From contig NIVC01002214.1 in assembly GCA_002269645.1 (NCBI GenBank), positions 1 through 64,000 of the forward strand: DNA of 64,000 nucleotides, written 5' to 3'. Source of the DNA: Macrostomum lignano (Eukaryota). Under the pieces are notes generated by a model. The model worked only from the letters and a program-made list of their open reading frames with translations. It searched no databases and had not been told where the DNA came from. Below, in pieces: positions 1 to 64,000 of the stretch. Both the position numbers and the translations under genes were made by a program. Numbering within the stretch: position 1 is the first letter of the stretch; the number at the start of each line of letters is the position of its first letter.

Positions 1-277
1 ACTCAGAATATATTTTTCAAGGGAAAAGAGTCGGCGAACAATGAGCTTGAATGTAATGTACTTAGCTATCTTGAAAACCCCCGAGACCAGCTGCAGATTG
101 CAGCACTGGGCAGGCAGTGCACAGAGAAGCCCGCTTTCTGCTGTCAGTGTTCAAGCACGTGACCGCGCAGAACAGGGGAGCCTACCTGTTCCTAGACTTT
201 CACCCATCAACTCCGATGAGCTGCGAGTGCGGGCCAGAATTTTGCCCAACCAGCGACCCCATCTTGTATTTGCTTAA
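1..277 (+). pseudogene. C-terminus of Polinton packaging (A32-like) ATPase, broken by ~4 single-base indels
   Basis: Stitching three frames gives TQNIFFKGKES..MSLNVMYLAILK-NPRDQLQIAALGRQ..RFLLSVFKHVTAQNRGAYLFLDFHPSTP-DELRVRARILPNQRPHLVFA*, matching the typical Maverick ATPase tail (QN.F..GK.SRT.SLN..Y...KNPRD..QI..L.RQ...YL..D.HP.TPD.LR.R). Confidence 0.75.
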
Positions 278-319
278 GAAAGTGAAGCTTGTTTTTTATC
301 GGCTATTGTTTTCATCGCT

Positions 320-657
320 ATGGAAGTGCTTGATTCACATGCAAGTCTTTTTGCGGTTCTTGCGTCACCTAAATATACCGTGCGCTTCAAGCAGCTGTTG
401 ATAAAAAATTGTCCAAAAGAAGTGCGTTATTTTCTTGTTGAGGCCTGTCATAATCTCTTACAAACAATTTATCGTTTTCGATCGATGAAAAAGCTGTTCT
501 TGCAAAGTCAAAAGAGATAATTCGAAAAATTACTCAGCAGAGAAGAAAGATAGACTTGTTAAAGGCTGGCTTCATCAAAATACTCCCGATTCTGCTTAAG
601 CTGGTCAAGAAAAAGAAGCAAAATGAACAAATTTTCAGAAATGGTTCTGATTTCTAA
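320..657 (+). CDS. Small basic Polinton-type protein, frameshifted near 512
   Basis: MEVLDSHASLF..LLIKNCPKEVRYFLVEACHNLL..; adding one A near 512 continues as KEIIRKITQQRRKIDLLKAGFIKILPILLKL, resembling the small Lys-rich ORF that follows Maverick ATPases. Confidence 0.5.
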
Positions 658-1315
658 AGCAGAGTATGAGATGTTAGTGCAGAATTTGAAGCCAAATGAG
701 ACTAGCACTGACGCTGACTTGAAGCAGGCTCAGAAGAAATGCGATGATATCTTGTATGCCGAGGATTATCCAGAAGATGTGAAAACCGCCATGTATCAAA
801 GTGCAATGCAAAGTTTGCTGGCCAAGCGCAAGCACGCTGGAAAAGAAGGATCACGAAATACTGAAGCCAAGTTGATGAAAATAGAGACACCCCAGATGAA
901 CACCTGGGAAGAGAAGATCAGCAAGTCGGTGCCACAGAAATTCAAAACCAGGGCTCGCAGTCTATGGACGATCCTGTCCACCAATCCAGAGCTGATTGGA
1001 GTTTGTGAAAACGGAGAGGTGGAAATCGCAGGCACGTCAATCCCTTCCTCAAACATACTGGACTTGATTCAGCACGCAGTGAGGGATTCGTCATGTGAGC
1101 GTGAACCAGTTGGGTGGAACGAGTTCATCGATTTGCTGCAGCAGAAAAAGCTTAATGTTCCGCTTTCCGCTATTGGTAAATCAGTTAAGAAGAAAATGGC
1201 AACCAGCAGAGGGGGTGAACTGGAGAAAGAACAGGAGAGTCTAGTCAAGGGGTACGGGAGCAACACAGCCTGGCTGAAACTGCCTGGCAGAAAAGTATAT
1301 AAGAAGGTGGACTGA
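623..1315 (+). CDS. Conserved uncharacterised Polinton/Maverick protein (230 aa)
   Basis: Intact ORF with SVPQKFKTRARSL..GEVEIAGTSIPSSNILDLIQHAVR..PVGWNEFIDLL..NVPLSAIG, a motif series typical of Maverick hypothetical proteins. Confidence 0.7.
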   Translation: MNKFSEMVLISKAEYEMLVQNLKPNETSTDADLKQAQKKCDDILYAEDYPEDVKTAMYQSAMQSLLAKRKHAGKEGSRNTEAKLMKIETPQMNTWEEKISKSVPQKFKTRARSLWTILSTNPELIGVCENGEVEIAGTSIPSSNILDLIQHAVRDSSCEREPVGWNEFIDLLQQKKLNVPLSAIGKSVKKKMATSRGGELEKEQESLVKGYGSNTAWLKLPGRKVYKKVD

Positions 1316-1343
1316 CTCCGAAATTTCGAGGGAAAGCTGCATC

Positions 1344-1822
1344 ATGAACTACATTGACTTCCAAGGATTCCCGTGCAACAGCACAAGCAAAAACTTTGTT
1401 GTGAAGGAGTTGGCAGTTGTTCAAGTCAGAGCGGGAAGCTACCGAATTGCTCACCATGTGTACGCACCTCCGTATCCATGGGAGAGAGTCTCACCTGACA
1501 TGCGAGTTTGCTACAGACAGCTATCAAAGAGTCTGCACCAGTTTAAGTGGAATGATGGAACCCGTCCGTACATGGAACTGGCGGAAGACATTCTGAGGAT
1601 TGCCAGTGGTCCGATCTGGACAAATGGGGAAAGGAAGTCTATTTTCCTGACTGAGCTGCTTGGTAGACAGGTTTATAACCTAGAAGATTTGGGAGCACCC
1701 TCGACTGAAGATTCAGATACTGGCTGTGCAGTGAGAAATTCGTTGCTGCACTACAGTTGGCTTAAGCCAAAGTTCTGCATCAACTTAAGAAGCGAGCAGT
1801 GTCCGTGGCACACGAGCAGTAA
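1344..1822 (+). CDS. DEDD/RNase H-fold exonuclease-like Polinton protein; true stop probably 1820-1822 after a -1 indel near 1770
   Basis: YIDFQGF..FVVKELA..YAPPYPW..LHQFKWNDG..IWTNGERK..VYNLEDLGAP..CAVRN..WL. The ORF-track extension to 2195 is low-complexity and overlaps TBP. Confidence 0.6.
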
Positions 1823-1824
1823 AG

Positions 1825-2454
1825 TTGGCAGAAGCAGATTTGGTGAAGAAGTTGACGATCGAAATGAGCCCACCAGCTACAGCCCTAAGAGTGAGCAATC
1901 TGGTTGGCGGAGTAGATCTGAGGCTGGATGGTGGCAGGGGCGCTCAGCTACCTCTACGGGAACTGGCTCTCAGCATGGCTCATGTGATCTACCGGCCCGT
2001 CTGGCCCCGGGTGCTCATCAAGCGGATGCGAAGTCCCAGAGTGACTCTGCTACTCTACCCTACTGGGCAACTGAGCATCTGCGGTGCCAAGACCCACGCA
2101 GACGCCAAAAGGGCTGCCCGTCGCTTCGTGGCTATGCTGCATCGGAGAGTGCCAGCTCAACTGCTGCCTCCTCAAGCCATTTGTGTTCGGATTAAAACTA
2201 TTACTGCTCATGGTAAATTTAACTTCTGCAATGCTTTGTCCCTCACAAATCTTGCTGCCTCTGGCATACTGTCTTACGCTGAGTATGAGCCCGAGTCGTT
2301 CTCTGCTCTAATTTATACATTACGTTATTGTAAATGCTTGTTATTTCATACTGGTTCTTTTGTTCTTAGTGGAGCAAAATCTATGAGCATGTTGCGCTTC
2401 GACCTTTCTACGTTACATAGTTTAATCAGCCAGTTTATCACCTATCAAAAATAA
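1825..2454 (+). CDS. TATA-box-binding protein (TBP)-like protein, core domain only; first ATG at 1864
   Basis: Both TBP repeats align: VSNLVGGVDL..LRELAL..IYRP..RMRSPRVTLLLYPTGQLSICGAKTHADAKRAARRF and YAEYEPESFSALIY..CLLFHTGSFVLSGAKS. AATAAA overlaps the stop codon. Confidence 0.92.
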   Translation: MAEADLVKKLTIEMSPPATALRVSNLVGGVDLRLDGGRGAQLPLRELALSMAHVIYRPVWPRVLIKRMRSPRVTLLLYPTGQLSICGAKTHADAKRAARRFVAMLHRRVPAQLLPPQAICVRIKTITAHGKFNFCNALSLTNLAASGILSYAEYEPESFSALIYTLRYCKCLLFHTGSFVLSGAKSMSMLRFDLSTLHSLISQFITYQK

Positions 2455-3185
2455 ACAAAAAGTGTGTTCCGTTTGTTCTTGAATGTTTGCGTAAATTCAT
2501 TACGGAAAACCGCATCTTTAAATTATTTATTTTTATTTTTAAAAAATAAGTTTTAACTAAAAAATTAAAGGTGAAATGAGCATAGAATAATTGAAAACTG
2601 GGAGCTAAAACGCGTAATCAGATCTCTCCCCTCACAAAAACAGAAAAAGGGCATAGAACCCATTCCAAAAAGGTTCTGCCAAAAGCGAAATTGCTTAGAT
2701 TGATACACGTGAATGAAGAAATTAATTAATCAAACTCGACTGACACTCATACATGTAACTGGACCGCAAAATTACAAGATAGAGGCAAGAAATTTCAACA
2801 AAAGCAATGCAAAGAAATGTTTTAGCATCATGTTAAAAAATTAATAAATGAACATAAAACTCAGCAATAAAAATTTCAATACATTAAATTTACTGACTTT
2901 GCAATTTAATATTACGAGTAGAAATCGTGCAGTTACAAGGTACTGAAATAAAATTACTAATAAATTAATAGCTAGCATTAAGACTTCAGACAAAAAGTTC
3001 AAAAAGACACTAAAATTACGGTGAAACAGGGGAGGCAAATTGCTGCAACTTCTTCTATCTGAGATAGCAAAATTGAGACAGCATATAATTTAAACGGATA
3101 AAGGCGAGTATATGTTTGAAGAAACCAAAGACTAAATATTCAGAATAAAATGTGTAGAGGCCGTGTGATAAAAAGTTATACTCAG

Positions 3186-6100
3186 TCACTTATTAAATTC
3201 GTAGTCTTCTTCCCGTCGCCGCTTTCGGGAGGCTGTAGCATTCACGTGCTGTTGCAGCTGCGACGACTCCGGATGAAGAAGTTGAAAATGGCCAAACGGG
3301 AGACTGTAGTTCGGTGCCAGCCAAGCGCGCTTGTCCTCCCAAATGCTTAAGGCACACTTTCGCTGCTGCAGCGTGAATAGCCTGTGTTGGATGCTAGCGA
3401 TCCTGTGGATGATGACGGACATGCTACTCAGATCATTGAAGACTCTCAAGTAATCACTATGCGCAATCTCCTTCTTGACAACACATCCTTGAATGCCTTT
3501 GGCTTTTTTCTTTTCAGCAGTTGCAGTGCTAGCGAGAAAGGAATACAGCTTTGGTCTCAAAAGCAACCACTCGAGATAGCGAGCTCCAGCTCCTTCGTCC
3601 TTGATGCAACCGAGGCGAGCTTTCAATTCATTTGAGAACAGCGGGTGCTCAGGTGAATAGTTGGAAGTGTCAAGGAGTTTCTTTGCTTTTAGCAGTGGAA
3701 GAACTTCCGACTGCACATCCATATTCTGAATGCAAAGAAAGAGCGAGTCGGTGTCTCCACCACAGAGCCGAACACGGGCACCCTCTTGCTCAAGCCAAGG
3801 CTTCAATTTGTCGTAGAATAACTCGTACATGATTAGCTTCGAATAGTCAAGAACACACTGGCCAATAAAAATCGGACGATCAAGCTTGACCTTAGTCTTC
3901 TGGAATTCAATTATGCTCAGTGAGTCGGTAATTATGATAAAGTTCTTAATGGATGGTTTTGAAGCCAGCACCTTTGCTTTTGCAGTGTTGGTGCAAATCC
4001 GAATGTCACGTCGCTTACGCACGTTTTCCATTGTTTTTCCGAAGAGCGCATTGTTTTTTAGTTTGTAGTAGTCTTTCTCGAAGCTGTTTGTCGCAGCAGC
4101 TCTTTTCACGCTGTTCATGTTAACATAGTCAGCAAATATCGGCTCCTGTTTGTACTCAATCATTCGATTAATTCGTTTGATTTTCATTCCATGGCTCAAG
4201 TAGAATGCCAAGATAGCCGAATGAAGCACATAACTCTGCTTGTCATGGCAGGTGAGCAGAAGTTTTTCTGCCGAACGATAGGCTGCTTTGTCTCCAGTAA
4301 TCTGCCTCCAAAGCTGTTGCATGTAGGCAGGAAATTCTTTGAATTTTGGTGCTTCTTTTTCTGGTGCAAAAGGCAAATCTTCAGTGGTGGAATGTATCTC
4401 TGCTGGATATAGAAGATCGACATCGAGCAGATAAGCAATTGGATCTGAGATTTTGAGCCCTCGGATACGATCCTCGGTCCACAGCTGTAGCTCATCTTCG
4501 GAAAGCCAGCGAAATCCATTTGCAGGTAAGTTCATGGTAAGAGCTTGACCGTAAAGGTTGTTAGCATCTACTGCTAGAAGCTCGGTAGGAACAGCTTGAT
4601 CAGCGCCCTCGTCGTGACAGTCATCATCATCATCATCATTGTCATTGCAGATAGTCTGATTGTCAGCTGCTTCCAAATTTTTTCTAATATCTGGAGAGTT
4701 GGCTGACACTCTGTGTATGTTCACAAATGACATGCCACCGCGAATACCGCGCTCGAATGTTGCATACATTTGCGAATCCGTAATCAGCTCGATTCTGGAT
4801 TTGAGAGACTTCAGTGCTGAAGCAAAAGATAATCCCGGGGTTGAAACGAAATGCACCGGATCAAGGCCATCATCACGAAGGCTGAGCTTGCGAAAATTTT
4901 CAAAGACATCGGCGAGCTGCCGAATGTCAAGCTCAAGGTAGCATAGCATGTACTCTTTCAGCGTTTTAACTTGGAATTCATGCCATGCTTTCTGTGCATG
5001 CCTGTAATCCTCATCACTGCAGTGGCTTTTAGTCAGAACGTTGTAGAATTGTTCTTTACTTGGCAGCTCGGTATCCTCAAGGACATTTGAATTAGTTAAG
5101 TAGTCGTACGGAAAAGTGCATTTTCTGAATAAAACTTCTGGAGACAACAGTGGAAACTTACTTTTTAGCAGGCTAGTGATGGTGCACTCTTCTTCTGGCA
5201 GGTTCTTGATCAGCTGAGCCAAGCTGGCGTTGAGAAATTGGTTAGAATCAATGAATTGAATGGTAAAGAACAATGGCTTAGTCTTTCCTCCCCTCTCGTA
5301 CTCATCGATTTTGAAGTCAACTTTCATTGAAACAAACTGCTCAGGATTCTGTGGAATAACCGAAATCCTCCATCCATCCATGAGATCCAAAGCCGTTGAC
5401 ATAATGAGATGAAGGTCATAGCCTTTTAGATTGTGGAAAACCACAGGAAGAAAGCGCCTTTTTAGACGAGCCTGCATGTTGCACTGAGCACAGGCTGCAC
5501 CTCGGAATTCGCCACTGAGGTGATCATGATCCCAGTGCTTTCCGCTTTCACTATCAAAGCCGCTTCCGCAGTAGTGACACGATATAGCATCGCGGAAGCG
5601 TTGCTTTGCAGCCTCCGTTCTAATAGCCGTCTGATGACTGAACTCCGTGTTCCAGCCATAAACCTCTCGAGCTAGCTGTTCAAGGGACTGCAAGAAGTCA
5701 GAAACACACTTTTTCGGATTTTCACTCACAAATATGTTAACATCATTGTCGACTCCTATAGGTGATAACCCTGTGAGGCCTGCTCGGTGCACCACCAAGT
5801 AACCAGCAGCAACGGCAACATGCTCTGTCAGCTTTACAGTGCTCGAACCAGCTTCAGTCTGCTGCCCTGTGTGAGGTGCATTCAATGCCTCGAAGTCGGC
5901 GTACACAATGAATGGTGGGCTGATTGTCTTTTCCCACGCCGTAAACCGAAGTACATTGTGATCTTCATCCGGAAGTTCTTCCTGAACAAAAATCCCACCA
6001 GGCTCACAGACATCTTCACAGTGCTCATCGAACGCCTTGCTAGTGTGAAATGACAGCAGACATCGCTCACACCACTTTCGCTGGTACAGGTGGGCTTTAC

Positions 6101-7531
6101 TGTTCAACAATCTGTTGATGTTCGAGACAGCACACCAATGACCACCAGCTGAGTTCTCGTTCGTGGATGGTGGCAGAAACATCAGCAGGACAACTGTTCG
6201 TCCTCTCATGGTAGCTGCGCTTGGCTGTCGGAGGACTTCAGCAGCTTCATTCTCCCAGGTGAAAACAGTGAAGCAAAGGGTTGGATTTAATTCCTCGACA
6301 GCAGACAGATCGTACAAATTGATCGGCAGACTCAGTCCCGTAATGTTAATCTCATCTAGCCATTCGGTGTACGAGGATTCTCGTTGAGCTGACTTCTTAA
6401 TACGGCAGTGATCTTTGTGAAGAAAGGCAAGGCACGCGTAAACAAAGCAATTTTCACCGCTGCTAGGAGGAGAAATGACGGCCTTCTTTTGAAAAAGCGC
6501 AGTCGGCAAACTAAACCCAGCCGCATGCCCCGAATAGTAGGGAGTTCGAACAGCGAGGGCAGAGCAAAGGTCGAAGAAATTTATTTTGTCAATGGCCCAT
6601 CCACTGCCATTAGCGTTGTACACGTCTACTCTCTGCTCTAACTCTGCAAATTGCTGCCTCCACCAGTCATCAAATTCCTGCACATCAACCAGCATACAAA
6701 GATTTGTACTCATCCATTTGTTTTCAACATTGACTGCTTCTGCTGCCTGCACCCGAATCATGCGCACGTTTAGCTTAATTTGTGCTCTTAGCGAACAGTT
6801 GTCAAAGGAGTCAAGACGAACTTCGAGATACTGCAGAACCGCATGTTTGACCAGGTCTAGAAACTCGAATGGATCAATGTCAGCTGTTGGGGCGAAGCGA
6901 TGAATCTGCAGTACATCATCGTGGGCACTGTTCACCAAGGAGATAACACATGAAGACCCTAAAAATAAAATCGAGAGATAAGATAGTGAAAATCGAGAAA
7001 CATAAACTGAGAGTCTCATGATTGCTTATAAATCCAGCTCAATTAGCTATTCATAATAATCGATGTCTGTATTCAGAATCGAGGAGGGTGTTTTTGGATG
7101 TATACAATCGATATAGGTGTGCAGAGGTGTGCGAAGTCGAGGTGGGGTGTCCAGAGTCGAGGTGTGGTGTCCAGAGTCGAGGTGGGGTGTCCGGAGTCGA
7201 AGAAGGGATGTGCAGAGTCGAGGAGGGGGTGTGCGGAGTCGAGGAGGGGGTGTGCGGAGTCGAGGAGGGGGTGTGAAGAGTCGAGGAGGGGGTGTGCAGA
7301 GTCGAGGACGGGGATGTGCAGAGTCAGGGTTGGTGTACGGACTCGGGGTGGGCGGGTGTTATTACGCATTAATTAAAACTGAATTAGTTACACATTTCGA
7401 GTTGAAGGTTTAAAATTTTTCCACTTCAAATATTGGTAAGAAAATAATTGATTTTTTACATTAACAGAGTGGCAAAACTCACCTGCTCCTTCACCTGCTC
7501 TTCGCCTAGAACATGTTGTAGGATCCTGCAT
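3186..7531 (-). CDS. polB: Protein-primed family B DNA polymerase (Polinton pPolB, endonuclease-VII-insert type); main exon 3186-6958, probable first coding exon 7483-7531
   Basis: 1277-aa ORF: ExoI IVYADFEAL, ExoII FHNLKGYD, motif A DANNLYG, motif B KLKNNALFGK, motif C GGDTDS, KKKAKGI; Zn/HNH insert CHYC..DHDHLSGEFRGAACAQCN; N-terminal GSGW and LPTALFQKKAVI..NCFVYA. The 5' end of the ORF reads like an acceptor (tttttAG at 6960-6959); a GTGAGT donor at 7482 gives in-frame MQDPTTCSRRRAGEGA|GSSCV. Confidence 0.95.
7100..7330. repeat. G-rich 20-21 bp minisatellite (gtgcagagtcgaggagggggt), ~10 copies, in the putative polB intron
   Basis: Directly visible tandem units. Confidence 0.9.
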
Positions 7532-8293
7532 GTTGCGACTGCCGGCTGCCAGGCAATGCTGATGCAGATTTGTCTGCTTCCAGCTTCGAATTGATCAATT
7601 TTAAGGCCAATGGCAATGCTTAGCTTAAAAAGGAATAATTAAGAAAAATGCAAAGTAGAGATCGAATCTAGTTAAGATGCTCTTATTCTATTCGCGATAT
7701 TGAGACTTAGCAACGAGCACCAAGCTATAGAAAAGCAGCCCGCGGATAGTAAAAACCTCAAAATCAAAACTAATAGTCGAGTAATGCGAATAGGTTGCCA
7801 TGATGCGATAGCTTTTAGCATCAAATCCACCGATACGAGTTGATTTGCTATTTTACTGTCTAGTTTGCGTTTTTTTCTAAAATTAATTCAATGTTTATTA
7901 TGAGAAAAAAACAATGCAAAAACAACGTGTATTTGGGATAAACGGCTTTGTAGCAAGAAAATAATTTAGAAGAAGAAACTTTTATTTAGCATTAAATTAC
8001 AAACTTTCTGCATAGAAAGCAGTATAATTCATTATAAGCTACCATGTACATTCTTGCTCTCCTAATAACTAAATATTGGTATCAAAGAGCCTCCAGCTTG
8101 ATAAACTGCTTAGCCCAGCCCAACGAGATAAATCACAGGTAACATGCACTGAAAAGATTAATTTAATTTAAGCAGTTTTTAACTTCTTTTAGAGCTCCTC
8201 CCCTTATCAAAAGTCCACTCATTTTTGTAGAACTTTTTTTGCGTGCTAAAAATTCGTTTCCCTTGCCAACAAAATACTCCAGGCTAAAGCAAA

Positions 8294-9322
8294 TTAAGAG
8301 TTACTCAAGCGAATACGGATCCCCCCTCCAAAGTCAATTGAGTACTCGCCCACAACGCTACTCGGTAGGACGAATTGAAGGCAAACTGACGGTGCAGCCA
8401 TCGGTTCAGCGGCTTGGACTCCTGCTGATTGTTGAACCACCGGTGGGGTAGCATGAGGTTCGACTCCTGCTGATTGTTGAACCACCGGTGGGGTAGCATG
8501 AGGTTCGACTCCTGCTGATTGTGGAAACTCTGGTACCACCGGTGGGGTAGCATGAGGTTCGAAATCTCGTAGGAGATCAGACAGGCTGGCATCCGCCATC
8601 ATTCCAGCCATATTTTTTCCAGCGACTGGAACAGCCCTGTGCGGTGGCTGCTGCTCGACCGTGGCTTTTTCGTTCGTCTCCTCCGGCTCCAACTCGTGCT
8701 CCTCAAAGAAAGCCGTGTCCAATTCTGGCGGAGCAACAAAATCAGCGGCAGCAGCATCATCGTCATGGCGATTTACCGGTGTCTGAAGACTGAGAGCACC
8801 AGCCGCTGGAACGTCAACGCTGGCAGCTTGATGGTCGATGCCAGCAGGTCCAGGAGCAGCAGCTGGATGGTCGACGCTGGCAGGTCCAGGAAGGCTGGCA
8901 ACATCAGCTGGATGCTGATCTGCAGCAGCAAGTGCAACGGAAATCAAATCAAAAGTACATGTAGTTGAAATTATTGCAGATTGATTTCGCACACCTTGAA
9001 TCGTCTGGCTCAGGGTGCTGACCGGGGCTCGATGACGCTCGATCATGTTGAGTTGCTCCTGGCGGTGGGCGGCCTCCAGTACAGTAAAGCGGGCTCGTTC
9101 GATGCTATCAGGCGAGCTCCAATTAATGATGGTGTGATTTTTATGGGCCCGAACTTGGCGGCGCACATTGAACAGCTCAGTTGTCTGGCACTCGTGGCAA
9201 AGCAACCAGCGACTTATAATGCAGCTGTCTTTTTTGTTATGGAGCTTTAACCCACCGAGCTCACATGAATTGCAGCTGATGCACACCTCGTGCACGTAGG
9301 ATGGACACCGAGATTTATTCAT
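8294..9322 (-). CDS. Orphan Polinton ORF (342 aa): Cys/His-rich N-terminus, Ala/Pro-rich middle, three 15-aa repeats
   Basis: Open 1029-nt ORF; CISCNSC and CHEC..H motifs; (EPHATPPVVQQSAGV)x3; TATATAA on - strand at 9399-9405. Confidence 0.75.
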   Translation of the reverse strand: MNKSRCPSYVHEVCISCNSCELGGLKLHNKKDSCIISRWLLCHECQTTELFNVRRQVRAHKNHTIINWSSPDSIERARFTVLEAAHRQEQLNMIERHRAPVSTLSQTIQGVRNQSAIISTTCTFDLISVALAAADQHPADVASLPGPASVDHPAAAPGPAGIDHQAASVDVPAAGALSLQTPVNRHDDDAAAADFVAPPELDTAFFEEHELEPEETNEKATVEQQPPHRAVPVAGKNMAGMMADASLSDLLRDFEPHATPPVVPEFPQSAGVEPHATPPVVQQSAGVEPHATPPVVQQSAGVQAAEPMAAPSVCLQFVLPSSVVGEYSIDFGGGIRIRLSNS

Positions 9323-9398
9323 TATTTAAAAATCTATGAGAAATTTAGTTTAAAATAAAATTTAAATTTAAACTTCTCATATGCACATATTTAGCCTC

Positions 9399-9405
9399 TT
9401 ATATA
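9399..9405 (-). promoter_or_regulatory. Candidate TATA box for the 342-aa ORF
   Basis: TATATAA ~77-83 nt upstream of the ATG at 9322. Confidence 0.4.
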
Positions 9406-10404
9406 CCCACTTCAACCAAATCTGTGTTAATAAAAACATAGCCGCTATGTTTTCAGCTTTGCTATGTTTACAGTCAGCCACCCAATGTCCAATGATTTCA
9501 TCAGCGCATCCAGGTATTGAGCCCTTGTTAAATTCCCGCACGCCCCGCTAAATTCTTTTGAATACGCCGCCAACTTTACCCCACCCAGTCGAGGGTGGCA
9601 ATAAAACTGATAACTGAGCACTCTCTCCTTTCAGCAACAAAGCCGCCGCCGCCGCCAGCTCCCAGACAGCGGGAGAGAGAGAGGCTTGGCTACCACTATT
9701 TTTGTTTACAGAAGTTTGTTATTACCGATAAAATTATATAATAAAGTATTAGTATAATACTGAATACAATAAAATACCGCTGATATTTGCCAATCGTTCA
9801 ACACAATTTCTAGAGATTCCCCTAGCTCGCCTCTGTGCATACTTGCGGATTCCCCCATGAGGTGCCTATGTACTCTCATTAGGAGTCTACGGAATTCCCA
9901 TGGCTTTGCCTGCGGCAGAGTTGAGCTATGCAAACACATAGGCGCCCTTCTGATCCGGGCCCACGGAATTTCCGTGGCTTTCCCTGCGGCAGAGTTGTGT
10001 TATCCTCTACTACTCCGGCGGAATGGGTAGTAACGCCTCTCGCCGGTTGTGCGACAATGTCGCTTATAGTGCGCCAGGGTGCACACAGCAAAAAAATAGA
10101 CGTGACACTATGAGCACTCGGAGGGACATCTTCCGATTCTGGGCACCCCTTGCTTCAAACGGGAATCGAACTTTCCTCCTCCGATTCCTCCCAGTCCAGC
10201 TCCAGAGAATGCCTTCTGCTGAGCAGACCACAGGGAAAGATCCGTCGTCAATCGAGGAGGCTGCTGATCCACCGGGCTCTCCCTGTCGATTAGATCGGTG
10301 TACACTGGTCTTCTCACACACTTTTTTACCCTGTAGCAATCAACACGGAGCCAACAAAGAATGGAGTACAATTTTTTAATAAACTACATGTAGCTCCTGA
10401 CCTC

Positions 10405-10521
10405 AGCCTTGACATCTCAGCGATTCCCCCCCCGTGAGCCTTGACATCTCAGCGATTCCCCCCCGTGAGCCTTGACATCTCAGCGATTCCCCCCCCCCCG
10501 CGTGAGCCTTGACATCTCAGC
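10405..10521. repeat. ~31-bp tandem repeat x4 with variable poly-C
   Basis: agccttgacatctcagcgatt(c)n gtg repeated. Confidence 0.95.
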
Positions 10522-11257
10522 ATTTACATCTTTTACGCGATCTTGTAGGGCCCAACCCACACCGCCGTGTCAAGGCCCTTGTGGTCCAGATTCAAGACCC
10601 GCACGAGCCCAGCTTCCTTGAATACCGAATGCTGGAGTGCCTCGGTAGTAGTAGCGTTTCTGGTGGTGTTGGGTTGAGTTCGATTTTATCTGTTGCAGTG
10701 CGAATTAGCTTTTAATTTATTAGTTTTATTAACCAACAACAACAAGACGTCTGGCAAGGATTAAAAACACGAACGCGTGAAAAACATAAATTAAATTGGC
10801 GGGAAAAACCAGTTCATCAAAAACCGAAACTGACTAAGAAAAATAAGAACAACCCAAAAGACTTGGGTTAAAGAAATAAAATTATTTTTTTTTATTTAGT
10901 TGCATAAAATCAATCTTTAAATAAAAAGTTCTTGCTTGACTTACAAACCAATTTAAATATCTAGATTCGTATTGAAATTAAAAATGAAAACGATAAGGAC
11001 CACAATGACGACGCTGTTACAACATGATTATTGAAAGCTGTGCCATTGTTTGACACGATCGCTACCATCGCCCCCCCCGTACCTGATGATCCACTCAGTC
11101 AGAACCGTTTGAGAAGTGGTTTGAGCAGTTACAGGAATAATTTCGAACCTGTGAAGCCGTCAATAAAAAAACAAATTCCTGTTGCCTTATTTCCTGGAAA
11201 TAGACACACATGGTAAACGTGCACTGCCTGGTCTGGATAGCCAGCAAGGGTGGACTG

Positions 11258-11691
11258 CATCGGTTCCCTAATATTTGCGGCAATCTATCTTTGCCCGGGC
11301 ACAAGTGTCAGGACCACATCGGTTCCCTAATATTTGCGGCAATCTATCTTTGCCCGGGCACAAGTGTCAGGACCACATCAGTTCCCTAATATTTGCGGCA
11401 ATCTATCTTTGCCCGGGCACAAGTGTCAGGACCGCATCGGTTCCCTAATATTTGCGGCAATCTATCTTTGCCCGGGCACAAGTGTCAGGACCGCATCGGT
11501 TCCCTAATATTTGCGGCAATCTATCTTTGCCCGGGCACAAGTGTCAGGACCGCATCGGTTCCCTAATATTTGCGGCAATCTATCTTTGCCCGGGCACAAG
11601 TGTCAGGACCGCATCGTTTCCCTAATATTTGCGGCAATCTATCTTTGCCCGGGCACAAGTGTCAGGATCACATCGGTTCCCTAATATTTGC
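11258..11691. repeat. 59-bp minisatellite, ~7.5 copies
   Basis: catcggttccctaatatttgcggcaatctatctttgcccgggcacaagtgtcaggacca at period 59, no spacers. Confidence 0.97.
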
Positions 11692-12740
11692 GGAGATTCC
11701 CGAGATGCGGAGATGCGGAGCATCCGAAGATTCCCATGGCATGAGTTTTTATTTACTACTCGGATTGCGGAGTTTCGGCTGGCGTTGGCTGTCCAGTTTC
11801 TGTCAGCTTCAGTTCAGCACGAGCTATTCCAAGAAAGCACTTCCAGCTGCTGGGAAATCTGAGTCTCAGCCTCCCTGTTTTTGGATTTTAAATCATGGTT
11901 CATTGCTCTCCGCCTAAGCTAGGCTTCGATCGCGGCCAACCAAGTGCTCATGACATGCCTCTTGGCGTGAAACACCACTTCAGCGCTGCAGCTTCAGTGC
12001 TCAAGACGAAGGGGCGTTCAAGAAAATAAACTCGGAAGTTCTCGAGCATGATCACTACGTTGATCATTTTGCTGACGATCACCTTGTTGGGACAAGACAG
12101 CTAGAGAGCTGTCGCAGTGTAGATTATCGTTCATTCATGAAATGCTACTATAAGTATAATAGTGGGAACACTCGCAGAGAAACTAAAACAATTAATTATG
12201 TTACCATTTACTCGTAATCATGAGCCCATTGCAACTTTTGAACACCACATAAGGTAACACAGTGTCTCCATTTCTATTTTGTTCACTAAAATTCAATTCA
12301 ACTGTAAAAGGGTCAAATTCCTAAGAATTGACCTCTTCATCCCATCAAACTCAACTGGAAATAACCGGTTCTTGCATAAAAAGAGTATAGAAGATACAAG
12401 CACTCTGGGAGCCTCAAAACCTCAAACTCGGAGCGGTCCCAAAAAAGACTTGAAAAGAAAGGAACACCTGGGTCTTCATCTCTGAGCGAAATCATAACAT
12501 TCGGTAAGCATTGCCAGTCTGTTATTTGATTACCGAGAACAGAGTTGTTGGCTGTTGATTGAGAAACCGAATTACGTTGAATTTTTTAGTTAAAGGCCTC
12601 CATATTTCTCATGTATCGGATAGGATCCTTTGGAACGATTCGAATACCCTAAGACGTTCATTGATTGATCATTGATTGACGCTGATTGCGATATCCCAGA
12701 ATAGCAGGCGGTGGCCTTTAGACACCAGACCCAATTCTCC

Positions 12741-13234
12741 TCTCTCTCTGTCTCTCTCTCTGTCTCTCTCTCTGTCTCTCTCTCTGTCTCTCTCTCTGTC
12801 TCTCTCTCTGTCTCTCTCTCTGTCTCTCTCTGTCTCTCTCTCTGTCTCTCTCTCTGTCTCTCTCTCTGTCTCTCTCTCTGTCTCTCTCTCTGTCTCTCTC
12901 TCTGTCTCTCTCTCTCTGTCTCTCTCTCTGTCTCTCTCTCTGTCTCTCTCTCTCTGTCTCTCTCTCTGTCTCTCTCTCTGTCTCTCTCTCTGTCTCTCTC
13001 TCTGTCTCTCTCTCTGTCTCTCTCTCTGTCTCTCTCTCTCTGTCTCTCTCTCTGTCTCTCTCTCTGTCTCTCTCTCTGTCTCTCTCTCTGTCTCTCTCTC
13101 TGTCTCTCTCTCTGTCTCTCTCTCTGTCTCTCTCTCTGTCTCTCTCTCTGTCTCTCTCTGTCTCTCTCTCTGTCTCTCTCTCTGTCTCTCTCTCTGTCTC
13201 TCTCTCTGTCTCTCTCTGTCTCTCTCTCTGTCTC

Positions 13235-13266
<32 letters not shown>
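12741..13266. repeat. Compound (TC)n/TG microsatellite
   Basis: Directly visible. Confidence 0.99.
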
Positions 13267-13727
13267 CTCATTCTCAAGTGCACCAAAGGCGAACTCTTCA
13301 GCAGCCCAAGATGAAGGACTAAGCAGTTGGTGAAAATTCGTGAAGGGTAAGTGTTGTAGTAGATAATAGTTTAATCTTTATTAGCGCCTTAGCGCCTGGC
13401 TTCAGCTTTTTTAAAGCATTTAACTACACCTCTTCCGTTCAATATTAAGAAAACTCGCATTCTGTTTCGGCAGGCGGACATTCATTTCATCATTCTATAT
13501 TTAGCTACTTCAACCGTCATTTGAATTCGGCAAGAACCCATTCAATTTCAGCAATCAGCATTCAATTTTGGAAAATTGATATTCTATTTCATACTATAGT
13601 AAGGGCGTTCATTCTTTTCTGTCTATGGATCAAGTCTATGCATAAATAGTTGTTGGGGCGGTTTCGATGCCGAACGGGATGACTTTTTACCTCGAGGTGC
13701 CTTTTGGGCATTAAAAACAACAACGAA

Positions 13728-13762
<35 letters not shown>

Positions 13763-13799
13763 AAGCAACTACAACAACAACAACAACAACAACAGCACC

Positions 13800-14280
13800 C
13801 AGGATCCTGCACCTACTACACCGATGGCTCGGCCACCGGAGGGGTCGAAAACGGCGGAGCCGCTTGGATCCTCCTCGACCATGATGGCACCAGCCGTCGC
13901 CGGCCGAGGTCTATGGTAAAACGATCTCCTTCCATCAGGGACCTCGTCGCAAACAAATCCTCGTGGCGCAGGTCAGAGCAGGCCACTGCCCTGACTCCAA
14001 CTATTATCGTAACCGCACCGGCATCACCGAAGGCGGCCCCTGCCGACTTTGCCTGGATGTTCCGGACCAATTTCACCTCTGGACCTGCCCTAAGCTCGAA
14101 GCTAATCGGCGCAACATCGGCGTCACTAGTCTGAGTGACTTTGCACGTGGTGACTTGGTGGCGCAGCTCCTGGGAGCCGTCGACTGGCGGCCCCTGTGAG
14201 TTGCTCACCGCAGACAACAACAACAACAACAACAGCAAAAACAACAACAACAAAAACAAAAGCATCAACAACAGCAACAG
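13800..14280 (+). mobile_element. Truncated RNase H-bearing non-LTR retrotransposon 3' end with (CAA)n tail
   Basis: YYTDGSATGGVENGGAAW (RNase H start) joined to RRKQILVAQVRAGHC..CRLC..FHLWTCP (C-terminal Zn knuckle), stop at 14199, then CAA tail. Confidence 0.7.
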
Positions 14281-14281
14281 C

Positions 14282-14570
14282 AGGAGTGGCCACCCTTTTA
14301 ATCTGGCGGAGTTCAGGAAGCGCATTGGTAGGCAAGAGGAGGGATGGTGCCGAGACGTTGGAGCATGTCATGGAGTGCCCCGCCACGCGCAGCCTTCAGG
14401 AGAAGCTGGACCTGCATGAGATGCGAGATTTTTGCAGGAGACCTGAGAACGTGTTTAATTTCTGGAGGATGATCCGCTTGAATGGAAGTCACCAGTAGCT
14501 TCTCGGAATTGCTAGGCACACACACAACACACACAACACACACAACAGCAGCTGCAGCAACAACAACAGC

Positions 14571-14604
<34 letters not shown>

Positions 14605-14645
14605 CACGAAGCAGCAGCAGCAGCAAAAACAACAACAACGACAAA
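14282..14645 (+). mobile_element. Second 5'-truncated non-LTR retrotransposon 3' end with CA/CAA-rich tail
   Basis: AETLEHVMECPATRSLQEKL (ET..H...CP Zn-knuckle half), stop at 14498, then (CAA)n. Confidence 0.6.
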
Positions 14646-14689
14646 ATACACAGTCAGGGTCTTTATTTTATAAGTCACTGGCCACACAA

Positions 14690-15370
14690 TGTATGCGCAA
14701 TGCTGTATGCGCTATGCGCAATGGCACCTCGTCCGGACCCAGCGCTTGCCCGACCAGTGACTGCTGGACGCCTCACAACGTCGGCTCTTCTGACTGGTAC
14801 AACGCTAAAACTCTCCTCTTCCGGGAAAGGCGTCTCCGCCGGTAGCGTCGGATTGTCTGACAGTGGGAATGGCGGCGAGGCGAGGAGAAACTCACGCAGC
14901 TCCTGCGCTCGTCTGCAGAGTCGCCTGCCATGCAGGTTTAGTGGAAGACGCCTCTTTCACTCCTTTAGAGCGTTGATAGCCGACCAGGCCACGCGACCTC
15001 TGGCATCGGGTTCAGCGGCAGAGATGGTCCGAATGACGTAGTCAACAACAGCCTGCTGGCGCTGCAGATAAACAGCTGCCATGGGTTCCTGTCCCCCGTG
15101 GGTTGGTCGCCTGGTCAAACGGAGCCCCTCAAGCTCTTCCTTCGCTTGCCGAAATGCGGGGTCGTTCTCGGGGCAGCTCACACGTCCACGTACTCGAGCA
15201 CCTTCACGGTTACCGCAGAGCGCAGTGGTGAAAGCGCTGGCAAAACGACTGTGAATGTCGGCTTCTCTAAGCGTGAGGTAGCTCGTAGTACGAGCGTAGA
15301 GTCGCAAAGACAAAAATTGCAGACGAGGAGTCGATGATGGGACTGCAGAGCCAACGGCGTGATGGTGTAG
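14690..15370 (-). mobile_element. Degenerate LINE ORF2 fragment (end of APE domain and linker)
   Basis: PLALQSHHRLLVC (degenerate SDH motif) followed by linker ..RGRVAWSAINAL..; stops and frameshifts. Confidence 0.5.
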
Positions 15371-17687
15371 TGTGAGCATCTTTTGTGTATTCTATTAGTT
15401 CGTTTTTGCATCATTGTTATTGAATTATTATTTTGCATTAATTTAGTCACGTTTTCAATGTATTTTTTTTTCTTGTTAGAGTTTATTTTGCGTAAACAGG
15501 TTAGAAGTTAGACGCCAATTCTGTGACTCAGCGGAGGGTTGAGTTTTTCTGCAAACCCCGGCTTTGCGCGGCCAGCCAATCAGAACCGGCCTGGACCCTG
15601 GCACGCGTCAAAATCCAAGTCTACCCGGCTCCGCGGGCACAGTGCAAATCAGCTTAGCGAGCGGCCGGCCAGACGACCACCACCCGGCTTGAGGGGGGGT
15701 TTTGAGGGTCTGACAATAACTATATATGAAAGTGTGTTTGGCAATCGGATCTCACTTTTTTCTCTCCCTTCTTTCCCCGGTTCTTGGTTTTGTCCAGCTT
15801 CCCGGCCGCTTGCCCGATTGTTTTTGGTTCGCCCTTTGAGGCGCTTGAGTTCATCACCCCGGTCCATATTTTTGTCCCCTGCCCGACCGCTTCAGTCTTG
15901 TAGCGTAACGTCTACGGCAAATTTCTGTCTGAAGTCGTCGCTATCAAGCGCGGTTAGATAGAGACTGTCGGATTTGACCAAGTACGTGGCCTCGACCCAG
16001 AGGGCCTCAGTGTCACACTGAAGGGCAGCGCTGATAGAACTTAGTCAGTGCTCCGTTAAACGGTCAATTCGGCAGGGCTCTCGTTTGAGTGTAGGTTCTG
16101 GTTTAGGCTAGGGGTTAGGAGTCCTCCGTGTCGTGTTCGGTTTCTTCTTCTTCCGCTGAGATCCGCTTGCCAATTGCGTAATTAATTATTAATCGTTGTA
16201 TCGTTGTTTTCATCGGTTCGAATTATCTGCACCGCGAATTACGTTAAGAATCTTGTAACTTTATTAATCAAATTAAACCGTCAATAAAATTTAGTCATTC
16301 TTGAACCAGGATTATCAGTCTCTAAATCTATTCGGTTCGTCTTCCCCTGTGTTCTTTCTTTTCTTGTACTGTACCTGCGGCTATTGGAGAAAGACTGGTA
16401 GGACTCGCCGACCGGCGATGGGCAATTAGGGCCAATAGCTTTAAAATCTCCGAACGCTCCAAGTAGGTTTGTCTACGGCCTAAATAATTGCTTATCGTGC
16501 ATGCTATATACATTTATTGTATCTATCACAATGGTGCGGCAGTTGACAGCGCGGCGGCGCTTGTCTCCGTGATGCGTTACCCTTAAGAGTCAGATGAGGG
16601 TGAGGGCAGTCCGCCAAAAAAGTCAGTTACATGTAGGTCACACCTGAGCATGCTCTTCGAGACCAGCTTTTGACTAGCGCTCCGTTAGCAGAAGCCATAT
16701 AGTGCGGAGTAACTGGCTTGGCATAGTAGGAAAGGTCCTGATTGTTCGTGTTTTTCCCAACTAAATTCTGTGAGCTCTGTGTCCCTGAATAACGGGCTGA
16801 ATGCTGAGCAAGGAGACTAAATGTCTGTTCACTATGTGCTCGTACTAGACATCTAAGATCATATTATATGGCTCATAGCTGCCTGCTAGAGAGCACCTTG
16901 TTCTTTTGCGTCAGTACAGAGTGAGCTGAAGTTGAGGCATCGTGCAGTCGATAAGAGTTCGGAAGGTGCGAGTGTCCGAGCAGGCATTCCAGGCAACCTG
17001 TCTTCACCCCAGAGTTGTGAGCCAACTCAAATGCACTTGCGCTTATCAATAAACAGAAGCCCAGTGTCAGACTTGCGTCGTATTATGCATTATTTTATTA
17101 GCAATGCAAATTTTCCATGTTCGGATGCGAATGCGCAATCAAGCACATTAGTCGCCCATCAGCTTCTTTCTAATTTATGAACCGGTAACACGTAGCAGAT
17201 CTCTGATAAAAAAAGCAAATCTGTCAGGATATCAGCCGACGACTTCCATTGAATTGTCGTCAACTCCAAAAAACGACTCATCCATAATGCATAGGAAGAA
17301 ACCTCTTAAACAGATACTCGTACGTGCAATTGGAGACACAACGCGCAACATGCAATAAAAGTAAAAAAATAACAATTCGCTAAATTATAACGCCAATAAC
17401 GCACGATTCATTAATCGAAAAGCGGTTTGAACTGGTTGAAGTGTAAGCTGCACTGAATTATCTCAGAACACCGATTTCTGCGTGTCTTGCACGGTCGCAG
17501 CCGATCCAAAAACACCGTGAAAAGCACGATTAAAGCAATTTTACCGTAGCAGAAGCGATCTCGCATGCAAACAAAGCTGTCAACACATGCCGATCTTCCC
17601 ATCCAGCTTGACTTTGAGCCCTTGGCAGCATAAATTCGTGAGCATTGAGGAAGACAAAGCAAGCCTTAGTGAAGACCAGCACAAACC

Positions 17688-18483
17688 ATGCTGAAGCTGC
17701 TCATTGTCGCCTGCGCCCTCGGCCTGGCCTCGGCCATGCCCGACCCGTACGTCCTGTACGGTAGGACCGCCAGTCAGGGCCAGTTCCCGTTCGCCGCGTG
17801 GCTCGGTTCCTGCTCCGCCTCCATCCTGGACAGCCGCACCGTCCTCACCGCCGGTCACTGCGTGTGCCGCTCCAAGCCGACCTCCGTTCTGTTCGGCGCC
17901 GTTCAGGGCAACAACCCGGAGTCCGGCTCCCGGAGGTACAGCCTGGACACCAGCCGGCAGGTCATTCATCCACGCTACACTAGCTGCGGCACCATTGGCA
18001 AGTGAGTATTCCACACAGACGCTGTTTTGCTGGTTAGTTCTGCCGCTTTAGGCGTTATCACTTGATAAAAACTCATTGGCCAAAATACCACTGACCCACA
18101 GGGATGACATCGCCATCCTGAAGACCACCACGGCAATCTCCTTCACCTCCGTCATCGGCGCAATCACTTTGCACACATCCGCCACCTCTGTCGGCCAGAG
18201 CATCACCATCGCTGGCTACGGCCAAGACGAGAACAGGCGGTCCGGCGTGCTGAAGTACGCGACCAGCACCGTGGAGAGCTGCAGGCGCTTCATCGGCGCC
18301 GTCTGCCAGTCGATGAGCCCGAACAGCCCGTACTACGGTGACAGCGGTGGCCCGCTGTTCATCACCGTGAGCGGCCAGCCCCGCCAGGTCGGTGTCGTGT
18401 CCGGCGGTGACTTCAGCAACAACCAGGCCATCTACGGCAACGTGTACGACAATCTGAGCTTCATCCGCGGGCTCATGGGCTGA
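17688..18483 (+). CDS. Secreted S1A (trypsin/chymotrypsin-family) serine protease, copy 1; exons 17688-18001, 18102-18483
   Basis: Signal peptide MLKLLIVACALGLASA; triad TAGHC / DDIAIL / GDSGGP; GTGAGT..CAG intron restores frame; AATAAA at ~18517. Confidence 0.95.
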
Positions 18484-19489
18484 GCCTATGGTGCAATGTG
18501 CTGCATGCTGTGTTCTAATAAATAAACACGAGTACGAGTTGCTATCCTAAGCAGCTTTAAACGCTGCAGGTGCGATCGTATATTTTTGAATCTTCCTAAA
18601 AAACCTTATTTTATTTGTGAGTAGAACGCAAAAGTCACAGGCTGAAAAATATGCTGGGTTATCCGCGCATTCCACAGTAGTGCGAATACAGAATCGGTTG
18701 ACCAAAACGTTTTAGCGCTGAAGAACTAACGGGGTCATCGGATTATCGAATATACATCACTCGGATTGCATGCAGGTCAATGTACACATGTACAACGCTC
18801 GTAAAAACTTTTGTTAGAAATTAACCTTCTGTGAAGTTTCGGGGAAGTGCTTATAAAACTGCACCCGGGCTTCAGTCCGGTTCGTTTCAAGTTTTTTTCC
18901 TAAGCCGGACCGTATGAGGACCTGAAATGAAGGGCAACTGGGCTGCATTCGGTATTCAAATGAACGTGTCTTTGAAGCAATTGAAAGCAAGCACGACCAG
19001 CCGGAAGAACTGGAAAAACCGGAACTGTTGATCCTGAGAGTGCCGTTGCTGAGGTGCGGGTTTGACAGAAGCGTGCCCGTGTATTTTGCGGCTAGACTTC
19101 ACCTCAGAGCGTGAGCTGTAGCTAAGTAGCTTAAGTAGTGTTGTGGAATGAACCTTATTGTCATAATTTCTTTGATCTTATATTCGTATTTGATTCGGTA
19201 TAAGCATTGCAAGTCTTAAATAAAGAAAAGGAAAGCTGAGGTCTTACTAACGTTGGTTGGGAGTTACATGTAAGATCATATGTGTAATTATGTGTAACTG
19301 TAAAGAATCAAGGCTAACTTTGAAACAACGTGCAGCGGTGGGGAGAGATTTTTCAGAGCATACAAGTAGGTTCATGGTAACTTTAGTGGCAGTGCGTGAA
19401 GATCTCAACTAGTCACTTCTATTTGAAACGTTTGTTCTTCAGTTATTTATGATTTTTGTCGGCTAAGAGTTGATTGTTATTTTCATAAA

Positions 19490-21890
19490 AAAAACTTCCA
19501 TGTGAGCGGGCGGCGAGCCAAGCGACACACCCAACTACAATAACTTGGCGGAGAAAGCTATGGTGCTCTCCAGGTGCACTACCAGGAAGCATGGCGAGTC
19601 GTTACACGACAGAACTTGATTGTTGATGTTGATGCGTGATTGGAACCAGGCCTCGGCAGTAGCAGTGGAGAAGGCGTCAGTCTCAAGACACACACAAGTT
19701 TCACCGAAGGCTCATTCGACTGAGGACCCTCTTGTTGGCATTGCTCCAGGTAGCAACAGTTAAGACGGCACCGCCCCAGGCGCTTACGCACGGCTCTGGG
19801 TTGTTCTCATTGGCTGAGAATTGCGACGTCGTCGGCATACACGTGAGTGCCCGATCCATCAAGATCGACTTGATAATAGTATCAATGAAGAACTGAAACA
19901 GCTGGGAGGAGGCAGCACCGAACCCTGAGGAAGGCCTCAGTTCAGCAGCCTTTAGCTGATGGAGGCGCCTTTAAAGCGGACGCAGGCTTGTCGTCCATTC
20001 TGGAGAAAGCTGTAGCGCCATCGAACCACCTACATGGAAACGTTCTTGGAGATCATAGTACAGAAAAGGCGCTCACGCCAGACCTTGTCGTAGGTCTTAG
20101 AGTAGTAGGGATGGCCATGACCTGATCACTGATCACTGATCACTGATGCCCTGGACGAAAGCGACAATGTGGTCCTCGCAGCACCGGAGCGTACGGAAGC
20201 CTGCCTGCTGGAGGGCGATCCTCCAGGGGACTCGGCGAGGTAGCTGAAGCGGGCCACCAGAATCCGTTCCAAGAGCTAAGCCATGCATGAGGTTAAACTA
20301 CCGGGTGATAGGAGTTTTTAACAGGTTTTCCGCGTTTGAGCAGGGAAAGGATGACGGTGCGGCGCCAGGTTTGCAGACACCAACGTTACCGCTGTGGAAA
20401 GACAGATTGAAAATTAAGAGCAGCTCCGAGAGTACCAGGAGATCTTTCAGAAAGCGAAGCGAACAATCACCCAGACCTTCGGCCCCATTGGCTTGCTAGA
20501 GCGCGTCAAAGGAGATCGGAGAGCAACTCTCATCATCGACACTGGGGGAGCGAAGCAGCTTTTTGGTTTTCTGACGTCGGTTCTCACCGCCTTGTCGTAG
20601 GAATGACGGCCGTGCATTCCTTGATGAAGGCCTCCGAATTGAACTTACGCCCGTATTGTCGGAGAGAGTCCGGCCGGTGATGAATCAAAGCTTCGTTGGT
20701 GGACTGGCTGTCAAGGGAGCAGCTGAGGGAACGTATGAGTCGTCACGCTTTAGAGGGTCCTAACAGAGGTCCGCGTTCGTCAGAAACTCATTCCAAAGTT
20801 GATTCTTGTCTCCCTGGCAACAAAGCAGCTTGTAGCGCTTGACAGCCGCTCTAGCGTTGTGAATGAGCCACGGGCCGGTCGGACATTTAGCGGAGATTTT
20901 TCCACGTGAGTGTTTGCGGGGCCGGCTGGTGGATTTTTCGAGCAGGACAGGAGATTTGGATGATAATCTAGTAGTGGTCGAATCCGAAGTCATCTGAGGT
21001 CAACAATTCACATTTCTCATGCCAGGCGCTGCATGTCAGTCCGAAGACGCAGCGGGGATGCGATCGCCGCCCATTCCGCTGATGCACCAGCTAACCTCTG
21101 GAGATCTGAGACTGCCTGTCTTGCGGTTAACTCAGGTGGAAGAGCTGTTGGTTAGTAGGACCTGATCGCAGCTGACCCGCTAGTCCAGCAGGGCCTCACC
21201 GCGAGGATCCGGAGCCTGCAATGGGTCCCAGAGCGAAGCGTGCGCATTAAATTCGCCCAGCCCAAAATCAGCGTTGCCAAGGAGCGAACTCCAGTCTTGG
21301 GGTACGGTAGTGCCAGCGCCGTGAGCCAAAGAGGGGGGCGGGAAAATTTTGTCAACGGTGACAGATTTTTGGGGCCGATGAAGATTTGGACGCAAATAAT
21401 TTTACAGCTGACAGCCGCGGTCCTCGGCCGGAGTTCAACGTGCCGGAAGGCCAGGAAGCAGAAAGGTGTTCGTGTGCCAGGGTGGCGAGCGCGCAGCAAC
21501 CGACCTGAGATGGGCGATCAAGGCGGACTACAGAGTAGCCAGGGATGTGAGGGGTGGCGTTGTTCTCTTTGAGTTTGCTCTCTTAGATGTTCATAATAGA
21601 GATAACTGCGAAAATGCAATGAAGTTGAGCAGTTCGGTAAGTCTAGACGACAACTCATCAGCAGCAGTGAAGAGACGGGTGAGCGGGCGTGGAAGGCCAC
21701 GTGGATGATCAGTCGGCTTGTTGGTTGAGTTACGAGTGGTGTCGAGCAGCACTTCTGGATCTGGCGCATTCCAGATCTGACCCATGGCGCATTTCGTCCT
21801 GCGAGAGAGTTTTTCTAAACGCGACAATCGAGCGATCATCGAGTTTCATGTCCTTACGGGGGGGGGGGTTCAGCAACCGAGATTTTTGAA
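19490..21890 (-). mobile_element. Degenerate LINE (APE + RT)
   Basis: ESKLKENNATPHIPGYSVVRLDR and GEFNAHASLWD..DPRGEALLD (APE); QAGFRTLRCCEDH (RT); many stops and frameshifts. Confidence 0.75.
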
Positions 21891-21899
21891 GAAATGCGG

Positions 21900-22937
21900 C
21901 AGACCATAGGAGACTTTTGCCCATCTTATGAGACGATTCGCCGCTGGGCTATTGCCATTCGCAACGGCAAAGAAGACAGTTGACGACCAACGAGTGCTCG
22001 GACTGAAAGCCTAGTGAGTCAGGTGGAGGCAGCCGTGCTGCAGGACCGGAGACTGACAACCAAGCAGCTGGCTGATGCCATAGGGGTGTCCCACGACTCA
22101 GTCCACAAGATCCTGACCGAGGACCTTGGGATGCGCAAGGTCTGTGCCAAGTGGGTGCCGCATCTGCTCACTGACGATCAGCGGGCTCGGCGGGTCGCCA
22201 TGTGCGCATCCAACCTGCAGCGGTGTCGGCGGGAGGGCATGGCGTTCCTGCAAAGGATCGTTGCCTGCGACGAAACCTGGGCGCATTCTTGGGAGGCGGA
22301 GTTGAAGCGGCAGAGTTCCACATGATGCAGGCCAGGTTCTCCGCGACATCAAAAGGCCATCCGGAGCATCGGCCAGCTGAAGGTCATGCACGTGACTTTC
22401 TTCGATCGGGAGGGTCTGTTGTTCGATCAGCCTGTGCCAGTGGGGCAGACGGTCAATGGTGATTTCTACCTGTCGATTCTGGTGAAAGTTCGGCGTGCCA
22501 TTCGGGACAAAAGGCCTGCACTTCACGCGGCTGGCCAGACTCTGCTTCACGACAACGCAGCCCCACACCGAAAAAGCGTGCTGGCTACGATCGAGTCGTG
22601 GGGGTGGGAAATTCTTACGCATCCGCCTTATTCCCCGGACTTAAGTCCATGCGACTTTTTCCTCTTCCCTCGCATCAAGGAGTCGATGCGGGGCCAGCGT
22701 TTCAGCGCAGAGGAAGACGTGAATCGGGCCTACAAGGCTGGCATTGCCGCCGTGACGAACAATGGCATGACTGCAGGCATTGACGGGCTGGTGCGGCGTT
22801 GGGAGAAATGCATTGAAGCTGAGGGCTCATACTTTGAGTGAATAGATGTTAAGGAAGACATTTGTAACTTTTCATGTTTCTACTGTTTATCGTTCTCAAG
22901 TTATTACAATATACACAGAACTTTTCTGACAACCCTG
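21900..22937 (+). mobile_element. Mariner (DD34D) element, 5'-damaged, one in-frame TGA at 22323-22325
   Basis: WVPHLLT, IVACDETW, LLHDNAAPH, HPPYSPDLSPCDFFLF; 22014-22325 and 22386-22841 are the same frame; mariner-like 3' end cagaacttttctgacaaccct. Confidence 0.93.
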
Positions 22938-23497
22938 AGCGAACAAAGGACCACTAGCATCAGATGGACGCATAAAGACCACTATTTTTGCGACATGAAA
23001 CCCATTGCAAGAAGATCCGCCAATTAACGCGCAAAATCGGGAAGAAATCCAAATATTTTCCTGTTTTGAACTGATGGTTTCAATGTGGCATACAGCATAA
23101 TCACATATTAATAGGGTTAAGAAACTGTTACTCCCCTGCTGCTACTGGCGTGGACTCTACAGTGTCGACAGTAACCCAGCAGTCCGTGACTTTTGAAAGC
23201 TTTTCCACCATTGCAGTCAGCTTGCGCTACGCGGGCCAAAGTCCCAGCACCGCTCCGATCGCTTCGCCCACGCTGCCACGCTTCCAACGCCTGCCAGCAT
23301 GAGCGCCTAGCTGCATTTGTCCGCAGAGTCACGTTCTCTGCGCTTTGCCTCGACTCCACATACGTCAAGGGGCTCTGCAACGGACAGCTGAAGCGATAAG
23401 CAGACCAGAGCTGGTAGCACATGCTGAACTCCCATCCGATCTTCTATATATTCGGCCCAAAAATGGAAGCCATTCATTGAAACCACACGTTTAGACC

Positions 23498-24276
23498 ATG
23501 CTGAAGCTGATCATTGTCGCCTGCGCCCTCGGCGTGGCCTCGGCTTTGCCCGACCCGTACGTCCTGTACGGCCAGACCGCCGAACAGGGCCAGTTCCCGT
23601 TCGCCGGCTGGCTCGGCTTCTGCTCCGCCTCCATCCTGGACCGCCGCACCGTCCTCACCGCCGGCCACTGCGTGTGCCGCACTCGCCCGACTTCTGTTCT
23701 GTTCGGCGCCGTGCAGGGCAACCGGCCCGAGTCCGGCTCCAAGAGGTACAGCCTGGACACCAGCCGCCAGGTCATCAACCCGAAGTACACGCAGTGCAAC
23801 ACGGTTGGCAAGTGAGTACAGTTTAGATTCTAGCTTCCAAGAGAGTACCAATTATTGCACTAAATGCCACAAAAATAATCCCAAAACTAATCAGGGACGA
23901 CATCGCCATTGTGAAGACCACCGTTGATATCGAGTTCACCGACTTGATCAAGCCGATCGTTCTGTACGAAGCCGCCACCTCTGTCGGCCAGAGCGTCACC
24001 ATTGCTGGCTACGGCCAGGACGAGAACAGGCGGTCCGGCGTGCTGAAGTACGCGACCAGCACCGTGGAGAGCTGCAGGCGCTTCATCGGCGCCGTCTGCC
24101 AGTCGATGAGCCCGAACAGCCCGTACTACGGTGACAGCGGTGGCCCGCTGTTCATCACCGTGAGCGGCCAGCCCCGCCAGGTCGGTGTCGTGTCCGGCGG
24201 TGACTTCAGCAACAACCAGGCCATCTACGGCAACGTGTACGACAATCTGAGCTTCCTGAAGGCCAACTTCGAGTAA
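23498..24276 (+). CDS. Secreted S1A serine protease, copy 2; exons 23498-23811, 23895-24276
   Basis: Paralogue of copy 1 with same intron position, intact triad, TATA-like tatata at ~23444 and AATAAA at ~24317. Confidence 0.95.
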
Positions 24277-24480
24277 CTCACTCGAACCTGGTGTACATGT
24301 ACACCGTACGAGTGCAATAAAAGAGTGCCAATTATCCGGGCCGCTTGTGCTTGCATGGTTGAGCTGGCTTCTCTGAAGCAAAACTTTGCTTAAATCGCTT
24401 TACTTTTATTTTTTATGCTTCCGGCTCTAAGAGCAGCTCAGTCATGATAAATATGAGCACTGAGCAACATAGAATAGCTG

Positions 24481-25040
24481 GTACTGATGATACTGGTGAT
24501 ACTGATGATACTGATGGACTGATGATACTGATGATACTGATGATACTGATGATACTGATGATACTGATGATACTGGTGATACTGATGATACTGATGATAC
24601 TGATGATACTGATGGACTGATGATACTGATGATACTGATGATACTGATGATACTGATGATACTGATGATACTGATGATACTGATGATACTGATGGTACTG
24701 ATGATACTGATGATACTGATGATACTGATGATACTGATGATACTGATGGTACTGATGATACTGATGATACTGATGATACTGATGATACTGATGGTACTGA
24801 TGATACTGATGATACTGATGATACTGATGATACTGATGATACTGATGGTACTGATGATACTGATGATACTGATGATACTGATGGACTGATGATACTGATG
24901 ATACTGATGGTACTGATGATACTGATGATACTGATGATACTGATGATACTGATGATACTGATGATACTGATGATACTGATGATACTGATGATACTGATGA
25001 TACTGATGATACTGATGATACTGATGGACTGATGATACTG
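24481..25040. repeat. 9-bp tandem repeat (GATACTGAT)n
   Basis: Directly visible. Confidence 0.99.
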
Positions 25041-27233
25041 AGATTCATTTTTTAGCGTCAAAGTTCCAATATCTTGACTTCTAAATACCAAAAGAAGCAA
25101 ACAGGTGCTTGTCTACAGTGCAAGCAAAAGTTTATGAAGCAATTTTTCATGAAATGCTACCAGAGACCGGCGAGCAAGCAAAGTTTAAGCAAAGAATTTT
25201 GGCAACATGTTCATCTGAACGGCAAGCTGTGACAAAAATCTGAAAGTGATTATGCACTCGCCGAACGTCCTTTAGCGTGATGTACAGTGTGCAGTCCAGG
25301 CGACGACAGATTGCCTGCAACGACACGCCAGGTGCGCAAAGAAGTTCGGCTTCGAGCTTCTCCTTCATCCCAATCAGTGTTCTTTTAAAAAAATCGAGTG
25401 ACAGCATCCAACATTGGTGGTGTAAATTTTGTCCTGAAGGCTCCTCCTTGTTGCCTCAAAGCTCTTCATTGGCAAACCTGTGGATGCTTTTGCAGCCGTT
25501 CTCGATACTGCAGCAACGTGCGCTCGTATGCTAAAATGGAAGTCACTTTTGCCAAAGTTGAGCTTGAAATGGTAAAATACGTTTTCAAACTTTTTGAACC
25601 CGTGCGATACTGCCGCCAGGACCGACTTCTTCAGATTCTTCTGCCAAAGGCTGGAGTCAAAGCACAGCTATTGTAGGCTGAAAAGAACTTCAACTTGGCG
25701 CTCTCGCATAGAGAATTTGGCTTTTCCGCCATGCAAGCTCTTCGCGCCACACTCTATACTTCTTACTTATTAGTAGACGAACACCAACATGTGAATTGAC
25801 AAACCTGCATTTTTTATTAGAGGTTGTTCTGTATTATGCGAAATTCGGGCTTGTTTAAAATTGTATCTTCTTGCACAGACTTTCAAGTTTGTAGTCCCGA
25901 CTCCACAACAGGCCTCCGCGCCGTCTGAAGGACCTGATCGGGACCTTCGAAACGACGAATCAGTCTCTGGACCCATTCATATTGCGAATACCTGCCGCTG
26001 GCGCTGCAGCCTTCCGAATATTCTATGACCCAACCATTTTATGAAGCAATAATTTAATGACCCAGTAGTTCAATGACAACAATTTTTATAGTGACCCATT
26101 AATCATCCATCACCCATTACTCCATTAATCACAACCTAACCATAAGCCAACCATTCTATGACGCAATCTTTCTGTCCCAGTAATTGCTGACCCAGCCATA
26201 GTGACGCAAAGCCGCCAGCCTGAACTCCAGCTCAACAAGACGGGAAGCCAGCGAGTTGATTAGCAAAGCTCGGCTGTTCGCGTGTATTTCAAATCCGCGA
26301 GCCGGCGGCCCGGGACCGAGCAGAAATCTTCAAAGATCAGAAAATCTCGCTAGCAGAGCGCTTCTTCTGTAGTTCAACTTTTGCTTGCCGTAGAAAAAAA
26401 AGCCTCGAAACGAGCCGGGCACGCCACTATAAAAATGAACTGCGCTGAGAACAAAGAAAGAAAGAAGAAAACAGCTACGATTTAGTAATATTAGAACGCG
26501 TATGAAAAAAGTTAAAGCAATAAATCAGAGATTGACAGTCTTGAGAAGGACTCGCCGAGGTTAAAATATCAAGCCAAAAATGGGAGTTGGGAGAAAATAT
26601 CCGGCAAACTCTTTGCAGATAAGCGGCGGCAGACAAAAAATGTGCTTAGCATTTGGGAAGTTAAAGCGAGTTGGACAGTGTGCGATGCATAAGAGCTGGG
26701 GCCGCCGCTGTGCGCAACTGGTCCGGCCGCTTCTGGCGGACTTGTCAATCAATCAGTGTTATAAAAATGAAGAAGCGCGGGGATCGGGGGGCCGGAGGGA
26801 CGGGCCGGCGGGGCGCTGAGACGCTAAAACTGAGCGGATGAGGCGATGAGTACAGCGGCGGCTACGAGTATCGGGGATTAAAAACTGCGCGATGAAGCAA
26901 TGACGTGATACCGTGAGTCGAGAGAAAAAGCGGAGGCTGGGGGCGGGGGCGGGGCAGCATCAGCGGCGGGCGTCAGAAGCCGGGGCTGGGCGATTATTTA
27001 CAGAGCAGGAGCCGGCCAAGGGGACGCGCGAGCGACGGCGGAGCTCTTCTGTCGGTGGGATCTGCAATGCGGAGGCGAAGGCTGCGCTACTGCCGCAGGC
27101 TGACAAACGGGTAGGGGGGGGGGGGGCATTCCGGGGATCGAGTCTCATGCAGGTCGGGAAAGCAGAGTCAGAGCGGCCAGGCAATTTGAGTAGCGAGTTA
27201 GCGCGGCTCCCCGACCCCAGCCCACCCGGACAA

Positions 27234-37046
<9,813 letters not shown>

Positions 37047-37235
37047 GAAGAAGCCGGGGTCCAGCGCCAGCTGCCCACCACCGGGGGCCCCCAGGCCGGC
37101 TCCGCCAAAGGCGTCCAGGATGGCCGCTTCGGTGCCCGCTTCCTGTGGGTTGCGCCGCACAACGGGTGCAGGGAATCGAATACAGCCTTCTTTAAACCAA
37201 AACTAGACCAAACCAATGTGCTCAAAACACCCTAA

Positions 37236-37405
37236 AGCAATGCCCATAGACTATAAACCAATGCCCATAGACTATAAACCAATGCCCATAGACTATAAAC
37301 CAATGCCCATCGACTATAAACCAATGCACATAGACTATTAACTAATGCACATAGACTATAAACCAATGCGCATAAACTATAAACCACATGCCCATAGGCT
37401 ATAGC
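37236..37405. repeat. 21-bp tandem repeat (aaccaatgcccatagactata)
   Basis: Directly visible. Confidence 0.93.
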
Positions 37406-38004
37406 CAGTGTTTATCGTCAATAAACCAAATGCACCCATCGCATACTCATCGCATTCAATCATGAAATTTTCGCCTCTGAAGCTAGAGAAAAGTTTCCCA
37501 GCGATCCGCGCCAACTCGAAACATTAGTAAAATATTGAGTTATATAGATTTTTACGCTTGCGTACGCGCGCTTTGGTCAAAAGCCTCTTTATTTCCGATT
37601 GCTCCGAGAACTGCGACCAGCGCTACGCCATCGCGCTTTCCCCTTTCAATTTTCTTCCCCATTGCAGCTGCTCGCCATCCCGGGATTTAGAGATTTCCGC
37701 GTGGGCCGGTTGAGCAGAGAAAGACGAAATAAAATTTCTAGAAGTGACTCAGTTCGAGTTCGAAAAGCTTTGGGCAAAAATGCAGCGGGAAAATGTCATA
37801 GCCTTCTCCCCAGTGTGCAGGAATCCAACTCACTTTGCTGCTTGGCGACGGGATCTTTTTCCCTGCAGTTGCTTTGCGTGTCACTTTGCATTTGCTTCAT
37901 CCTAATTTGGCTGCATCACCCAGTTTCCGTTGTTTGAATTGGATTTTTGCCGCTACGACGTACATCCAACTAAGAGACATAAGCGCCATTAGGGAGTACC
38001 TGAC

Positions 38005-38512
38005 TCGAAAAGGAGTACCTGATTTTGGAAGGGAGCACCTGACTCTGGAAGGGCGTACCTGACTCTGGAAGGGAACACCTGGCTCTGGAAGGGAGCACCT
38101 GTCTCTGGAAGGGAGCAACTGACTCTGGAAGGGAGCAACTGACTCTGGAAGGGAGCAACTGACTCTGGAAGGGAGCAATTGGCTCTGGAAGGGAGCACCT
38201 GGCTCTGGAAGGGAACACCTGGCTCTGGAAGGGAGCAACTGACTCTGGAAGGGAGCAACTGACTCTGGAAGGGAGCAACTGACTCTGGAAGGGAGCACCT
38301 GGCTCTGGAAGGGAACACCTGGCTCTGGAAGGGAGCACCTGGCTCTGGATGGGAGCACCTGGCTCTGGAAGGGAGCACCTGGCTTTGGAAGGGAACACCT
38401 GGCTTTGGAAGGGAACACCTGTCTCTGTAAGGGAACACCTGTCTCTGGAAGGGAACACCTGGCTCTGGAAGGGAACACCTGGCTCTGGAAGGGAGCACCT
38501 GGCTCTGGAAGC
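38005..38512. repeat. 20-bp minisatellite (gactctggaagggagcacct), ~24 copies
   Basis: Directly visible. Confidence 0.97.
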
Positions 38513-39984
38513 ATGAGGTTATATTGCGTGTCCGAGAGTGTCGGACAACCCTGCCGAAAAATCCCGAGCGAGTAAGCAATGCCTGCTTATATTAAAATAA
38601 ACAAATTAGAGATAGGAAATTTCCACCCTGTGATGATGGGCTGGGTTGCCAAGCACCTGTGTGCGCGTGAGAGAGATCGCGGCACACGGGGAGGCAGATG
38701 GCCGCTCATAACCACACTTGCGAGTTGCGCACTCTAATGAACAAATGCGAGGAGTGAAGAAGTTTGAAGTTCAGACTCTCAGCTGCATCAATCAGCAGCA
38801 GCGGCGGGAGTCCCGCAATGTGGCACGCAGCGGCCAGACAATCCCGCAGCTGGCGATGAAGCTCGGGGAAGGGGTGGTCGATTTTGGCAGCCACGGCTGG
38901 CGGGTCATGCGCCGATGGCGGCTTCAATGCGAGGCCAGCCCACCATTCATCACGTAGCGACGCAGTCCCCCTCCACCGCTGTCACCCCTCCCGGATCCTT
39001 GGGGTATTTGGTCTCTCAGTTCCTGCCCGGAAGAATTATTTTATCCCCAGAAGAATGCCAGCAGCATGAAGGCTCCGCATGCGGCATTTCAGCGCCAGAA
39101 TTCAGGCCGCACGATTCCCATAAAGCCCGGCTGCAATATCGGACTTTCCGCCGCCACCCGCTTGGGCTGGGTGGGGGGAGGGGGCGGCCCGTCTGGCGGA
39201 CTTCGGCCTGGCAGGGCTGATTCAACAATGCCCGCGCAGGAGTGATGGCGCCGAGCAGCTGAGGCTGTCTGAGGGGGCGGGGATCAGAGAACGGATACAT
39301 GAGAGGCAGAGCAAACAGAGCGGACGGCGAGGGCGGAGAGCAGAGCGAGTGAGAGGGATGACCGGTGGAGCAGCTTCGAACTTCAATCTGCACAGGACAT
39401 TCCGGAAACCCATTTTAAGGGGGGTCTAAGGAAGGAACTCCCACCGAGGGGCGAATTATTGATCCTCGGAGTTTCGGCCCACCCACTGGGAGCGGAGCGG
39501 CCAAGGGGTCGCCGCCGCAGCTCGGGTGTGGGAATTCGCGCAGGGCCCCGGAGCGCTCGCGGAAGCGTGACACAATCGCGCTGGGAATCGGAGCGAAGAG
39601 GAGCGGGGAAGGCCGCGGGGCCGGGAGGCTGAAGGGATCAATTTTTTAGAGATCCCACTTGACCGTAAAATTTCCGGTTGCCCGTGGGGGCCAGCAAACA
39701 GGCCGGGTGGGGACGGACGGGGCAACAAGACTTTTGAGTTCGCCAAAAATTCATTTCCGCCCCAAGACGTGACTCAAGGCTGGCGGCGCACGAAAATTGC
39801 ATCTTTTGAAACTGTGGATCCCCTGTGCGTCTCGCCTGAACCGGTCTGCTGGGGACAGTTCTCTCGCTGGAACTGGTAATCTACGAGGAGCTACCTGGGG
39901 ATGCGGTGTGGCCTCCAGATCCTCAGTTGCGTGAGTGAGCATGGGAGGATATGAGCTGCTGCATGTCCGCCAGTCTGTGTCCGC

Positions 39985-40195
39985 CTGTCAGTGTCTGTCA
40001 GTATCTGTCAGTGTCTGTCAGTGTCTGTCAGTGTCTGTCAGTGTCTGTCAGTGTCTGTCAGTGTCTGACAGTGTCTGTCAGTATCTGTCAGTGTCTGTCA
40101 GTGTCTGACAGTGTCTGTCAGTGTCTGACAGTGTCTGTCAGTGTCTGACAGTGTCTGTCAGTGTCTGTCAGTATCTGTCAGTGCCTGTCAGTGTC
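39985..40195. repeat. 10-bp repeat (gtgtctgtca)n
   Basis: Directly visible. Confidence 0.97.
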
Positions 40196-43100
40196 TATGG
40201 ATAAGTCGGAACATGACTTTACCCGCTTTGGTTACTTTTACTATTTTACCAGCGTATAAAACCATTGTGATCGAGAGTGCTATGCCATGCCCTGCTAGCC
40301 TGCCTGTCAGCCCAGTGCCTGTCTGTCAATGTCCATCTGTCCTTGCAGTCCGACAGAAGCAGCACCGAGCGCCCAAGTCTCTTGTTTACATGCACGCACC
40401 GCTAGAATTGCATCTCCTGCCGCTTCGAAGCCTGGGGCAGCCGCTTCCAGGGAATCCTGGAAATGACGTGCGGGCTGATACGGGGAAGCAAGGGGTAGCG
40501 TGTCATCGGGCATCCCTGTCCTGGGACCCACGTGTTTATACAACCGGAGAGCTCCTCACTCCCCTGGAGGTCGACGGTGGGTCATTTTTTCGCCTTTCTG
40601 AAGCGCTCAATTCCGGTTGTACTGCAATGCTTTTATTGCCTGCTGGGGGACTCACTTGTCAATGATGCACTGAGAGAGCCTGCTGTCGGCTCAGGGAACT
40701 GCGCTCCCTGTTGCTTCTTTTGCCTCGCCTTCGAGTTCTCAACTGGCCTGCGTCTCAGCCAGCTGTCCTTCTGGGAGTTGTCGAATCTCTGCGGCTTCGG
40801 TCAAAAAACGATAAAGTTTTCGCTTCAACCAGATTGGCGGAGAGGCCACTCCTTCAAGAAAGAGTTGAAGGTGCAGCAGCCTTCTGTTCCGGGCTTCCCT
40901 TAAAGCTAAATTGCATCCACCTATCGCAGGGTGCGCCTGGCAGGCCTGCGCCGCCATGTCGCACTCTGGCGTCCCAGTGGGAGGGCAGGCAGACTGGCCA
41001 GCAGGGAGGAAGTGGCACCAGGCAGGCGGCCAATGGGCGGCTGGGCTCGCCATGGTTTGGGTCAGGACAGGGCCAATCCAGGCCACCGGCACGGCCGATG
41101 CGGCAGCCCGGAGACCGAGCAGTTCGAAGGCGCTGCAAATGAAAATGTCACAAGCAATTAGATAAGAAGGTGGTGACTCGCAGCGATGGTGATTTCTGGG
41201 AATTGAAAAAACGCTATGAAGTAGGCCTGTGTCGGCTTACTCAGGGGAGAGAGGGGAGGAAATGAGGCTCTGGCGTGCAGTTCTGGGTCTTATCTTGGCC
41301 GGCGCATGCCGCCTGGCGGTCCGGCTGGGAGGGCTGGCGGAACGGGCGTCCAGCCTCCTGCCAGCTTCATCGATACTGCCGCGGCAGCTCGAGGCGCTAA
41401 GCTTGGCACTAAACCTGCAATTAAGAAATTGTTGGGGCGGCTGCTCTTCCCGGGCTGCAGGGAAATGTTGGAAATGGAATAATGCGATGTTGTCCCCGCG
41501 CCGCAACCCGGAAACTATTGATTGGACCTTCGGCCCTGGAGAACCGCGGCAGTGTGATCAGGATGGACCGCAGCCACAAATCTATGAAAATGCAAAGTTA
41601 ATCTGGTAGTGACGTCGACTACCACGAGTAATATGGCTCAGACGAATTGCTCGAAGGTGGCTTAATTTTTGCAAGCTTCTGTTCGTCTTTGCCCTGGAAA
41701 ACATGCGTCTGTACCCTGAAAACATACCCTGAAATCTCCTCTGAAACACCCGAACGCTGCCGTTTGCGCCTTAAAAGAAACTTTTTATCCCGCACTAAAT
41801 CATGGCACATGGCCCAACTTCAAGAGAACGCGATCTGGGCGTTGCTATGTGACCTAAAATGCACCCCAGTGCAATGCACAAGACCTCTTTGATGACTATG
41901 GGTCAGTGCCATTAATTATTTTGGCACTCAGCAATTTGACTACTTTGCTCCATCGCTAGAAGATGCAGCATCTTCAGGCGGCATCGAGGGCCGTTTTTTG
42001 CAGCGAACTCGCATTTTTACAACCGCGCTGCGCATTTGCGGCTTTAAAAAATCTTGTCGCGCGAATTCCGGCCAGCTAAGCAAATGCTTTTGGCTTGGCG
42101 ATTTCCGCATCCGTGTTCGCAGCTGAAATCGGATAAATTCAACAATTTGAACGGAATTCCTGGAGAACCAGCCGCGAATTTTTCTGAGGTGCAGATTTAT
42201 GGATCCGGGGTGGATTCTTAAGAGTCCGGCAGCTGCCTGCGCCAGCAGCAGGCGGAATCCGACACTCCAGCGTGCCAAATTCCTGGCTCCGCCCCTGGCG
42301 ACAGCACGCAGTGACCCGCTGGTCAGAGCCCTCCCAGCTGTTCCATGCCGGCACCCCCGGCCGAGCATCTTGCGTCACGGTTTGAACTTGACACGTGACG
42401 AACTGCTCTCTCCCTTGTGGGAGCCGGTGGCAGCGCCGACACTCCAGTCTCTGATCGAGCCGATCCTGATGTTGCTCGCGGAAGGATTGTAGGGTAGAAA
42501 GACTTTGGTGGGCGCATTCCTCTGCTAATGCGATCGCTTGCTTCTACATGTATTGAATGCGCTTCTGCCCGGCTCGGGACTTGCCAGCGCGTGGCACCGG
42601 TGCCCCGGATTTTGCTGCACTCTCCCCTGTCCAAGGCTGAATGCTGCTGCTGGAAGAGCCGTGACTCGCGGCTGCCAGGCTTGGAATCAGAGAGCGGGGA
42701 GGGGTTGGCTCGCTGGGATCGTTGTCACGATCTTGTCGCTCCCACCCAGCCTTGCCCATTTCGGCACCAGGAGGGTGTATTCTGCATGGGATGCGACGCA
42801 GTTGCCTGTTCCCCGTGCTGCATCACTCAGAGAGGCTCCACTCTCCCGACCCCCGACCCCTCAGCTGATCCTCCTTGTTCTTTTTCCGAGTGGAGCGAGT
42901 GCGATTTTATTGCCATTGCGGGTTCAGCGGGATCTGCTGGTGCACTGCAGAATGCGGGTAATACTGCTGTGGCTTCTTGTCGTCTCGGATGTAGTCTATT
43001 TTCATTATGCGTATGCGGGGCTCATCGAGAGGCTGGAAAACTGATTACTCACAATTTGCTTTAATTGATCGATGTTATGACGAAGCATGCAGGTTTACAA

Positions 43101-46100
43101 GCGCCAGTTTTATCTAATTTCAAGGCTGTTTTTTTCTGCCGTGTCCGAAAAAGTTTTCCGTATGCACTTCAGCTGCGCAGTTTCATAGTTGGATGAAACC
43201 AGCGTGTAAAACAAATTCAGGGACAAAACACAAGGTGAATTCATCACAGCTTGAACTTAATTTAAAATTACATGTAATTTGTGGAATTATTTCGGACTTG
43301 AAATACTCCCATTCACGAAATTTAACATGCATTTATACCACTAGAGGCTCGGTGGGCATCATAGGGGAGCCAACAGGGGGCGCCATCAGGGGCGCCATCA
43401 GGTGGAGCCGCACCAATAATGGGGCGCTAGCAGTAACCGAGCATAACGAGCATAACGAGCCTACCAAATACAGGCTTGAGGCACTTTAGGATAATGAAAT
43501 CTATAGTTTTATTACTTTAATTACTTTTACTTTTACAGATCTGGCGCAGCCAGGATTAGTTTTTTAGGCTGTCCTCAAGGCTAGTGAAATGACCGTTACT
43601 ACAAGTGACGAATTAGAAAGAAAACAGCTGTATTTATAGCGCTTTTAACAATAAATTTTATTTTATTAAAATAAGTTATAACTAAAAATCGCAATTATGA
43701 TGATATATCTAATACAAAAATTTGAATCACAAAATATATAACATAGTTTTTTGTTTTAACTGGCAAGTTCTAATAATTCATTTTGACGATGACTAATTGA
43801 TTCATACTTGAACTATAAATTATCTGACTGAACAGTCACGGGAGTTAGTGATTACTGGAATTGGAATTTAATGGGTTTATCTCTATTTATTTGAATACCC
43901 TATTATCTTTTGGCAAACAGACAGCTCTACCAGAGTAACTTGTTTCGTACTTTAATCTTATTGAAAAAATACTTCTAAAATAAAAATTCAGCAAGAATGA
44001 CAACTGTTGAAGTAATGAAAGGCTTGGTAAGCACACTTGACATCTGCAAGTGCAAATTTGTTGCATTTTTTCCTCTTGTCATACGTAAATAAGCCAATAT
44101 TTATACAGTCTTGGACATTTAATAGATTAAAGTAGCTAGCTAACCTATTTAATTTTTTCAAGATTTTTTTACAATATTTTTGCATGCAAGAACTTTTTTG
44201 TCTTAAATACCATATGCACATACATGCCCAACCCCCTGATTTACACTTTTTGACCAAAATGCAACTTGCCTATGAAAAAAACCTTAGCAAAATGAACATA
44301 ATTTTGGGTAAATACTATAGTCCATTTAATGCTTGAAGTTATGGCTATGCTAGAGAAAAACAGATGAAATTTCATTATTTATGCCAGACTTTCACCAGGC
44401 TTAAGCCATAGTCAAGATCATGTCATGGTATATGCTGGAATAAAAAGTCCCCTAAAAATCTATGCCACTTCATACTAAAACACATGCCAAGGTCCTAGGA
44501 ACTTACGCCAGGTTTTCTAGGCTTTGTGACAAAAAATGACCTTTTTTGCATGTTATACATTTTTCTTCAAATAAATTATTTAACAAATGTGTGGGTTTTC
44601 AGTTAAAGTAAATTGGCTTACAGATAATGCCAAGAAAAATAAATTTTTTGTTTAAGTTTTTTTAGAAAATTACACGATAGTTTGCGTGGAATTTTAAATT
44701 TTTATAAATCACAAATAGTTATAAACTCTCATCTTACAAATTTTACAGTTTTTTGATTTTATAATAAGATTATGAGGTTACAGCGTTATGCCAACAATTG
44801 TTAATATTAACTTTGGCATGAAGATTAGAGTTGGCATATGCTCCTTGGCATATTTACGCCATGGTATCATGCTAAAAAGTATGCCAAATATATTTTGCCT
44901 CCTTTTTTATGCCAATTGTTTGGCAAAAAAAGTAAAATTTTCAATTGTACACTGGAAATTTCTGGCATAATGTAAAATGTACATCATCCTGACTATGGGG
45001 CTTAAGCACCAAATGCCAGGCAGATAAATGCCTAGACTAGGGGGGGGGGGTGCAGGGGAGTTTTTTATAGGCCTACAAACATTTTTCAATTTAAAAAAAG
45101 TTGAATGTTTCTATTTGTGTATTGTAATTAAAACATTTTAAACATAAGTATTAACCAGGATTGAATTTTTGTACAAAATCCAGGATGCATTCTGTGCGTG
45201 CTAACAAAAACTTGCGTACTTATGCGCATATTTCTAGCAAAGTTGCGCAACTTTAAAAAGCTTACCTGGGCAAAAGCTTAATATTCTAAGAAATCTTGCA
45301 TTATACACTTTTGCAACATGTATTGAGAAAAGAAAATTTTTAAGGAATATTTTGAATATTTTTATTTGTTAAAAATTACAAAAAAAGTTTTTTTGGCATA
45401 AAGTTTTAAGGTTATAATAGTTTTTTAAATTATTCTTTATATTTTATGTTGATCTTGTTGCTTGTAGTGTATTTACTTTATTTGACCCTATCATGCATGC
45501 AGATATGCCATAGATATAAGCCAAATTTTTTGTATCTATTATGTCAAATTTTGACTATGTCATGCATGTTGGGATCCATTGTTCATTTCAATGCTTGGAG
45601 TTATGTCAGAAGAAAACTTATTGAAATTTTATCATTTATGCCAGGCTTATATGCACCACATACTAGGCATAATGCCTAGACTAGGAGAGGGGGTGCAGGC
45701 AATTTGTATAAAGATTTTTCATTTAAAAAAAGTTTAATGTTTCCATTTGTGTAGTATAATTAAAACTTTATAAACATATAAATATCAAAAGATAATAATG
45801 TAAAAGTTTATGCATTATAGCACAATTTCTAGATTTTAAACTTTGTTTTACTTCTTACAAACATATATGCCCAACTTCAAAATTTCACTCATCCAGTGCA
45901 ACTTAATTTTGTCCAGATTTGTGACTTAGTTCCTTCCAATTGTGACTTGTTTCTCTTGATTGCAACTTAGTTTCCCCAATTGCAACCTAATTTTTACTTT
46001 GTATGCAACTTAGTTCCTCTCAATCATACATGCCCAACACCCACCCAACCTATTTATTTATCTATTTTTCTATCAATTCTTATGCCAAGCATTTATGCCA

Positions 46101-46274
46101 AGGCTAATTTTTTCTAAAATTATTATGCCAAAGATTTCTGGCATAACTGTAAAAAATGGATTATAGGCTGGGATATATATTGAAATATGCTAAAAATGGC
46201 AAGTACCCTTGTTGTATACTAGGAAGTCCGAGATGTTGCCTTTCAAAGTATAGAATTGCAGAAGGTTTAATATA

Positions 46275-46548
46275 CATACATGCGCAACCCCCCTGATTTA
46301 CACTGGCCATGCGACTTACTTTTTGACCAAAAATGTGACTTACCTGTGAAAACCCTAAGGCAAATTAATGTAAAGTTTTGAGTAAATGGCAGGAATAACT
46401 ATGACTGTCTTATTAGGCCTAAATGCCTCGGCATCTAATTAGTACTATGTCCATATTCTTTGGGGTGGCATTTTTGTGACTTACCCCTGGTACACCACAA
46501 CTTATGGTGGCCAGATTGGCCATGTCGGCCAGCAGTTGCGCATATATG
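46275..46548. mobile_element. MITE family B copy 1, carrying a 28S rRNA-like segment at 46380-46443
   Basis: TIR CATACATGCGCAAC / GTTGCGCATATATG; identical 8-bp TSD TTAATATA on both sides. Confidence 0.9.
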
Positions 46549-48151
46549 TTAATATATGCCAGAAAATTCTGGCATACAAATGTTTTAGCTAGTATATAAA
46601 TCGTATACAAAGAGGAAATACAATTTTCTGGCATAATCATCAGTTTAAAATTCTTAGGCCTATCTATACATGTTCAAGCTTGTGGTGCAACATGCAAAAG
46701 CATTGAAGTATATATCATAATTGTATAAATTATGTCAAATAATCTTTTGCTATAGCCAAAGTCAGGAAGATTGCCTTTTCATAGAAATTTCGATATAAAA
46801 AAGAGTTAGATACATATTGTGCTGGCATATTCTGGCACAATAGCAGGCAAGGACAAAAAATCCAGTGTAATGCAAGACAAAAACTTTGGCAAGACAATAT
46901 TTTTGTAAAGAGATAATTTTTTATTAGGCCCTACACTTTTTTGTTCACCAGTGTATTGAGAGCTTTTTTAATTATAATATATTAACATTGCATTTTCTAT
47001 GAAACAGATTCAAAAAAAGTTTTACCATATTTTTTTAAACAATAAAAAATACAGATTTTTGTTTTTGCATTAAAAAAACAGTTCTAGCATACAGTGCAAG
47101 CAGACTTGTTTGATAGGAATAGTTCTAGCGCATGGCACAAATAAACTTTTTTGATAGGATTTGTTCCAGTGCAGGCATACCATGATCTTGACTATGGTGC
47201 TATAGTAAAGTTAATTTAAAAATTGTGGCAATAAATTAGGTCTTTTAAGTAATATGTTAAACTTTTCTATAGTTACTAATGGACAATAAACCTAAATTAG
47301 TAATATATCTAACTATTTTTTTTTACTATTTTTTTGTTTTTAAATGATATAGGTTTCAATTTTCTGCAGCAATTATTCATTGCATCTACTGCTTGTTGTA
47401 TTTAGTTATATGCTTATTAATCACATAATTTTTAGTGCTAGCTCGTATATAGTTTACTAGTAAACACTTAATCGGTATAATTTATTGGCATACACTTTAC
47501 TAGATAGCCAAATACTTTCCCACTTATATATAACAATATGGAATATAGATTGGGTATCAATTTTTTGTTTACTGGCAGTTCTTCTATTGAGGAGATAAAA
47601 GTTTTCTTTCTAAAACTGCTAGGAAATAGGAGTAGGATGGGGAGCTGCAGCACTTTAATGATGTGAATAGAGAGGAGATTGTTAGGTAGCTCCCTATCCT
47701 ACTCCTCATTCCCATCCCATTTCCCAGCAGACTAACAATTCTAAGAGAAAAAGGCATTCTGTCTACTTAGCAGATCAACTGTCAGTAGACAAATGAACTG
47801 GAAACCCTTTCATCCACCTTTGCAATTGCATTAGGGGCTAGGGGAGAGGTCTATAATACTAATAGCTATATTTGGACATAGGAAGAGGGGTAGAGTTGCA
47901 TAGTATCAGTGTTAGGCTTAGTATCTCATTGTATTTACTATTTGTAATCCCTATGCTAGATCATATTAAATGTACACTTGAATATATGTGAGAACCAAAT
48001 GCATATAATGTACCAAACAAAATGTATGCTATTAGAAAATTCTAGCATAAATTATGTCTTTTAGAGTGTGGTTTATATTTGTTTAAGTATGTTTTGGATG
48101 CAAGTCATTTTGTTTGAGCTCTAATCTCAGTTGGCTTATCTCCCATCTCAG

Positions 48152-51100
48152 GGCCCAGATGTGCGCACGATCAAGCTGAATGGCCATGTGGGCTTTGACA
48201 GCCTCCCTGACCAGCTGGTGAACAAGCATGTTGCCCAGGGCTTCAGCTTTAACATCATGTGCATCGGCGAGACGGGCCTCGGCAAGAGCACCCTGATAGA
48301 GACCCTGTTCAACCAGCGCTTCGAGTTCACGCCTTCCTCGCACGAGGTGCCTCAGGTTAAACTGAAGCCGCATACTTACGGTGAGCAGTGTTGGACTGCT
48401 AGCTTAATGTATATAAAGTATGAAAGTGAACTTTTTAATTTGTAAATTTTCAATGCTTCGTACAGACCTGAAGGAGGGCAGCGTGAAGCTGAAGCTCACC
48501 ATCATTGAGACCAGTGGCTTTGGCGACCAGGTGAACAAGGAGGACAGCAGCAAGCCGATCATTGACTACATCAACCAGCAGTTTGAGAACTTCCTGCAGG
48601 AGGAGCTCAAGATCAAGCGATCGCTGCACACCTACCACGACACTAGGGTGCACGTCTGCCTGTACTTTATCGCGCCTACGGGTCACTCGTGAGTGCTTAA
48701 CCGATTCCGTTCGTTTTTGACTCATGATATTTAGCAGTTTTTAGTAATACATATTTTACTACTCCTCTGTGTTTCGAACTTTTGAAGTTTCCAGTTAAAG
48801 TCTCTAAATTCACTCTTCTTCCAGTCTGAATCACAGATACTAGAACAACCAGATGGGCCACTCAACACATTTGCGTGTAAGCTACTTTCAGTTCAGTAGC
48901 AAGTTAAACGGAAGCATTTTAATGTATTTTTAAAGTCAAGGCTCATTTATTGGCTCTTACCTCCAGCTTAAACCCTCCAACTGCGCCTTTCCACACTAAC
49001 CCCCACCCCACCCCAATTTTTATTGCCTTTCTCGGAATTCCAGCCTAAAGCTGCCATGTACATTTCAGTAAACTGGCCAATGTACATTATTGCTGAACCA
49101 ATTAGCAAGTTGTTTACGCCTGCAAGCTTGGGCTTCTAAACTTATCAAAGTCATTTCAGCTGCCTTTATTTTTATAAAATAGCTTATGTATTCTTCTTTG
49201 CTACTGAACTGAAAGTAGAAAGCTATTTTACTAAGTAAATGTGCCTGAGTGGCCCATCTAGTTATTTTAGTATCTGTAGGTCTGAATCTGCAATAAATTG
49301 GCAAACGGCAATATCAATATTCCTCAATTTTCATTTCCAGACTCAAGTCGATCGACATGGTCACAATGAAGAAGCTCGACAGTCGCGTCAACATCATTCC
49401 GGTAATCGCCAAGTCCGATACAATTACCAAGCCGGAGCTGCAGCGCTTCAAGACTAGAGTAAGTCGCGATTTCTCCTGTTTAGGCGAATTTTTTACTACA
49501 GTGTATTTTTCCGCCTTACTAACTGACTTTTCGATACATATCGGCAAAGATATTTTATCCATTTTTACTCGAGCTTGAGCTATAAAAGTCCAACTGTACC
49601 TGTTAGCAGTAGTGGGGAAGCAAATTTGTATTCCTCTTGACCGGTTTTTCGGTGGCTTTGCTCACCTTGCGGGTTTTCAAATGCAAATTTCTTCCCAAAA
49701 TCGATTTTTTTATTTTTTTGATGCCAAATATCCCAAAATTGGATCGATTTCTTCCAGATCCAGAATGAGATCGCCAACAACGACATCCACATCTACCAGT
49801 TCCCCACCGATGACGAGACCGTCAGCGAGCAGAACTCAATTATGAAGGTGAGGATCGGCCAAAATGGGATAAAATAATACGGTTATTGAGCAAAAATCCC
49901 CGCTGAGAAGGTGGAATCGAACCACTCCGACGCTAGTCGGCTACAGGTTTGAAGCCTGCACCCCGGACCACCGAAGCCGAAGGTCATCCCAGCAGGCACT
50001 GGGGCTGTCGGTGTGCCTATTTATACCCGGAGTGGGGCCGGCGAAGTTGCACCAGATGTGCACAGTGGCGCAGGCTGGCCGGCTCGGAATGCAAAGCAGA
50101 TTAGTTATGGAATTGAGCAGTATGGAATTGTAGCGATTGGGAAATCTTTGAAGTTACGCTTATGACCTTAGATAGGGTTTCTTGGAGCTCTTGGAGAGCT
50201 AATTTTCTATTCTACTACTAATGTTCATGCTTTATGAGCATGTGATTTATTATCAATGATCATCCTTAGAGATATGATTCTTATTTCTTAGCAAAAAAGT
50301 CAATTAGCTGAACCATTATCAAGTTGATTTTTAATTCTCGACATTCAGTTTTGATTGGGACAGAAGCCAATTTCTAGTAGCGGTAATCCTGTTCAAGGAT
50401 AAATCTAGCTGATCAGGGTCTGCGACAATTGAATTGCTGCAATTTGACTGCCACTAATCACCTAAACCCTAATTCCCATACTCATAACCTATTCCTCTCT
50501 AATTCCCACAGTAAGGAAACTCTAATTCCTTACTCTAACCTAAAACCCTAGGCCTAAACCCCAACTCCCACCCCTAACCTAAACCCTGATTCTCTAACCC
50601 TGATTGCTCCCAGCTGATCCGAGGCCGTTCCTTTAAACAGTAGCTCGTGTGAACAGGCCTATCAACAGGATTTACAAGCCTGTGACTGTGACTCAAAGCT
50701 AGTTGATTATATTATCACCTCCTCCCCCCCCCCGCAGAACCTGGTGCCCTTCGCCGTGGTTGGCAGCTCAGACGAGATCACAGTGAACGGGCGCAAGAGC
50801 CGCGCCCGCCAGTACCCGTGGGGCGCCGTCCTGGTTGACAGCGAAGCCCACTGCGACTTCGTCCGCCTGCGGGAGGCCATGCTCCGCGTCAACATGGACG
50901 ACCTGCGCGAACGAACCCACGCGATGCACTACGAGCACTACAGGAGGCAGCGCCTGGCCGAGATGGGCTTCAGCGACGAGGATAAACTCAGCCTGCAGGA
51001 GATGTACGAGAAACGGCGGGAGACCCACCAGGTGCTCACCTCAACCTGGATATTTTTATTGGATATTATTCTTGTGCCGTTTCTCCTCTTTAAGTTAGCT

Positions 51101-52608
51101 CTTTGCATGAAGATCCACGAGTCATTTCCCTCAGGACTGATTCAGTCCACTGCTCATTTCTCTCCGGGTGACTCAGTCAGCTGATCATTTCCCTCAGGAC
51201 TGATTCAGTCAGCTGATCATTTCCCTCAGGACTAATTCAGTCAGCTGATCATTTCCCCCAGGACTGATTCAGTCAGCTGATCATTTCCCTCAAGACTGAT
51301 TCAGTCAGCTGATCATTTCCCTCAGGACTGATTCAGTCAGCTGATCATTTCCCTCAGGACTGATTCAGTCAGCTGATCATTTACCTCAAGACTGATTCAG
51401 TCAGCTGATCATTTCCCTCAAGACTGATTCAGTCAGCTGATCATTTCCCTCAGGACTGATGCAGTCAGCTGATCATTTCCCTCAAGACTGATTCAGTCAG
51501 CTGATCATTTCCCTCAAGACTGATTCAGTCAGCTGATCATTTCCCTCAAGACTGATTCAGTCAGCTGATCATTTCCCTCAGGACTGATTCAGTCAGCTGA
51601 TCATTTCCCTCAAGACTGATTCAGTCAGCTGATCATTTCCCTCAGGACTGATGCAGTCAGCTGATCATTTCCCTCAAGACTGATTCAGTCAGCTGATCAT
51701 TTCCCTCAAGACTGATTCAGTCAGCTGATCATTTCCCTCAGGACTGATGCAGTCAGCTGATCATTTCCCTCAAGACTGATTCAGTCAGCTGATCATTTCC
51801 CTCAAGACTGATTCAGTCAGCTGATCATTTCCCTCAAGACTGATTCAGTCAGCTGATCATTTCCCTCAGGACTGATTCAGTCAGCTGATCATTTCCCTCA
51901 AGACTGATTCAGTCAGCTGATCATTTACCTCAAGACTGATTCAGTCAGCTGATCATTTCCCTCAGGACTGATTCAGTCAGCTAATCATTTCGCTCAGGAC
52001 TGATTCAGTCAGCTGATCATTTCCCTCAGGACTGATTCAGTCAGCTGATTGCATCACAGATTCAATGATTCGGTCACCTGATTGCATCACAGATTCAATG
52101 GTTCAGTCACCTGATTGCATCACAGATTCAATGATTCAGTCAGCTGATTGCATCACAGATTCAATGGTTCAGTCACCTGATTGCATCACAGATTCAATGG
52201 TTCAGTCAGCTGATTGCACCACAGATTCAATGGTTCAGTCAGCTAATTGCACCACAGATTCAATGATTCAGCCCGTTTGGTCTGGTGCACTTTATTCCTG
52301 AATAATTAACCTGGTCATCATCAATCCCGCAGGCGGAGCTGCAGCGCAAGGAGGAGGAGATGCGCCAGATGTTCGTAGTGCGCGTCAAGGAGAAGGAGCA
52401 GGAGCTGAAGAAAGCCGAGGGCGACCTGCAGACGAAGTTCGAGGCAGTCAAGAAGCAGCACGCGGATGAGAAGCGCAAGCTGGAGGAGAAGCGGCAGGGC
52501 CTGGACGAGGAGATTGCGGAATTCCAGCGCCGGAAGACCGCGGCTGACAACCGGAACAACCTGGCGTCCGGCACGAGCTTCACGCTCAGCAAGTCCAAGA
52601 AGAAGTGA
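48152..52608 (+). CDS. SEPT6-like: Septin, SEPT6/11 (Sep2) group; exons 48152-48380, 48466-48688, 49341-49458, 49758-49847, 50738-51031, 52333-52608; first exon upstream (candidate ATGCGG|GT at 42952-42957)
   Basis: [14 protein letters not shown]-loop [57 protein letters not shown]-terminal coiled coil; phases consistent. Confidence 0.96.
48833..49280. mobile_element. MITE family D in a septin intron (~65-bp imperfect TIRs)
   Basis: 48833-48901 is the reverse complement of ~49200-49277; TCTGAATC flanks both sides (48825-48832, 49281-49288). Confidence 0.7.
49892..49896 (-). terminator. Pol III oligo-T terminator of tRNA-Sec
   Basis: TTTTT begins 5 nt after G73. Confidence 0.8.
49901..49993 (-). 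tRNA. trnSec: tRNA-Sec (anticodon UCA), antisense in a septin intron, with a 6-nt D-arm duplication
   Basis: GCTGGGATGACCTTCGGCTTCGGTGGTCCGGGGTGCAGGCTTCAAACCTGTAGCCGACTAGCGTCGGAGTGGTTCGATTCCACCTTCTCAGCG: 9-bp acceptor with U6:U67, 4-bp T stem, 6-bp anticodon stem, long variable arm, G73. Confidence 0.96.
50018..50025 (-). promoter_or_regulatory. TATA box of the tRNA-Sec gene
   Basis: TATAAATA at -32 to -25, as expected for the upstream promoter of metazoan tRNA-Sec genes. Confidence 0.75.
50460..50615. repeat. Degenerate CTAACC/CCCTAA-like repeat patch
   Basis: ctaaaccct, ctaacct, ctaaccct units; possibly part of a non-autonomous Helentron-like repeat. Confidence 0.45.
51120..52270. repeat. 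32-bp palindrome-rich satellite (~28 copies) switching to a related 33-bp unit (~7 copies) at ~52045
   Basis: ctgatcatttccctcaggactgattcagtcag, then ctgattgcatcacagattcaatgattcagtcag. Confidence 0.98.
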
Positions 52609-53934
52609 GCAGCGGCTCAGCTGATGTGACACGGAAGTGGAGGCGATGATTTCTGTTTCCTAATAACTGCAGTGAATTGGGCGGGGCCGGTGCTTCAGCT
52701 CGAGAGACTGCTTAGCGTCATGATGAACAAAATGCCAGGCTAGTCACGGGCTCCGTATTTGCGAATCGCAGTGCCCTAAGCGTTTCGGCAACACCGTTTT
52801 ATTTTACTGTCTGCAATTTCTAATTTCCTTCTATCTGCTTTGCCGCAATCTGTTCTATATCTGCATAGCTTTTTGAGTTTTCCGAGAGTAGCGCACTCAC
52901 TAATTTTCTGCGTATGATTTGCTCTCATGCAGCTGTTATTTTACAGTTTTTATTCTGCTGTTTGCCATTTTAATGCCATTTAAATTTTGTTTCAACGCTT
53001 AGCAAAGCCGTATTCATCTCACATTTATTCGAACAATTCGAATATTTCTATGTCAGCAGACTGGAAACTCCAGGCTTGTGTTGCTGACTACCGCAATTCG
53101 CTTCGCTCTGTTCTGCCCATAGTTATCGTCTTTGCAATGCGATTCTTTTTATTCTTTACAGTATTTTTCTGCATTGAACTTCCACGCTTAATGCACCCTG
53201 ATGTAATCCGGTTTATAACAAGTCTTATTGCTACTATTGTAACTATTGTAACCAATCAGCTTTATGTAGTCAACTTAGTCCACGCGATTTGGTTATTTAA
53301 AAGCAAACTGAAATCTGCATGCTATTTGCGAACGTTTTGATAAAACTTATTAAAAATAAAATTTGCTATGCGGTTCCGTGTACAATATCTACCGCGATGT
53401 TAAATCAACTCACAGCGAGAAAGTCTGGTTTCAGTATGCTTTTTGTTTTCGGTTTTAGAATTGTAACAAACAAAATCAACTTTGAGCTGATTTTTGTACA
53501 TAGGATTTGTATATAGGAGGAATAGTAACTTTGGAAACAGACAGGAGCAAAGCACCAGGAAAAATCGCAGTGCAAGGACCTTTAATTTTGATCCGCTTTT
53601 CCCCTGTCTTAATAATTGATTTCGAGACGTTAGAAGCGAAGGCAAATGAAACGTAACGCATATATATATATATATGCACTGTATGCGGCGTATGCCCTGT
53701 TGCCCTGTAGAAAGCTAAAAATGAGGTAATTAGTTTTCAGCTAACTTGAATTTTGCATCATTAAGAATGAATTTGAATGAATTCATTAATAAATTTGATA
53801 TTTTTGAAGTTTTGCTGTGTGTACACCAGTTGAAACTTAATGTGCGCATCATTAACGATTAGAATGTAAATACAAGTATACATTTTTAGTTATTAAAACT
53901 CTAGCTCGCTTGAGAGTTACACATTACACTGGAG

Positions 53935-54195
53935 CAAGGACGACTTAAGTAGTAGAAGGACGGGAAACCTCGTTTCTTAGAAAATTTCAGAAGGCAGGTT
54001 TTCCCTTAAAAATACGCTACGGAGATAGGAAGTTTTCATTTTTCCAGCACAAAAATCAAAAGCAATAACAATTTTTGTGCTGAAAAATGAAAACTTCCTA
54101 TCTCCGTACTCCGTAGTGTATTTTTTCGGGAAAACTTGCCTTCTAAAATTTTCTAAGAAACGAGGTTTCCCGTCCTTCTACTTAAGTCATCCTTG
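53935..54195. mobile_element. MITE family A, internally deleted copy forming a near-perfect hairpin
   Basis: CAAGGA..TCCTTG termini, ~120-bp arms homologous to 34736-35390, exact 8-bp TSD CACTGGAG. Confidence 0.9.
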
Positions 54196-54541
54196 CACTG
54201 GAGACGTTACCGAACTAACGGACCCATCCAAATAATAAAGCTACGACTGAAAATTTCAATCCATTAGTTTACTATGATTCATTTCACTTGATAGTGCAAC
54301 AAAAAGAGTTGAGTAATATGTATCTGCAATTGTTTTTATTTGTAAGTTTTATCAGATTATCAGTTAACAGTTCCGCTCTTTGTAAAAAAAGAATAGAAAC
54401 TTTGTTTTAGTGTCTGACATATCAACTTTAATTGACCATACTGAAAGTGATTATTTTAAAGTAAAAAAACAATAGCTTTTCTTAGGGCAATTTTGTGCTC
54501 TATGTGTCATCCATGGAGCTTGCGTCTGTACATACGTTAAC

Positions 54542-54732
54542 CAGGCGCCGCGGAACAGGGGGGGGGGGCAGCTGCCCCCCCCTGACATTGAGTTGGGGGG
54601 TATTGCCCCCCTCAAATACCGTTCAACAGCATAATTTTGCTCAAATTTTTGGTCACTGTCCAAGACGGTCTGGGCTTGAGTTTCGGAAACTTGGTCCTGC
54701 CCCCCTGGCAAAAACTCGTTCCGCGGCGCCTG
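54542..54732. mobile_element. hAT-like MITE family C (191 bp)
   Basis: 15-bp perfect TIR CAGGCGCCGCGGAAC, exact 8-bp TSD ACGTTAAC. Confidence 0.92.
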
Positions 54733-55762
54733 ACGTTAACAAAAGTAGCACTAAACATGATCGTTTATTTTTGTCAAATTCTATTTCAATATTTCGTACT
54801 CAGTTCCAATTAACAGTTATATTTTTTATTAATAATTAGGCCTACCGACTAACCTTTCAAACGATAGCAAGGCTAGAGCTAGAGGTGGAGGCGGAGGCCT
54901 AACCTATTAAGCTCTATTTCCTAGGCCTATTTCTATTTCTAGCCGTTTGATCATTTTCTAATTATTACACACCATGCACTTATTGCAGAAAAAATTGGAA
55001 AATCGGAAGTATTTTATCAACATAAACTTAAAGAAGTCCCACTTATTTGGCTAGGCCTGCCTATTAAGCCTAGACTGGCAAGAGGGGCAACCATTAAGAA
55101 AAAGCCAAGGATGGCTAGGCCAAGGCATGTTAATTAGGCCTAGGCCCTAAGTATTAGGCCAGTATTGAATCTTTGCAATGAGCCATAAAACAAAAATTTG
55201 TGACCTATTTTCAGTGTACAAATTATTAATACATGAGATTTCTGTTTAAAAATAAAATTTAATTTTGTTTTTGTTTTCAATATTTTTACATTGAATACAA
55301 TATATATAATATATATATATAAATAATATTTATATTGTTAATATTAGAAAGCCTTGCCATAGTGTGGATCATGCTAAGTGCACGCGAGAAACGACCCAAA
55401 GCTAATTCCCAAAAGCACGCTGACGACAAGCGAATGCACGCCGATGCACGCCTACTAGGACAAATTCCACGCCTATTAGGACAACAATAAATTGAAATTC
55501 AAATTGAAGACAAAAAATGTATTTTGAATTGCATTGTATAAAACAAAGCAACAAACGATGTACAAAATAAATGATATATCTTTAAAAATGTGTATTTCAC
55601 ATCCATTAATTTATTTAACAGTCTTATACACTGTTTATTTACAATAGTTTTTTTCAAAAGTTAAATACAATAATATATATTTTATGTCTGCTTACTATTG
55701 CATTGGCAGCTTTGCCACATCAGGTGCCAGGCACGTGGCACGCGGCGCATGCCAGGCACACC

Positions 55763-56050
55763 CATACATGCGCAACCTCCAAAATTCGGTCGGCCATGCG
55801 ACTTAGTTTTAACAAAAATGCGACGTAGTTTTTGGCCAAAAATGCGACTTACATGTAATAAAAACTGTAAAGCAAAATTAACGCAACTTTGGGTAAACGG
55901 CAGGAGTAACTATAACTGTCTTATTAGGGCAAAATGGCTCGTCAGCTACTTAGTAATACTACTTAGGTTTTTTTGGGTGGGTATTTTTGCGACTTCCTTG
56001 ATTGGCTGCCAAATCGGTCGGCCGACTCGGCCGACTGTTGCGCATGTATG
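55763..56050. mobile_element. MITE family B copy 2, carrying a 28S rRNA-like segment at 55891-55954
   Basis: Perfect 14-bp TIR CATACATGCGCAAC, exact 8-bp TSD GGCACACC. Confidence 0.92.
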
Positions 56051-59000
56051 GGCACACCAATGTATTTATGTAGTGTGCATTATGCATGCCACTTACCTAA
56101 TTGCACGCTGGTGCATGCCATTTTTGAAAATGCACGCAGGAAAATTCTCGTGTGCACTACATGATCTACACTATGGAAGCCTTGGACTTGGCTTAGGCCT
56201 TGGCTATAAAAATTAATAATTTCTATAATTTAAAAGTAAAATAATGCTTCAATTCTAATTAAAAAAGTAATATATCAGGATGGTCTTCAAGACATCCACA
56301 CTCAAGAAGGTGTCACATGTGTGCGAGAATATATTTCAGTGTATTTATGGAGTCTGCGCTATGCGCAAAGCTAAAATATGAATTTGTGCGACAAGGTCTA
56401 CATTCATTTATTGACAAATACATAGCTAGAATACTAGCCAGGGGTTAGCGAAATAGGTAGCAACGCCTCTTTGCTGCATCCGGACACATGGAGCCCCCTG
56501 CAGCTAAGTCAAAGTAAGTCAAGCTAGAGTACTAATGTGCTATAGACTACAGTACTAAAAATTTTGTTTAAAAAACCAATTAAAACAAAACTCAAAAATG
56601 GATAAATTTTTGTATCTAATGTAGGCTTTTTTCAACTCCTTTTGCTTTATTTTAGCTCATGTAGAAAATTGTCAAAAGAAATAGCTTTAACTTTATGCAT
56701 GGTAAAATCCCATTTTTAATTTTATTATTTATGTTACTTACCAAGAAACAATTTTTTATTGATATGCTTAGAAAAAATGTAATGTTAAAGCATATTTTAT
56801 GCACTGCATATGCAGATTATATATTTAAGTGACTCATTGTAAGCTAAATTTTCCTGATCAGCTTATGCTATGTGCCACTATGTACTAAAAACTTCTGCTA
56901 AGCCTTTGTTGTGTGCCGTGTGCACCATTTTGTGCATATTTTTTGTTGATGTGCTCTGGAATTTTCCATCATAATGTACACCTTCCTGAGTATGGCAAGA
57001 CATGAATTTTGCTATTATACAGAATTATCTTTTGTAATTTTTATAGTGGCATAATGGTATAATGCAATTTTGTTATTCATTTGAACATGTGAGGGTTGTT
57101 TCTTACTTTCCTACTATAGAAATCCTACTATTATATTACCAAGCTTTAATCCATAGGCCTAGTCAGAAAGGTAGCTTTTTTGCTTGAAAATTCCAGCATG
57201 CATTAGCCCGTCATAGTTTATTTGGCGTGAATTTGGTATGCTCAAATCTTAAAAAATGCATTTGGCATACAAAAAAGCTATTTAAAGATGCAAGCATTGT
57301 TAATTTCTGTAACAAAAGGTATCAATATTTCAAGGTTGTGGTTAAAAAATGATAGGAATACAAATAAAAAATAATATTAATAGAATGTAATTGTGTTTTA
57401 AAATAATTTTAGTACTAGGACTTTATGTATGCAGTTATTATAAAAGTAAAATAGACACAAAACTTATTTTGTTATAATCTAAATATAAATGTCAATCATA
57501 AAAATAGAAAAAGGTCCTTTATTGTTATAGCACAAAAGTAAAGTTGTATAACTTTTTTAATTTTGGCATATATGGCAATCACATATCCATTTTTTTATGT
57601 AACTTAGTATATATAGGGACCTCTTCCCAAATTTAATTCATGTCCTACGCCACTGTGTTGGAGTTGAGTGTTGAGGTTGGGGGAATGCACTTTAATGTAC
57701 AGCGCTTCAAGTATCTGGAGTTTGGAGTCAAATGAGCATGCATTGATCAATGACTTTGAAGCACTCTTTGGGTTTACAGTTGGAGAAACTATTACACTCT
57801 AACAGATGGTTTTGGATAGCCAACGGTTTCAGCCAATGTTCCCTGATTCTAGTGTGCAGGTGTTTTTTTGTTTTCCTCATGTAGGAGATGCTCTGATCAT
57901 CAGAGCAGTTGAACTGATAAACAACAGCATGAAGAGCACAGGGAACGTGACTTCAACCAACTGACAAAGTTGCCAACCTTAGCAGAATGAAAGATGACAC
58001 AGATGTTGCAATTAAATGAGTTGCAGAATAAGTTGCATATTTTATTTTTGAAAAGTTGAGAAAGATAGCCAAAAAATGGAGGACAATATATAAAAAATGC
58101 AAATAAACATTTTTCAAAGATACACTTGAAATTTTACCTTATTATTTACCTTACCTTATTTTACCATTTTACCTTATTTTGATATATCTATTGAGTTCTA
58201 AAGTAATCAAGTTTTATAAGTTATTATAAGTAGAAATTATTTTGCTTATAATAAAAAAGAATATAATTCTATTAGACATGTATTAAAACTTCATTCTGGC
58301 AATAAGATACTGATTTTAAAAATTAAAGATATGTCATGTTTCAAGGCCAAAAAATTTGTATGTAGCATAATACATTGTCTCTAATAATAGTTGCATGCCA
58401 AAAAATTGTGTTATTTTATAGAATATACTAAGAAACTTTACTTACTCTTCTATGTATACCATATACTAAGCTGTCTAGGACCTCATTGCATATGAGAATT
58501 TAAAAATAATAGCATCTTTGACTTTGAGACTTGAAAATCCCAAGGTGATCAACAGCCAGGTGATTCCCAAGGTTGTGCACATATATGGTAAACGTGCCAT
58601 CTTTTTCATTAATAAGGATTAAAAATATTTGACATTTGTAAAAATTAGGTACTTTGTATTTTCAACAAATTTAGATTGTTGAATATTATATGTATAATGT
58701 ATATATATGCCCAACCTTAAAATTTCACCTGTCTGGTACAACTTACTTTCTCCCAATTGCAACTTAATTTTCACTTTGTATATGACTTTTCTTGCCTTTT
58801 TCTCTTTTCTTCTCTTTCTCTTTCTCTCTCATCTTTTCCTTCTCTTTCTCCATCCTTTCTTTTCCTTAATGTTCATAATTTTAAGTAATAGAAACTATAT
58901 ATGTAACATTTTTGATAGATTCTTTACCTACTAAGTTTTTTTAGTATTCATGCTTTTTACAGCCTTATATACAGCTAATGCAGTTTAATCAAAGAATTCT

Positions 59001-59551
59001 CCTAAATTAAAAAAGCAAACCAGTTAAAAATTTATAATGCTTTCATTAGGTAAAGGGCACCAAAAAGCATAGGCACAGAAAGTATGGTCTGGAAACCCCA
59101 AAAACACAAGTAAAATATTTAATTTGTTGTCAAATTTTGTCAAGAATGTAAAAATTATTTCAAAACTTGTATATTTTACAATTTCCCTTTGTCTTACCAC
59201 AATTTATGCTGTATGGGTCAGATAAGCTAGGTTGGCTAGCAGTTGTGGATAGGATAATCTTAAGGATATATCTTAAGATGTCATAGTTTATATTGCGACT
59301 TGCCTCTAGGCTATAGCTCCTATTGAAACCAAGGGCTGCTTATGTGGAGATTAAGTAATGATGATAAATAGTGAGCTGTCAAATTATTTTTTCTTAATCA
59401 ATGGCAAACTGTTTGTATTGCCAGAATAATTGGTTGGTTTTGCAATTAAATTTAAGTAGAACACAAAGAATTCAGTTTTCTGTGACCAATATTACCTTTA
59501 TCTAAGGTCGCATTTGCATTGCCTATTCTGCATGCGCATCCTCTGAACGCA

Positions 59552-59725
59552 ATGGCTCGGTCTAGAGCTTCTGCTCGCAAAGGGAAGAGCAAGGCCAAGA
59601 AGGGCAAGAAGGGAGCCGCCAAGAAGGCCTCCCCTGCCAAGAATGCCAAGGCCAGCAAGGCTACAGCCAAGCAGGTGAAGGATGCCGCCAAGCAGGCCGC
59701 TGACGCCCAGGCTGACAGCAAGTGA
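59552..59725 (+). CDS. Short Lys/Ala-rich basic protein (57 aa; H1-tail/protamine-like, or mature part of a secreted cationic peptide)
   Basis: MARSRASARKGKSKAKKGKKGAAKKASPAKNAKASKATAKQVKDAAKQAADAQADSK*; GC-rich island with exon-like codon use (AAG, GCC) in AT-rich DNA. Confidence 0.65.
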   Translation: MARSRASARKGKSKAKKGKKGAAKKASPAKNAKASKATAKQVKDAAKQAADAQADSK

Positions 59726-60562
59726 TGGAGCCGGCCATCATGTCTGACTCGGGCATGGCCCAGACTGTTTCTGTTGTCTCCTATTTAAATTTTGCAATAC
59801 TGTCCTGCACTGGGCGCCTCCCTATCTAGTATTTTAGCGCGGTTTTTATCTATCAAAAAACCAAAGAATTGACATACCTGTACTCTATTGCAATTCATTT
59901 CTGAGTCTTACCGTACTCACCCCCAGTTTGTTCAGCAGTGCTACTGCTCTGGGGCAAGCAGCTGACTGTTTAAACTTACAATTTCAGCAGATGTTCCGCT
60001 TTTTTTATTTTTTCAGAAAACATTGCTGTTTACCATTTTTTCGCGTAAAAATCTTTTTAACAGCTCCCCACTGTACTGTCGGGAAGGCTTGTTTTAGCAA
60101 AAGTATCCCTTCATTGTTTATCAAACTTACATTAGTTCAGTGTGAAAAAATACATCTTTTATCTCAGTCCCTTCAAAATGAAGTCTATTGTCATTTAAAC
60201 CTGCTTGCTAGTTTAAAATTGATTTTAGTAAGGCGGTATTTACTATCACAGCAATTTAAACTAAATGGGAGCAGCGGGCAGGGTACACTGGAAGGACATG
60301 GACTAACCAGGCTCGAACATTTTGGAACCTGCTTGAAATGCTGGGAATTCGTTTATGATATATTTGATTAATTTGACATTTCATAAGAATTCCTGAAGCA
60401 TGGTGATGGTTAGGGGGCCTGCAGTGCTAGTATTTCAAGACAGCTAAGCCTGATTTTGTGCACCTGCGTTGCTCAGTGCAGTAAGACTATTGGGAGCCCA
60501 TTGGCATGCATTCCCACCCATTGCGAACTGACTATTGGAAAATCGAATGCATGATGACGTAA

Positions 60563-60994
<432 letters not shown>

Positions 60995-62299
60995 GCGCTG
61001 TTTAGCACTCTTGCGAAACTCGTACTGGCTGCAGACTCTTCTGTAAATAGGTGGCGTTTTTTGTGTCTAATTTCTATTTAGCATTGTCAGCTATTTCTAT
61101 TAATATATCAACACTTTCTGTGGTATGTTGCGTCCCGCACAAAACATTGTGTTATTTGTGACAATTTCATCACCACTATTTTATCTTAGCCAGCATTGGC
61201 AGCAGGCAAAGCACCCGTGTTGGCTGTCCGCTGTTGACAATTGCACTGATTCGCGTAATAATTGTTGCGTTTTCGTTTCTGTCGCTTTTATCCAATTTTT
61301 ACTTTTTTATTAATTGCAAATTACTGGCGTTTAGCGTTATTTTCGTGTGAATAAGTCTTGCTAATTATTGACGAAATTATAAATACACCGAATACTGCTA
61401 GTGAGCGACTGGCCTTTGCTAACAACATCTCTCTGAGGCCCGCAGCAAACCGTTAAAAACAAAATTATGATTCTACGACGTAAATGTGTTTGTTAGTTTT
61501 CTGTACACGGCTGTAATGCAGCCAATCGGGGTTGTCCTCGACGGCGACATGTATGTCGAACATGCTGAATCCTCACCGTGGCAGGCTAATTCCTCCGCCT
61601 GCACGATGCAAACCTACTGTGCGATGGTTGCACACGGATAAGGAGATTTCGGTGAAAATCCAGCCCCGGGCGGCAATCATGATTGGTGCGGACATTTGTG
61701 TGTACTCGTAATACTCGTACTCTCGTATCTCAATGACTATAGTACACAAAGGCGAATCGTGTACATGTAGGACAGGATATGCACTTCTACCTTCTGGGGC
61801 ATTTTGAAAGCTGCTGGCTTATGCGAAAAATGTACGTACTTTAGTTTTGGTGTACATGTACACTAAAGACATCTGAATCTAGTGTGGTACTTTTGGAATA
61901 ATTGATATCCAACTTTAAGTACGTGTACCGCGCGGTATGGCTGGGTTTCACTGATTGTTGCAAAGCTTTTTTGAAGCCAGATTTTAATATAAGCATGCAA
62001 GCATGTTGCAAAAGTGCATGTAATGCCTTGCCCATTAGCATGATGAGCTGTATTTATACACAGTCATGTACATATTTACTCATACTTTAAAGGCCTTAAC
62101 TTTTGGCTTCCGTGATTTCAAAACCCTTGATAAAGCATCTTAAGTACAATCGTAGGCAATTTATTTATGCACAACAATGAGGAAGGCGAAAATGTAAGGC
62201 TTTGATCTCAGAGTCTTTTTGTCTCAGCTTTCTCCATACTGATAGGGGAGAGCTATAGTTGCATACTTTGGGCCTCCTCACTCCTCAGAAGCCCCCTTG

Positions 62300-63260
62300 C
62301 CCATGGAGCCCAGGATCCAAGGCTCAGTGAGTTTAGTCAGGTCAGTCGTCAATTATGGGGATCACAAACGTTGCCAAACCACTGAGGCGGTGCGCGAAGT
62401 CTCAGAGCGGTGCAACTCAGTGGCGTTGGCGGCGCCGTCTAGTTGCCCGTCGTCCAGCTGTTGCGGCCAGCCTCTAGCTGTGTCATCGGCCCCGTCACCC
62501 CAGCCGCGCGCGGTGGTCATCCAGGATGCAGCGGCTGATGTGCCAGCGGCTGCCATCCGTCAGAGTGATTGTGTTGCCCTCACGACTGACGACTGTTTGT
62601 TGCTCGGAGACGCCGCTGCTGAGCTTTCCACGCCTCGGCCGACGGGCGCGGATGCGGACGCGGCTCCCGACAGTCAGCGCTGCGTCCTTGATCAGCGGCT
62701 GGTTCTGCATGCTGGCGCATCCGGCGACGGCTCTTGGCCTTCTATGCTGCTGTCGCTCTGGGACGCTGCGCCGCAGCTCCTGGTCCGTCGTTGACTCGGT
62801 GCTTGCTGGTCAAAGACAATCAAGAGGCAGGCGGAGCTTCCGTCATAGCATCAGCCGGCAACTTCTTGGTCAGCGTGTGCTCGGATGACCGATACTCTAG
62901 AAGCAGCTTCCTGAACCATACCTGCTTCACCGGTTTGGGCCGAGATAAGAACCTTATTAACTAACGAGCTTTATATTTAGATTTTCCCTGCAGGCCGTAG
63001 GCGAGAAGTGCGCACATTTAATGAGGTCTTGATGAATCCGTTAAACCTCTCGACTCCGCCATTCTGCTGTGGGCAGTAGAACGGAGTGGCGACCTTGATG
63101 TCGATCAGCGAGCTGAGGAAGTCTGTGAACTCAGTCGACAAAAACTGAGGTCCGAATTGTCCATGGTAATTTCGTGTGGAAGTCCTTAGCGGACGAACAG
63201 CTGCGAAGAGCTTCGATACAAGTGAATTAGATGGCTTTCTGCTTCCCGATTTAGGCACTT
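62300..63260 (-). mobile_element. Degenerate Ty3/Gypsy integrase fragment
   Basis: GPQFLSTEFTDFL..TPFYCPQQNGGVERFNGFIK, then VGSRVRIR..KL..TLTDGSRWHISRC; stops and frameshifts. Confidence 0.8.
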
Positions 63261-64000
63261 AAGCTTAACCTTATTAAGTCTCGAGCCTCTTCTCTCGGAA
63301 GTCTTAATTTCTTTCGTAGCTCTCAGTAGCGCACGTAGGTAGTGCTGCCACTTTGCAGAATTGCAAGGCGATAGCGAGAGTTGGGCCTGTGGGCCTTGGC
63401 TGTCGTGAGAGACAAACTTAACAGTGAATACTTAACTAATTGTGCATTTCGTGAATTGTCAGAGAACATCCTGATATTACGTTCACGATATTCGTGTATA
63501 AATCCGGAAATTCTTTATTTCTTTTCATTTGGCTTTTCTTTTTTTCTTCACCTGTCTGTTTTAGCTAGCCTGGACTTAGGCATATTGACTGTTACTAACT
63601 CAGCTGAACTGCCATACTTTTATTATTCGACGATTGACATCAAAGTAATTTTTAAGCTCTCATGTGGTCATTTATCTATTTCGCTCCTGCAGAATTTACT
63701 TTCTGGTAGTTGAACTCTCAGTCTAGTGAACTTCAATTGCAATGAACTTCCAAGCTCAATTTAAACTGTAGCTGTTCGTGTGCAGTTACTTTGGAAAGTT
63801 CAGCATAGATAATGAATTTGCATTTACCACCATGAATCAACTTTATTTTTACAATGAGTGATTTACATAGGCTGGTAGGCCCTAGGTAGCCTAGCTTCTC
63901 AAGTTCTCACTCATGACTCATTTGTTAGCTTCCCAAATATTAGGCTGCAACCTTATCTAACCTAAGTCTAAGATAAGGATGTTAAAGCAAAAAGCATCAG

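Follow-up and report, generated by a model that had tools for sequence, protein, structure and literature searches.

A divergent TATA-binding protein and a shared TAAGAA box suggest a late-gene switch in Polinton elements of Macrostomum lignano

Gene content of the element

The window, meaning the whole stretch of 64,000 nucleotides analysed here (Macrostomum lignano, contig NIVC01002214.1, positions 1 to 64,000), starts inside the gene of an A32-like packaging ATPase, of which the 3' end is present (1..277, + strand). The left part of the element is absent because the contig end cuts it off. The ATPase is followed on the + strand by a 112-aa open reading frame (ORF), which is not full length in this copy and is preceded by a CTTAAGAA box containing the ATPase stop codon (273..280, +), a 230-aa ORF without a Pfam match (623..1315, +), a 283-aa ORF (1344..2195, +), and a gene for a TATA-binding protein (TBP; 1864..2454, +). 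Before the 283-aa ORF lies TATATAAGAA (1296..1305, +), in which a canonical TATA and a TAAGAA core overlap; TATTTAAGAA takes its place in other subfamilies. As a sequence-only reading of this DNA had described, the TBP gene shares its strand with the 230-aa and 283-aa ORFs and is convergent with the gene for a protein-primed DNA polymerase B of 1277 aa (pPolB; 3186..7019, −), which carries an endonuclease-VII-like insert and whose homologues match PF03175. Beyond pPolB, the ORF list and Pfam analysis give a 342-aa ORF with a Cys-rich N-terminus and an acidic/Pro-rich middle (8294..9322, −), which is a candidate early regulator. The TATATAA noted in the same reading is present (9399..9405, −), about 80 nt before the 342-aa ORF, and is more likely a host-TBP site than a target of the element TBP. 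Comparison of copies places the right terminal inverted repeat (TIR) of ~155 bp, ending in ...ACTACT, at 9860..10014, and the TBP gene lies inside the TIRs, not outside them.

The 283-aa ORF overlaps the first 332 nt of the TBP gene (window 1864-2195), which the sequence-only reading had missed. The overlapping part is its Ser/Arg-rich tail; the overlap is present in both element families described below (A and B), and the tail is poorly conserved between them. The N-terminal ~165 aa of this ORF resemble ~170-aa arthropod hypothetical proteins and, weakly and as a lead only, Maelstrom (0.88); this part may have a DnaQ-like fold. Inside the ORF, a CTTAAGAA box lies 80 nt before the TBP ATG (1784..1791, +) and is found in 8/8 family-A copies compared. 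At the other end of the TBP gene, an AATAAA overlaps the stop codon (2450..2455, +); AATAAA occurs within -4 to +26 nt of the TBP stop in 6/6 family-A copies, and several more are inside the gene block. Tandem repeats are found before pPolB (window 7130-7330, 21-nt units) and inside the 342-aa ORF (window 8414-8557, 45-nt units), with copy numbers that differ between copies.

The host part of the window contains two tandem genes that, by their motifs, are presumably trypsin-like proteases (17688-18398 and 23498-24191), a fragment that is presumably a mariner-like transposase on the same grounds (22386-22841), and related inverted-repeat (MITE-like) elements (34746-35355 and 53951-54182).

In other copies of the element, the gene order is a PC4-like gene, an rve integrase with chromodomain, 275-aa, 129-aa and 427-aa ORFs, a protease, the ATPase, the 112-aa, 230-aa and 283-aa ORFs and TBP, followed by pPolB in convergent orientation and the 342-aa ORF. 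One copy measures 15,960 bp from TIR to TIR, each TIR being ~155 bp long with AGTAGTAG at the end, and has a perfect 6-bp duplication at its flanks; among the three copies with both ends read, the target-site duplication is perfect in C1297, matches at 5/6 bases in C1113, and is missing in C211. Mavericks are defined by terminal inverted repeats with (AGT)2//(ACT)2 ends in the accessible text of PMC8097293, and the AGTAGTAG ends of the ~155-bp TIRs in the copies inspected agree with this definition. The integrase matches the rve family in Pfam (E 2e-12). Family-A polymerases match PF03175; the window PolB gives no direct match, and its catalytic part shows ~47% identity to that of a family-B PolB that has one. 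The matches of the protease to Peptidase_C5 (E 0.003) and of the ATPase to Pox_A32 (E 0.011, with P-loop) are both weak and below the curated cut-offs, and a Pox_A32 family search across the genome gave no match. The 427-aa and 275-aa ORFs occupy the expected capsid positions. Capsid_N is matched by 1/19 homologues (E 0.03), a PDB profile search for a capsid fold gave no match, and a single-sequence capsid model has a pLDDT of 30; the names "major" and "minor" capsid rest on position and size only. The gene set (pPolB, rve integrase, adenain-like protease, A32-like ATPase), the two capsid-position ORFs, the TIRs and the 6-bp duplication are like those of Polintons/Mavericks/adintoviruses, as far as these are described in the available parts of PMC8097293 and PMC8502044.

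Both families have a gene for a PC4/Sub1-like ssDNA-binding coactivator adjoining the TIR and preceded by a canonical TATA box. It is seen at L034:9137-9880, which is the left element end and outside the window, and at L053:7791-8432, and its product may have a role in replication or together with TBP. PC4-like ORFs are also found beside pPolB in another element type (L116:8498-9031).

The TBP protein and its relatives

The open frame of the TBP gene covers 1825-2454, where the codon at 1825 is TTG; the first ATG, at 1864, gives a protein of 196 aa and is the start common to the aligned family-A subfamilies. Pfam finds two TBP repeats in this protein (E 4.8e-26), and a PDB sequence search returns TBPs, with archaeal and yeast TBP as the best solved relatives. 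The AlphaFold model, built with a 12-row alignment, has a pLDDT of 88.9 and the complete two-repeat strand/helix order. With this model as query, Foldseek gives 44 matches at E<=0.001, and the matches listed are TBP structures; TM(query) to the TBP structures is mostly 0.73-0.81 at 22-27% identity. The element protein thus has the two-repeat saddle fold of the TBP family by Pfam, AlphaFold and Foldseek, and the earlier identification of a TBP core without N-terminal tail is confirmed: the product is a bare 196-aa core. The gene was also described as intronless, and it is indeed a single open frame. This property has no diagnostic value, since the same holds for the TBP core of the host. The core of host TFIIB is split over exons.

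In the host, canonical TBP and a TRF2-like gene are present at three loci each. BLAST aligns the window protein to host TBP at 28% identity and to the host TRF2-like protein at 26%; family-A TBPs are 26-29% identical to host TBP. The element TBPs have the same fold as host TBP and TRF2 but, besides this low identity, form their own clade. A TRF2/TLF identity was rejected, as the protein is closer to TBP by BLAST, separate in trees, and different in its residues. The divergence from host TBP and the old capture proposed on first reading agree with these data, the latter because of the 26-29% identity and the shared position of the gene in families A and B.

The element TBPs have a clade of their own (SH-aLRT 95-96) in two trees, which were built with a quick method from 47 of 140 and from 45 chosen representatives and have long branches; in the first tree, this clade unites families A and B with five unnamed relatives (SH-aLRT 96). 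An AU test does not reject the element clade plus host TBP as one clade (p-AU 0.34), so that the tree is compatible with descent from the TBP lineage of the host. Among 1.84 billion representatives, 8 score below 1e-30, of which 7 belong to this clade or are gene-model chimeras of it and 1 is a plant TBP. In the second tree, the clade is placed, with weak support (86), beside short metagenomic TBPs that have no tail and likewise carry T for N159.

These metagenomic sequences (P0044, P0046, P0069, P0090, P0116, P0122 and P0186-P0209) represent a large family of tail-less TBPs of 166-217 aa from unnamed metagenome or sequencing-run contigs of up to 25 kb, which is possibly mobile or viral. A metagenome scan reduced 201 pattern matches to 11 loci, and the 6 with ORFs inspected contained no Polinton: these contigs were of cellular or archaeal origin or too short for an assignment. 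Viral-contig scans and a prokaryote-genome scan found no Polinton TBP, and a scan of a phage collection gave no match other than a halovirus TBP (31%).

Other pPolB genes, which are accompanied by dNK and dUTPase, have a third TBP lineage (F) next to them that is more divergent. It comprises 72 matches out of 79 candidates and has a separate long branch in the tree; one of the two members scanned exceeds the Pfam cut-off. Lineage F is found in larger pPolB elements (L122:1242-1859; L133:1513-2070, − strand; L137-L139). In 4/5 frames examined, its TBP region starts right after a splice-acceptor-like TTTCAG/TTTTAG without an ATG (read in the DNA for two frames and implied by translation for two), which makes splicing of lineage-F TBP probable. 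One copy has TBP and dNK together in a single open frame.

Copies, selection and recombination

A genome search with the element TBP gave at least 151 matches, counting the best 150 of 227 candidates scored. They include at least 10 identical proteins (the window among them), groups at 98% and 75-83% identity, fragments, and, at 37-38%, the members of family B. At least a dozen copies of this family are near full length, with the ATPase-to-TBP block arranged as in family A and with pPolB and PC4 placed differently; the TBPs of the two families are 34-39% identical. Element genes are beside TBP at all 42 loci checked with flanks (30 of family A and 12 of family B). The 283-aa ORF accompanies TBP in 30/30 and 12/12 of these loci, and TBP is followed by pPolB in 28/30 family-A loci and by PC4 in 12/12 family-B loci. 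With this linkage across copies, the gene is not a one-off retrocopy, the alternative raised in the sequence-only reading. It follows that TBP-domain annotations in the genome of this flatworm belong mostly to mobile elements: the host accounts for 6 loci (3 TBP, 3 TRF2-like), which top the 150 scored matches.

The ratio dN/dS, which the same reading had named as a measure across copies, is 0.06-0.26 in every pair and region with unsaturated dS among seven subfamily copies. Element TBPs are thus under purifying selection. These values contradict the idea of a passenger, a decayed host retrocopy without function. The identity of only 28% to host TBP and the AU test, with its outcome compatible with an origin in the host lineage, would suit such a passenger; yet most near-full-length matches keep open frames, functional residues are invariant across families with TBPs that are 34-39% identical, and the predicted fold is full and confident. 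We regard a functionless passenger as highly improbable.

Within the TBP gene, identity falls sharply at about +330 to +360 nt in 9/10 pairs compared, even between copies that are 95% identical upstream. The subfamilies are therefore mosaics, in which the 3' half of TBP travels with the polymerase side. In the window, about 2195-2225 marks a recurrent recombination breakpoint inside TBP, where the virion block is joined to different polymerase blocks. The position of the gene between the virion block and pPolB, and the joint travel of its 3' half with the polymerase side in recombinants, would also suit a protein that bends DNA outside transcription, when the element is replicated, excised or packaged, and for which the boxes would be recurring structural sites. 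The boxes described below are strand-specific and lie before start codons rather than at the termini, and a bending protein would not need to keep the TFIIB stirrup; we consider this role quite unlikely.

Functional residues of the element TBPs

Residues were compared in 13 element rows, using yeast numbering via host TBP. N69, V71, T112, L114, E186, E188, F190 and F207 are kept in 13/13 rows, and F99 (to P), F116 (to Y), T124 (to C), N159 (to T) and P191 (to S/T/N) are changed in 13/13; the fixed changes in element TBPs are at F99, V122, T124, N159 and P191. The TFIIB stirrup (EPExF) is retained, with acidic E186/E188 in 13/13 rows. According to the accessible text of PMC12529657, four phenylalanines kink the DNA, the proline equivalent to P191 makes T the preferred base at TATA position 1, and TFIIB is bound through acidic residues close to E188, which are needed for this binding. 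In the element TBPs, three of the four kinking positions keep an aromatic residue (F190, F207, and F116 as Y); at the fourth, P has replaced F99, with a neighbouring W in family A. Since the four phenylalanines are not all present, the protein is a divergent member of the TBP family and not a canonical TBP. It shares with host TBP the fold, N69/V71/F190/F207 and the stirrup, and differs from it in the absence of the tail and in the fixed changes on the DNA face. A lysine at the V203-equivalent position is invariant, in a register that differs between alignments, and the basic helix of the first repeat is present in family A and absent in family B. Because of this pattern of kept and changed residues, we infer that the element protein resembles a DNA-binding, TFIIB-recruiting TBP with altered specificity.

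In the second repeat, conservation is 0.93 for DNA-facing columns, 1.00 for the stirrup and 0.69 for other columns, and the outer surface varies widely between subfamilies. The stirrup is thus the best conserved surface, as would be expected of a decoy or dominant-negative protein that binds TFIIB (or Mot1/NC2/TAF1) off DNA and dampens host transcription or defence genes while another factor reads the box; the loss of one kinking phenylalanine and an outer surface that varies as host conflict would have it point the same way. The DNA-facing columns, however, are far above background, unlike host TRF2, which has lost several DNA-kinking aromatics. The surface variability coincides with the recombination breakpoint and needs no arms race, and no other DNA-binding candidate for the box was found. 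A decoy, which the sequence-only reading had offered as one of two functions, stays a rival that we judge unlikely.

A TAAGAA box before internal genes

We ranked all 7-mers within 160 nt before the internal genes in an unbiased word search. TTAAGAA ranks first before 7/10 internal genes in two family-A subfamilies (corrected p 7e-8 and 8e-9, two tests that share ancestry). In family B the signal is weaker, with TAAGAA first among 6-mers before 4/7 genes (corrected p 0.07), three genes without a sure start having been left out. The usual form of the box is mostly CTTAAGAA in family A, and often TATAAGAA, otherwise CATAAGAA or CTTAAGAA, in family B. Over seven blocks, TAAGAA occurs 60 times in sense and 2 times in antisense, against about 13 and 8 expected; the blocks are related, so that these counts are not independent. 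The host part of the window contains 17 and 16 occurrences, which is no enrichment. Where it lies within upstream ORFs, TAAGAA occurs in each of the three frames, and it is also found between genes; the T of the box before the putative major capsid gene is kept across CTT/CCT/CAT codons. The distance from box to ATG is 33-147 nt, with 229 nt for the integrase in one copy and 10 nt to the first ATG for the putative minor capsid gene of family B. The protease gene and the 230-aa ORF have no such box; the family-B TBP gene has a plain TATAAAAG upstream instead of a TAAGAA box. Among lineage-F elements, TAAGAA occurs in the 100 nt before 0/14 ORFs printed.

Canonical TATA(T/A)A boxes precede 13/15 TIR-proximal genes examined, and sense TATAAA/TATATA is absent from 2/7 internal blocks. 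The pattern of a variant box at putative late genes and a canonical one at putative early genes is thus seen in the sequence itself. As an unrelated, AT-rich control, a capsid-type element without TBP from the same genome has no strand bias of TAAGAA (6/5 and 0/2), and one of its ORFs has TAAGAA just before the ATG. This element (L113-L114, L110-L111; 34% GC) carries pPolB, an A32 ATPase, an rve integrase and a 490-aa capsid-sized ORF, has TATAAA/AAAA directly before the ATG of several genes, and looks like a Polinton-like virus.

The boxes could also be weak TATA variants read by host TBP/TFIID, with the element TBP as a general booster or stand-in without specificity of its own, for example in cells where host TBP is scarce or inhibitor-bound. 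The frequent TATAAGAA of family B, which host TBP might read, the canonical TATA overlapping the box before the 283-aa ORF, and the retention of the TFIIB stirrup and most DNA-facing residues would all agree with such a booster. Host TBP, though, would disfavour a box without a TATA core, and family-A boxes are mostly CTTAAGAA, which has none. Canonical boxes, moreover, serve the genes close to the TIRs, some internal blocks have almost none of them, and the fixed changes at F99, V122, T124, N159 and P191 point to altered specificity. We therefore hold both the booster and the stand-in to be rather improbable. In TBP-DNA structures, the second TBP repeat reads the 5' half of the box, and the loss of P191 would fit a C at box position 1.

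Discussion

The best explanation of the TBP ORF is that it serves a Polinton/Maverick (adintovirus-like) lineage as a functional accessory gene, with a cellular-type TBP core that was captured long ago and retuned. TBP is absent from the accessory genes listed for animal adintoviruses in section 8 of PMC8502044, as far as its text is available, unlike in the window element. The earlier statement that TBP is not a described Polinton accessory holds for these animal viruses, and fails for related elements, where a figure legend of the same source carries a TBP-like label. This label is on a MELD virus with an adintovirus-like PolB (PMC8502044 Fig. 5 legend; preprint 10.1101/697771); it belongs to a section on non-animal datasets whose accessible text gives no analysis of it, with 0 hits in the one supplement searched. 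The accessible parts of PMC8097293 and PMC8502044 contain no promoter box or early/late scheme for Polintons or adintoviruses, and "TBP" or "TATA" has 0 occurrences in PMC11161782 and 10.64898/2026.06.19.733378. A literature search whose range largely excluded subscription papers, figures and bioRxiv supplements found no analysis of an animal Polinton TBP or promoter box.

Nucleocytoviricota with TBP-like proteins carry their own RNA polymerase, whereas an RNA polymerase gene is absent from the Polinton element. Their TBP-like proteins (Heterosigma akashiwo virus 01, ASFV-like B263R) also have a viral TBP fold by BFVD matches, with TMq 0.5-0.7 and 10-14% identity for the top named matches; cellular TBPs are closer to the element protein (TM about 0.8, 22-27%). 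In beta/gamma-herpesviruses, a vTBP such as KSHV ORF24 reads a variant TATT box at late genes with host Pol II, and early boxes are canonical (PMC12529657; PMC7498053, both in their accessible parts). ORF24 is large and multidomain, works with five partners in a complex of six members, and makes direct contact with Pol II while having no acidic residues that contact TFIIB, as the available text of PMC12529657 describes; the Polinton protein, in contrast, is a bare 196-aa core with the TFIIB stirrup retained and no extra domain. The likeness to the herpesvirus vTBP/TATT system is one of probable working and not of membership, and we claim no likeness beyond the fold.

We propose that late genes are served by an element-specific TBP that recognises the variant box and attracts TFIIB and Pol II of the host, a reading to which we give slightly better than even chances. 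Once the element is freed or derepressed, host TBP would read the canonical TATA near the terminal repeats (PC4 and the 342-aa ORF, in family B also pPolB), and also the hybrid TATATAAGAA box before the 283-aa/TBP pair. The element TBP would then bind CTTAAGAA/(T/A)TAAGAA before the ATPase gene, the putative capsid genes (major and minor), the integrase gene and further internal genes; in family A, the box of its own gene would be a target too. Its conserved acidic stirrup would recruit host TFIIB and Pol II, leading to a late wave of virion genes. The box as a promoter, the binding of the element TBP to it, the TFIIB contact and the timing are all predicted here from sequence. The other function offered at first reading, redirection of Pol II to element promoters, gains support from the box. 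Several observations speak against the proposal: the variable spacing of box and ATG, the internal genes that have no box, the weaker family-B signal with its plain TATAAAAG at TBP, the lack of TAAGAA at the lineage-F ORFs, the proline in place of a kinking phenylalanine, and the missing basic helix in family B.

More broadly, we put forward, tentatively and as the less probable side of the question, that many animal Polintons are true viruses with a minimal transcription switch. Such a switch would consist of one captured TBP and a lineage-specific TATA variant (CTTAAGAA here) that co-evolve, would have been acquired at least twice (A/B and F, in one genome), and would extend to the large unnamed family of tail-less metagenomic TBPs.

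Polinton particles have not been observed, according to the accessible text of PMC8097293, and the question addressed here is the timing of capsid-gene expression and the viral behaviour of Polintons. The divergent TBP and the shared box at most internal genes suggest that Polintons may have their own late-gene switch, as some herpesviruses do. If true, a dedicated TBP with a matching box would be a first regulatory programme for Polintons, and a natural altered-specificity TBP that keeps the TFIIB contact, unlike the herpesvirus mimic. It would help to explain how DNA is recognised by TBP and why TBP has been captured by viruses time and again, and would represent the smallest known route to private viral promoters using host TFIIB and Pol II.
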